Source: a virus
Taxonomy: Duplodnaviria; Caudoviricetes
Strand: one strand, 5' to 3'
DNA length: 42,608 bases
IMG/VR virus record: IMGVR_UViG_3300044723_005018
Span: 1 to 42,608 of that record
Both the position numbers and the translations under genes were made by a program. The notes beneath the pieces are model-generated. The model was not told the DNA's origin, searched no databases, and worked only from the letters and a program-made list of their open reading frames with translations. Below are positions 1-42,608 of this stretch, one piece after another (the first letter of the stretch is position 1; each line of letters starts with the position of its first letter).

Positions 1-624
1 ACATATATTGATGAACGTTCAAGATCTGACTTTTTACTAGATCACCTTACAGTTGGTTCATTCACATTACCGGAGTTAAAAAACATTATTGATTTTGGTA
101 AATTAACTAGTCGATCAATCTCAAATTACATGAACAATCAGATCAAGCGCAAATCATTGACATGTAAAAATCCGGAATTAATTGTTATTGATAACTGGGG
201 TGATATGTTCTTCACAGCGTGGAAGTGCAAAACAACACATAGAAAGTTATGGATTTCAAATGGTGATGATGAGTTAACATACATAAAAGACAAAAATTGG
301 TTTCATGAAAATTTCATAGCATGTGGTTATTTAGATTACGATACTTCTGTACATAATTATGTACAGTTGATAGAGCATTATAGAAGATACAATAAAGAAT
401 GCCCTGTACTATTTGTTAACATATACACACATTTATGGAGGCCGGGTTTTGAAAGGAATGTTTATGAGAACATTATGTTTGATGTGAAGCAGCAAGTTAG
501 TAACTGCTTTGTTGCTAACATTGATAAGCAAAAGATCAAACCTGCTAATCCAAAAAACAAACTACACTTTATACCAGAAAATTATATCGAGATGTTTGAC
601 AACTCAAAGTTATCAACTATGTAA
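1..624 (+). CDS. hypothetical protein, 5' truncated (possible SGNH-like/polysaccharide-associated)
   Basis: Frame 1 is open from base 1 to the stop at 624, so the ORF-track start at 130 is probably internal; 'LIVIDNWGDM' segment. Confidence 0.6.
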   Translation, partial: TYIDERSRSDFLLDHLTVGSFTLPELKNIIDFGKLTSRSISNYMNNQIKRKSLTCKNPELIVIDNWGDMFFTAWKCKTTHRKLWISNGDDELTYIKDKNWFHENFIACGYLDYDTSVHNYVQLIEHYRRYNKECPVLFVNIYTHLWRPGFERNVYENIMFDVKQQVSNCFVANIDKQKIKPANPKNKLHFIPENYIEMFDNSKLSTM

Positions 625-1509
625 CATATAAGGTTCGAAAAGTTTTTTTTCTTTCCATCTTCTGAGCTTATCATCTTCTCCTTGATAATGACCTGCATAT
701 ATAATATATCTCAATCCTTGATTGTATTGATTATCATTATTCATGACCCACTCTTTCATTACATAAAAATGTAGTAAATGCATTACATTGTCTTTCAAAT
801 AATCACCATGACCTATTATGAGATTATATGTCGCAACAGACCCTAGTCTGCTCAAATTTATATAACCTACCAATCTTTTATCCGTGATAACTTTACCTTG
901 TGTATATCCTGGTTCATTTATATATACACCAAAAAATATTGAATATTCCTTTTTGTTTGTAATGGTAGCAAGACGTTTCATCCGCGTGATATTAGGATTC
1001 TTTATATTACGCAGGTAGTTTGATCTCATCGGTTGACCACATCTTACACTCTTTGATGTGTTGATTTTATATATATCATTAACCCAATTTTGCTTCTCAA
1101 ATCGCGAGCAAAAATAACCTCTCTTTGTAGCAACTTCTGCGGCTTTGAGTGGGTTATGCTTTCTCTTTGTGAATTTTGCAACACAGTCATGATAATCATC
1201 ATAATCCTTATAAAACGCTAGATCTATCACTGATGATATTGTCATGTTTTCAAACTTAGTTTCATCAATATTAGAACGCTTGTACCAGTAGATGTTGTGT
1301 TGTTTGGACCATTTATGTTTATTCGCAGGATACCAATCAACTTTAACATCACGTATGTACACTCTGTGATTATCAAAACTGTCAAATATTTTTCTGTTCG
1401 GTATACGTCGCTCGTATTTACCTATATCGTTCCAGTGTTGTGTACTATGAGCTTCATTCTTAACATCCCTGTAGAGCTCATAGTAAAATTTTTCATCCAG
1501 TTCACACAT
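613..1509 (-). CDS. GNAT/FemAB-like acyltransferase-fold protein with an N-terminal 'FYYELYRDV..HW..IGKYERR' repeat-type module
   Basis: C-terminal LVGYINL..YNLIIGHGDY...LRRWKEKKLFEP resembles a GNAT/FemAB fold; ORF overlaps the upstream gene's stop. Confidence 0.5.
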   Translation of the reverse strand: MCELDEKFYYELYRDVKNEAHSTQHWNDIGKYERRIPNRKIFDSFDNHRVYIRDVKVDWYPANKHKWSKQHNIYWYKRSNIDETKFENMTISSVIDLAFYKDYDDYHDCVAKFTKRKHNPLKAAEVATKRGYFCSRFEKQNWVNDIYKINTSKSVRCGQPMRSNYLRNIKNPNITRMKRLATITNKKEYSIFFGVYINEPGYTQGKVITDKRLVGYINLSRLGSVATYNLIIGHGDYLKDNVMHLLHFYVMKEWVMNNDNQYNQGLRYIIYAGHYQGEDDKLRRWKEKKLFEPYMLHS

Positions 1510-2797
1510 TTTTTAAAAAATCATCGATTATAATTTTCATCATCTTTGAGACTTTGGTATCCATCAAACATCTTGTAAATGGTATGGATCCACATGAAAA
1601 CACTTTAGATTTATATTTGTTAAAGAGTGTAATCTCTCCGCCATCCTGGTTTTTATTCAATCCTTTTGCTAAAACAGGCCTGGCTATACCATCACCACCT
1701 GTCTTACCATGTTTGTTATATTGATGAGCTACTTTATCACACTCATGACCGGATGGCTTACACCCTTGACTTGTCACGCCTATAATTTCTCCTGTTGATA
1801 TACCGGCTTTTTTCATTAACCAGTGATCGCCATTTTTACATTTAATATCATTATAGGAATTATCACCACGATTGTCATAAAACATACCTAATAGATTATA
1901 CGGCTGACAAGTTAGTTTGTTGTCTTTTGCGAATTCATCAATAGTGAGGTTGTTCGAGTAAGTGTTTAGTTTATTACCACAAAACGGATATCCTAGTTTT
2001 TCTATTGCATTGTTGTTGAATAAAACCTTTCTCCATATAGCGTTACCACCTGTATAAATTAAATTCACACCATCTCTCATCGCTCTATCAAGCATGTATG
2101 TCATTTTATGTGTCCAGTATTCTGGATGGCAGTTCAGCATAATTATTTTTCGATTCTTCAAATTTGAATAATTTTCTACATCACTATCAGTGATTAGATC
2201 AAACTCATAGTTAAACTTATTCAAGTATGCCCATAAAAATGTCTCTCCGTATAATAAATGCTCTCTACCTATTATTTTTTTCTGTAGAAAAGAACGTATA
2301 CCATTACTTATTCTTTTGCATGGTTTATGAAAACTACACCGCACAGTACCGACCTTGTTGTACGCGTTTTTTATTGTATATTTACTCGCTGGTGGTATTG
2401 TTGTATAAAAGCTTGACCCACCATAATCGTTATACGCAGTCCATGTATTTGTGTTCGCAATTACCGCTATATCTTTTGATGTGTTGTTTAGTATAAATGG
2501 TACGTAGTAATTTTCACCATCTGTCTTTTTTACCTCTATAAAAAAAATGTTGTTTTTGTGTTGTGATAATTTTTCATCTGTCAGAGGTATTATCTGTGTC
2601 TCTAACCAATCACAACCCTCAGCAAAAGATTGATCTGGTACGTGTTGTGGTTCTGCTTTTGCACCATATGTGTTAATTTTTTCACCATCAATAGTCAGTA
2701 TTGTTATATTGACTTTTTGTGTATTATCAATATTCACATACAATTTTATGCAGTCATTCATATTATATGATGATCTATCTATATACGCCTCAATCAT
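1502..2797 (-). CDS. N,N-dimethylformamidase beta-subunit C-terminal-like (DUF6605-like) domain protein
   Basis: Motifs NTWTAYNDYGGSSFY, HPEYWT, GGNAIWRKV, VFSCGS. Confidence 0.7.
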   Translation of the reverse strand: MIEAYIDRSSYNMNDCIKLYVNIDNTQKVNITILTIDGEKINTYGAKAEPQHVPDQSFAEGCDWLETQIIPLTDEKLSQHKNNIFFIEVKKTDGENYYVPFILNNTSKDIAVIANTNTWTAYNDYGGSSFYTTIPPASKYTIKNAYNKVGTVRCSFHKPCKRISNGIRSFLQKKIIGREHLLYGETFLWAYLNKFNYEFDLITDSDVENYSNLKNRKIIMLNCHPEYWTHKMTYMLDRAMRDGVNLIYTGGNAIWRKVLFNNNAIEKLGYPFCGNKLNTYSNNLTIDEFAKDNKLTCQPYNLLGMFYDNRGDNSYNDIKCKNGDHWLMKKAGISTGEIIGVTSQGCKPSGHECDKVAHQYNKHGKTGGDGIARPVLAKGLNKNQDGGEITLFNKYKSKVFSCGSIPFTRCLMDTKVSKMMKIIIDDFLKNV

Positions 2798-3561
2798 GTA
2801 GTTTTATATTCTTGTAATTTATTCCACACGTCGGTTGGAATAATTTCTTTGAAATTTTGACGTGTTTGTTCCATGGTTGCGCGACCGGGCATTTCCCATC
2901 TCCATTTTGCAGACTTTTTGTCACAATAATAACCGCGCCTATCTACAGATATGCTGTTCAATCCGTCAGTGTGAAAACCATTTGTTTCAATATCTAATGT
3001 TTTCTTCTGTTTCGGTTTTAATAGAAATTGTTGTTGCATCCAACCATCTACATATCTAGACGGACCTGGTATTTTGAGCTTCTTCACCAGATCTGTTTTT
3101 GTGGCCATCCAACAACCCGTGTGAGGCCAGAGAGATGTGTATTTCGCTGAGTTACCAGTGAAGAGATCGTAAAACAACCCCTGCCTGTAATCGAACCACG
3201 AAAAGTCATCTGTTAAATGTTTGCAAGTTTGTTCAACGCGATCCGGTGGAGAATAATCATCTGATGCTGTCAACATGAATCGTTCACCTCTTGCATGGTT
3301 GGCGATATGCACCCATTTGCTACCAAGTGGTATCCATTTTTTGAGCTTCAAATATGTGATATCGACGCAACCGGCTGCGGTTAACCGATCTTTATACTCC
3401 TTAATATATTCAGGACCGGAAAAATTTACCGACGGGTCCTCACATACAATTATTTCCCACGAATGAGAAGTTTGCTGTCTGCATAGACCTTCTAAACATA
3501 ACCAAAATATATTTGAAGCGTTGTATACAGGAATTGCTGCGGTTAGTTCTATGTTACTCAT
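2794..3561 (-). CDS. glycosyltransferase family 2
   Basis: AAIPVYNA...CLEGLCRQ..WEIIVCEDPS, SDD (DxD-like); AGGAG RBS upstream. Confidence 0.8.
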   Translation of the reverse strand: MSNIELTAAIPVYNASNIFWLCLEGLCRQQTSHSWEIIVCEDPSVNFSGPEYIKEYKDRLTAAGCVDITYLKLKKWIPLGSKWVHIANHARGERFMLTASDDYSPPDRVEQTCKHLTDDFSWFDYRQGLFYDLFTGNSAKYTSLWPHTGCWMATKTDLVKKLKIPGPSRYVDGWMQQQFLLKPKQKKTLDIETNGFHTDGLNSISVDRRGYYCDKKSAKWRWEMPGRATMEQTRQNFKEIIPTDVWNKLQEYKTT

Positions 3562-3664
3562 ATACTCCTATATAATATATATTATATTAAATGTGAATAA
3601 TGGCAAATATCAACTATGTTGATACTTCATGGGAAGTGATTGTTATTTAATCATGATTTTACCG

Positions 3665-3693
3665 TAGATATTTCCAGGCTAATATCATATAAT
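3665..3693 (+). promoter_or_regulatory. sigma70-type promoter, leaderless transcript
   Basis: TAGATA-N17-TATAAT, then 6 nt to ATG at 3700. Confidence 0.6.
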
Positions 3694-3699
3694 AAACAT

Positions 3700-4287
3700 A
3701 TGATAGTTGATGATATAAAAACATACGACGGTGCAATTCTACACAATCGTTTCGCATACAGTTATTTTAGAAACAAAACACTACCCATCGGTAACATCAT
3801 AGCGTTCAGATCACCCATGCTCGTGGAAGCTGACGGCATGATTGATCATGAAGATGTGTTGAAGAATGAATTTATTTACAGTGATGATGCTATAAATTTT
3901 CTATGGGAGATTCCAAATTTAGATAGTTTTGGAGCCATCGCTTACCAGCGATTGTTCAACACACAGCTAGCCAATATATTACACAAGTACATACAAGCTC
4001 CGATCGAGATGGATGGTGATGATATCATCGTTCATAAAGAACATGAACAACATGGTATCGTGCAACCCAAAGGCAAGTGCAGCGTGAGCATCACTCACGT
4101 GAAAGGTGGAGCTGCTCTGGGTCATACAGGCATCAACATCAAGGCTGGTAGGCGTGCACCTGCTCATGCATACAGCACCAACATGGATGAAACACATGTT
4201 GAAGCATTCATGCGCGAGGTGATTGACATGTTTTACGGATTGAATGACGACATCTTTATAGCCACCACAAAAATTATCAGCAAGTGA
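3700..4287 (+). CDS. DUF366 family protein (BPL/LplA-like fold)
   Basis: YDGAILHNRFAY, IIAFRSPM, MIDHED, YQRLF, DGDDI, KCSVSI, HTGINI motifs; start moved to ATG 3700 on promoter spacing. Confidence 0.7.
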   Translation: MIVDDIKTYDGAILHNRFAYSYFRNKTLPIGNIIAFRSPMLVEADGMIDHEDVLKNEFIYSDDAINFLWEIPNLDSFGAIAYQRLFNTQLANILHKYIQAPIEMDGDDIIVHKEHEQHGIVQPKGKCSVSITHVKGGAALGHTGINIKAGRRAPAHAYSTNMDETHVEAFMREVIDMFYGLNDDIFIATTKIISK

Positions 4288-4676
4288 TGTTGTTTGATTT
4301 GCTGAATCGAATACTACACAGCAAGCGTGATGTTACCACTAACATCGGTGAAGATTCAGTACACCCGTACATCTTGAACAGATGGATCAGCATGTATTCA
4401 CCAGATATGGCTGTGCTGATCAACAACACAGGTAACTGGCTGTACAATGTGTTTGGTGATGATCATGGAAAATATTTTCGATTCCTATCATGCTTCTTGC
4501 CAAGAGTGAAGAACAAGCGAATTTTTTACATAAGAAAAAACAAAAAAAATGTTGATGTTGATGATCAATCAGATCAAAATGTCGATGTGCTCGCTCACGG
4601 TCTTGAATTATCAAAACGTGAGATTAAATGTTTATTAGAATATGAGCGCCAACATCGACCAACTAACACCAACTAA
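4284..4676 (+). CDS. gp62: clamp loader small subunit (T4 gp62-like)
   Basis: PYILNRWISMY..FL..LPR.K...YIRK..LELSKRE pattern of the gp62 family; T4-like context. Confidence 0.65.
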   Translation: MMLFDLLNRILHSKRDVTTNIGEDSVHPYILNRWISMYSPDMAVLINNTGNWLYNVFGDDHGKYFRFLSCFLPRVKNKRIFYIRKNKKNVDVDDQSDQNVDVLAHGLELSKREIKCLLEYERQHRPTNTN

Positions 4677-5055
4677 AAGCCTGATCGATCTAACCACACA
4701 CTCAGACAACGATTTTGGTTTGTCTGATTATGATTTGTGTGGTTTGTTTGATGATTTATTACTCGCAGAATATGTAGACGAGACACCAGATGGAGACATC
4801 ATCAGAGATGGTGTGATCGTACCATCTAACACCATCCAACGTGCCTGGCGTGTTGGTCGTGTGATACTCGCCGGTACAGGTTGTAAAAACGTAACTCCTG
4901 GGGATCATATCATCTTTCCTCACGACAAAGGCATTCCGATATCCGGCATCACAATTGACGGTCACGGACAATTGGAGCACGGTATATTTTTAAACGAAGA
5001 ACGCTTGTTCGGCAAATGCCGACCAAAAGATGAAAGTTGCACTACCAACACTTAG
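4642..5055 (+). CDS. groES: GroES/Cpn10-like co-chaperonin (functional analogue of T4 gp31)
   Basis: GVIVPS...GRVILAGTGCKNVTPGDHIIF...FLNEERLFG. Confidence 0.75.
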   Translation: MSANIDQLTPTKSLIDLTTHSDNDFGLSDYDLCGLFDDLLLAEYVDETPDGDIIRDGVIVPSNTIQRAWRVGRVILAGTGCKNVTPGDHIIFPHDKGIPISGITIDGHGQLEHGIFLNEERLFGKCRPKDESCTTNT

Positions 5056-5410
5056 AGCGTTGCTCGAGAAAAATGTGTTGGAGATCAAATTTGTAAGAAG
5101 ACGACCAAAGCCTGGACTGCCTCCAACACGGCGCATGTTATGCACCAACAATCGTGGCATACTAGCAAGTGAACCTGGTCGTAAATTGTTGAATTATCAC
5201 GAGTCAATCAGACCTGGTCCACAATTCAATCCTGTGACCAAGAACATCGTGATCACCTGGGACATTCTGGTGCAAGATTATAGATGCATCAGCACTGATG
5301 ATTGTGAGGTGTTACAAATGATTGAAAATGCTGATGACTTCTGGAAGTATTATAATGATGTGTTGTACCCCATGTCACCCAAACAAAAAACCGGATTTAT
5401 GATATCGTGA
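5030..5410 (+). CDS. SH3/WYL-like beta-barrel protein (DUF2693-like)
   Basis: LEIKFVRR...RRMLCT...WDILVQDYRCI pattern common in T4-like phages. Confidence 0.55.
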   Translation: MKVALPTLRALLEKNVLEIKFVRRRPKPGLPPTRRMLCTNNRGILASEPGRKLLNYHESIRPGPQFNPVTKNIVITWDILVQDYRCISTDDCEVLQMIENADDFWKYYNDVLYPMSPKQKTGFMIS

Positions 5411-5748
5411 CGTGTTTTGAAGAAATAGAAAAATGCCTAGATGCGTGTCTGCAGCGTGACATGGAAATCACCATAGGTAGCAAGACCGTGAGGCGAGGGT
5501 GCTTCATATTATACACAGTCAAGGATTATTATCTCACGTTGATAATAAAAACACCTCAAACAAACAAAACTTACGACGTGTTGTATCCATTTGGTGTTGA
5601 GTATGATGATGACAACATAATGTTTCACTACAACAACAATCTACTAGCGGCTCCAGAAAATGAAACAGGGCATGACCTGATAAGTGATGTGTGCGTTGAT
5701 TGTACACACAAAGTGCTGAACAACACACTTACACTCCGCTTCGCTTAA
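5407..5748 (+). CDS. hypothetical protein
   Basis: GTGA overlap with the previous stop; 113 aa. Confidence 0.7.
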   Translation: MTCFEEIEKCLDACLQRDMEITIGSKTVRRGCFILYTVKDYYLTLIIKTPQTNKTYDVLYPFGVEYDDDNIMFHYNNNLLAAPENETGHDLISDVCVDCTHKVLNNTLTLRFA

Positions 5749-5749
5749 C

Positions 5750-6145
5750 ACTCTTTTTTTCCGCATATATTCTCCAGGGAACCCTCAAGACATAATACAC
5801 CTGTTACGAGACAGGCGTATTGTGTCAAATGCATAACTCTCCAGGTATACCAAGATGACGGGACGACACTCAAGAAGAGATTTTGGCTTTATGAAGAATC
5901 CTGACCTATAAACTTCGGTTGAAACAACCGCCAAAACATACTGGATAAACCACAGTTCGGTGCGATGCGAGTTTTACGTCGCCGTTTTTAAATCGCGTCC
6001 CACGATCGTGTTTAATTTAGCTTTGTCTGTTCCAGCAGTTCTCTCTGCCGAGTCATGTCCTGTCTTGGAGTTGACCAACACTCACACTCGTGTACCGAAA
6101 ATGCTGACAGGGATCATTGTAGCGTTTTTTCACACTTTTATGATG
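5750..6145 (-). ncRNA. candidate structured non-coding RNA of unknown class
   Basis: No credible ORF; several stems (5789-5826, 5916-5930, 5881-5887/5930-5936, 5860-5865/5996-6001, 6035-6048); promoter directly upstream on the minus strand. Confidence 0.5.
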
Positions 6146-6150
6146 TTAAT

Positions 6151-6178
6151 ATTATATCATGTATATTTCATAAATCAA
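6151..6178 (-). promoter_or_regulatory. sigma70-type promoter (extended -10) facing the non-coding element
   Basis: TTGATT-N16-TATAAT with TGn extended -10. Confidence 0.6.
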
Positions 6179-6213
6179 CTATGTGAACAATTTTTTTCTA
6201 TGATTAAGTATAC

Positions 6214-7407
6214 ATGATGGATTCTGATGCATTACAAGAGAGATTAAAATTCGAGACAAGAGCGCAACACGATAAACAAAATAGAGAACGTGACACAAGA
6301 CGTGCATCCATAATCACGAAACTAGCTGGTAAAAAATACAGCACATTGGAAAACATCAACAACTACGAGACATTTATAACAAATTTTATCAACACAAGAC
6401 ATAGTGTGAATCCGTCTGAATACATGACACGATATGTGCAGGGATTGATCAACACCAGCGATAAGGAGAGTGTGTTTGTGTTGCCAAGAGACGGTATCGT
6501 GATAGACCATGACGGGTTTGCCACCGCGGTGTTTAAAAACACAGAAATAAAATTACAACCAGCGTATGAATTACATCTTGGAGAGCTACTATACACGGAC
6601 AGCATCCCGCAAATCAGTATCATCAAACCCGTGAAACAGATATCAACAACAGCTAACAACACGATATCAATCTCGTGGGAGCCACCATGTACATATATCA
6701 ATAATGTTGAATTAGTTGTTCAGCGCACATGCAATGAACTGTTTGGTTCAAAACACGCTGTCATTGAAAATATATTCACCTGTAACCAAACATGCACAGA
6801 ATATATCGATCATGACATACATTTTGGTAACAGATACCAATATAGGATAGTAACCAAAAGAGGAGCGGAGCAAATAAAAGGTGTTGTAACAGAGTCAATC
6901 CGGATTGATGAACATCGGGATGCTGTTTATTCATATAATGATGTGATATTGCATCTCGAAGCTAAAGAGCTCGTGTATAATGCAAATGTTAAAGATGTTA
7001 GAGATCTCGTTCCGATGATTAGATGTGACCACGCCAATATGATAAATGCTTTTGATAAATCCGGGAAGGTTAAATACAATTGGCCATCGATGGCACTCAT
7101 GAGAAGCACGCCACGAGCATGTATCAAACCACAATATACAAAAAGCCTTCCGAAAAATTACACACTATTAATTGTCATACATAAAGGCAAGCAACCAATC
7201 GCATTGTATCAAACATGTGATGAAAACAAAAAGAAAACATTCAAACCTTTCGGATACGAAAAGATAAAATTTGACATAACAAATCTTTTACATGTCGGGG
7301 GATTTTCAGAAATGATATTATATGATCGTGTTTTGGATTCAAAACAACTCGATTCCCTCGATTTATACATGTCAACTAAATACAACACTCCGTTAATAAA
7401 TATTTAA
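6214..7407 (+). CDS. putative virion protein with FN3-like domain and LamG-like C-terminus
   Basis: ISISWEPP...YIDHDIHFGNRYQYRIV (FN3-like); FSEMILYDRVL; TAAGTA late-type motif at 6205-6210. Confidence 0.5.
   Translation: MMDSDALQERLKFETRAQHDKQNRERDTRRASIITKLAGKKYSTLENINNYETFITNFINTRHSVNPSEYMTRYVQGLINTSDKESVFVLPRDGIVIDHDGFATAVFKNTEIKLQPAYELHLGELLYTDSIPQISIIKPVKQISTTANNTISISWEPPCTYINNVELVVQRTCNELFGSKHAVIENIFTCNQTCTEYIDHDIHFGNRYQYRIVTKRGAEQIKGVVTESIRIDEHRDAVYSYNDVILHLEAKELVYNANVKDVRDLVPMIRCDHANMINAFDKSGKVKYNWPSMALMRSTPRACIKPQYTKSLPKNYTLLIVIHKGKQPIALYQTCDENKKKTFKPFGYEKIKFDITNLLHVGGFSEMILYDRVLDSKQLDSLDLYMSTKYNTPLINI
7396..7402 (+). promoter_or_regulatory. T4-type late promoter
   Basis: ATAAATA 7 nt before the gp15 ATG. 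Confidence 0.65.
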
Positions 7408-7409
7408 AC

Positions 7410-8150
7410 ATGAAATCAGATCCATTTTATTTTGAGATAAAAGATGTGTTGACACAATTTGTCGCGGCTTTTGATGGCGTGGTTATAAAGCGATTCAACA
7501 ACAAGCGTGAGGTTCAGGATAAAATCAAGGTTAGATATCTTTACGCTCCTAAGCAGCGTGTGATACATGATATATTGAACAAAGCTAAACACATAACACT
7601 ACCTGTTGTGTCAGTAAATGTGACAAATATCGCTCGCGACAACACGAGAGTGTTCAACAAGCTTGATTCATCATATTACCTGACAACCGAATCAACTACA
7701 CTATCCGGTGATGTTGGTAGAGAGGATCGCGTACCACAACCAGTGCCTGTCAACATAAACGTGAACATGTCGATACTCACAAAATTTCAAACAGACATGG
7801 ATCAAATATTGAGCAATTTTATACCATATAACAACCCGTACATAATCATATCTTGGAAAGTGCCTGGTGAATTCACAAACATACCCCAAGAGATCAGATC
7901 CGAAGTGTTGTGGAATGATAATGTCTCGATAACATATCCCACAGAAATGTCACCTGACACACCTTATCGTGTATCTGCAGATACATCATTTACCATAAAA
8001 GCGTGGTTGTATAGGAAAGACACAACACCTGTTAAGACAATATTTCAAGTCGAGACAAACACATTTGCATTGGAATCAATTGATGACATACCAGACATAT
8101 CAACTCCAGATAAAATTAAAAGATTCAATTCTCTTTTTGATGTAACATGA
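7410..8150 (+). CDS. gp15: tail sheath stabilizer / tail terminator (T4 gp15-like)
   Basis: FYFEIKDVLTQFVAAFDGVVIKR...YAPKQR...LPVVS...PVPVNI...DQILSNFIPY...TSFTIKAWLY. Confidence 0.85.
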   Translation: MKSDPFYFEIKDVLTQFVAAFDGVVIKRFNNKREVQDKIKVRYLYAPKQRVIHDILNKAKHITLPVVSVNVTNIARDNTRVFNKLDSSYYLTTESTTLSGDVGREDRVPQPVPVNINVNMSILTKFQTDMDQILSNFIPYNNPYIIISWKVPGEFTNIPQEIRSEVLWNDNVSITYPTEMSPDTPYRVSADTSFTIKAWLYRKDTTPVKTIFQVETNTFALESIDDIPDISTPDKIKRFNSLFDVT

Positions 8151-8713
8151 TGACTATACATAAAGACACATTTTACGTGCGCGCACGACCACAAATCACT
8201 AACATTTCAAACCTCGTCAAGCAACAAGACCGATCCACAACACATGTGATACTCGGTCATGGATTCTGGTCAAACGAAAAAAAACTCACGTTGACAACCA
8301 GTACATTTTCCGGCGTTGAAACGACTGAACCGGTGTCGCCATTGTTTGGTAGATTGGAGCATGAGCAGCTGCGAGCATTCGCTGTACCGATAACAGATCT
8401 TAACACATTCGGTGTACCATTAACGTCATATAACCTGTATGAGTCCGCTGTGTTAGAGACAGATTCTGCACCAGTCATGACCACAAAATTCCCAGCATTT
8501 GATGGCATAGAACTGACACCAGAAATTATTAATGAAAACACATTGAGTGTCACACTGCCTCCTGCCAGTGGGGATAATAGTTTGATCGATATAATTATAT
8601 CGAACAGGGCTGGCTATGGTCGCGCTAGTGTGGATCTAAACCAATCATCTGATCAAACAGCCTATGTACAGCCCACAAGCGGTATGGTTATAAACACATC
8701 TTTGGGAAGCTAG
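8147..8713 (+). CDS. hypothetical structural protein (IPT/TIG-like)
   Basis: ATGA coupling to gp15; PQITNIS..ILGHGF..LSVTLP..DIIISNRAG. Confidence 0.55.
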   Translation: MMTIHKDTFYVRARPQITNISNLVKQQDRSTTHVILGHGFWSNEKKLTLTTSTFSGVETTEPVSPLFGRLEHEQLRAFAVPITDLNTFGVPLTSYNLYESAVLETDSAPVMTTKFPAFDGIELTPEIINENTLSVTLPPASGDNSLIDIIISNRAGYGRASVDLNQSSDQTAYVQPTSGMVINTSLGS

Positions 8714-8731
8714 GATTTTTAAACATATAAG

Positions 8732-8738
8732 ATAAATA
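8732..8738 (+). promoter_or_regulatory. T4-type late promoter
   Basis: ATAAATA 9 nt before the portal ATG. Confidence 0.65.
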
Positions 8739-8747
8739 ATATAAGCC

Positions 8748-10529
8748 ATGGCAGATAAACAACTGAACAAAGGAAGACTGGGTCAATTCGGTCGTGATTT
8801 CATGCAATATGTTTCGTCGAAATTACCGTATACCAAAGACACGTTGATGCTCGACACCATTAATCAAGTCAATCCAACATACAAACATTTTTACAGCACC
8901 GGTACCCGTAGAGAAAATGTATTAGCAAAATATAGCGTATCAAAACCAACATCTGATGATCAATTCCCAGAAGGTTCAATTGCGATTGATAAAAACTATC
9001 ATCAGTTCATGTACTCGAACGTGGATGTTGACAAAGGTAGAAGGTTGTTAGATTATCGAGTGATGGGTGCATATGCAGAGGTGGCAGACGCGTTAGATGA
9101 AATATGTGACAGCGTGATTGTAGAGAATGACAAACAAGAAATAGCTACCATCAAATATAAGGACACTGACTTTAGCTCAACAATAAGAGCAGAGCTTGAT
9201 AAAGAATTTAAAAAAATAGTAGATTATTTCAATCTGGATGTGAAAGGCTGGGAGTATTTCCGTAGCTTGTTAATAGATGGTGAGATATTTTTCGAACATA
9301 TAATACATGAAGATCATACAGACGCAGGTATACTGGGTCTTGTCGAGGTACCAGCAGAGCTGGTTGACCCTATATATGACAATGTACAAAACATGTTGAT
9401 CAAAGGTTACTTACTACGTCAACCTGTTATAAACCCGAAAACCAATTCCGTTGAAGATTATAATTTTGTGCCATTTGACAAACATCAAATGTGCTATGTT
9501 CATAGCGGCTTGTGGAATGAAGATAAGACCATGAGACTTCCGTTCATCGAGAACTGCCGGAGAGCGTATAGACAGTTAACCATGATGGAAGACGCTGTTG
9601 TGGTGCACAGACTGGTGCGATCCCCGGAGCGATTAATGTTCAATGTTGATGTGGGTAATCTATCTCCACCAAAAGCAGAAGCGTATCTCAAAAAATTGAT
9701 GCACAATTATTTTAACAGAAAAACATTTGATAACAATCAAGGCGGTCGTATCAATGCGTTTGACCCTCAATCATATCTAGACAGCTACTGGTTCGCGAAA
9801 AGACAGGGAAGTGAAGGATCGACGGTTCAAAGTCTACAACAAAACTCTAGTTTTGATAATATCGAAGACCTAAACTATTTTGTCAAGAAACTCTACAAAT
9901 CATTACACATTCCAGTAGGTCGATTAGACACGGCATCAGTTTATGATGATGGTACGAACATGTTGAGAGAAGAGCTAAAATTTGCTAGAACGCTTATTCG
10001 CTTTCAACAAAAATTCGCAATGGCGTTGAAAGACACATTTGTTACACATTTAAAATTAACAAAATTGTGGGATGATTACAAGCTCAAGGAGCATCATTTC
10101 GATATAGAGTTCAACCCACCTACGAATTTTTACACACTCAGAGAATCTCAAATCATGGAATTGAAAGTGAATAATTTTACACAAATAGGAGGTAATGAGA
10201 GTGTTTCTCAAACATATGCCATGAAAAAATATTTGGACTGGTCTGATGAAGAGATCAAACAGAATCGTGAATGGCTCAGAAAAGACAGGCAATTGAACTG
10301 GGAACTTGCGCAAATAGAGCAATTTGGTCCAAACTGGCAAGAAGCATTACAAGCGCAAGCTGATCAGATGCAAGCCGGTATAGATGGTGGCATGGGAGGT
10401 GATCCGCTCATGGGAGGTGGTGGTATGGGATTACCTCCAATGGACGCCGGTGGTATAGAAGCACCACCTGATTTCGGTGGCCCGGCACCCGCTGCGGCTC
10501 CACCTCCGGATGCCGCTCCTCCCGCGTAG
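8748..10529 (+). CDS. gp20: portal vertex protein (T4 gp20-like)
   Basis: YRVM..EVADALDEI, MMEDAVVVHRLVRSPERLMFNVDVGNL, DSYWFAKRQG, KKLYKSLHIP, REELKF; Gly/Pro-rich tail. Confidence 0.95.
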   Translation: MADKQLNKGRLGQFGRDFMQYVSSKLPYTKDTLMLDTINQVNPTYKHFYSTGTRRENVLAKYSVSKPTSDDQFPEGSIAIDKNYHQFMYSNVDVDKGRRLLDYRVMGAYAEVADALDEICDSVIVENDKQEIATIKYKDTDFSSTIRAELDKEFKKIVDYFNLDVKGWEYFRSLLIDGEIFFEHIIHEDHTDAGILGLVEVPAELVDPIYDNVQNMLIKGYLLRQPVINPKTNSVEDYNFVPFDKHQMCYVHSGLWNEDKTMRLPFIENCRRAYRQLTMMEDAVVVHRLVRSPERLMFNVDVGNLSPPKAEAYLKKLMHNYFNRKTFDNNQGGRINAFDPQSYLDSYWFAKRQGSEGSTVQSLQQNSSFDNIEDLNYFVKKLYKSLHIPVGRLDTASVYDDGTNMLREELKFARTLIRFQQKFAMALKDTFVTHLKLTKLWDDYKLKEHHFDIEFNPPTNFYTLRESQIMELKVNNFTQIGGNESVSQTYAMKKYLDWSDEEIKQNREWLRKDRQLNWELAQIEQFGPNWQEALQAQADQMQAGIDGGMGGDPLMGGGGMGLPPMDAGGIEAPPDFGGPAPAAAPPPDAAPPA

Positions 10530-10534
10530 TATGA

Positions 10535-10541
10535 ATAAATA
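10535..10541 (+). promoter_or_regulatory. T4-type late promoter
   Basis: ATAAATA 5 nt before ATG 10547. Confidence 0.65.
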
Positions 10542-10546
10542 CTTTC

Positions 10547-11479
10547 ATGGGCCACATCTCAAATTCAATTCCAGCGTTACCAGAAAGTTATTTTTATAGT
10601 ACAAATTTAAACAATCGCGTAACATCTTTCGCAAAACTTGCGGAAAGAATAGCCATGACACTTGGTTATCCTCAAGTGAATATTGAGGCACATCAAAATC
10701 AGGTGATGGACAATATTTCCATTTCAATCGAGATGTTCACCAAGTATGCTGGTTATACAGAAGAATTTTTGGTGTTCAACAGCACCTTGTATGAGAAAGG
10801 CAGAGGGTTACCAATAGATGCTTTGTTCTCGAAAACACCGGAGATGCGAGAAACATACACCATGACACCCTCTGGTGTCGGTAATGATGCAACAACCGGT
10901 TCTGTCTCCGGAGGGCATGACCACGACCTAGAAGCCAACAGAAAAGTGATCGATGTGTTTTCATTTGAGCAAGGCAGCACCAGTGGTATTAATACATTGT
11001 TCACCATCGAGCAAACACTGGCTCAGCAAACATATTTTAGTTACGCACTCGGGAAATACGGTTTCGATCTTGTCAGTTGGTACACATTAAAAAACTGGCT
11101 TGACACCAGGAGCAAACTACTATCGCAACAACACTATTTTAAATTTGATGAAAGACTACAAAGACTTTTCTTAACACCAGAACCATCTAACGATAACAGC
11201 GCACACTTCTATGGTATTGTTGGCGCGTATGTTGAGAAGCCTTTACGTGATCTAGTCAGAGAGATATGGGTGTATCAATATGCTCTAGCATTGACCAAAA
11301 TAACGATAGCCAGGGTACGTGGTAAGTATGCCGGTACAGCTTTATTTGGTGGTGGTCAGCTGAATTATGGTGAACTGTTATCAGAAGGCATGCAAGAGAA
11401 ACAAACTCTTGAGACACAGCTGTATGAAGGTGCACCTGGTATTGGTGATGCTAATCCTCCAATGTTCTTTGTCGGGTAG
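10547..11479 (+). CDS. gp13: neck protein (T4 gp13-like)
   Basis: LGYPQVNIE...WVYQYALAL...GKYAG..LFGGGQLN...PPMFFVG C-terminus. Confidence 0.9.
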   Translation: MGHISNSIPALPESYFYSTNLNNRVTSFAKLAERIAMTLGYPQVNIEAHQNQVMDNISISIEMFTKYAGYTEEFLVFNSTLYEKGRGLPIDALFSKTPEMRETYTMTPSGVGNDATTGSVSGGHDHDLEANRKVIDVFSFEQGSTSGINTLFTIEQTLAQQTYFSYALGKYGFDLVSWYTLKNWLDTRSKLLSQQHYFKFDERLQRLFLTPEPSNDNSAHFYGIVGAYVEKPLRDLVREIWVYQYALALTKITIARVRGKYAGTALFGGGQLNYGELLSEGMQEKQTLETQLYEGAPGIGDANPPMFFVG

Positions 11480-11937
11480 TGAAAAAAACAAAATACTCAA
11501 AATACAAACAAGGTGTGTACAAACCAACAGCTGGTGGTAAATACAAAGGAGCAAAAAACCCACGCTATTTGAGCAGCTGGGAATTAAAATTCTTCCGGTG
11601 GTGCGATAACAACCCTAGAGTTGTTGAGTGGTCTAGTGAGTCAGTTATCATACCGTATATAAACCCTATTGATCAAAAAGCGCATCGATACATGGTAGAT
11701 AATCGAGTGGTTATAAAAGAGGGTAACAGCCTTGTAAAGTACTTAATAGAAATTAAACCGAGCAAACAAACGCGAAGACCCACAACGCACGGGAACAAAA
11801 AACAAAGCACCGTGTTGTATGAAAATATAGAGTATGTACGCAATCAAGCCAAATGGTCTGCCGCGCAAAAATGGTGTGATAAACACGGTTATAAATTTCA
11901 AATAATCACCGAGAAACATTTATTTGGTAACAAATAA
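11479..11937 (+). CDS. gp4: head completion nuclease (T4 gp4-like, TnsA endonuclease fold)
   Basis: YKG...YLSSWELKFFRWCDNNPRVVEWSSE...HRYMVD...IEIKP...NQAKWSAA...FQIITE. Confidence 0.92.
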   Translation: MKKTKYSKYKQGVYKPTAGGKYKGAKNPRYLSSWELKFFRWCDNNPRVVEWSSESVIIPYINPIDQKAHRYMVDNRVVIKEGNSLVKYLIEIKPSKQTRRPTTHGNKKQSTVLYENIEYVRNQAKWSAAQKWCDKHGYKFQIITEKHLFGNK

Positions 11938-11958
11938 GTAGAATATGCTCAAATCATA

Positions 11959-11965
11959 ATAAATA
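11959..11965 (+). promoter_or_regulatory. T4-type late promoter
   Basis: ATAAATA 8 nt before the gp21 ATG. Confidence 0.65.
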
Positions 11966-11973
11966 ATTTTAAT

Positions 11974-12651
11974 ATGAACACACCATTCAATTTACTTGTG
12001 GAGGAAACCAATTGTGATGATTTTGAGTATTTGATACAAGAAGAGAGCGCAACCAAGAAAAAAAGCATGTACATCAAAGGACCTTTCATGGTGTGCAACG
12101 AGACCAATCGCAACCAACGTCAGTATCCGTTAGAAGAAATGCAGCGTGAAGTCCGGCGATACAATGAAGAATGTATTAGTAAGAAACGAGCATTCGGAGA
12201 GCTGAACCACCCTACATCAGCGGATGTGAGTCTAGACAAAGCGTGTCACATTGTGACTAGGCTGAATTTCGAGGGTAATGTTGTGATGGGTGAAGCTAAA
12301 GTGTTATCCACGCCAGCTGGTATGATAGTCGAGTCTCTTATTAATGATGGTTGTTCATTAGGCGTGTCTAGTAGATCATTAGGTCAACTCGAAGAGAGCA
12401 ACGAAGGATTCAATGTTGTACGTGACATGAGATTGATCGCGATCGACTGTGTTGCGGATCCAAGCTATCCAAAAGCGTTTGTAAATGGCATACTTGAGAG
12501 CAAGAAATATGTATGCAACGCGGATGGTACATTTTGTGAATTGTATGATAATTTTGAGAAAAACATATCAACACTACCCAAAAATGATGTGGAAGTATAT
12601 TTAAAAGAACAAGTTTTAAAGTTCTTGACAGGTGTTAAGAATAAATATTGA
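11974..12651 (+). CDS. gp21: prohead core protease (T4 gp21-like)
   Basis: YIKGPF..NRNQRQYP, GELNHP, LGVSSRSLG, DCVADPS..AFVNGILE. Confidence 0.95.
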   Translation: MNTPFNLLVEETNCDDFEYLIQEESATKKKSMYIKGPFMVCNETNRNQRQYPLEEMQREVRRYNEECISKKRAFGELNHPTSADVSLDKACHIVTRLNFEGNVVMGEAKVLSTPAGMIVESLINDGCSLGVSSRSLGQLEESNEGFNVVRDMRLIAIDCVADPSYPKAFVNGILESKKYVCNADGTFCELYDNFEKNISTLPKNDVEVYLKEQVLKFLTGVKNKY

Positions 12652-12658
12652 TAGAGTC

Positions 12659-12826
12659 ATGAAAAGTAAGCGTATCACAAGAGAAAAAAATAACATTAAA
12701 AAATTTATACAATGTATAAATGAGAAAAATTATGCCGCCGCGGATAAATATTTAGAAGCGACTGTGCAAAGCAAGATGGCTGCGTACATGATGCAAGCAA
12801 AACAAAAAAGTATTTTTAAACAATGA
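12659..12826 (+). CDS. small prohead core protein (gp67/gp68-like)
   Basis: Lies between protease and scaffold; ATAAATA at 12641-12647 supports start 12659. Confidence 0.55.
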   Translation: MKSKRITREKNNIKKFIQCINEKNYAAADKYLEATVQSKMAAYMMQAKQKSIFKQ

Positions 12827-13752
12827 GCGATAAACCCACAATTACCACCGTATTAAAAGAAGCGACAGAAGGCATCTTGACGGAAGATGTTCTGTCCGAG
12901 ATAGAGTCTGTGTTCGAAGAGTCTGTCGAAGAGAGAGTCGCTCTACATGTCGAGAAAGCCCTAGCTGAGCAAGACGAAGATCATGCCGAGAAGCTAGAAA
13001 AACTGCTAGAAGCGATTGACGCAGACCACACGCAGAAGTTAAGACACTTGGTTGAGTCAATCAATCGTGATCATGCCTCTAAACTAGCAGCTGCCGCGAA
13101 AAAATTTAACAGCACACTCAACGAAGACGCTGGAACATTCAAAGAAGAGCTTGTGAACAATGTTAGCAATTATCTCGAGCTGTATATCGAGCGTGCCATA
13201 CCACAAGAGGATATCCGGAAAGCCATGAGAAACACATCAGCTGTGAAGATGTTATCACAATTGAGAGAAGCTTTAGCTGTTGACAATGCGTTGTCACAAA
13301 AATCGATCCGCGGAGCTGTTAAAGATGGTAAGAACAAGATCGACACACTAGGAACAGAATTGGCGCAATTGAACGAGCAAAAAGCACAGATGCAACAAGA
13401 GCTCATGAAAGCCAAGTCGGATTTGTTGCTGGAGAGAAAAACACAAGATCTACCTTCTAACAAGAGAAAGTATATGTACAAAGTGCTTGGTAACAAGACA
13501 CCTAAGTTCATTGAAGAAAATTTCGATTACACACTCAATCTATTGGAGAAAACAGAGCAAGACAGGTTGGCAGCTTACAAGCAAGAAGCTGAGCAAAGCA
13601 AGAGCAAGGTTGATCGCCCAACCAAACAAGTGATCGCAGAGCAAACCAAAAGTGAGCCAGGGCAACAAACTCCGGTGATTGAAGAATCGATTGAGCAAAC
13701 ATCTGACAATCCATTGTTAACAAATTACATGGAGGAGCTCAAACGCACCTAA
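12823..13752 (+). CDS. gp22: prohead core scaffolding protein (T4 gp22-like)
   Basis: Acidic coiled-coil, IESVFEESV, VSNYLE; immediately upstream of the major capsid gene. Confidence 0.85.
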   Translation: MSDKPTITTVLKEATEGILTEDVLSEIESVFEESVEERVALHVEKALAEQDEDHAEKLEKLLEAIDADHTQKLRHLVESINRDHASKLAAAAKKFNSTLNEDAGTFKEELVNNVSNYLELYIERAIPQEDIRKAMRNTSAVKMLSQLREALAVDNALSQKSIRGAVKDGKNKIDTLGTELAQLNEQKAQMQQELMKAKSDLLLERKTQDLPSNKRKYMYKVLGNKTPKFIEENFDYTLNLLEKTEQDRLAAYKQEAEQSKSKVDRPTKQVIAEQTKSEPGQQTPVIEESIEQTSDNPLLTNYMEELKRT

Positions 13753-13815
13753 TAAATTTTTTATATGTTGAGGTTTTTATAACCTGAGTCAAAGCAAACA
13801 AGGAGAAAACAAACT

Positions 13816-15285
13816 ATGTCAGTTAAACCCACACCCGCATACATCGACCGAGATCGCGCAAGCGCACTCTTGGAAAAATGGAACCCCGTGTTGGACTACA
13901 CTTCTGATAATGTAGCACCTATCGAGAATGATCACGATCGTCTAAACACCGCCATCCTCTTGGAAAACCAAGAAGCATGGTGCTTGCAAGAAGCGAACGT
14001 GGCTGGACAAGGCGGAGTTTTCGGAGGCGGAACCATTGGTACTGCCACCACAAACATCCCCCGTGCCTCAGATACTTACGCGCAAGGCGACACTCGTCTT
14101 CCTAAGATCCTCATTCCGATGATTCGTCGTACGTTTCCTGAGTTGATCACAAACGAAATCGTTGGTGTTCAGCCCATGAGCGGTCCTGTTGGTCTCGCAT
14201 TTGCTCTTCGCTACAAATACGAATCCGACGCCCTTGGTGGTGATCGCTCATGTTCTGATAGTGATAGCACATGTGATACAGATCCAGTCCGCGCAGCCGC
14301 CGACGGAAGAGAAGTTGGCTACAATTACCTAGACACACGTTTCACCGGAACCAGCTCTGCTGGATTGTCTGGTAACGACGACTTCGAATTCGGAGACGGA
14401 GATGACGGTGTCGCAAAACTTCTAGCGGACTTTGAACTCACGAGTAACATTCCTCAAATGGAAGTTTCTTTCGAGAAAACAGCTGTTGAAGCTGGAACAA
14501 GACGCTTAGGAGCTAAATGGAGTGTAGAGCTTGAACAAGATCTCAAGAACATGAACGGTATTGATATCGATACTGAATTAACAAACGCTATGTCGTATGA
14601 AATTCAGGCTGAAATCGACCGTGAGATGCTCATGAGAATGGTTCAAGTGGCCCTCAACGCAGGATCCGGTTCAGGTTATAGCACATGGCAACCCTCCACA
14701 GCTGATGGACGCTGGCTCGCAGAACGTAATCGCGATTTATACGCCAAGATCATCGTAGAAGCTAACCGTATTGCTATTCGTAACCGTCGTGGTGCAGCTA
14801 ACTTTTTAGTTGCTACACCCAAAGTTGCTGCTATCTTGGAAATGCTCCCTGAGTTTCAGTGGATGCAAGTTCAAGGCAACATCAACACACAACCGGTTGG
14901 AATAGCTCGTGTTGGTAATCTCGGTGGTCGTTTCAACGTATATCGTGACACACGTACTGAAGCTCAGTATCTTGGCAATGCTGGATCTGGAAATCCTGGA
15001 TACCAAAAACCTGGAATCGGAACATCTCGTTCGAACGAGTTGAACTACGTTCTTTTAGGTTACAAAGGACCAGAATTCTACGACACCGGCATTATCTACT
15101 GTCCATACATCCCTGTGATGGTTCAGAGAACAATTGGACCCAACGACTTCGCTCCTCGTGTTGGTATGCTTACCCGTTATGGTGTTGTTGACAACATCTT
15201 CGGTGCTGAGCTTTACTATCACGTGATTATAGTGAAGAATCTTGGTCAAACGTTCACCCCAGGCGCTAGCTCGAAATACTTCTAG
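13816..15285 (+). CDS. gp23: major capsid protein (T4 gp23-like)
   Basis: LLEKWNPVL, ILLENQE, MIRRTFP..IVGVQPMSGPVGLAFALR, ELEQDLK, EIDRE, YCPYIP, TRYG; AGGAG RBS. Confidence 0.97.
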   Translation: MSVKPTPAYIDRDRASALLEKWNPVLDYTSDNVAPIENDHDRLNTAILLENQEAWCLQEANVAGQGGVFGGGTIGTATTNIPRASDTYAQGDTRLPKILIPMIRRTFPELITNEIVGVQPMSGPVGLAFALRYKYESDALGGDRSCSDSDSTCDTDPVRAAADGREVGYNYLDTRFTGTSSAGLSGNDDFEFGDGDDGVAKLLADFELTSNIPQMEVSFEKTAVEAGTRRLGAKWSVELEQDLKNMNGIDIDTELTNAMSYEIQAEIDREMLMRMVQVALNAGSGSGYSTWQPSTADGRWLAERNRDLYAKIIVEANRIAIRNRRGAANFLVATPKVAAILEMLPEFQWMQVQGNINTQPVGIARVGNLGGRFNVYRDTRTEAQYLGNAGSGNPGYQKPGIGTSRSNELNYVLLGYKGPEFYDTGIIYCPYIPVMVQRTIGPNDFAPRVGMLTRYGVVDNIFGAELYYHVIIVKNLGQTFTPGASSKYF

Positions 15286-15339
15286 TATTCAGGACTCAGA
15301 GCCGGTGAAATGATACACCCGGCGATAAAAACAATTTTT

Positions 15340-15377
15340 CGACTCTTACAGGTGATGCTGAAGAGTCGTTTTTTTTT
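15340..15377 (+). terminator. rho-independent terminator after gp23
   Basis: CGACTCTT...AAGAGTCG stem followed by T9. Confidence 0.85.
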
Positions 15378-15400
15378 GTCTGTATTTAATACAAGCATGA

Positions 15401-15407
15401 ATAAATA
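15401..15407 (+). promoter_or_regulatory. T4-type late promoter
   Basis: ATAAATA 7 nt before ATG 15415. Confidence 0.6.
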
Positions 15408-15414
15408 ATTATAC

Positions 15415-16074
15415 ATGAGCGACAGATTATACAAAGAGATAAAAACAGAAACAGCACCGACTGGAAGCTTCACTGCTGGTAAGTTCGCGGAATACAAGGG
15501 TACATTATCAGCGAATCCCAGTGTTGGTGGTAGTGTTAGTATCACGTGGAACGGCAAGACATACACATTTGAATTTAGTGATCAGAAACTTGATAGTGTG
15601 TGGTATAAGAAATTCGCCGCGAAACCTAACATGAAGAAAGTGTACATCAGTGACACTAAAGAAGAAACTATGAAAAATTTACATGCAGCCATAGGCAATT
15701 ATGATTCTATAATGCATGCCGGACCGGACCACGCGTTCTCAGCTGCTGAAGAGGATGGAATATTGACGTTGTATAGCCACGTTAAATTGGCACAGAGTTT
15801 CACTGTTAATGGTTTATCTGTCTCTGCTAACACCAGCGGAGTGGTGCCATCATCATACAGCACAGATGAGATGTATACTGGTATATCAATACCGGGTGGT
15901 GGAGCCGCCACTGTGACTGTGGACCTACTCATGAGAAAGCCATCTGCGGAGAGTTACAACGTTGGACCACCAGTAAATGGTTTACAAGTAGTATCTAGCG
16001 TCACCGTTCCGGCTGATCAAATATTACCTATAGAAACATTCGGGTGCAGCGATGCATGCACCGTGTATAGATAA
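15415..16074 (+). CDS. late hypothetical protein, possible capsid decoration/structural protein
   Basis: Late motif upstream, Ser/Thr/Gly-rich beta-type sequence, follows gp23. Confidence 0.55.
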   Translation: MSDRLYKEIKTETAPTGSFTAGKFAEYKGTLSANPSVGGSVSITWNGKTYTFEFSDQKLDSVWYKKFAAKPNMKKVYISDTKEETMKNLHAAIGNYDSIMHAGPDHAFSAAEEDGILTLYSHVKLAQSFTVNGLSVSANTSGVVPSSYSTDEMYTGISIPGGGAATVTVDLLMRKPSAESYNVGPPVNGLQVVSSVTVPADQILPIETFGCSDACTVYR

Positions 16075-16084
16075 TTTTTTTTTG

Positions 16085-16113
16085 TTGAAAACATAGTGTG
16101 AAGGTGTTATAAT
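16085..16113 (+). promoter_or_regulatory. sigma70-type promoter, leaderless transcript, heads the DNA-modification cassette
   Basis: TTGAAA-N17-TATAAT with TGn; 6 nt to ATG 16120. Confidence 0.8.
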
Positions 16114-16119
16114 ACCTTT

Positions 16120-16920
16120 ATGCGAATAGAAACTTCTCACGAGAGCCCCATTTCGATCCTTGATGATAGTCTGAAATACAATGATTACTGTTACGCGCTG
16201 GTTCATCTGTTTGAAACACACGAGCAATACTACGATTTTTTTGTCAAGGCTAAAAATTTAAACAAAGAAATATATTTAGATAATAGTATTTTTGAACTAG
16301 GAGAGAGTTTTGAACCGGAAAAATATGCTACCTGGATTGAGAAATTACAGCCTAATGTTTATATTGTGCCTGATGTACTAGAGAATGCAGAAGAAACTGT
16401 CAACTCCTGGATACAGTGGGAATCGAACCACAAAGATATCAAAGGAAAACGCATGGGTGTTGTGCAAGGCAAAACATGGATGCAACTAGTCGAGTGCTAC
16501 AAGTTCATGAAACAAGCAGCAGACATGATCGCGATCAGTTTCGATTATAGTTATTACAATGGCACAGGGTATGGTAGCACGCAGCTAGAGAGCTACTGCT
16601 CCGGTAGACAACGTTTCATCAATCACTTGATCCAAGAAGGTCATTGGTGCTGGGACAAGCCTCATCATTTGCTCGGTTGTAGTCTGGCTAGAGAGTTTAG
16701 ATGGTATGTGGATAACAATGTTTATAATATAAAGAGCGTAGATACATCCAATCCTGTAGTAGCTGCCATGCATGATTTAAAATACAATGATGAATATGGT
16801 TTAGATGAAAAACCATCCACTCTACTCGCGGACATGATCGAACACGATATTACTGATGATGAACATGAGCTGGTTATGTACAACACCTCCATGTTCAAAA
16901 AGATTTTGCGACGATATTGA
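16120..16920 (+). CDS. dpdA: tRNA-guanine transglycosylase-fold protein, DpdA(3)-like 7-deazaguanine insertion enzyme
   Basis: YLDNSIFE, VPDVL, MGVVQG, HHLLG, SVDTS motifs of the TGT/DpdA barrel; clustered with queF. Confidence 0.7.
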   Translation: MRIETSHESPISILDDSLKYNDYCYALVHLFETHEQYYDFFVKAKNLNKEIYLDNSIFELGESFEPEKYATWIEKLQPNVYIVPDVLENAEETVNSWIQWESNHKDIKGKRMGVVQGKTWMQLVECYKFMKQAADMIAISFDYSYYNGTGYGSTQLESYCSGRQRFINHLIQEGHWCWDKPHHLLGCSLAREFRWYVDNNVYNIKSVDTSNPVVAAMHDLKYNDEYGLDEKPSTLLADMIEHDITDDEHELVMYNTSMFKKILRRY

Positions 16921-17441
16921 TGAAATGGATCGCCATGTTCAGCCACACTGGTGCGGAGATCGCCGGTCTGAGTAAATCTATAGGTTTAAGGCCGGATAAA
17001 ATAATTTGTAACCAGGGCAAGAGCTCGACACAAGTACCGCAACCTGTACCAATAACCCATGTACAACACAAGCCAGATATCGATACATATCATGAGTTAT
17101 TATCAACCGATGCAATAATAACCATGCACGGGTGGATGAGAATCGTACCTGGTGAGATATGTAACCAATACAATATATACAATCTCCACCCCGGGCTGAT
17201 AACCAAATACCCTGAACTCAAAGGCAAAGACCCTCAACAGCGCGCGTTCAATATGAACATGCCAGAAGCAGGTTGTGTGTTGCATCGAGCTGTCGCTCAA
17301 GTCGATAGTGGAGGTATTGTGGATGCACGATCTATTAACAACAGATATAAAAATGTTGATGATTTGACACAAGCTCTTAAGCGGTTGGCTCATGACATGT
17401 GGGTATCTTTCTTCGCACATCGATTACAACAATATGACTGA
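16917..17441 (+). CDS. dpdN: PurN-like formyltransferase (DpdN-like preQ1 formyltransferase)
   Basis: AMFSHTG, HGWMRIV, YNLHPGL, GCVLH, VDSG GART motifs; coupled to the dpdA-like gene. Confidence 0.75.
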   Translation: MMKWIAMFSHTGAEIAGLSKSIGLRPDKIICNQGKSSTQVPQPVPITHVQHKPDIDTYHELLSTDAIITMHGWMRIVPGEICNQYNIYNLHPGLITKYPELKGKDPQQRAFNMNMPEAGCVLHRAVAQVDSGGIVDARSINNRYKNVDDLTQALKRLAHDMWVSFFAHRLQQYD

Positions 17442-17799
17442 TAATAGACAATTTGACACCGGTGCTCAGCGAGACACAGGTGAAGGCAAATTACGCATGA
17501 GCTTGGTACCACAGCAAGAACTCAAGCGTGTGATGAAAAGATATCTAGATGGTGCGGAAAAATATGGTGAGAACAATTGGATGAAGGGCATGCCATTGAG
17601 TGTATATTACGATTGCGCGCATCGACATCTTGAAGCGTGGTGGCGAGGTGAAAATGAAGAAGACCATGCGGCTGCAGTTGTATGGAACATGCTATGTGCG
17701 ATGTGGACAGAAACAAAAATCGTTAATTGTGTACCAAACACAGATGAACATTTAAAATGGGATGATCTATATGATAAACACAAATACCCGAAAGATTAG
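17434..17799 (+). CDS. dATP/dGTP diphosphohydrolase (DUF5664)
   Basis: FDTGAQRD..GKLRMSLVP, GAEKYGENNWMKG, HRHL, EDHAAAVVWN. Confidence 0.85.
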   Translation: MTDNRQFDTGAQRDTGEGKLRMSLVPQQELKRVMKRYLDGAEKYGENNWMKGMPLSVYYDCAHRHLEAWWRGENEEDHAAAVVWNMLCAMWTETKIVNCVPNTDEHLKWDDLYDKHKYPKD

Positions 17800-17828
17800 T
17801 GGATAATATTTTTTGAGCATAATATAAT
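17800..17828 (+). promoter_or_regulatory. internal sigma70-type promoter
   Basis: TGGATA-N17-TATAAT, 8 nt before ATG 17837. Confidence 0.5.
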
Positions 17829-17836
17829 ATATTAAT

Positions 17837-18409
17837 ATGTTGGTAGGATTCACAGGACCTCAATGCTCTGGTAAGAGCACATTACTCATGAAAATGTTAC
17901 ATAGTAACTTGTTTAGAAAGTGTTCGTTTGTAAAAGAAGTTACAAGAAAAGTAGCTTCCTATGGTTATGAAATAAATGATAATGGTGATAATACTACACA
18001 ACTATTCATACTGAATGAACATTTGCATAATCACCACATGTCAGGCTGTGTGGTATTGGATAGATGCATTATAGATGGTGTTGTTTACACGGAATGGTTA
18101 CACAAACAAGGTAAAGTATGTAAATGGGTGTTAGATTACGCATACAGTTTACATCATATGTTAATATCTAAATTGGATATTATATTGTATCCGGATCCTG
18201 AGGAGATTGAATTGGTAGGTGACGAGCATCGTAGTACTGATGTTAATTTTAGGGATGATATTATATCTTTGTATAAACAATACTTTGAACATTATCCTGA
18301 GGTGAAAGAGAAAACAGTCGTGATACGAGGTAGTGTGGATGAAAGATTTAAACAAATACAAAAACAATTAAAGAAATATGACAAAACTAGACAACTCACA
18401 GATCAGTAA
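17837..18409 (+). CDS. P-loop nucleoside monophosphate kinase (thymidylate-kinase/AAA_28-like)
   Basis: Walker A GPQCSGKST; LDRCIID motif; lid Arg segment. Confidence 0.8.
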   Translation: MLVGFTGPQCSGKSTLLMKMLHSNLFRKCSFVKEVTRKVASYGYEINDNGDNTTQLFILNEHLHNHHMSGCVVLDRCIIDGVVYTEWLHKQGKVCKWVLDYAYSLHHMLISKLDIILYPDPEEIELVGDEHRSTDVNFRDDIISLYKQYFEHYPEVKEKTVVIRGSVDERFKQIQKQLKKYDKTRQLTDQ

Positions 18410-19310
18410 AGTACTCGGGCAAGTAGTAGATTACCCGGATCAGTATGATCCAACAATTTTAGTACGAGAGCTCCGGAGTAACAACAGACAGCATTTAGAT
18501 ATACATGATGATAATCTACCATTTGTAGGGTCTGACACGTGGAATGCATACGAGGTTAGTACACTCACATCAAAAGGCCTCCCAGTGACCGGTGTGTTAA
18601 AGATAGTATATCCATGCGACAGTAAATATATTGTTGAGAGTAAAAGTATTAAGCTTTATCTAAACTCATTCAATATGTTTCGCAATGGAGACACACGGGA
18701 GAAAGCTGTTTTAGATTTAACTAATGTTGTTACACGTGACTTGAGTGAACTACTGGAGACGAACGTTGTCGCACATTTCCATGAAGCCACTACTAACAGT
18801 GTTGCTCGATCAGTGTTTTCAGATGATGATTATCCTTGTTTAGAATATGATCTAGTACCAACGCTCAATATTGATAATGTCCATGATGTCAATAGTATCG
18901 AGTTTAATACATACGAAGAGACTCCAGACTTGTTGCAAACATTCGTAGCCACAGATAACTCAACACAAAAGTTTCGGAGCGCATTGTTAAAAAGCAATTG
19001 CCGAGTGACTAGTCAGCCTGACTGGGGTGATGTGTATGTTTATATTGATGGACCAACACACGTGACATATGAGAGCATGCTGAAATATATTGTTTCATTC
19101 AGGAACGAGTGTCACTTTCATGAAGAAATATGCGAGACTATTTACAAGAGATTGAATGATTTATTACAACCGAACGCACTTGCCGTGACATGTCTTTATG
19201 CGCGTAGAGGTGGTATTGATATTAACCCTACCAGAGCTAGCTCGAGTGATTTGTTACCAGATGCACTAGTGGACATATCCACTATGCATGGTAAGACTCA
19301 GAAACAATGA
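18378..19310 (+). CDS. queF: NADPH-dependent 7-cyano-7-deazaguanine reductase QueF (bimodular)
   Basis: YDPTIL, DTWNAYEVS, VESKSIKLYLNSF, LLKSNCRVTSQPDWG, FHEEICE, YARRGGIDINP. Confidence 0.95.
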   Translation: MTKLDNSQISKVLGQVVDYPDQYDPTILVRELRSNNRQHLDIHDDNLPFVGSDTWNAYEVSTLTSKGLPVTGVLKIVYPCDSKYIVESKSIKLYLNSFNMFRNGDTREKAVLDLTNVVTRDLSELLETNVVAHFHEATTNSVARSVFSDDDYPCLEYDLVPTLNIDNVHDVNSIEFNTYEETPDLLQTFVATDNSTQKFRSALLKSNCRVTSQPDWGDVYVYIDGPTHVTYESMLKYIVSFRNECHFHEEICETIYKRLNDLLQPNALAVTCLYARRGGIDINPTRASSSDLLPDALVDISTMHGKTQKQ

Positions 19311-21781
19311 TAACTCTCACTCCTAAAGCACAGAAAGTACTTACCGAGAGTAAAACTTTAGCCGAAACTCACAATCATAGATTTGTTAGTAATGAGCATC
19401 TACTCATATCAATAGCCAATCTAACAAGCGGGCAAGCTGTTGATGCACTGAAACATGCAGGTGTTAATTTAAAAAAACTACGGAAAGACTTGTTTGATAG
19501 TTTGGATACTGTGGCCACCACGGCATCCACCAAAGAAATATCTTTTTCACCTCGCGCTCAAAAAGCTATCAATGAGGCTGCTATATATGTGAATAAATTC
19601 GAGCAAACGTATGTAGGTACTGAACATCTACTACTAGGTATATTAGACGGTGAAAATGCCAACATACACAAAGCCTTGTCCAACCAAGCAATAACCGAGA
19701 ATAATGTTAGGTTGTGTGTGTTAGATGTGTTGGAAAATGATAGTAGCAAGCTCAAAACAATAATTGACGAGCACAGACAAACAAAATCTCAACAAAAAGA
19801 AGAACCACAAGAAGAAGAGAAATCATTGCTACGTCTGTTCACACGTGATCTCACGTGGCTAGCCACTGAGGATCGAATCATGCCTACAATAGGTCGAGCT
19901 CGAGAAATAGAACGATGTGTGGAAGTGTTGATGAGGTATAGTAAAAACAATCCAATACTAATTGGAGAACCTGGTGTTGGTAAAACAGCTGTTGTGGAGG
20001 GCCTAGCCACAAGAATAGCCACTGGGAATGTTCCGGATCAACTACTAACAAAAAAAATATTACAGCTAGACATCACCATGCTTGTGGCTGGTACGAGATA
20101 TAGAGGAGATTTAGAAGAACGTTTGACCATGTTGCTCAAAGAAGTTCAGCAAGACAAGGACAACATATTGTTTGTAGATGAAATTCATATGATTGTAGGT
20201 GCTGGTGGTACAGACAACAGTATGGATATTGGTAACATACTCAAGCCTGCGTTGAGCAGAGGAGAGCTAACATGCATCGGAGCCACAACAACTCAAGAAT
20301 ACAAGCAAATCGAGAGTGATGGTGCTTTGCAGAGAAGATTTCAAACAATAATGGTCGATGAACCATCAAAAGCGGACACACTCAAGATCATAAAAGGGAT
20401 CAAACAACGATTTGAAAAACATCACAATGTTACATTCTCACAAGTTAGCCTGAAAAACATTGTTGAGATGAGCGATCGTTATATAACAGATCGTAATTTT
20501 CCAGATAAAGCGATAGATGTGATGGATGAAATTGGTTCACATGTTCGCGCCAAAATATTTAACGAGATATACGAGACAGATATAGACATACAATTGAACA
20601 AGCTCGAAAAGACCAAAATCAAACATATATCTAGCAAACAATACAAGCTAGCTAACGATATCAAAACAGAACAAGAGCAACTGCTTGTTCAATATGATCA
20701 GATGTACACAAAATGGTTGAATAAGCAATCCAAATCAACAAGAATTAAAGAAGATGATGTGCTCAATTACATGGCCAACAAGACCGGCATGCCGATCACA
20801 AGATTGCAGCTTCATGAGAGCAGTCGATTGAAAAACCTCAAATCATATCTATGTAGAAAAATTGTTGGTCAAACATCAGCAACAGATGTTATAAGTGCCG
20901 CAATCAAGAGAGCGCGCGTGGGATTGAATGATCCTAATCGACCACTATGTTCATTTTTGTTTCTCGGACCAACAGGTGTGGGTAAAACACACAGCGCCAA
21001 AGTGATGGGCGATTATTTGTTCAACAACAAGAACATAATACAAATAAACATGAGTGAATGTAGCGAGAGTCATAGCATCAGCAAACTAATAGGTGCTCCT
21101 CCGGGATATGTTGGTTATAGTGACTCAGGAGTATTAACCGAAGGAGTCAAAAAAAACCCATACAGCATAGTTCTACTGGATGAAATTGAAAAAGCCCACC
21201 CGGATGTGGTGCAAGTGTTGCTTCAATTACTAGAGGAAGGCACTGTGGCGGACAGCACCGGGGAAAATATCAATTTTAGAAATTCTATAGTGATCATGAC
21301 AGGCAATATAGGCTCTGAAGCTCTTCAAAAAAACCACACTGTCGGGTTCATGAGCAAAGATTACGATGATGTGAACACCAGACAGAAGATAACTGATGAA
21401 CTAACCAAGTTTTTCAAGCCAGAGCTGGTGAACAGAATAGATGAGATTGTTGTGTTTGACAAGCTCAAGAAACAAAGTCTGGCCGCGATTGCCAAACAAT
21501 TGATATCTCAATTGTCATCACGATTGAAAAAGAAAAACATATCACTTGATATTGAGGATCAAGTGATAGATCATGTTATTGATCAGGTGGATTGTGATAA
21601 ATATGGTGCTCGACCCATCAGACGCGCCATATCATACCATATTGAAGATAAAATATGTGACATTTTGATAAAAAAACCGACCGAGAGTGATCAAAAATAT
21701 CAGTTGAGTGTGATGTTGCGCGATGGTTCGATCGATATGCAAATAAAAAATCAGTCTGTGTCAATCAAAGACAGCCAATAA
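19307..21781 (+). CDS. clpC: ClpC-type AAA+ chaperone / Clp protease ATPase subunit
   Basis: Two Clp-N repeats (EHLL), GEPGVGKT, DEIH, GPTGVGKT, DEIEKAHP, short M-domain, VGF ClpP-docking loop. Confidence 0.9.
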   Translation: MITLTPKAQKVLTESKTLAETHNHRFVSNEHLLISIANLTSGQAVDALKHAGVNLKKLRKDLFDSLDTVATTASTKEISFSPRAQKAINEAAIYVNKFEQTYVGTEHLLLGILDGENANIHKALSNQAITENNVRLCVLDVLENDSSKLKTIIDEHRQTKSQQKEEPQEEEKSLLRLFTRDLTWLATEDRIMPTIGRAREIERCVEVLMRYSKNNPILIGEPGVGKTAVVEGLATRIATGNVPDQLLTKKILQLDITMLVAGTRYRGDLEERLTMLLKEVQQDKDNILFVDEIHMIVGAGGTDNSMDIGNILKPALSRGELTCIGATTTQEYKQIESDGALQRRFQTIMVDEPSKADTLKIIKGIKQRFEKHHNVTFSQVSLKNIVEMSDRYITDRNFPDKAIDVMDEIGSHVRAKIFNEIYETDIDIQLNKLEKTKIKHISSKQYKLANDIKTEQEQLLVQYDQMYTKWLNKQSKSTRIKEDDVLNYMANKTGMPITRLQLHESSRLKNLKSYLCRKIVGQTSATDVISAAIKRARVGLNDPNRPLCSFLFLGPTGVGKTHSAKVMGDYLFNNKNIIQINMSECSESHSISKLIGAPPGYVGYSDSGVLTEGVKKNPYSIVLLDEIEKAHPDVVQVLLQLLEEGTVADSTGENINFRNSIVIMTGNIGSEALQKNHTVGFMSKDYDDVNTRQKITDELTKFFKPELVNRIDEIVVFDKLKKQSLAAIAKQLISQLSSRLKKKNISLDIEDQVIDHVIDQVDCDKYGARPIRRAISYHIEDKICDILIKKPTESDQKYQLSVMLRDGSIDMQIKNQSVSIKDSQ

Positions 21782-22044
21782 TCAGTCATCTCGCGCTCGA
21801 TGGTGTCAATGGTGTCAGACATTATTTGTGTTTTGGTGGTTGTCTTTAGTTTGCTGGTGTCTTTTATGTTTGTTTTGATGGCTCGTAACAGATAACATCT
21901 CTTCACGTGTTTCAACACATCATCTTTTGGTGATGCATCATCGTGTTGCTTGTAACACAAAGGGCAATGATGTACATCATTTTGCTCGAAAGAGACCATC
22001 AATTGATTCATGCATTGTTCCCACGTTAAAATGATGTAAACCAT
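21751..22044 (-). CDS. hypothetical protein with CxxC...HxxxC zinc finger
   Basis: HCPLC...HVKRC; start uncertain. Confidence 0.45.
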   Translation of the reverse strand: MVYIILTWEQCMNQLMVSFEQNDVHHCPLCYKQHDDASPKDDVLKHVKRCYLLRAIKTNIKDTSKLKTTTKTQIMSDTIDTIEREMTDYWLSLIDTD

Positions 22045-22051
22045 ATAAATA
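22044..22051 (+). promoter_or_regulatory. T4 late promoter
   Basis: Exact TATAAATA, 5 nt before ATG 22057. Confidence 0.7.
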
Positions 22052-22056
22052 TTTAT

Positions 22057-22500
22057 ATGATAGGAGGAGCAATAGTCAACACTGCCATTGGAGCTGGTAT
22101 AAAACTAGGAGCCATCTTGATAAACTCGTGGCTGGAGAGCAAGAAACAGACACAGATGATGATAGCAGCACGTGATCAACATTTGTTACGTGCCATGACC
22201 GACAATCAAGCCAAGCAAGCCAGTGATCCTTTCGTGCAAGTGACCAGACGTGTGTTGTTTTTGACCATCACGTTCACATTGTGTTACATGATGATATATT
22301 ACGCCATGAATCCAGGCATTCAATACGATGTGATCATGCCAATAAAAGACGGCGTGTCTACAGGTATATTCACGTGGATATTTGGTGGTGACTCGTTCGA
22401 GGTTGTGAGATTGACAGGCGGCTTGCTCCTCATGAGTTTCATGGATCTAGCGTTCATGGTGATTGGGTTTTATGCCGTGCCATCACCTGGCAATCGTTAG
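22057..22500 (+). CDS. membrane protein, putative holin (3TM-type)
   Basis: Late promoter; amphipathic N-terminus, DPFVQVTRR followed by hydrophobic helices. Confidence 0.5.
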   Translation: MIGGAIVNTAIGAGIKLGAILINSWLESKKQTQMMIAARDQHLLRAMTDNQAKQASDPFVQVTRRVLFLTITFTLCYMMIYYAMNPGIQYDVIMPIKDGVSTGIFTWIFGGDSFEVVRLTGGLLLMSFMDLAFMVIGFYAVPSPGNR

Positions 22501-22504
22501 ATCA

Positions 22505-23038
22505 TCACTTGACCGCGCCAAACACGTCTACAAGTTTGGCCACCACCGCCTTATCATCTGATATGTTCATGTTAACAAACGGTATGTCCTGTGGAGACGC
22601 AGGAGCATTCACAGTGTCTGGGTCGTAATCATACTCACCATATATATCATCCGCATCTTCTGATAGATCCAGTGCTGCTGGTTGATTAGGAGCCACTTGT
22701 TCGTACAGCCCCTCTTTTCTGGCGATGTCCGTGAAAATCACATACAACAAATGTTTCAAGTGTGGATTCTCTGGTGCTCGTGCACGTGATACAAAACCAG
22801 CGATGTCTTGTTTGGTGAATTTGCCGTGCAATTTGTTGATCGGATCCTGATAACTGCCGTAACACAACAGCGCCAGGTACTTTTGTGTGATGTCCGCACA
22901 ATCTCTGATCACAAAATACGCACTCTTGTTCTCGATCACCACACCGGTGTCCGGTTTCTCACTGGCTATTTTGGCGGGTCTCATCAGCTTGGCTTGTTTG
23001 ATGCCGCTGTGTTGTATGATTTTATCCTCGAATGACAT
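22505..23038 (-). CDS. hypothetical protein
   Basis: 177-aa ORF tiling with its neighbours. Confidence 0.7.
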   Translation of the reverse strand: MSFEDKIIQHSGIKQAKLMRPAKIASEKPDTGVVIENKSAYFVIRDCADITQKYLALLCYGSYQDPINKLHGKFTKQDIAGFVSRARAPENPHLKHLLYVIFTDIARKEGLYEQVAPNQPAALDLSEDADDIYGEYDYDPDTVNAPASPQDIPFVNMNISDDKAVVAKLVDVFGAVK

Positions 23039-23041
23039 GAT

Positions 23042-23401
23042 TTACTCCGGTTTTCTGTTTCTGCTCACCACGGTGGTCTTGTCTTGATACACTGGACCAG
23101 GCCCTGAGGTGTCAGGTGTGTCATGTTTTGCTGGTTTTTTACGTGTGACCAACATGGTTATCAGCACCGTGACCAGCACCGCCACCACCAGCCAGATGAA
23201 CACACTCAAGCTGCTAGGGTTGTCAGTCACGGTGTGAAACTCCACATCAGTGATCACACCATCCAGATCACGATCCATCACGGCCGCTCCAGCAGGCTCC
23301 ACAGTGACTTGTTGAGACGCATGATCAAACACACGTTTGTTGCTGTTGCACGAGGTCAACAACACGATCAAACCACACATGATACAGGTTAACATTTTCA
23401 T
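23042..23401 (-). CDS. putative lipoprotein with C-terminal TM helix and EF-hand-like loop
   Basis: Lipobox-like LLTSC, DRDLDGVITDVE, hydrophobic C-terminal helix; late motif at 23411-23417. Confidence 0.6.
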   Translation of the reverse strand: MKMLTCIMCGLIVLLTSCNSNKRVFDHASQQVTVEPAGAAVMDRDLDGVITDVEFHTVTDNPSSLSVFIWLVVAVLVTVLITMLVTRKKPAKHDTPDTSGPGPVYQDKTTVVSRNRKPE

Positions 23402-23434
23402 ACTTGTTGTTATTTATGTTGACACACGCGAGAA

Positions 23435-23821
23435 TCAATCGTTCAACTGTGGATCAATCACACGGGTGGTGGCGAAATCCCGCACATGACCCATGCGCTC
23501 TCGAAAATCTTTCCATTTGCCGGATTGCATCTCATGTGCCATTCGTTTGATCGGACCACGGTCACCTTCATCTGCCGCTTCCACCGCGTTGGCCAGCTCG
23601 TCTAGAAACTGTGCGATCAAGCGATCCTCTTCTGGAGTCACGTAGCCGGTTTTCAGCTTGCCAGCGGACGTGTCCTGCATCTGATTGTGTAGAAAGTTTT
23701 GCTGATCCATGCCTCTCAGCTTGCGGCGCGCTCGCTCGATTCCATCACCGGCTGGATTGTCGTTGTCGTGTGTCTCCTGCAACTGATTGTACAGCATGTC
23801 GAATTGATCGTGTGTCATCAT
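23435..23821 (-). CDS. late hypothetical protein (possible internal head protein)
   Basis: ATAAATA at 23825-23831; N-terminus ..LYNQLQE. Confidence 0.6.
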   Translation of the reverse strand: MMTHDQFDMLYNQLQETHDNDNPAGDGIERARRKLRGMDQQNFLHNQMQDTSAGKLKTGYVTPEEDRLIAQFLDELANAVEAADEGDRGPIKRMAHEMQSGKWKDFRERMGHVRDFATTRVIDPQLND

Positions 23822-23851
23822 GATTATTTATTGCTCGCGGTCAGTATATCT

Positions 23852-23873
23852 GCAGGCGCCGCCAGGCGCCTGC
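23852..23873. other. GC-rich hairpin next to an A6/T7 tract
   Basis: GCAGGCGCC-GCCA-GGCGCCTGC perfect 9-bp stem. Confidence 0.6.
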
Positions 23874-23902
23874 GCAAAAAATTTTTTTCCCTAGGGTCTC
23901 AA

Positions 23903-24574
23903 TCACAGATCCGGTGTGTCTGTGGGATCGGTGGCGCTGGCTTGTCTGAACAGCTGATCTATATGGTTCAACTTGTCGGTCCAGCTGGGAAACGGGCCAT
24001 GTGATTGTGTGAGCAGATCCTGATGCACCGGATGCTTGCGCGAGCGGCGACCCAGGTCTTGCAACAACTCTTCACGACTCACCCAACGCCGATGATGTGT
24101 GGCGATGTCCTGGCGACTCAACAGCTCGGTTTGTACCATGGCGGGACTCCAGTTACCGAAACTCATGAGCAACACGTGCAACACGATCATGTCACCACTG
24201 GAGCTTTTTTTGTAATACACGGGATCCTGGGCGGCCTCTGGTAAATAACCGGCTCCGCTGAGCAACTCGAACGCTTGACCTGGGCTCACACGCTGATAAC
24301 CATGTTGAACAAGCAGCAACTCGTGTTGATACATGTGTTGAGGATCACGATCAAGAAATTGAGCGAACATGCTGTAGCTAGGACCCAGCAACGCGTGCAC
24401 GTCACCACCGAACCGTTGTTTGGCGTGTTTGATGCTCTTCTTGTATCGTTCGTGGCTTGTGGCCACCAGGTGTGTCCAAGGGAAATCGTCATGCAATTGA
24501 TCGGTGTTCATGTGAGACCAGTGATCGTCACTGGGGTTTTGCACCCAATCCTTGAATTTTTTGACCATTCCCAT
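23903..24574 (-). CDS. late hypothetical protein ending TDTPDL
   Basis: 223-aa ORF; TAAGTA at 24582-24587. Confidence 0.65.
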   Translation of the reverse strand: MGMVKKFKDWVQNPSDDHWSHMNTDQLHDDFPWTHLVATSHERYKKSIKHAKQRFGGDVHALLGPSYSMFAQFLDRDPQHMYQHELLLVQHGYQRVSPGQAFELLSGAGYLPEAAQDPVYYKKSSSGDMIVLHVLLMSFGNWSPAMVQTELLSRQDIATHHRRWVSREELLQDLGRRSRKHPVHQDLLTQSHGPFPSWTDKLNHIDQLFRQASATDPTDTPDL

Positions 24575-24735
24575 GTGTGATTACTTAGTCGCTCTACGAG
24601 CGAGGTCCCGGTCTCAGGGCCCATACAGGTGAAACACCCGGGATCCGCGAAAAAAATGTGGAGCATGGGTTTTCATGTCTGCTAGGTTTTGCTATAGTCA
24701 CGTGGATTTGCACGCCCGTGGTCTAGATAAGCGGT

Positions 24736-24804
24736 TGGGTCTCTGAGACGCGACTGGGTCTCAGAGACGTGACGGGTTCTCAGAGACGTGACGGGTTCTC
24801 AGAG
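24736..24804. repeat. 19-bp tandem repeat (3.6 copies) with palindromic core GTCTCWGAGAC
   Basis: tgggtctctgagacgcgac / tgggtctcagagacgtgac / gggttctcagagacgtgac / gggttctcagag. Confidence 0.9.
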
Positions 24805-25065
24805 CTGGTCATCTAGCAGATCCGACACCAACGAGCCGCTGAGTACCTCGGCATGTGTTCTGGTGGGCGTGTTGTGAATGATGATGGTGCTTGCCTCACC
24901 AGTGAGCTGAGTGTCCCAACAAGCCTCCAACATGATCGCATGAGCCAGGAAATCATCCAGCATGTCACACTCGAGCAATCGTTGTCTGGTCTGAGTGTAA
25001 CACCACACGCCCATCAGCTCGATCAATCGTGCTTGCATCTGCTCGTTGATCGTGTGTTCGTCCAT
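24799..25065 (-). CDS. hypothetical protein
   Basis: 88-aa ORF on the coding strand of the region. Confidence 0.55.
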   Translation of the reverse strand: MDEHTINEQMQARLIELMGVWCYTQTRQRLLECDMLDDFLAHAIMLEACWDTQLTGEASTIIIHNTPTRTHAEVLSGSLVSDLLDDQL

Positions 25066-25120
25066 CGTGCGGTCTAGACCACGCTGGCCGGCCTGTGTGT
25101 CAGACCGACCAGCTTGTCAA

Positions 25121-25426
25121 TCAATCAGTCAAAGTGGATTGTTTCTCCAGCAATTGATTCAATCGAGCTCTTGCTCGTTCGATCTGTTCATTGAGACGTT
25201 CAGCTTGAGTCTTTGTTGGACGTCCAGCTCTGCTCACATATGTGGTTCTGAATGTGTCGATGCAGTTGCCGTAATCACGCTTGATCAGGCCAGCCAAGTA
25301 CTTGTGATAGAAGCTCTTGCGTGCGCCAGTCACGGTGCATGTCACTTTGTAATTGGCCAGATCGATCTGTACCTCACGTCCGTTGCTGTTCAGAAGAGTG
25401 TAGAAGTGTTTCGCTTTAGATTTCAT
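25121..25426 (-). CDS. basic early hypothetical protein (GRP AT-hook-like motif, coiled-coil C-terminus)
   Basis: Own promoter; CTVTG..YVSRAGRP.. Confidence 0.7.
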   Translation of the reverse strand: MKSKAKHFYTLLNSNGREVQIDLANYKVTCTVTGARKSFYHKYLAGLIKRDYGNCIDTFRTTYVSRAGRPTKTQAERLNEQIERARARLNQLLEKQSTLTD

Positions 25427-25427
25427 A

Positions 25428-25465
25428 TGATTGATTGTGTTGTTTGATTGTTTGATTGTTTGATT
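25428..25465 (-). repeat. AATCAAAC-type microrepeat in 5' leader
   Basis: tgattgattg..(tttgattg)x3; similar CAAT tracts at 25909-25926 and 26151-26160. Confidence 0.6.
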
Positions 25466-25473
25466 ATTCGTTG

Positions 25474-25503
25474 ATGATATGAACGTTTGTGGTTTGATGC
25501 AAC
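25474..25503 (-). promoter_or_regulatory. early sigma70-type promoter
   Basis: GTTGCAT-N17-TATCAT. Confidence 0.75.
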
Positions 25504-25507
25504 TAGA

Positions 25508-25630
25508 TTATCTCAATTCGTCTCTCAACTCGTACAGCGCATTGTCCAAGGCTGGATCCTCGATCACATGATCGCTGTTGAGGTATCGGATGATCAGATT
25601 GCATGCTTGTATGATTAATTTTGATGTCAT
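25508..25630 (-). CDS. small hypothetical protein (40 aa, leaderless)
   Basis: ATG 6 nt after the -10 box at 25637-25642. Confidence 0.55.
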   Translation of the reverse strand: MTSKLIIQACNLIIRYLNSDHVIEDPALDNALYELRDELR

Positions 25631-25636
25631 ACATGT

Positions 25637-25666
25637 ATGATAATGGTGATTGGCGGTTGATGCAAC
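25637..25666 (-). promoter_or_regulatory. early sigma70-type promoter
   Basis: GTTGCAT-N17-TATCAT. Confidence 0.75.
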
Positions 25667-25670
25667 TGAT

Positions 25671-25907
25671 TTATCTGATTGGCTCGAATCTTTCTTGTGT
25701 GAGAACACCGTTCAGAAGAGTATGCATCTTGCGAAGCGCTTGTTTCTCGATGTGTCTGATGCGCTCGCGTGTGTATCCGGTGTACTGGCTGATCTGTTCC
25801 AGCGTGAAGCATTCTTCTGGTTGCTGGATCAAGCGTAATTCTGCTAGATCACGATCCAGATCGCGTTTTTCTCGTTTCAGGTCGTCTTTTAAATTTTGTA
25901 AGCTCAT
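25671..25907 (-). CDS. stand-alone sigma70 region 4 helix-turn-helix protein
   Basis: TLEQISQYTGYTRERIRHIEKQALRKM matches RpoD region 4.2 (TLEEVG..F.VTRERIRQIEAKALRKL). Confidence 0.85.
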   Translation of the reverse strand: MSLQNLKDDLKREKRDLDRDLAELRLIQQPEECFTLEQISQYTGYTRERIRHIEKQALRKMHTLLNGVLTQERFEPIR

Positions 25908-25940
25908 ATGATTGATTGTTTGATTGTTGTGTATCTAATG

Positions 25941-25970
25941 ATGATAACGTCAGATGCTGTTTGATGCAAC
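25941..25970 (-). promoter_or_regulatory. early sigma70-type promoter
   Basis: GTTGCAT-N17-TATCAT. Confidence 0.75.
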
Positions 25971-25981
25971 ACTAGAATTGA

Positions 25982-26149
25982 TTATTTCAGCCGCACATCC
26001 GCGAATTCATGATTCAGCAGATCTTTCAAGTCTTCGTACACAGCTATTCTGATGCCAGTCTCTCCATAACTGTCGTAGTCGCCTGATCGCTTAAGATCTG
26101 CTCTCATTTGATCCTGCATGTGTTTGATGAGTTGTTTCAATTGTTCCAT
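25982..26149 (-). CDS. small hypothetical protein (55 aa; not in ORF track)
   Basis: MEQLKQLIKHMQDQMRADLKRSGDYDSYGE...VRLK*, lies between two promoters. Confidence 0.65.
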   Translation of the reverse strand: MEQLKQLIKHMQDQMRADLKRSGDYDSYGETGIRIAVYEDLKDLLNHEFADVRLK

Positions 26150-26188
26150 ATGATTGATTGGTTGAGTGTTATTCTGATTGATAATACA

Positions 26189-26218
26189 ATTATCGTCTCA
26201 GAATCGGTTTGATGCAAC
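26189..26218 (-). promoter_or_regulatory. early sigma70-type promoter
   Basis: GTTGCAT-N17-GATAAT. Confidence 0.65.
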
Positions 26219-26314
26219 ACCCAAATCGATCGTTTCTCAGCGTCGTGTGTTGCAAATCTGCTGCAGATCAGTTAAGATTATCTTATCGATCGATCAATTC
26301 ACCATAACCAACAC

Positions 26315-26521
26315 TCATCCTTCCAGATCGTGTTCGCTCCAGTCGATACACCACTGATAGCTACGCACCTGAGTCACTTGATCCCGAGCATCGTCTGGCA
26401 ACATACTCATGCAGCTACGTAGGTTGGTCTGTAGTGTGTCGATCACCACCAGCAACTCTTGCCGTTCTCGTTGTAGTTGTTGAATCCGTCTGGACAACTC
26501 GGTGTGTTCTGCGTTGTTCAC
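26315..26521 (-). CDS. hypothetical coiled-coil protein
   Basis: ATAAATA at 26528-26534 upstream. Confidence 0.55.
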   Translation of the reverse strand: MNNAEHTELSRRIQQLQRERQELLVVIDTLQTNLRSCMSMLPDDARDQVTQVRSYQWCIDWSEHDLEG

Positions 26522-26734
26522 ATCAAATATTTATGCCCGCGGGTAGATTTACCATCCGATCACACGAGCGTCGCAAATCGGAACCCGGGAGTGGGGACAG
26601 CTTACTGTTTATACAAGCATACCCATATGAAACCCGTCATTTGTTTGTGTGTCCCAGTATTTCTGTATTTCTCCATGTATTCTGGGTTCTACACGGTTCT
26701 CCCCACACATGCTTCTCACCTGTTCGTCAAAAGA

Positions 26735-26788
26735 CCACGTTTTTTTCCGGAAAACCCACGTTTTTTCTGCGAAATCCATTGTTTTTTC
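26735..26788. repeat. 21-bp periodic CCA(C/T)..T6-7 repeats (phased T-tracts)
   Basis: T-tracts start at 26740, 26761, 26782 within a non-coding gap. Confidence 0.65.
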
Positions 26789-26847
26789 ATGCTGCGTGCT
26801 AGCACGTGCCCATCATGTGTCTCACCTGGTCTGATCAGAGTCGTTCG

Positions 26848-26865
26848 CAAATAATATTCAACCGC
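26848..26865. repeat. 18-bp dispersed direct repeat, copy 1
   Basis: caaataatattcaaccgc, identical at 35049-35066. Confidence 0.8.
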
Positions 26866-26877
26866 TTATAATATTCA

Positions 26878-27606
26878 TCATATATATATAACATCACAAC
26901 TAATCATCTGTTCATGCTTTGTGTGTTGTATCGTGTACCACATATCCACCCAATCGTCGTGTTGTTGTGGTCGTGCTTGAGTCACCGCCCAGTCACATTC
27001 ACTCACCAGCTTTCGAACATCATGTGGGCACCACGCGTGCATCTGCATGATCGGGAGTGTTGGGTCACACACGTGTGGTAATCTAGCAGGCAATTGAACG
27101 ATCAACACTCCTGTGTCACGAGTCACGCGGCACATCTGCTTGATCAGCTCCTCAACAGCCGCTGGTGGATTGTGTTGCAACGTGTGCCATGAGAACACCA
27201 GATCCACTGACGCGTCCGGTATGTTGTGCATGTCCATCACATCCAACATGGTCACGTTTGTCACTTGTTCACGTGACACTCGACGTGCCAGCAAGCGTCT
27301 CATGCTTGAGGCTATATCCACCGCCAGCACCTGCTCGCTCCAGCGGCTGATCGGAACAGTCACACGACCCTCACCAGCTCCCACGTGCAACACCACAGGC
27401 TTGTGTTCTGATGTCTCAGCATGCTTCAACCACCTGTCATGCAACCAGCTGGACTGGTTCACTCCTGCGCTTTCGAACTGTTTCACATGTCGACTCCAAT
27501 GATAATCACCAGCATCCGACATGCCTCTGGTGTCCATCGCCCAGCGTGGATTGATCAGTCCTAGCTGATTCCAGTAGTCACGCACCACATCACTTTGATC
27601 ATTCAC
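26878..27606 (-). CDS. class I SAM-dependent methyltransferase
   Basis: VLHVGAGEGR, AVDIA, DLVFSWHTLQH, TRDTGVLIVQ. Confidence 0.85.
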   Translation of the reverse strand: MNDQSDVVRDYWNQLGLINPRWAMDTRGMSDAGDYHWSRHVKQFESAGVNQSSWLHDRWLKHAETSEHKPVVLHVGAGEGRVTVPISRWSEQVLAVDIASSMRRLLARRVSREQVTNVTMLDVMDMHNIPDASVDLVFSWHTLQHNPPAAVEELIKQMCRVTRDTGVLIVQLPARLPHVCDPTLPIMQMHAWCPHDVRKLVSECDWAVTQARPQQHDDWVDMWYTIQHTKHEQMISCDVIYI

Positions 27607-28297
27607 GGATCGTGGTGTAAAACACTTGTGTCACGTGAGGGTTTGGTTGATCGATCCGTTCGTGCAACAGCTTCACTCCACACTGATCACACAAATATCT
27701 CACCTTGTCTGGAGAACACGCATGCATGCTCATCACCGCAGGTGAGTCTCTGCTGTCCGCATCAAACACGCGTGAGGGTGTTTGTATGATGGCCACTCCT
27801 CGGTCACGCAACAACATCAAGCACTTGCGTATCATGTGTGTCTGTGTTGCTGGTGGATTGTGTTGCAAGCAATGCAAGCTGTACACCAGATCATACGAGT
27901 GAGCCGGCAGTTGCTCAAACTCGACCGCATCAATCACACTGGTGTTGTGTATCTGGTGGTTCTGAAAATGTTCTGTGGCTAGTGTTCTGTAGCTTGCGGC
28001 TATATCCACAGCTGTCACGTGCGCGCTCCAGCTGGCCACGTGGCTCGTGAGCAAACCTGCTCCACATCCCAGATCCAACACACGTGGCCTGTCCACGCGT
28101 TTCTCTGGGTCCGGACATGCTTCCTGCCACTGATGAAACAGCCATGTGGCTCGTGCCTCCGCCTGAGCATGCAACTCGTGCATGTGTGTGTCCCAGTATC
28201 GATCCGTCTCATCTGATCCACCACGCGTGTTGGTGCCCCAGTGTGGATTGACCGATCCGATGTGATTCCAGTAGGCTTCTACATTGTTCATACCCAC
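27599..28297 (-). CDS. class I SAM-dependent methyltransferase (paralog of neighbour)
   Basis: VLDLGCGAG, AVDIA, DLVYSLHCLQHNPP. Confidence 0.85.
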   Translation of the reverse strand: MGMNNVEAYWNHIGSVNPHWGTNTRGGSDETDRYWDTHMHELHAQAEARATWLFHQWQEACPDPEKRVDRPRVLDLGCGAGLLTSHVASWSAHVTAVDIAASYRTLATEHFQNHQIHNTSVIDAVEFEQLPAHSYDLVYSLHCLQHNPPATQTHMIRKCLMLLRDRGVAIIQTPSRVFDADSRDSPAVMSMHACSPDKVRYLCDQCGVKLLHERIDQPNPHVTQVFYTTIRE

Positions 28298-28310
28298 ACT
28301 CGTGAGCTGA

Positions 28311-28853
28311 TCAATCGCTCAGACCGTAGAACTCTCGTTCCACTCCCACCAGCGCACGCCAGTAATCATCATCACTCCACGAGCTGAATGGTGCTGGTTG
28401 TTGATTGGTACCAGTGGCACACGCCTCCAGAATGGCTCGATCACGTCGCCAACAGTTGCGAAACCATCTCTCACGACCCATCTGTTGAAAATCCTGAACA
28501 GTGTTGCGTATGTACGTGTCCACATCATGTGTGACTTGTTCGTTGGCGGGCTCCTCTTCTGATTGATCCAGATCATCATCATCCTTGTTGGTCTCGCTGG
28601 CCGCACGCTTGCTTCGTTGAATCGCGTTGTCCACAGCACCCTTGTACTCGGTCTCCGGGTCCTCAAGCTTGCCGTTCTCGTTGTAATCCTTGTCCGCGAG
28701 CTTTTTCTCGTGGATCAGATCTGTCACAGGGGTCGCGTCTGACGCGGCAGCTGGTTCGGCAGCTGGTTCGGATTCGGTTGTGTTGGCTTCGACTCGTGGT
28801 TCACGACTCGCCATCAACCGCTCCCACATCACGCTGTCATCATTATTGTTCAT
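28311..28853 (-). CDS. acidic late protein (possible internal head protein) with EF-hand-like DYNENGKLE loop
   Basis: ATAAATA at 28859-28865; N-terminus DDSVMWE. Confidence 0.65.
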   Translation of the reverse strand: MNNNDDSVMWERLMASREPRVEANTTESEPAAEPAAASDATPVTDLIHEKKLADKDYNENGKLEDPETEYKGAVDNAIQRSKRAASETNKDDDDLDQSEEEPANEQVTHDVDTYIRNTVQDFQQMGRERWFRNCWRRDRAILEACATGTNQQPAPFSSWSDDDYWRALVGVEREFYGLSD

Positions 28854-28883
28854 AACATTATTTATCGTGTGGCGTGGTTATTT

Positions 28884-29477
28884 TCAAAGATCCGGGGTGT
28901 CTGTTTGAGCTGTGGCTCGTGTGGCTCTGCTGGCTGTTGCGGCCGCTTGTTTGACCAGCTTCACCAGTTGATCCACACGCGTGATGTCCCATGTCTCGAT
29001 CTTGATTCCGTGTTGTGTGTCCAGTTGAAGTGGATCATCCGCTTGTTGCTCGGATTGAAAATATGCCAGCGTGACACCCAACGGGTTATCCATAACCACC
29101 TGTCCTGTTAGCGATTTGAACATGTGTTGATTGCGTTTGAACACACGATTGATGTTTCGTCTGGTTCGTTCATGCTCCACATACAGATCAAGCGCGCCAT
29201 CCTCGAATAGTCTCATGTTGATACCATCATTTCTACCACCCTTGTAATCATCCGCACCCCACTCGTGGCGATGCACGCTTGGTTGAATCTCAAGATCCAC
29301 ATGATGCACGCGCTTCAATGGTCGTGATTGTCTGTCCCACGTGTCCATATCATAATTGTCTATGTGTTCGTTCATGAATCCTATGATCCATCCACGCTTG
29401 AGCAGCTGCTCCAACATCAGATGTGACCAGAATCTCGAACCATCACGCCAGTCTATACCATCATAATCCGTTGTCAT
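28884..29477 (-). CDS. late hypothetical protein ending TDTPDL
   Basis: ATAAATA at 29485-29491. Confidence 0.65.
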   Translation of the reverse strand: MTTDYDGIDWRDGSRFWSHLMLEQLLKRGWIIGFMNEHIDNYDMDTWDRQSRPLKRVHHVDLEIQPSVHRHEWGADDYKGGRNDGINMRLFEDGALDLYVEHERTRRNINRVFKRNQHMFKSLTGQVVMDNPLGVTLAYFQSEQQADDPLQLDTQHGIKIETWDITRVDQLVKLVKQAAATASRATRATAQTDTPDL

Positions 29478-29498
29478 ACACGTGTATTTATGCGTGTA

Positions 29499-29666
29499 TC
29501 ACAATTGTTGCTTGTTGGCAATCTTGATCGCTTGTTGTATGGTGTGTGTGAAACTCTTGTTTTGTTGCGCCAGTCGCTTGAATGTCTCCCAACTCACGCG
29601 AGGCAACGGAAGCTCGTTCCAGTGCATCAGGAGCTGTTTTCTCCATTGTTCTTGGTTGTGTTTCAT
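29499..29666 (-). CDS. small hypothetical protein (55 aa, leaderless; not in ORF track)
   Basis: MKHNQEQWRKQLLMHWNELP...NKQQL*; ATG 6 nt after the -10 box. Confidence 0.6.
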   Translation of the reverse strand: MKHNQEQWRKQLLMHWNELPLPRVSWETFKRLAQQNKSFTHTIQQAIKIANKQQL

Positions 29667-29672
29667 GCTCTA

Positions 29673-29702
29673 ATTATATGATGAGCAACATGATTGGGCA
29701 AC
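29673..29702 (-). promoter_or_regulatory. early sigma70-type promoter
   Basis: GTTGCCC-N17-TATAAT. Confidence 0.65.
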
Positions 29703-29995
29703 TACCAGTCAAGCGCCAACAACAATTGCTCCGGAGCATCTCGTAGTTTCTGCTCTTGTGCCAGAAACAAACAACCATCACCGTATCGTCTGTCCACCGG
29801 CATACCGCTCTTGTCAACACCTGGTCCGATGCTCTTCCATTGTGGCTCGAAGCTACAGTCCTCACGGTCTCTGCTGATGTACCGCACCTCGCTGTCCAGC
29901 TTGACAAATCCAGTGTGGATCGCTTCATCAAGCATCAATTGTAAATCTCTTACGGTTATCATGTTGTGGCTCGCTCTCGCACGTGTTCTGGCCAA
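29702..29995 (-). CDS. hypothetical protein (likely start MITVRDL at about 29962)
   Basis: Tiles between its neighbours. Confidence 0.55.
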   Translation of the reverse strand: MARTRARASHNMITVRDLQLMLDEAIHTGFVKLDSEVRYISRDREDCSFEPQWKSIGPGVDKSGMPVDRRYGDGCLFLAQEQKLRDAPEQLLLALDW

Positions 29996-30381
29996 CGCGC
30001 ATGCACGCTGGTGTTGGACATCAACAGGTCCATCAACGTGTCCTTGTCAGTACTCACATCAAAATCCACATATTTGTCGCCTTGCATGCCTGCCTCGCTG
30101 TAATTTATGCTATGTTCCGGTTTGGTCCACCCTCTGGCACGCAAACGAGCATGTAAAGTTTCAATGAACAGTTCGTCTGTGTATATCAATCCGTGTTTAT
30201 CAACATCCCACAATGCTGGATCAAAATAGAATCGTGCGTGTAACCAGCGATCCGGAGTGCCATCTGTGGCTGTGAAGTGCATCACACGAAACACCAGCTT
30301 GCCTGTGACATGTGGTGGTTGCTCGCGACCGCTCCACAAGCCATCACGGCCCACAGGTAATGTGTATGTTGTGTCACTCAT
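29959..30381 (-). CDS. conserved phage hypothetical protein
   Basis: WDVDKHGLIYTD...YSEAGMQGDKYVDFDV motif typical of phage early genes. Confidence 0.65.
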   Translation of the reverse strand: MSDTTYTLPVGRDGLWSGREQPPHVTGKLVFRVMHFTATDGTPDRWLHARFYFDPALWDVDKHGLIYTDELFIETLHARLRARGWTKPEHSINYSEAGMQGDKYVDFDVSTDKDTLMDLLMSNTSVHARWPEHVRERATT

Positions 30382-30658
30382 CTTCGTTGATGCTGTATCC
30401 GACCAGATGCGAGTGTAACTCGTTGATCATGTTGTCTCCGCCTTTGTTGTCAGCGAAAAAATGATATGCGTACGTGAGTACATTTTTAATGTCATGCTCT
30501 TTCCAGTCACGGATCTCGTCATAGATCTCGAATATGCTCAGATTCCAGTTCCAGCTTTCCACTGTGTCTTGCACGGTTTTGTTGTGTGACAGCAGTGGTC
30601 TGCTGCCCAGACGGTCCAGCACTTGTTGTCGTGCTTGTTTCATGTGAGTCGTTGCCAT
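30374..30658 (-). CDS. hypothetical protein
   Basis: AAAGGAA RBS upstream. Confidence 0.7.
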   Translation of the reverse strand: MATTHMKQARQQVLDRLGSRPLLSHNKTVQDTVESWNWNLSIFEIYDEIRDWKEHDIKNVLTYAYHFFADNKGGDNMINELHSHLVGYSINEDE

Positions 30659-30740
30659 GTTGTTCCTTTCGTTGATTGTTGAGATGTTGTTCTAGCATCA
30701 TGTCGTGTATTTCCATGTGCTTTTCGTATGTCATTATATA

Positions 30741-30770
30741 ATTGTATGATGATCAACTAGTTTTTGCAAC
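30741..30770 (-). promoter_or_regulatory. early sigma70-type promoter
   Basis: GTTGCAA-N17-TACAAT. Confidence 0.7.
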
Positions 30771-31097
30771 ATGTTTTTTTGAAGATGTGACAAAATCGAT
30801 CAATTCCATCGCGTGTGTCATCTTTTTGCTTCCCACATGCCACATGTGAGGTGTGTCTGGATCCTCTGGAGCGGGATTCTTGTAATCATATATAGCCACC
30901 GCTCCAACAGTCTCTCCATCATGTTGAATCTCCACATGCCACTCGTGAGTTGTTTTGTATTCATCGATGTAATCTGTTGAGAGTGGTTCATGAAACATCA
31001 TGTGCAACTCGCGCTTGGTCGCTACCATGTAATCGCTCAGACTAGCTCCACGGATCAATTTGCTAGGTTTTCTCTTGCTTACAAATGAGATTCTCAT
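30753..31097 (-). CDS. conserved phage hypothetical protein
   Basis: KTTHEW...AIYDYK...WHVGS motif. Confidence 0.7.
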   Translation of the reverse strand: MRISFVSKRKPSKLIRGASLSDYMVATKRELHMMFHEPLSTDYIDEYKTTHEWHVEIQHDGETVGAVAIYDYKNPAPEDPDTPHMWHVGSKKMTHAMELIDFVTSSKKHVAKTS

Positions 31098-31621
31098 ACA
31101 AAACTCTCCTGTTCACACCATTCATCTTCTGCCTCATCATGTTCATCTGCATCCAAGTCTCCGGTTGGTAGACTCAAATCACCCCAGAAAAAATCACCAT
31201 TCTCGCAGATCAATTCACCACGCAAGTGCTCAGCTTTCACAACATGTCCCATGGATTGATAATTGCCGATGAGTCCCTTCTTGTTCCAATGCTCGATCAA
31301 GCTCATGGGAATCACGCTCAATGTACCAGCATCAACACCCAGACTAGCCACTTTGTTGTCATTGACAAACAAAGGATAACAACCGTCGCCATATGCGGTG
31401 CTCCACAGATGAAAGCATAGACCAGCTTCCTCATCTTGTACTTCAGCAACATAATGATGTTTGTAATCTTTATCATGTTGATGCTTCTTGTCATATGCAG
31501 CCCAATTGGCGCACAACGCGTCCCAATATTGTTCTGGTACAACATAGCATGGGTCTCCTACCCAGTGATCGCATGCTGCGTCAATGTTCAAATCTCGATC
31601 TTTTGGTTTGCTGTAATGCAT
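31094..31621 (-). CDS. DUF4241-like phage protein
   Basis: VGDPCYV, TAYGDGCY, GVDAGTL; RBS AAAGGAA. Confidence 0.7.
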   Translation of the reverse strand: MHYSKPKDRDLNIDAACDHWVGDPCYVVPEQYWDALCANWAAYDKKHQHDKDYKHHYVAEVQDEEAGLCFHLWSTAYGDGCYPLFVNDNKVASLGVDAGTLSVIPMSLIEHWNKKGLIGNYQSMGHVVKAEHLRGELICENGDFFWGDLSLPTGDLDADEHDEAEDEWCEQESFV

Positions 31622-31654
31622 TTTGATTCCTTTCTGTTGATTGATTATACTACG

Positions 31655-31684
31655 ATTATATCATGATCAGTTGAAAACTGCAAC
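31655..31684 (-). promoter_or_regulatory. early sigma70-type promoter (cassette repeat copy 1)
   Basis: GTTGCAG-N17-TATAAT with TGn. Confidence 0.85.
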
Positions 31685-31710
31685 TCTGAATGTGTGTTCG
31701 TGTAAAAAAA

Positions 31711-31787
31711 TGGTGGGCCCTCTGGGACTTGAACCCAGAACCTACGGATTATGAGTCCGGTGCTCTGACCGATTGAGCTAAAGGCCC
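31711..31787 (-). tRNA. tRNA-Ile2 (CAT anticodon, lysidine type), CCA encoded
   Basis: GGGCCTTTAGCTCAATCGGTCAGAGCACCGGACTCATAATCCGTAGGTTCTGGGTTCAAGTCCCAGAGGGCCCACCA; cloverleaf; GACT-CAT-AATC arm like bacterial Ile2. Confidence 0.9.
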
Positions 31788-31793
31788 GCGACA

Positions 31794-32105
31794 TCATGCA
31801 CCAGCTCCGTGACGCTCCCAGCGTTCCAACTCGGCCGGACATCTGGCGATCATGTTGACGCGGCACAGGTAATGAAATGTTCCATTGAACTCATCATCAG
31901 TCATGCTGGCCACGATGTTGTGTAGTAGATTTTGTTTGAAATCCTCGCTGCAAGTCTCCAGAAGCCAGTCCAGCTTGTCGTATCTATCCATCTCGCGTAT
32001 TTGACTGTCACGTTCCGCAGCATACGCTTCATCGGCGTCTTGTGTTTCATGTTCCTTGATGTACTCTGCTAATTTTTTGTCTCCGTATGTGATGTAATCC
32101 GGCAT
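31794..32105 (-). CDS. hypothetical protein
   Basis: Own promoter and AAAGGAA RBS. Confidence 0.75.
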   Translation of the reverse strand: MPDYITYGDKKLAEYIKEHETQDADEAYAAERDSQIREMDRYDKLDWLLETCSEDFKQNLLHNIVASMTDDEFNGTFHYLCRVNMIARCPAELERWERHGAGA

Positions 32106-32139
32106 GATTGGTTCCTTTCTGTTAATTGATTATACTACA

Positions 32140-32169
32140 ATTGTAACATGAGCAGCTGAAAACTGCAAC
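32140..32169 (-). promoter_or_regulatory. early sigma70-type promoter (cassette repeat copy 2)
   Basis: GTTGCAG-N17-TACAAT with TGn. Confidence 0.85.
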
Positions 32170-32176
32170 TTTTGTT

Positions 32177-32671
32177 TCAATTTTTGAACCATTGAAATGT
32201 ACGATCACTCGCTTGTGTTCTCACAGCCATCCATCTGTCGCGTCTGTCTTTCGGTTCATATTGCAGCCCGTTCATGCTATGATACGCTCGAGGGCGGTGT
32301 TGTTTCACCCAGCTCCAGAAATCTAATCGACCGGTTTCGAAAAATTTAGCGTTGTATTTGCTCCAGTAATAATCATGACGCAACTGATGTAATCGATAGT
32401 CTCGCGTACGGTCTGACATCTGTTTACGATACCATCGCTCTTGTTCTAGACTCTTCACCGGTAATCGGATGAGTCTACGACTCTCGCGCATCAGGTAATC
32501 GATCTCATGCTCCTGTAAATCTACTAACTTCTGTATCCTCAATCGTGTCAATTCGATTTGCTCTCGGTTTTGCGGATGCGGCAGATCATGATTCAAACGG
32601 ATGATCAATCCACGTTGCGGATCGTACATCAATCCGTTACTCAGGTGCTTATAATACATGTCAATCACCAT
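32177..32671 (-). CDS. basic hypothetical protein
   Basis: 164-aa ORF. Confidence 0.6.
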   Translation of the reverse strand: MVIDMYYKHLSNGLMYDPQRGLIIRLNHDLPHPQNREQIELTRLRIQKLVDLQEHEIDYLMRESRRLIRLPVKSLEQERWYRKQMSDRTRDYRLHQLRHDYYWSKYNAKFFETGRLDFWSWVKQHRPRAYHSMNGLQYEPKDRRDRWMAVRTQASDRTFQWFKN

Positions 32672-32730
32672 TGATCATGTCGTGCACGACCAACCCTAAC
32701 AACATTATACACAACATGATAGAGAATATA

Positions 32731-33027
32731 TCAAGCATCACCATCCAGTATCTGCTGTGCTAATTGATGCACGGCATCCAAGCTCATCCAGCCTCGAACT
32801 TCATTACCGTCTTCAGCCAACATGGTGTCCCCGGTGCGAGTGTTCCACACACACACTTCGAAGCTTCCGCCGGATTGTCCATCACTCTTGTTCCAAAAAC
32901 CACTACCATAACAGTTGCCTCCGTAGCTCAAGCTTATAGTATACTCGTTCAACACATACTTGGCGTTGTACATCTCGGCTTCGGTACCAGCATAAGCTAC
33001 CGCGAAATCATCACTCGTGATGTTCAT
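32731..33027 (-). CDS. conserved phage hypothetical protein
   Basis: YTISLSYG..CYG...FEVCVW...EVRGWMS pattern. Confidence 0.65.
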   Translation of the reverse strand: MNITSDDFAVAYAGTEAEMYNAKYVLNEYTISLSYGGNCYGSGFWNKSDGQSGGSFEVCVWNTRTGDTMLAEDGNEVRGWMSLDAVHQLAQQILDGDA

Positions 33028-33356
33028 GACAATCCGTGTATGTATTGATCGTGTGCGAGGGCTTGTAAATAATTAACATCTTGCTTGTCGAGTCGTGTGC
33101 ATTCAGCGGCATGTTGTTTATCAGCATGCCTTTTAGGATTGGAACTCTCGCGATATGCTCCCAAGTCTGAACCATATTTGGATCTGTTCACATGCGCCAG
33201 AACCGCTTTGAATGCTGATTGAACATCTTGCATGAATTCTGGTGTACCCATTGCTGGAACGTGATCAATAATGTCGTTTGGATCGTACACGTTGAGCACA
33301 TCCAAAATGGTTTTGAAATCTTTGTCAGTTAATCCAGTCTTGCTGCATCTGTTCAT
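33024..33356 (-). CDS. hypothetical protein
   Basis: Own promoter and AAAGGT RBS. Confidence 0.7.
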   Translation of the reverse strand: MNRCSKTGLTDKDFKTILDVLNVYDPNDIIDHVPAMGTPEFMQDVQSAFKAVLAHVNRSKYGSDLGAYRESSNPKRHADKQHAAECTRLDKQDVNYLQALAHDQYIHGLS

Positions 33357-33389
33357 AAAATTACCTTTCTGTTAATTGATTATACTACG

Positions 33390-33419
33390 ATTGTAACATG
33401 ATCAGTTGAAAATTGCAAC
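33390..33419 (-). promoter_or_regulatory. early sigma70-type promoter (cassette repeat copy 3)
   Basis: GTTGCAA-N17-TACAAT with TGn. Confidence 0.85.
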
Positions 33420-33422
33420 AAT

Positions 33423-33650
33423 CTATTTGAATATATCATCTTCATCTGCAACATGATCACGGATGAACTTATCATACTCCGTCTGCATCTGATCGCACCG
33501 GACCTGGTGCATTTGCGACATTCCAATCAGCATGTTAAGCAATTCATCCTCTGAATATTTTTTAGGGGCGTCTCCAATCGCATGAATCACAACATCAATA
33601 TCAGATTGAACCTGCCGCATGCGGTCCATTGCTTGTTCTAAATTAGTCAT
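33423..33650 (-). CDS. hypothetical protein
   Basis: DELLNMLIGM motif; tiles with its neighbours. Confidence 0.7.
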   Translation of the reverse strand: MTNLEQAMDRMRQVQSDIDVVIHAIGDAPKKYSEDELLNMLIGMSQMHQVRCDQMQTEYDKFIRDHVADEDDIFK

Positions 33651-33651
33651 G

Positions 33652-34020
33652 TCATTTGCTATGATTGACTGCAGGATCCAGGTGATGTGATTCGTATCCT
33701 AGAATGTTACCGTCTTTGAATTGAACATAATATCTGGTGAACATTCTGGTTGGTTCATTTCCTCTATGCCAGTTGCTTCTGATACGTCCGCTTGGTAAGC
33801 ATGTGACCGCGATCACTTTGCCAACTTGCTTGGCTCGTGCTTGTTTAACTTTGCTCACATAACTGCTGTGTGATTTGATATCACCATTGACTGCTACAAA
33901 CTCACCAGCGAGAACGTCCGTGTTAACTTGAGCATAATCGTTCCGCTTGAATTTGCATTTAGGGTGTGACCAGCGAGCGGTTACTCGTGCTTTGATATCG
34001 TGTAAATTTTTGTATGCCAT
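33652..34020 (-). CDS. hypothetical protein (SH3/KOW-like)
   Basis: KFKRNDY..GKVIAV...RYYVQF..G..YESHHL; AAGGA RBS. Confidence 0.7.
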   Translation of the reverse strand: MAYKNLHDIKARVTARWSHPKCKFKRNDYAQVNTDVLAGEFVAVNGDIKSHSSYVSKVKQARAKQVGKVIAVTCLPSGRIRSNWHRGNEPTRMFTRYYVQFKDGNILGYESHHLDPAVNHSK

Positions 34021-34050
34021 ATGTGTCCTTTTTTTGATTGTTATACGATA

Positions 34051-34080
34051 ATGATAACATGATTTGACGAAAACTGCAAC
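34051..34080 (-). promoter_or_regulatory. early sigma70-type promoter
   Basis: GTTGCAG-N17-TATCAT with TGn. Confidence 0.8.
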
Positions 34081-34108
34081 TCTGAAATTTTTTTGGGCCT
34101 TAAATTTT

Positions 34109-34276
34109 GTATCTATCTCACGTACAACAACTTACAGAAAAGTCATGCATGACTTTCTCGTAACTAGTTTATTTATAACAGGTTACAAAGTTTTATGCTT
34201 TTGTTTCTCGTAACTCTTTCACGCTCAATAACATACACAAATACCAAACAGTTTGGTTTTTCTCTAACTCATTGAT
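34109..34276. repeat. array of three 27-bp quasi-palindromic GTAWCT-N..-TAC units (about 50-bp period) with an 18-bp perfect palindrome
   Basis: Units at 34109-34135, 34160-34186, 34210-34236; AAAGTCATGCATGACTTT at 34139-34156. Confidence 0.65.
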
Positions 34277-34676
34277 CTTGGGTTTTCAACTCCACAACCT
34301 CCCAGCGATTGTCGTAATTGAGTCTGAATGAACCGATGTAACCTTCCGCACCTGACATTGTCTCATGAGGTGCGAACAAGCTCAGTCGGTGTTGCATATT
34401 ATCACGCTTGTATAGATAATAGGGCTTTCCTATGACAGGCTTGAATCTCATCTCAGCATTAAACAATACGTCATTCCATCGAAACTCGTGTACTAATTGT
34501 TGGTATTTTTGTTTCAGGTCTTCGAACCGGTCTTCAAAATGTTTGTTGGCTGTGCCAATTGCTGCAAGTTTCCATCCACCCACATTGTCTGGTCGGATCA
34601 CCGGAGCAGCTCGATCACTAGCGTATGGTAGCGAGTGTGGATTATCAGCTACATCATCTGGTTTGTCTATCCCCAC
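34269..34676 (-). CDS. DUF2452 family protein
   Basis: LPYAS..AP..FKPVIGKPYYLY..LSLFAP..GSFRLNYDNRW. Confidence 0.7.
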   Translation of the reverse strand: MGIDKPDDVADNPHSLPYASDRAAPVIRPDNVGGWKLAAIGTANKHFEDRFEDLKQKYQQLVHEFRWNDVLFNAEMRFKPVIGKPYYLYKRDNMQHRLSLFAPHETMSGAEGYIGSFRLNYDNRWEVVELKTQDQ

Positions 34677-34852
34677 ACAGATGATTTGATGGGTAAAGCT
34701 ATCGCTCCGAAATTTAACACCACTCTGGTGAGTTTGTTCAGCTTGGATCTATTCTTGTTTAAATATGATATCATGTAGTTTTTGGAACGGAAATTTATAT
34801 GCTCTGTTTTGTTATGATCCATGTATGATATACTGTATTTGTATTTGCTCAC
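34667..34852 (-). CDS. small basic hypothetical protein
   Basis: GTGA coupling to the upstream small gene. Confidence 0.55.
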   Translation of the reverse strand: MSKYKYSISYMDHNKTEHINFRSKNYMISYLNKNRSKLNKLTRVVLNFGAIALPIKSSVWG

Positions 34853-35025
34853 TTGTTAAATATCCAACGATCCACATGATAGAATATATTGGCTCCAACA
34901 AATTGAAACGCTATCACACTCCACAATGTGCTCCAACCCAGATAGTCTTGAAAATACCACATGCATGGATAACATATAACAAAACCGCTTTGCCATCTGA
35001 TGTTGTATTTTAAATATCTGTTCAT
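34849..35025 (-). CDS. small membrane protein (58 aa, GtrA-like; not in ORF track)
   Basis: MNRYLKYNIRWQSGFVICYP...QFVGANIFYHVDRWIFNK*. Confidence 0.65.
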   Translation of the reverse strand: MNRYLKYNIRWQSGFVICYPCMWYFQDYLGWSTLWSVIAFQFVGANIFYHVDRWIFNK

Positions 35026-35048
35026 GGCGTGTTGTAGCTGATCGATTT

Positions 35049-35066
35049 CAAATAATATTCAACCGC
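35049..35066. repeat. 18-bp dispersed direct repeat, copy 2
   Basis: caaataatattcaaccgc, identical to 26848-26865. Confidence 0.8.
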
Positions 35067-35079
35067 AAATAATATCAGT

Positions 35080-35181
35080 TCACTTGAATGTACTCGCCAC
35101 AAAAACAGTAACACTCAACATCACAACTACCATCGACCACACGATGACTTGATCAGCCATCACTTGTATTAGATCCATCAT
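35080..35181 (-). CDS. possible 33-aa membrane peptide
   Basis: MMDLIQVMADQVIVWSMVVVMLSVTVFVASTFK*, start overlaps the upstream stop. Confidence 0.4.
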   Translation of the reverse strand: MMDLIQVMADQVIVWSMVVVMLSVTVFVASTFK

Positions 35182-35474
35182 CAGTTTTGCTTGTCTTGGT
35201 TGATTGCTTCTTGCACAGCTGTTTCGCAGAATTCATTGAAACTCATATGATGCTCATGAGCAGCTCTCATGAACTTGAACAGCTCGTCTTCTTCAAATTC
35301 TAATTCCACCGTTTCATATCTAGTTTTTTTGATCACGAAACCATCATCGTGCTCGATAAATTTTAGTTCATCTCCTTCACGCCAACCTAGTCGATCTAAC
35401 AGATCGTCTGGTAGTGTGAAGAAAAGCTCACCTTCAGCAGTCTCTTTGACCTGTAATTGGTTCACATTTTTCAT
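35181..35474 (-). CDS. AbrB/MazE/SpoVT-family DNA-binding protein with RHH-like C-terminus
   Basis: GELFFTLPDDLLDRLGWREGDELKF..GFVIKK; AAHEHHMSFNEF. Confidence 0.75.
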   Translation of the reverse strand: MKNVNQLQVKETAEGELFFTLPDDLLDRLGWREGDELKFIEHDDGFVIKKTRYETVELEFEEDELFKFMRAAHEHHMSFNEFCETAVQEAINQDKQN

Positions 35475-35727
35475 TGTCGTGTTTGTTATTAAAATCGCTA
35501 GGAAAACTCATGACAGACCGGGTACTACCTTCTGGATCATCATCAGTCACAGGAAACCAACAGTCATTTGTGTTGAATATACCATCAACGCATTGTGGGT
35601 GAAAACCAGCGGAAACGAGCAGTCCTTTGAACAGTTCAGCCATCTGATCAATATCAGCGTGTTCTGCAGTTAATGGTTCAGACTCAACGCTGTATGTTTT
35701 ATCATGTAGTGTTATTGATATTTTCAT
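35434..35727 (-). CDS. hypothetical protein
   Basis: ELFKGLLVSAGFHP motif; ATGA coupling. Confidence 0.65.
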   Translation of the reverse strand: MKISITLHDKTYSVESEPLTAEHADIDQMAELFKGLLVSAGFHPQCVDGIFNTNDCWFPVTDDDPEGSTRSVMSFPSDFNNKHDNEKCEPITGQRDC

Positions 35728-35918
35728 TTGCTTAAATGCTGTTTCAATTCAAATTCTATTTTCTCAAGCAGACGTGTGCCTCGTGATGTGGTACAACACG
35801 TTACACGTCTGAGCAACGAGTTGATGCTGGTGATCAACGACTGCTGTTTTCTCTCATGAAATATAATATTTTGAGTATCGCAACTCTCTCTAATTCTCTC
35901 TATATCTTCTGCTTGCAT
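35724..35918 (-). CDS. hypothetical protein
   Basis: Downstream of promoter 35944-35973 and ATAAATA at 35937-35943. Confidence 0.6.
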   Translation of the reverse strand: MQAEDIERIRESCDTQNIIFHERKQQSLITSINSLLRRVTCCTTSRGTRLLEKIEFELKQHLSK

Positions 35919-35943
35919 GGTTTATAAACTGCTTGTTATTTAT

Positions 35944-35973
35944 ATGATATGAGCTTGTATGCATGATTGCAAC
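35944..35973 (-). promoter_or_regulatory. early sigma70-type promoter
   Basis: GTTGCAA-N17-TATCAT. Confidence 0.7.
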
Positions 35974-35976
35974 CAC

Positions 35977-36246
35977 TCACTTGACTGTTTTCCCGGTTTG
36001 TTTGTGTTTGGTCACGCGCTCGTATATCAGCTTGCGGACTTCCATGTCGAGTTCATCCAAGAGAGCTTGACTAACTTGAGTGAATTTACCACGCTTCCGT
36101 GCAGCGCGAACACCGCTCCATTTCCACTCACGACCAGAAGCATCTACACGTGTGTCTGGTAAATCATCAAAATTATCATACACATCATTAGCTATTTGTA
36201 GACATCTTTTTTTCACACGTGTTTTGTTTATCAGTGATGTGTTCAT
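35977..36246 (-). CDS. putative histone-fold protein (prokaryotic type, truncated alpha3, L1 insertion)
   Basis: LINKTRVKK ... TQVSQALLDELDMEVRKLIYERV ... TGKTVK. Confidence 0.5.
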   Translation of the reverse strand: MNTSLINKTRVKKRCLQIANDVYDNFDDLPDTRVDASGREWKWSGVRAARKRGKFTQVSQALLDELDMEVRKLIYERVTKHKQTGKTVK

Positions 36247-36587
36247 TTGATGAATTTCTTATATTTGTTGTACCAGTACAGACTGTTGTCTCTCAGAGTC
36301 TCATTATTTTTTCTGATGTACTCCAACATGTCAACTGCACGTTTGTGTATATCATCTACCACAGGATTGTGATCACCTTTTTCATGTAAACGATCGTACG
36401 AATCAAGTAAATCCCCTACCATCGTGATGGTCATGTCAATGTATGGACATGTGTTAGGTGGCACACCAGGACTGCTAGCTTTGTCCGATCTTCTGATCAA
36501 CTCACGCTGTTTTTTTGTTGTGTGTTGAATTTTTTTCTTTTTTGATTTCAGTCTATTGACGTGTTGTATTTGATCTAAACTTATCAT
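36243..36587 (-). CDS. conserved phage hypothetical protein
   Basis: PNTCPYID...LEYIRKNNETLR motif. Confidence 0.7.
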   Translation of the reverse strand: MISLDQIQHVNRLKSKKKKIQHTTKKQRELIRRSDKASSPGVPPNTCPYIDMTITMVGDLLDSYDRLHEKGDHNPVVDDIHKRAVDMLEYIRKNNETLRDNSLYWYNKYKKFIK

Positions 36588-36616
36588 ATTGATTGGTTGA
36601 AGGTTAATTTAACATG

Positions 36617-36646
36617 ATTATATACTACAACGCGAACACATGCAAC
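36617..36646 (-). promoter_or_regulatory. early sigma70-type promoter
   Basis: GTTGCAT-N17-TATAAT. Confidence 0.75.
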
Positions 36647-36647
36647 A

Positions 36648-37571
36648 CTATTTTTTTGCTGCACCGTTACCGTTGGTCCTATTCGCATGCTCTAGCAAAA
36701 TAAAATCCAAACTGTATAGATTGTTGATAATTTTTTTCACATCGTCAGATAGAAATGCTGAGTTCGGTGGTTTTTTGTATTGTTTGAGCTCCACCGGAGT
36801 CATATGAGATGCATCTACACCCTCTGGTAAATCTTCTAACTCAGGGTTAGGTACATGTTTGTTCACCATCTGGATCGGTCGTCTCAAACGTCTTGGTATT
36901 CTTGAATGTACTATATTTTTAAACAAATCGATATTATCATACGGTATGATGTGATCCCAATGAAACCCTTTCAAATACTCACTTTGCGGACACCAGTGAG
37001 AATCTGACATTAGATTGGTCAGTATGTTGCTACACATGGTTTTATATGTATCACCAACTACACCGGTCGATTCTATAAGTGATGCGCACAATTGTTTGTT
37101 GCCACCTGTGTTTATATACTGTATAAATTGACAGAATGTAACACCCTTTTTAAAATCTACCGGATGTACTCTATGACCATAAAAATATTGGTACACTGGT
37201 AGTGCGTGCATGTCAACAGTTCTACTATCACTCCATTGTACAAATTTATTCCAATAACAACTAACCACACGATCATAAGGGGATCTAACAATTGCTACAC
37301 TCTTCCATTCTTCACTGGTCCACATGCTCGCATACTCCGCTTCGCTATATTTCTCCGGTGTTGATCTAATTTGACTACATGCATTGCTGTTCAATATGCT
37401 CTTGTGTATATCAATTGCTTCCGGTCTCTTCGGATGTATATCCATACTATACAGCCAATGTTTTATTGCCGAGTGCGCATTTTTTGGAATAGGACAATAT
37501 ATTATCTTGCCTGGTTGAAACACATAAAATGTATCAGATCTAATATGTGGATATAGATTGTTTGAGAGCAT
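36648..37571 (-). CDS. sulfotransferase family 2 (carbohydrate sulfotransferase-like)
   Basis: YCPIPKNAHSAIK (5'-PSB), VRSPYDRVVSCY (3'-PB), HWCPQ. Confidence 0.85.
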   Translation of the reverse strand: MLSNNLYPHIRSDTFYVFQPGKIIYCPIPKNAHSAIKHWLYSMDIHPKRPEAIDIHKSILNSNACSQIRSTPEKYSEAEYASMWTSEEWKSVAIVRSPYDRVVSCYWNKFVQWSDSRTVDMHALPVYQYFYGHRVHPVDFKKGVTFCQFIQYINTGGNKQLCASLIESTGVVGDTYKTMCSNILTNLMSDSHWCPQSEYLKGFHWDHIIPYDNIDLFKNIVHSRIPRRLRRPIQMVNKHVPNPELEDLPEGVDASHMTPVELKQYKKPPNSAFLSDDVKKIINNLYSLDFILLEHANRTNGNGAAKK

Positions 37572-37597
37572 AACTAATACTACTAATTAATATCAGA

Positions 37598-38371
37598 ATG
37601 AGTGATATTCAAGTGAGGTTGTCAGGTGGTCTAGGTAATCAATTATTCCAATGGGCATATGGATTGTGTCTGCAACAACAGGGTCATGATGTGTCGTACG
37701 ATGCATCATTTTATGATATGGATTTTTCAAGTGTGCATAACACACGTCGAGAGTACCTGTTACCATCTGTTGTGTCAATACCTCCGGTGCTAACGACAGA
37801 CACACATGACCGGTGCATCATACATGACACAAGCCAATATATATGCCATGAATTTGATCACGATAAACGATATAGATTGATCGGTTGGTGGCAATCAGAA
37901 AAATATTTTCAGTCAATCAAATCAACAATACACGAGCAGATAACATGCAACGAAGAACATTTGAAGCTGTATGATTTTGACCAATCTTGCTCGTTACATG
38001 TCAGGAGAACAGACTATGTAGACAAATATTCTGGCAAATATCCAACAATGTCACCAACATACTATCAACAAGCCATTGAGATTGTCAATCCAGATGGTCA
38101 CATCTATGTCTTTTCGGATGATATACAGTGGTGTGTTGATAATATCAAACACGATCAATGCGTGTATGTTGAACATGGAACAGACGTTGATCAATTATTC
38201 GCCATGAGATCGTGCGAACATAACATACTAGCAAATAGTTCGTATAGTTGGTGGGCTGGTTGGCTAAACACAAATCCGGACAAAAAGATAATCATGCCTG
38301 ACACGATAGAGAGAAATAGAGCCATGAATGATTATTATATGACTGGTAGTATCGTCTTACCTATAGCATAA
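37598..38371 (+). CDS. alpha-1,2-fucosyltransferase (GT11)
   Basis: GGLGNQLFQWA, GWWQSEKYF, SLHVRRTDY, VFSDD, NSSYSWW. Confidence 0.92.
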   Translation: MSDIQVRLSGGLGNQLFQWAYGLCLQQQGHDVSYDASFYDMDFSSVHNTRREYLLPSVVSIPPVLTTDTHDRCIIHDTSQYICHEFDHDKRYRLIGWWQSEKYFQSIKSTIHEQITCNEEHLKLYDFDQSCSLHVRRTDYVDKYSGKYPTMSPTYYQQAIEIVNPDGHIYVFSDDIQWCVDNIKHDQCVYVEHGTDVDQLFAMRSCEHNILANSSYSWWAGWLNTNPDKKIIMPDTIERNRAMNDYYMTGSIVLPIA

Positions 38372-38380
38372 ATATCTATT

Positions 38381-39082
38381 GTGAACATTTACTCATATTA
38401 TGAAGAAACTGGCCACCCTCATCAGGAAGCAATGTTAAAAATATGGACTGATAATTGGAAGAGCAAAGGGTATAACCCAATCGTGTTGGGTATAGATCAT
38501 GTGAAAGCGCATAATTATTATGACGAATACATTACAAAATGCGAGTCATTACATAGAGAGCTGACCAGTCAAACTATCTCACCAATATCCAGGAGTCAAT
38601 TTCTCAAATGGTTAGCGTATGCCACAACAAGTGATGATAAAATGTTCGTGTCTGATTATGATGTTATCAATAATGATTTTCATCAGCACACAATAATAGA
38701 CAAAATACATATATTCGGTACACGAGTCACAACATGTTTCGCTAGTGGTAGTTCATCGCAATTTGAGCTACTAGCTAGATTGCTCGTGGAGTTAACAGAA
38801 AAAAACATACACAACAACACATACATAAAGTCAGGGCCTAGACATGTGTGGCATGATCAGATGGCCGTGAGGGATAACATACATGATTTTTCTGAAGATT
38901 TTATACAATTTTCAGATACAATAGACTCTTGGTATCATGAAGACTGGCGAAAACAACCACTGATACACGTGTCTCATTTTTTTACAAAAACATACATGCA
39001 GCACCACAAAATACCTGAAATGAGTATAGAAGACAGAATCAAAACCCGGGTTCAATTAATGAAAGAAATATCTAATGAATAG
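38381..39082 (+). CDS. putative glycosyltransferase-like protein
   Basis: W..NWKSKGYNPIVL, FLKWLAY, SDYDVIN (DxD); ATAAATA at 38368-38374. Confidence 0.5.
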   Translation: MNIYSYYEETGHPHQEAMLKIWTDNWKSKGYNPIVLGIDHVKAHNYYDEYITKCESLHRELTSQTISPISRSQFLKWLAYATTSDDKMFVSDYDVINNDFHQHTIIDKIHIFGTRVTTCFASGSSSQFELLARLLVELTEKNIHNNTYIKSGPRHVWHDQMAVRDNIHDFSEDFIQFSDTIDSWYHEDWRKQPLIHVSHFFTKTYMQHHKIPEMSIEDRIKTRVQLMKEISNE

Positions 39083-39743
39083 CGCTTTTGATTTTTTCTC
39101 AAAAATTTATTGTATAAATTTATCACATCGTGTTGATCGCCGTGATCATATGCAATCTGTGTTCGAGACACTGAACATACACACTCGTGTCAATTGGTTT
39201 GACGCGATACACACTCCTGGTGTGGGCCATCAAGGGTGTGTGTTGTCTCATTATAACATCATAAAACTAGCCATGAGCGAGCAACTTGACAATGTCTTGA
39301 TATTAGAGGATGATATAATACCAACTGCATTCTATAATGAAAATAACATACGAAAAAGCATTGAAACACTAACCAAGCAGGACTGGGACATTTTGTATCT
39401 CGGTGGCCGTGTTGTACGGCCTGCTGTTGATATAAACAATTACCTGTTCAAATCATCCCTATGGTCAACAGGTTCGTTATGCATAAACAACACTATATAC
39501 GAAAAGTGTTTGGACGTGATAAATCAACAACAAACAATCGACTGGTTTTATTCAAGCCCTGTTCAAAACTTCAAATGCTATTCTGTTAACCCCTGTGCGT
39601 TTGTACAAAACCCAGATCTAGGAAGCGACATAGCGGAAGGCCCGGATCGTAGAGATGTTTTTATCGAATCATACAACAACAGACATGTGGCATCTCCACC
39701 GTTGGAGAATTGGTGGAATGAAAAACACCCTCATTGGGACTAA
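39075..39743 (+). CDS. glycosyltransferase family 25
   Basis: YCINLSHRVDRR, FDAI, GCVLSH, LILEDD, WDILYLG. Confidence 0.9.
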   Translation: MNSAFDFFSKIYCINLSHRVDRRDHMQSVFETLNIHTRVNWFDAIHTPGVGHQGCVLSHYNIIKLAMSEQLDNVLILEDDIIPTAFYNENNIRKSIETLTKQDWDILYLGGRVVRPAVDINNYLFKSSLWSTGSLCINNTIYEKCLDVINQQQTIDWFYSSPVQNFKCYSVNPCAFVQNPDLGSDIAEGPDRRDVFIESYNNRHVASPPLENWWNEKHPHWD

Positions 39744-39925
39744 TTGTGCTTGATTGCAGCAATTATGCTCATGGCACCCATCTCATTCGTGGTCATGATC
39801 ACTTCACCGTTCACTAGCATTATTTTATACATTTTACGCCCGTTATGCAAGCGTTCTTTTACATATATCACAAGCTTTGGATTTATGTGATATTTCTCTT
39901 CATTAACATCTTCAATATGTATCAT
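39740..39925 (-). CDS. FlbD/SwrD-like small protein
   Basis: [22 protein letters not shown]...IMLVNGEVI. Confidence 0.5.
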
Positions 39926-40320
39926 AATTTCTTCGCTGGATTACCGACAACAGTCATACCATCCGGTACATCACGCGTGACCACACTACCAGCTCCTACA
40001 CGTGCACCTATACCAATGACCAAGTTGGGTAGTATTGTGCTATTGGCTCCAATGGATGCGTTTGTTTTGACAACAGTTGGAGGTGCTGATTTCCAAGCAC
40101 CTTTAGAAGGAGCATGTTTATCATTTGTAAACACAACATGAGGTCCAATAAACACATCATCTTCCACAATGACATTCTCTGGTATAAACACCCCACAACC
40201 TATTTTAACGTTGTTACCTATATTGACGTTGTTACCTATTTCTACAAAGGCTCCGATAGAGCAATCATTACCTATACATGCTGTACCGTATAGATTGGCC
40301 GATTCATGAACATATGTCAT
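39922..40320 (-). CDS. hexapeptide-repeat sugar N-acetyltransferase (WbpD/FdtC-like)
   Basis: [43 protein letters not shown]. Confidence 0.9.
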
Positions 40321-40523
40321 GGCTGATAATATATACCATCAAAACAATGTAGGTCAACACTGAGTAGCTTGCCTGTAGACATGCATCTCTTCTCAATGTC
40401 ACGGCCCACAGCTGTACCAACCTCAACTGTTTCATCATTATGCTCGTACCGGAATTGTTCCGCTTCTTCAAATGTATCCACCACGTGAATGTCTCTATAA
40501 TCAATACTAAATTTTATACTCAT
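40317..40523 (-). CDS. hypothetical protein (start MSIKFS)
   Basis: 3' part of the 131-aa ORF; the upstream part is better explained by two other genes. Confidence 0.55.
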
Positions 40524-40525
40524 GT

Positions 40526-40627
40526 TTATTTTCTGTTCCACATATTGTATATGATGTTGATTGTAAATGCAACGGTTATGAACACCGCACACCAGAACCC
40601 TATGTCGTTTATATCTATATGTGGCAT
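40526..40627 (-). CDS. 33-aa membrane peptide (not in ORF track)
   Basis: GGAGG RBS; MPHIDINDIGFWCAVFITVAFTINIIYNMWNRK*. Confidence 0.5.
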   Translation of the reverse strand: MPHIDINDIGFWCAVFITVAFTINIIYNMWNRK

Positions 40628-40839
40628 GTGTTTTTTCCTCCAGCTTTTTTGGTGGCGCTCCGACCGTAACGACCTGGTTGATAACCTTTCCAGTTACTGT
40701 ATGATTCTGCATTCATAACTTGTATAGTACCTGCTGTTTTATGCCCGTAAATCATCACACCACGATAGGGTTGAACATCTTGTTTCACTGGTGGTGGTAG
40801 TTTACCTAATATGTCATCGATAAGTGTTGCTGTGCTCAT
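40615..40839 (-). CDS. hypothetical protein (leaderless)
   Basis: ATG 6 nt after the -10 box. Confidence 0.6.
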   Translation of the reverse strand: MSTATLIDDILGKLPPPVKQDVQPYRGVMIYGHKTAGTIQVMNAESYSNWKGYQPGRYGRSATKKAGGKNTCHI

Positions 40840-40845
40840 GATATT

Positions 40846-40875
40846 ATTGTACGATAATACAAGATATCATGCAAC
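40846..40875 (-). promoter_or_regulatory. early sigma70-type promoter
   Basis: GTTGCAT-N17-TACAAT. Confidence 0.7.
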
Positions 40876-40876
40876 A

Positions 40877-41656
40877 TTATTTTTTATTATTTAAATTATC
40901 TCTACATTGTTTGAACTGATCCCACCATTTCATAATGTACATCACTCCTGGTGGTTTATATAGTGATCCGTATCCAGAGCTTTCTTCATCCAATCGATCC
41001 GCGCTTATGAAACAATTCAGCGGATACATCCGCACCGGTATTTTTTCCCTGTCTACAACAAACTTGGAATAGGCTTCAACATTTTGTTTATGAGCCCATT
41101 TTTCACTTAATGTGTCATGGTCATATAGATTTGTGTAGTGTACATTCATTACCCGAGCCATGATATCCGGGGCACCGTAACACCATTGTCCGATTATTTG
41201 ATAACCACCTTGATTCCAGCCATCGCCAATATGTAACGCATCACTATCAAAATTGTTAAAATCGAGAGGAAACATGGCGCGGAGATCTGATCGTGACAAT
41301 ATTACTATATCATATGCGTTTAACACATGTCGCAAACTCTGTGAGATCATGAAAAGATTATGGTAGTTCAACAACGAGAAAGATCTACCTAGGTGCGGAG
41401 CATAACTAATCCAATTTTTATTGAGATCGTTGTTCAACTTCTCGATGTTGAAATTGTTGTGAAACCAATCAATCGTGGGTCTTTTGTATACAATTGCATG
41501 CTGATGATCTATTGTTTTTAAAACATCAAATGTATCGTCGTCTTGTTGCAAGCAAAAAAACACATCCACATCATGCTCTGTCAGTTGATCTAATTGTGTG
41601 TCAATCCCTCCGGGCCATCTCAACACACCATGATAAACAATAGCTATTTTCATCAC
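40877..41656 (-). CDS. putative glycosyltransferase
   Basis: MKIAIVYHGVLR...YDIVILSRSDL pattern found in phage/bacterial glycan loci. Confidence 0.55.
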   Translation of the reverse strand: MMKIAIVYHGVLRWPGGIDTQLDQLTEHDVDVFFCLQQDDDTFDVLKTIDHQHAIVYKRPTIDWFHNNFNIEKLNNDLNKNWISYAPHLGRSFSLLNYHNLFMISQSLRHVLNAYDIVILSRSDLRAMFPLDFNNFDSDALHIGDGWNQGGYQIIGQWCYGAPDIMARVMNVHYTNLYDHDTLSEKWAHKQNVEAYSKFVVDREKIPVRMYPLNCFISADRLDEESSGYGSLYKPPGVMYIMKWWDQFKQCRDNLNNKK

Positions 41657-42546
41657 ACAAAAGCGCTTAGTTCATTGATATCAATAGTGATCCGATGCTT
41701 AGAATCACCTGGGGTTTTCTTGATGATATGATTCGCGGACCGGAGGGTTTTGGAAGTTCGCGAAAACAGATCTACTGATCGATTGTGTGGCATGAACTCA
41801 ACAATTGTTGGATAATTTTCACAAAAAAGAACATTATGAAACGCCGCACCATGTGGACCAATAATTGTGGTAGCATCTCTGAATATCCGTATTTGTTGTT
41901 CAAAGTTAATATTACCCTCGAGTATGTAAAAGCCATGTTTTGTTAGATATTCTCTCACTTGATCATCATTGAGAACACCTCTACGTTCAAGTGGCCTGGG
42001 TATATATACACGATCATGCCCGGTTGGTTCATTAGATGGTCGAATACCATCAATCCAGTTGTCTCTCAACCACGTTAATTCTTCTGCAGTCAGATGCGTA
42101 GATGGTGTGTTTACATCCGGTAAATGTAGTTGCTCGACTCTATATAACGGACTAGCACCAGGCGTGGTCAGATTTAATAGCATTTGTCGGGCATGCCCAT
42201 AACCAAAGCACGATAAGTGATGCAACAAAGAACCTTCTTTGCCTAAATGTTTCCAGCTTGTGAAATGAGATCTGTTTCTCAAAATTTTGACATTGTGATT
42301 ATCTTGAAATGGTTTCAATCTAACCAAGTCTTCTTTCAAATGACCCCACACGTGTAAATTCCATATGGATAACATATACAGCCACTCACCGCCCACCGGT
42401 ATTATTCCAGCATTATTCTCAAAATAACTTTCAGCATTTATATCTTTTAATCGAGGGTCACAAAAGATAACCTCTCTATTCTTGTCGAAAACTACACCAT
42501 TATGACCTACATATACATCATGTACAAGCTTGGTCTTTTTTATCAT
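41653..42546 (-). CDS. glycosyltransferase family 61 (DUF563)
   Basis: RVYIPR..RRGVLND, FEQQIRIFRDA..IIGPHGAAFHN..IVEF. Confidence 0.85.
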   Translation of the reverse strand: MIKKTKLVHDVYVGHNGVVFDKNREVIFCDPRLKDINAESYFENNAGIIPVGGEWLYMLSIWNLHVWGHLKEDLVRLKPFQDNHNVKILRNRSHFTSWKHLGKEGSLLHHLSCFGYGHARQMLLNLTTPGASPLYRVEQLHLPDVNTPSTHLTAEELTWLRDNWIDGIRPSNEPTGHDRVYIPRPLERRGVLNDDQVREYLTKHGFYILEGNINFEQQIRIFRDATTIIGPHGAAFHNVLFCENYPTIVEFMPHNRSVDLFSRTSKTLRSANHIIKKTPGDSKHRITIDINELSAFV

Positions 42547-42608
42547 TTTTCAAACTGCTCCAACAACTGCTCGAACTGCTTGACCTCATATTTGACTCTG
42601 TCTTCTCC
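42543..42608 (-). CDS. 3' end of a gene truncated by the window edge
   Basis: Open frame GEDRVKYEVKQFEQLLEQFEK*, ATGA-coupled to the GT61 gene. Confidence 0.5.
   Translation of the reverse strand, partial: GEDRVKYEVKQFEQLLEQFEK

Follow-up and report, generated by a model that had tools for sequence, protein, structure and literature searches.

To our knowledge, phage genomes in which one base is fully substituted (hmC, hmU, dU and Z genomes) are all made via the nucleotide pool. The hmC route of T4 comprises the dCTPase gp56, dCMP hydroxymethylase and the dNMP kinase gp1. DpdA3 phages are reported to be 100% substituted, and DNA of the Flavobacterium phage immuto_2-6A was reported to contain fdPreQ1 and no detectable dG (Cui 2023, PMC10516641). 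The enzymes DpdA1, DpdA2 and bDpdA (9g, CAjan, nt-1, VH7D, S. Montevideo 7ui4) share with DpdA3 a TIM-barrel TGT fold and catalytic aspartates; the modification that they confer, shown on plasmid DNA, is partial according to the literature, whereas substitution in DpdA3 phages is complete. All TGT/DpdA enzymes described as characterised in the published accounts available use polynucleotides (Cui 2023, PMC10516641; PMC10164549). In an E. coli plasmid assay DpdA3 was inactive, and DpdA4 and phiSM DpdA1 failed too; ADG nucleoside was present in the cytoplasm of CP220-infected cells (Cui 2023, PMC10516641). A natural base-exchange enzyme acting on dAMP, DmtZ, works with DUF5664/DutZ in the PurZ0 Z-genome route of Arthrobacter phage Wayne and Gordonia phage Ghobes (PMC12884076).

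The DNA analysed here (the window, a whole virus record of 42.6 kb) has portal and tail-sheath stabiliser genes that are T4-like by Pfam, and prohead protease, scaffold and major capsid genes that were read from sequence and gene order. Its cassette consists of five mostly overlapping genes on the plus strand, in the order dpdA3-dpdN-DUF5664-kinase-queF, with successive junctions of -4, -8, +37 and -32 nt. They encode DpdA3, a minimal TGT-fold guanine transglycosylase (16120..16920, 266 aa); DpdN, a PurN-like formyltransferase (16917..17441, 174 aa, PF00551); a DUF5664 protein (PF18909) of the dNTP pyrophosphohydrolase family (17434..17799, 121 aa from the ATG at 17434); a TMPK/dNK/NadR-type P-loop kinase (17837..18409, 190 aa, AAA_28); and a bimodular QueF, predicted to reduce preQ0 to preQ1 (18378..19310, 310 aa, PF14819 and PF14489). 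The order and coordinates in the first-pass annotation, which placed the DUF5664 and kinase genes between a dpdN-like gene and queF, were reproduced. This gene order is not due to chance, since the kinase clusters with DpdA3 in 85 of the 93 loci first examined, the window among them. On the 5' side lie the T4-like capsid gene (gp23) and then one ORF without assignment; on the 3' side lies clpB, whose product is a full-length ClpB/ClpC-type ATPase (19307-21781, overlapping the queF stop), also encoded in 19 related loci.

The same order, dpdA3-dpdN-'thymidylate kinase'-queF, is found in immuto_2-6A, with orthologue identities of 44% (DpdA3), 39% (DpdN, immuto gp204), 29% (kinase) and 47% (QueF), and the DpdA3, DpdN and QueF set required for an fdPreQ1 system of the immuto_2-6A type is complete in the window. 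The two differ in that the window cassette stands in a T4-like genome context, after gp23; in that DUF5664 lies between dpdN and the kinase gene, whereas immuto_2-6A has a PRA-PH/MazG-type hydrolase upstream; and in that folE, queD, queE and queC are not in the 42.6 kb record. FolE, QueD, QueE and QueC gave no Pfam match among the 49 window ORFs, the record being a fragment; QueC is present in three of five relative records (both of the complete ones), and of the two complete relatives both have QueE and one has QueD. The ORF scan of the record identified no DNA polymerase. Elsewhere in the window (36648-42546, 2794-3561 and 26878-28297) glycosyltransferases GT11, GT25, GT61 and GT2 are clustered, together with a sulfotransferase, a hexapeptide acyltransferase and two class I methyltransferases.

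The window DpdA3 is 44% identical to that of immuto_2-6A, 40% to that of CP220 and, in the alignment, 24% to that of phiST. By tblastn it matched 20 of 50,697 phage records (15 Campylobacter, 4 Flavobacterium immuto and 1 Chryseobacterium); the family comprises 3,659 clusters at 90% identity, with an estimated ~1,300 IMG/VR stretches. AF2 reached a pLDDT of only 37 from the single sequence, and the model built from a 138-sequence alignment (pLDDT 97.5) was used instead; it matched TGTs and bDpdA 7ui4 with Z of 17-18 over ~230 aligned residues. Full-length homology and a TGT fold with three aspartates thus both place the protein in the DpdA3 subfamily. D54, D85, L185 and D208 are invariant across the 138 sequences. 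Residues D54, F58, D85, Q116, L185 and D208 are likely the counterparts of bDpdA D95, F99, D130, H181, L236 and D256 (the latter as given in PMC10164549), judging from alignment to 7ui4 with an inferred 20-residue numbering offset for L185 and D208, and from motifs for the other four. The protein is short (266 aa, compared with about 306, 464 and 413+ aa for DpdA1, DpdA2 and bDpdA). The CxCxxC zinc motif was found in 0/201 DpdA3 sequences, which does not discriminate because DpdA1 also lacks it (0/72), and net charge barely separates DpdA3 (median -10, n=201) from DpdA1 (-6, n=72). Prediction of a DpdA3-kinase complex gave a score of 0.02, which counts for neither side. In two other proteins, P0137 (residues ~265-419) and P0151 (residues ~1-315), DpdA3 is joined to domains that matched neither Pfam nor NCBIfam families; on inspection we take these to resemble acyl- or aminoacyl-transferases, hinting at preQ1 acylations other than formyl. 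A distant DpdA3-like gene (24%) is found in Bacillus phage BSP7 (L012:6441-7789), in a queC/D/E/folE cluster, preceded by a small P-loop ORF and also flanked by DNA polymerase I; BSP7 is a candidate further cultured phage with full G substitution.

DpdN matched PF00551 (E 7.5e-10), with PurN as its best NCBIfam match, below cut-off, and is predicted from these matches to be a preQ1/dPreQ1 formylase. QueF matched TIGR03138 (E 2e-74, below cut-off), and phage QueF-type enzymes are known from the literature to produce preQ1. A GMP reductase gene (guaC-like) lies in or beside the cassette in 15 of the 93 loci first examined (L026:7381-8352 and 14 others), mostly between dpdN and the DUF1599-like gene or the kinase gene; its product could drain guanine nucleotides. 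Single loci carry, within the cassette or next to it, a LOG-family nucleotide hydrolase (L010:5355-6095), an inorganic pyrophosphatase (L047:8230-8742) or a HIT protein (L037:5800-6165).

Association of the kinase with DpdA3 was measured on 250 DpdA3 and 91 DpdA1 loci (the best 80 per scan plus named records, hence not a random sample), 157 and 73 of which had at least 3 kb on both flanks; dereplication at 90% left 115 and 54. At that level a kinase gene lay within 3 kb of DpdA3 in 102/115 loci and of DpdA1 in 0/54. The contrast was 47/59 vs 0/38 at 70% dereplication and 14/20 vs 0/9 at 50% (p 7e-4). Thirteen of the 115 DpdA3 loci had no kinase of either family inside 3 kb. Because the kinase HMMs were derived from DpdA3 neighbours, a family-agnostic test for small Walker-A proteins was added, and it was positive in 97/115 DpdA3 vs 2/54 DpdA1 loci; the DpdA1 control consists mostly of Queuovirinae-like small siphoviruses. 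Kinases of either family were found at 0/6 DpdA2 loci, from phages of 156-248 kb. Two apparent matches at DpdA2 loci were rejected as DpdL domains in the second HMM, and the counts held after a rebuild. In the DpdL-carrying phages ACP17 and BUDD, a GT4-type glycosyltransferase gene directly adjoins dpdA2 (L348:5257-6285; L349:2737-3894).

The window kinase matched 21 of the 50,697 phage records, 19 of them also DpdA3 records and the other two a second contig of a DpdA3 phage. In immuto, CP220, CC_R7, phiST and MA9V-3, the kinase gene is adjacent to DpdA3 or within 1 kb of it, and two families occupy this role, AAA_28 (immuto, CP220, CC_R7 and the window) and AAA_18 (phiST CGPG_00066 and MA9V-3). 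Fusions were observed between kinase and DpdA3 (P0257), between DpdA3 and DpdN (P0129, P0177) and, in six loci (L183, L189, L190, L196, L205 and L209), between DpdL, a predicted CDG decarboxylase, and a phiST-type kinase. These fusions tie the kinase to the modification pathway. The neighbours of DpdA1 are a sliding clamp or ParB, whereas that of DpdA3 is the kinase; a sliding clamp gene is near 48/54 DpdA1 loci vs 0/115 DpdA3 loci, which suits DpdA1 as an enzyme at the replication fork. A literature search, which was not exhaustive, found no paper testing DpdA3 or linking it to a kinase; CGPG_00066 of phiST was set aside in Cui 2023, and the word 'kinase' occurs 0 times in the available portions of its main text and supplement (PMC10516641).

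By profile, the kinase belongs to PF13521 AAA_28 (E 1e-10) and to PHROG 2107 'thymidylate kinase' (E 4e-25); compared with PDB, it matched TMPK best (E 9.5e-8), then dNK (1e-4) and NadR (2e-3). R76, D80 and R132 are invariant, and R37 and Q55 are present in 137 of 138 sequences. Across these sequences positions 9, 62 and 85 are Q/S/H/G, H/E and T/S, where the Aquifex TMPK has D, R and Q, presumably its acidic P-loop residue and its thymine-binding Arg and Gln. A thymidylate kinase was rejected on these grounds, as none of these three TMPK residues is kept in the 138 sequences. The hallmark of deoxynucleoside kinases and NadR is, we assume, an invariant catalytic Glu after the P-loop, with a Gln/Arg/Asp base pocket. 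E34 is present in 132/138 sequences and Q55 and D80 are conserved; because E34 is missing in CP220 and CC_R7, a monophosphate kinase is slightly favoured over a nucleoside kinase. A dNMP kinase of the T4 gp1 type was also rejected, there being no PF21448 match. Since 0/4 DpdA3 T4-like genomes carry a gp1-type kinase (PF21448, nt-1 as positive control), the cassette family may partly replace it in such genomes. A second kinase paralogue, with a different pocket sequence, lies beside queE/queD in the complete genome G006 (L353:2855-3598), four genes from queE in G004 (L352:3303-4091) and next to dUTPase in CP220 (L354:2908-3438); it could provide a second phosphorylation step or be a housekeeping copy.

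The DUF5664 protein matched PF18909 (dGTP_diPhyd_N, E 6e-22, 77.9 bits vs a cut-off of 27; ESM Atlas 0.97), and no PDB relative was found. It is 34% identical over 88 aa to the assayed Wayne enzyme ALY10775.1, which converts dNTPs to dNMPs with a reported kcat of 0.48 per s for dATP, 0.22 for dUTP and 0.053 for dGTP (PMC12884076). The first-pass annotation had called the two central proteins a dGTP diphosphohydrolase and a dNMP kinase. The family memberships held, and family names do not establish substrate specificity; as far as the Wayne homologue goes, its preference for dATP is the very property that the annotation had set against its own route. Given this preference, roughly tenfold relative to dGTP, 'dGTP diphosphohydrolase' is a family label here. 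The window protein is very probably a dNTP pyrophosphohydrolase recruited to the pathway.

The distribution of DUF5664 differs from that of the kinase. It was present in 11/115 dereplicated DpdA3 loci and was not found in five named DpdA3 phages by a search that detects two cassette genomes; of the co-occurrence that the annotation proposed to check, the kinase part was borne out and the DUF5664 part only weakly so. Matches to DUF5664 occurred in 411 phage records, most of them from phages of Mycobacterium and Arthrobacter, and the family is reported from canonical-genome phages as well (Poubanne 2026, PMC12884076). DUF5664 and a DUF1599-like protein are alternative occupants of the slot between dpdN and the kinase gene and never share it, and no homology between the two profiles was detectable (probability 1.8%). 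The name 'DUF1599' is itself poorly supported, as it comes from a single match among four scanned members, at E 0.002 and below cut-off. In a FastTree phylogeny of 43 window-clade loci and 3 outgroups, all 11 DUF5664 loci fell in one subclade (support 0.85), which also holds one locus with neither protein and is nested among DUF1599-like loci; therefore, a single DUF1599-to-DUF5664 replacement took place. Other clades have a PRA-PH-type hydrolase (immuto clade), MazG (phiST) or DUF3310.

In a set of 194 DpdA3 loci, not dereplicated and each extending 3 kb or more downstream, DUF5664 was found in 18, the DUF1599-like protein in 35, the PRA-PH type in 46 and DUF3310 in 11, with no co-occurrence; one of these four helpers was present in 108/134 of the loci with dpdN and 2/60 of those without. 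A small helical pyrophosphatase-type protein lay within 3 kb in 66/115 DpdA3 vs 0/54 DpdA1 loci, a contrast that was not significant at 50% dereplication (3/20 vs 0/9, p 0.53). In a complete 209 kb DpdA3 genome without dpdN, a trimeric dUTPase was present, and DUF5664, DUF1599-like, PRA-PH, MazG and dimeric dUTPase proteins were not found; a trimeric dUTPase was not found in two DUF5664 genomes of 30% and 65% completeness. In pf16, a DpdA2 phage, a PRA-PH-like gene lies ~2.4 kb from dpdA2. In conclusion, DUF5664 is an optional and interchangeable helper of DpdA3 cassettes.

The most economical reading of these data is a nucleotide-pool route. It is probable, in our judgement, that base exchange by DpdA3 takes place on dGMP or dG and that the kinase feeds a modified dGTP pool, so that modification precedes replication. 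Besides the kinase contrast, the fusions, the GMP reductase genes and the second kinase paralogue, this reading draws on the complete substitution in DpdA3 phages, the inactivity of DpdA3 in the E. coli plasmid assay and the ADG nucleoside in infected cytoplasm (Cui 2023, PMC10516641), and on DmtZ as a natural precedent (PMC12884076). The cassette likely builds a formyl-preQ1 analogue of dGTP that the polymerase incorporates in place of dGTP. DUF5664 would lower competing dGTP and supply dGMP, a step whose chances, taken on its own, fall a little short of even. DpdA3 would exchange guanine for QueF-made preQ1 on dGMP or dG, not on DNA, and DpdN would formylate the free base or the nucleotide. 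The kinase would then phosphorylate the modified monophosphate, which seems the better guess, or, with somewhat lower probability, the nucleoside; a dedicated kinase is proposed because compounds with a 7-substituted base would be poor substrates for host enzymes. Host NDP kinase or the second phage paralogue, together with the phage polymerase, would complete the route. As proposed, it resembles the T4 hmC route, in which the canonical dNTP is destroyed, the dNMP is modified, a phage kinase acts and the polymerase incorporates the product, and departs from it in that the cassette kinase is not of the gp1/DNMK family. It has the logic of PurZ0 (the dNTP is cut to the dNMP, its base is exchanged at that level, and the product is phosphorylated again) and a DUF5664/DutZ homologue in common with it; the base-exchange enzymes differ, DmtZ being of the NDT fold and acting on dAMP (PMC12884076), whereas a TGT fold acting on a guanine nucleotide is proposed here. 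This reading contradicts Cui 2023 and returns to a proposal made earlier for Campylobacter phages; the first-pass annotation mentions neither that proposal nor the post-replicative view published for this family. Its pre-replicative inference is supported by comparative genomics as regards the kinase (its frequency at DpdA3 loci and the fusions), and far less as regards the role of DUF5664.

Polynucleotide use by the known TGT/DpdA enzymes, whose catalytic set DpdA3 shares, counts against the pool route, as do the small charge difference from DpdA1, the failure of DpdA4 and phiSM DpdA1 in the E. coli assay, the 13 DpdA3 loci that have no nearby kinase, and the loss of the pyrophosphatase signal at 50% dereplication. 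If DpdA3 instead swapped every G in DNA, with formylation by DpdN either on DNA or at the level of the base, the role left to the kinase and GMP reductase would be salvage, for example of modified or displaced nucleotides from degraded phage DNA. The intact TGT catalytic set and fold, and a charge like that of DpdA1, are consistent with this, as is Cui 2023, which in the portions available concludes that all 7-deazaguanine modifications are post-replicative (PMC10516641); complete substitution would also call for more salvage, which could explain the link between kinase and DpdA3. However, a salvage kinase yielding a modified dNTP already implies incorporation by a polymerase, DpdA3 loci are devoid of the DpdA1-type clamp, kinase fusions exist, and activity of DpdA3 on DNA is not demonstrated in those portions of Cui 2023 (PMC10516641). 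We consider post-replicative exchange unlikely. It is still less credible, and in our view very improbable, that housekeeping of the nucleotide pool is all that the kinase and DUF5664 do (as a gp1 substitute and a dUTPase or dATPase) and that they share the operon by chance. A thymidylate kinase as best PDB match, the absence of gp1-type DNMK from the four DpdA3 genomes, the frequency of DUF5664 in phages reported to be without 7-deazaguanine (PMC12884076) and the trimeric dUTPase not found in the two incomplete genomes would fit such a role; against it, the 50,697 records yielded no match to the kinase family outside DpdA3 phages, its TMPK-aligned residues are replaced, phiST uses a different kinase family, and the second paralogue, next to dUTPase in CP220, is available for that job.

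Compatible with the nucleotide-pool route is another view of DUF5664, as an editor rather than a dGTPase: it would convert unformylated dPreQ1-triphosphate (or dUTP) back to the monophosphate and so keep all but the formylated nucleotide away from the polymerase. Mutual exclusion of the four helper types, their tracking of dpdN and the poor activity of the Wayne homologue on dGTP speak for it. But the link to dpdN amounts to few independent events (one split between loci with and without DpdN, and one DUF1599-to-DUF5664 swap), phiST has MazG without DpdN, and DUF1599 and DUF3310 are only putative enzymes, with no detectable homology between DUF5664 and the DUF1599-like protein; we regard an editing role as rather unlikely.

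The locus itself is a variant of the known DpdA3/DpdN/QueF system, and the mechanism is the new part. Guanine is replaced at 100% in three phage lineages, for which the kinase is named here as the missing co-factor gene, and its link to DpdA3 brings the question within reach of assays on four small soluble proteins. The balance tips slightly towards DpdA3 being the first enzyme of the TGT superfamily to act on a free mononucleotide or nucleoside and forming, with the kinase and the pyrophosphatases, a full route to a non-canonical dGTP. If this is true, the TGT family would gain a new substrate class, the failed heterologous tests would be explained, the published post-replicative conclusion would be overturned, and there would be an enzymatic source of 7-deaza-dGTP analogues; the fully G-substituted genome would then stand alongside hmC, Z and dU genomes as their counterpart for guanine.
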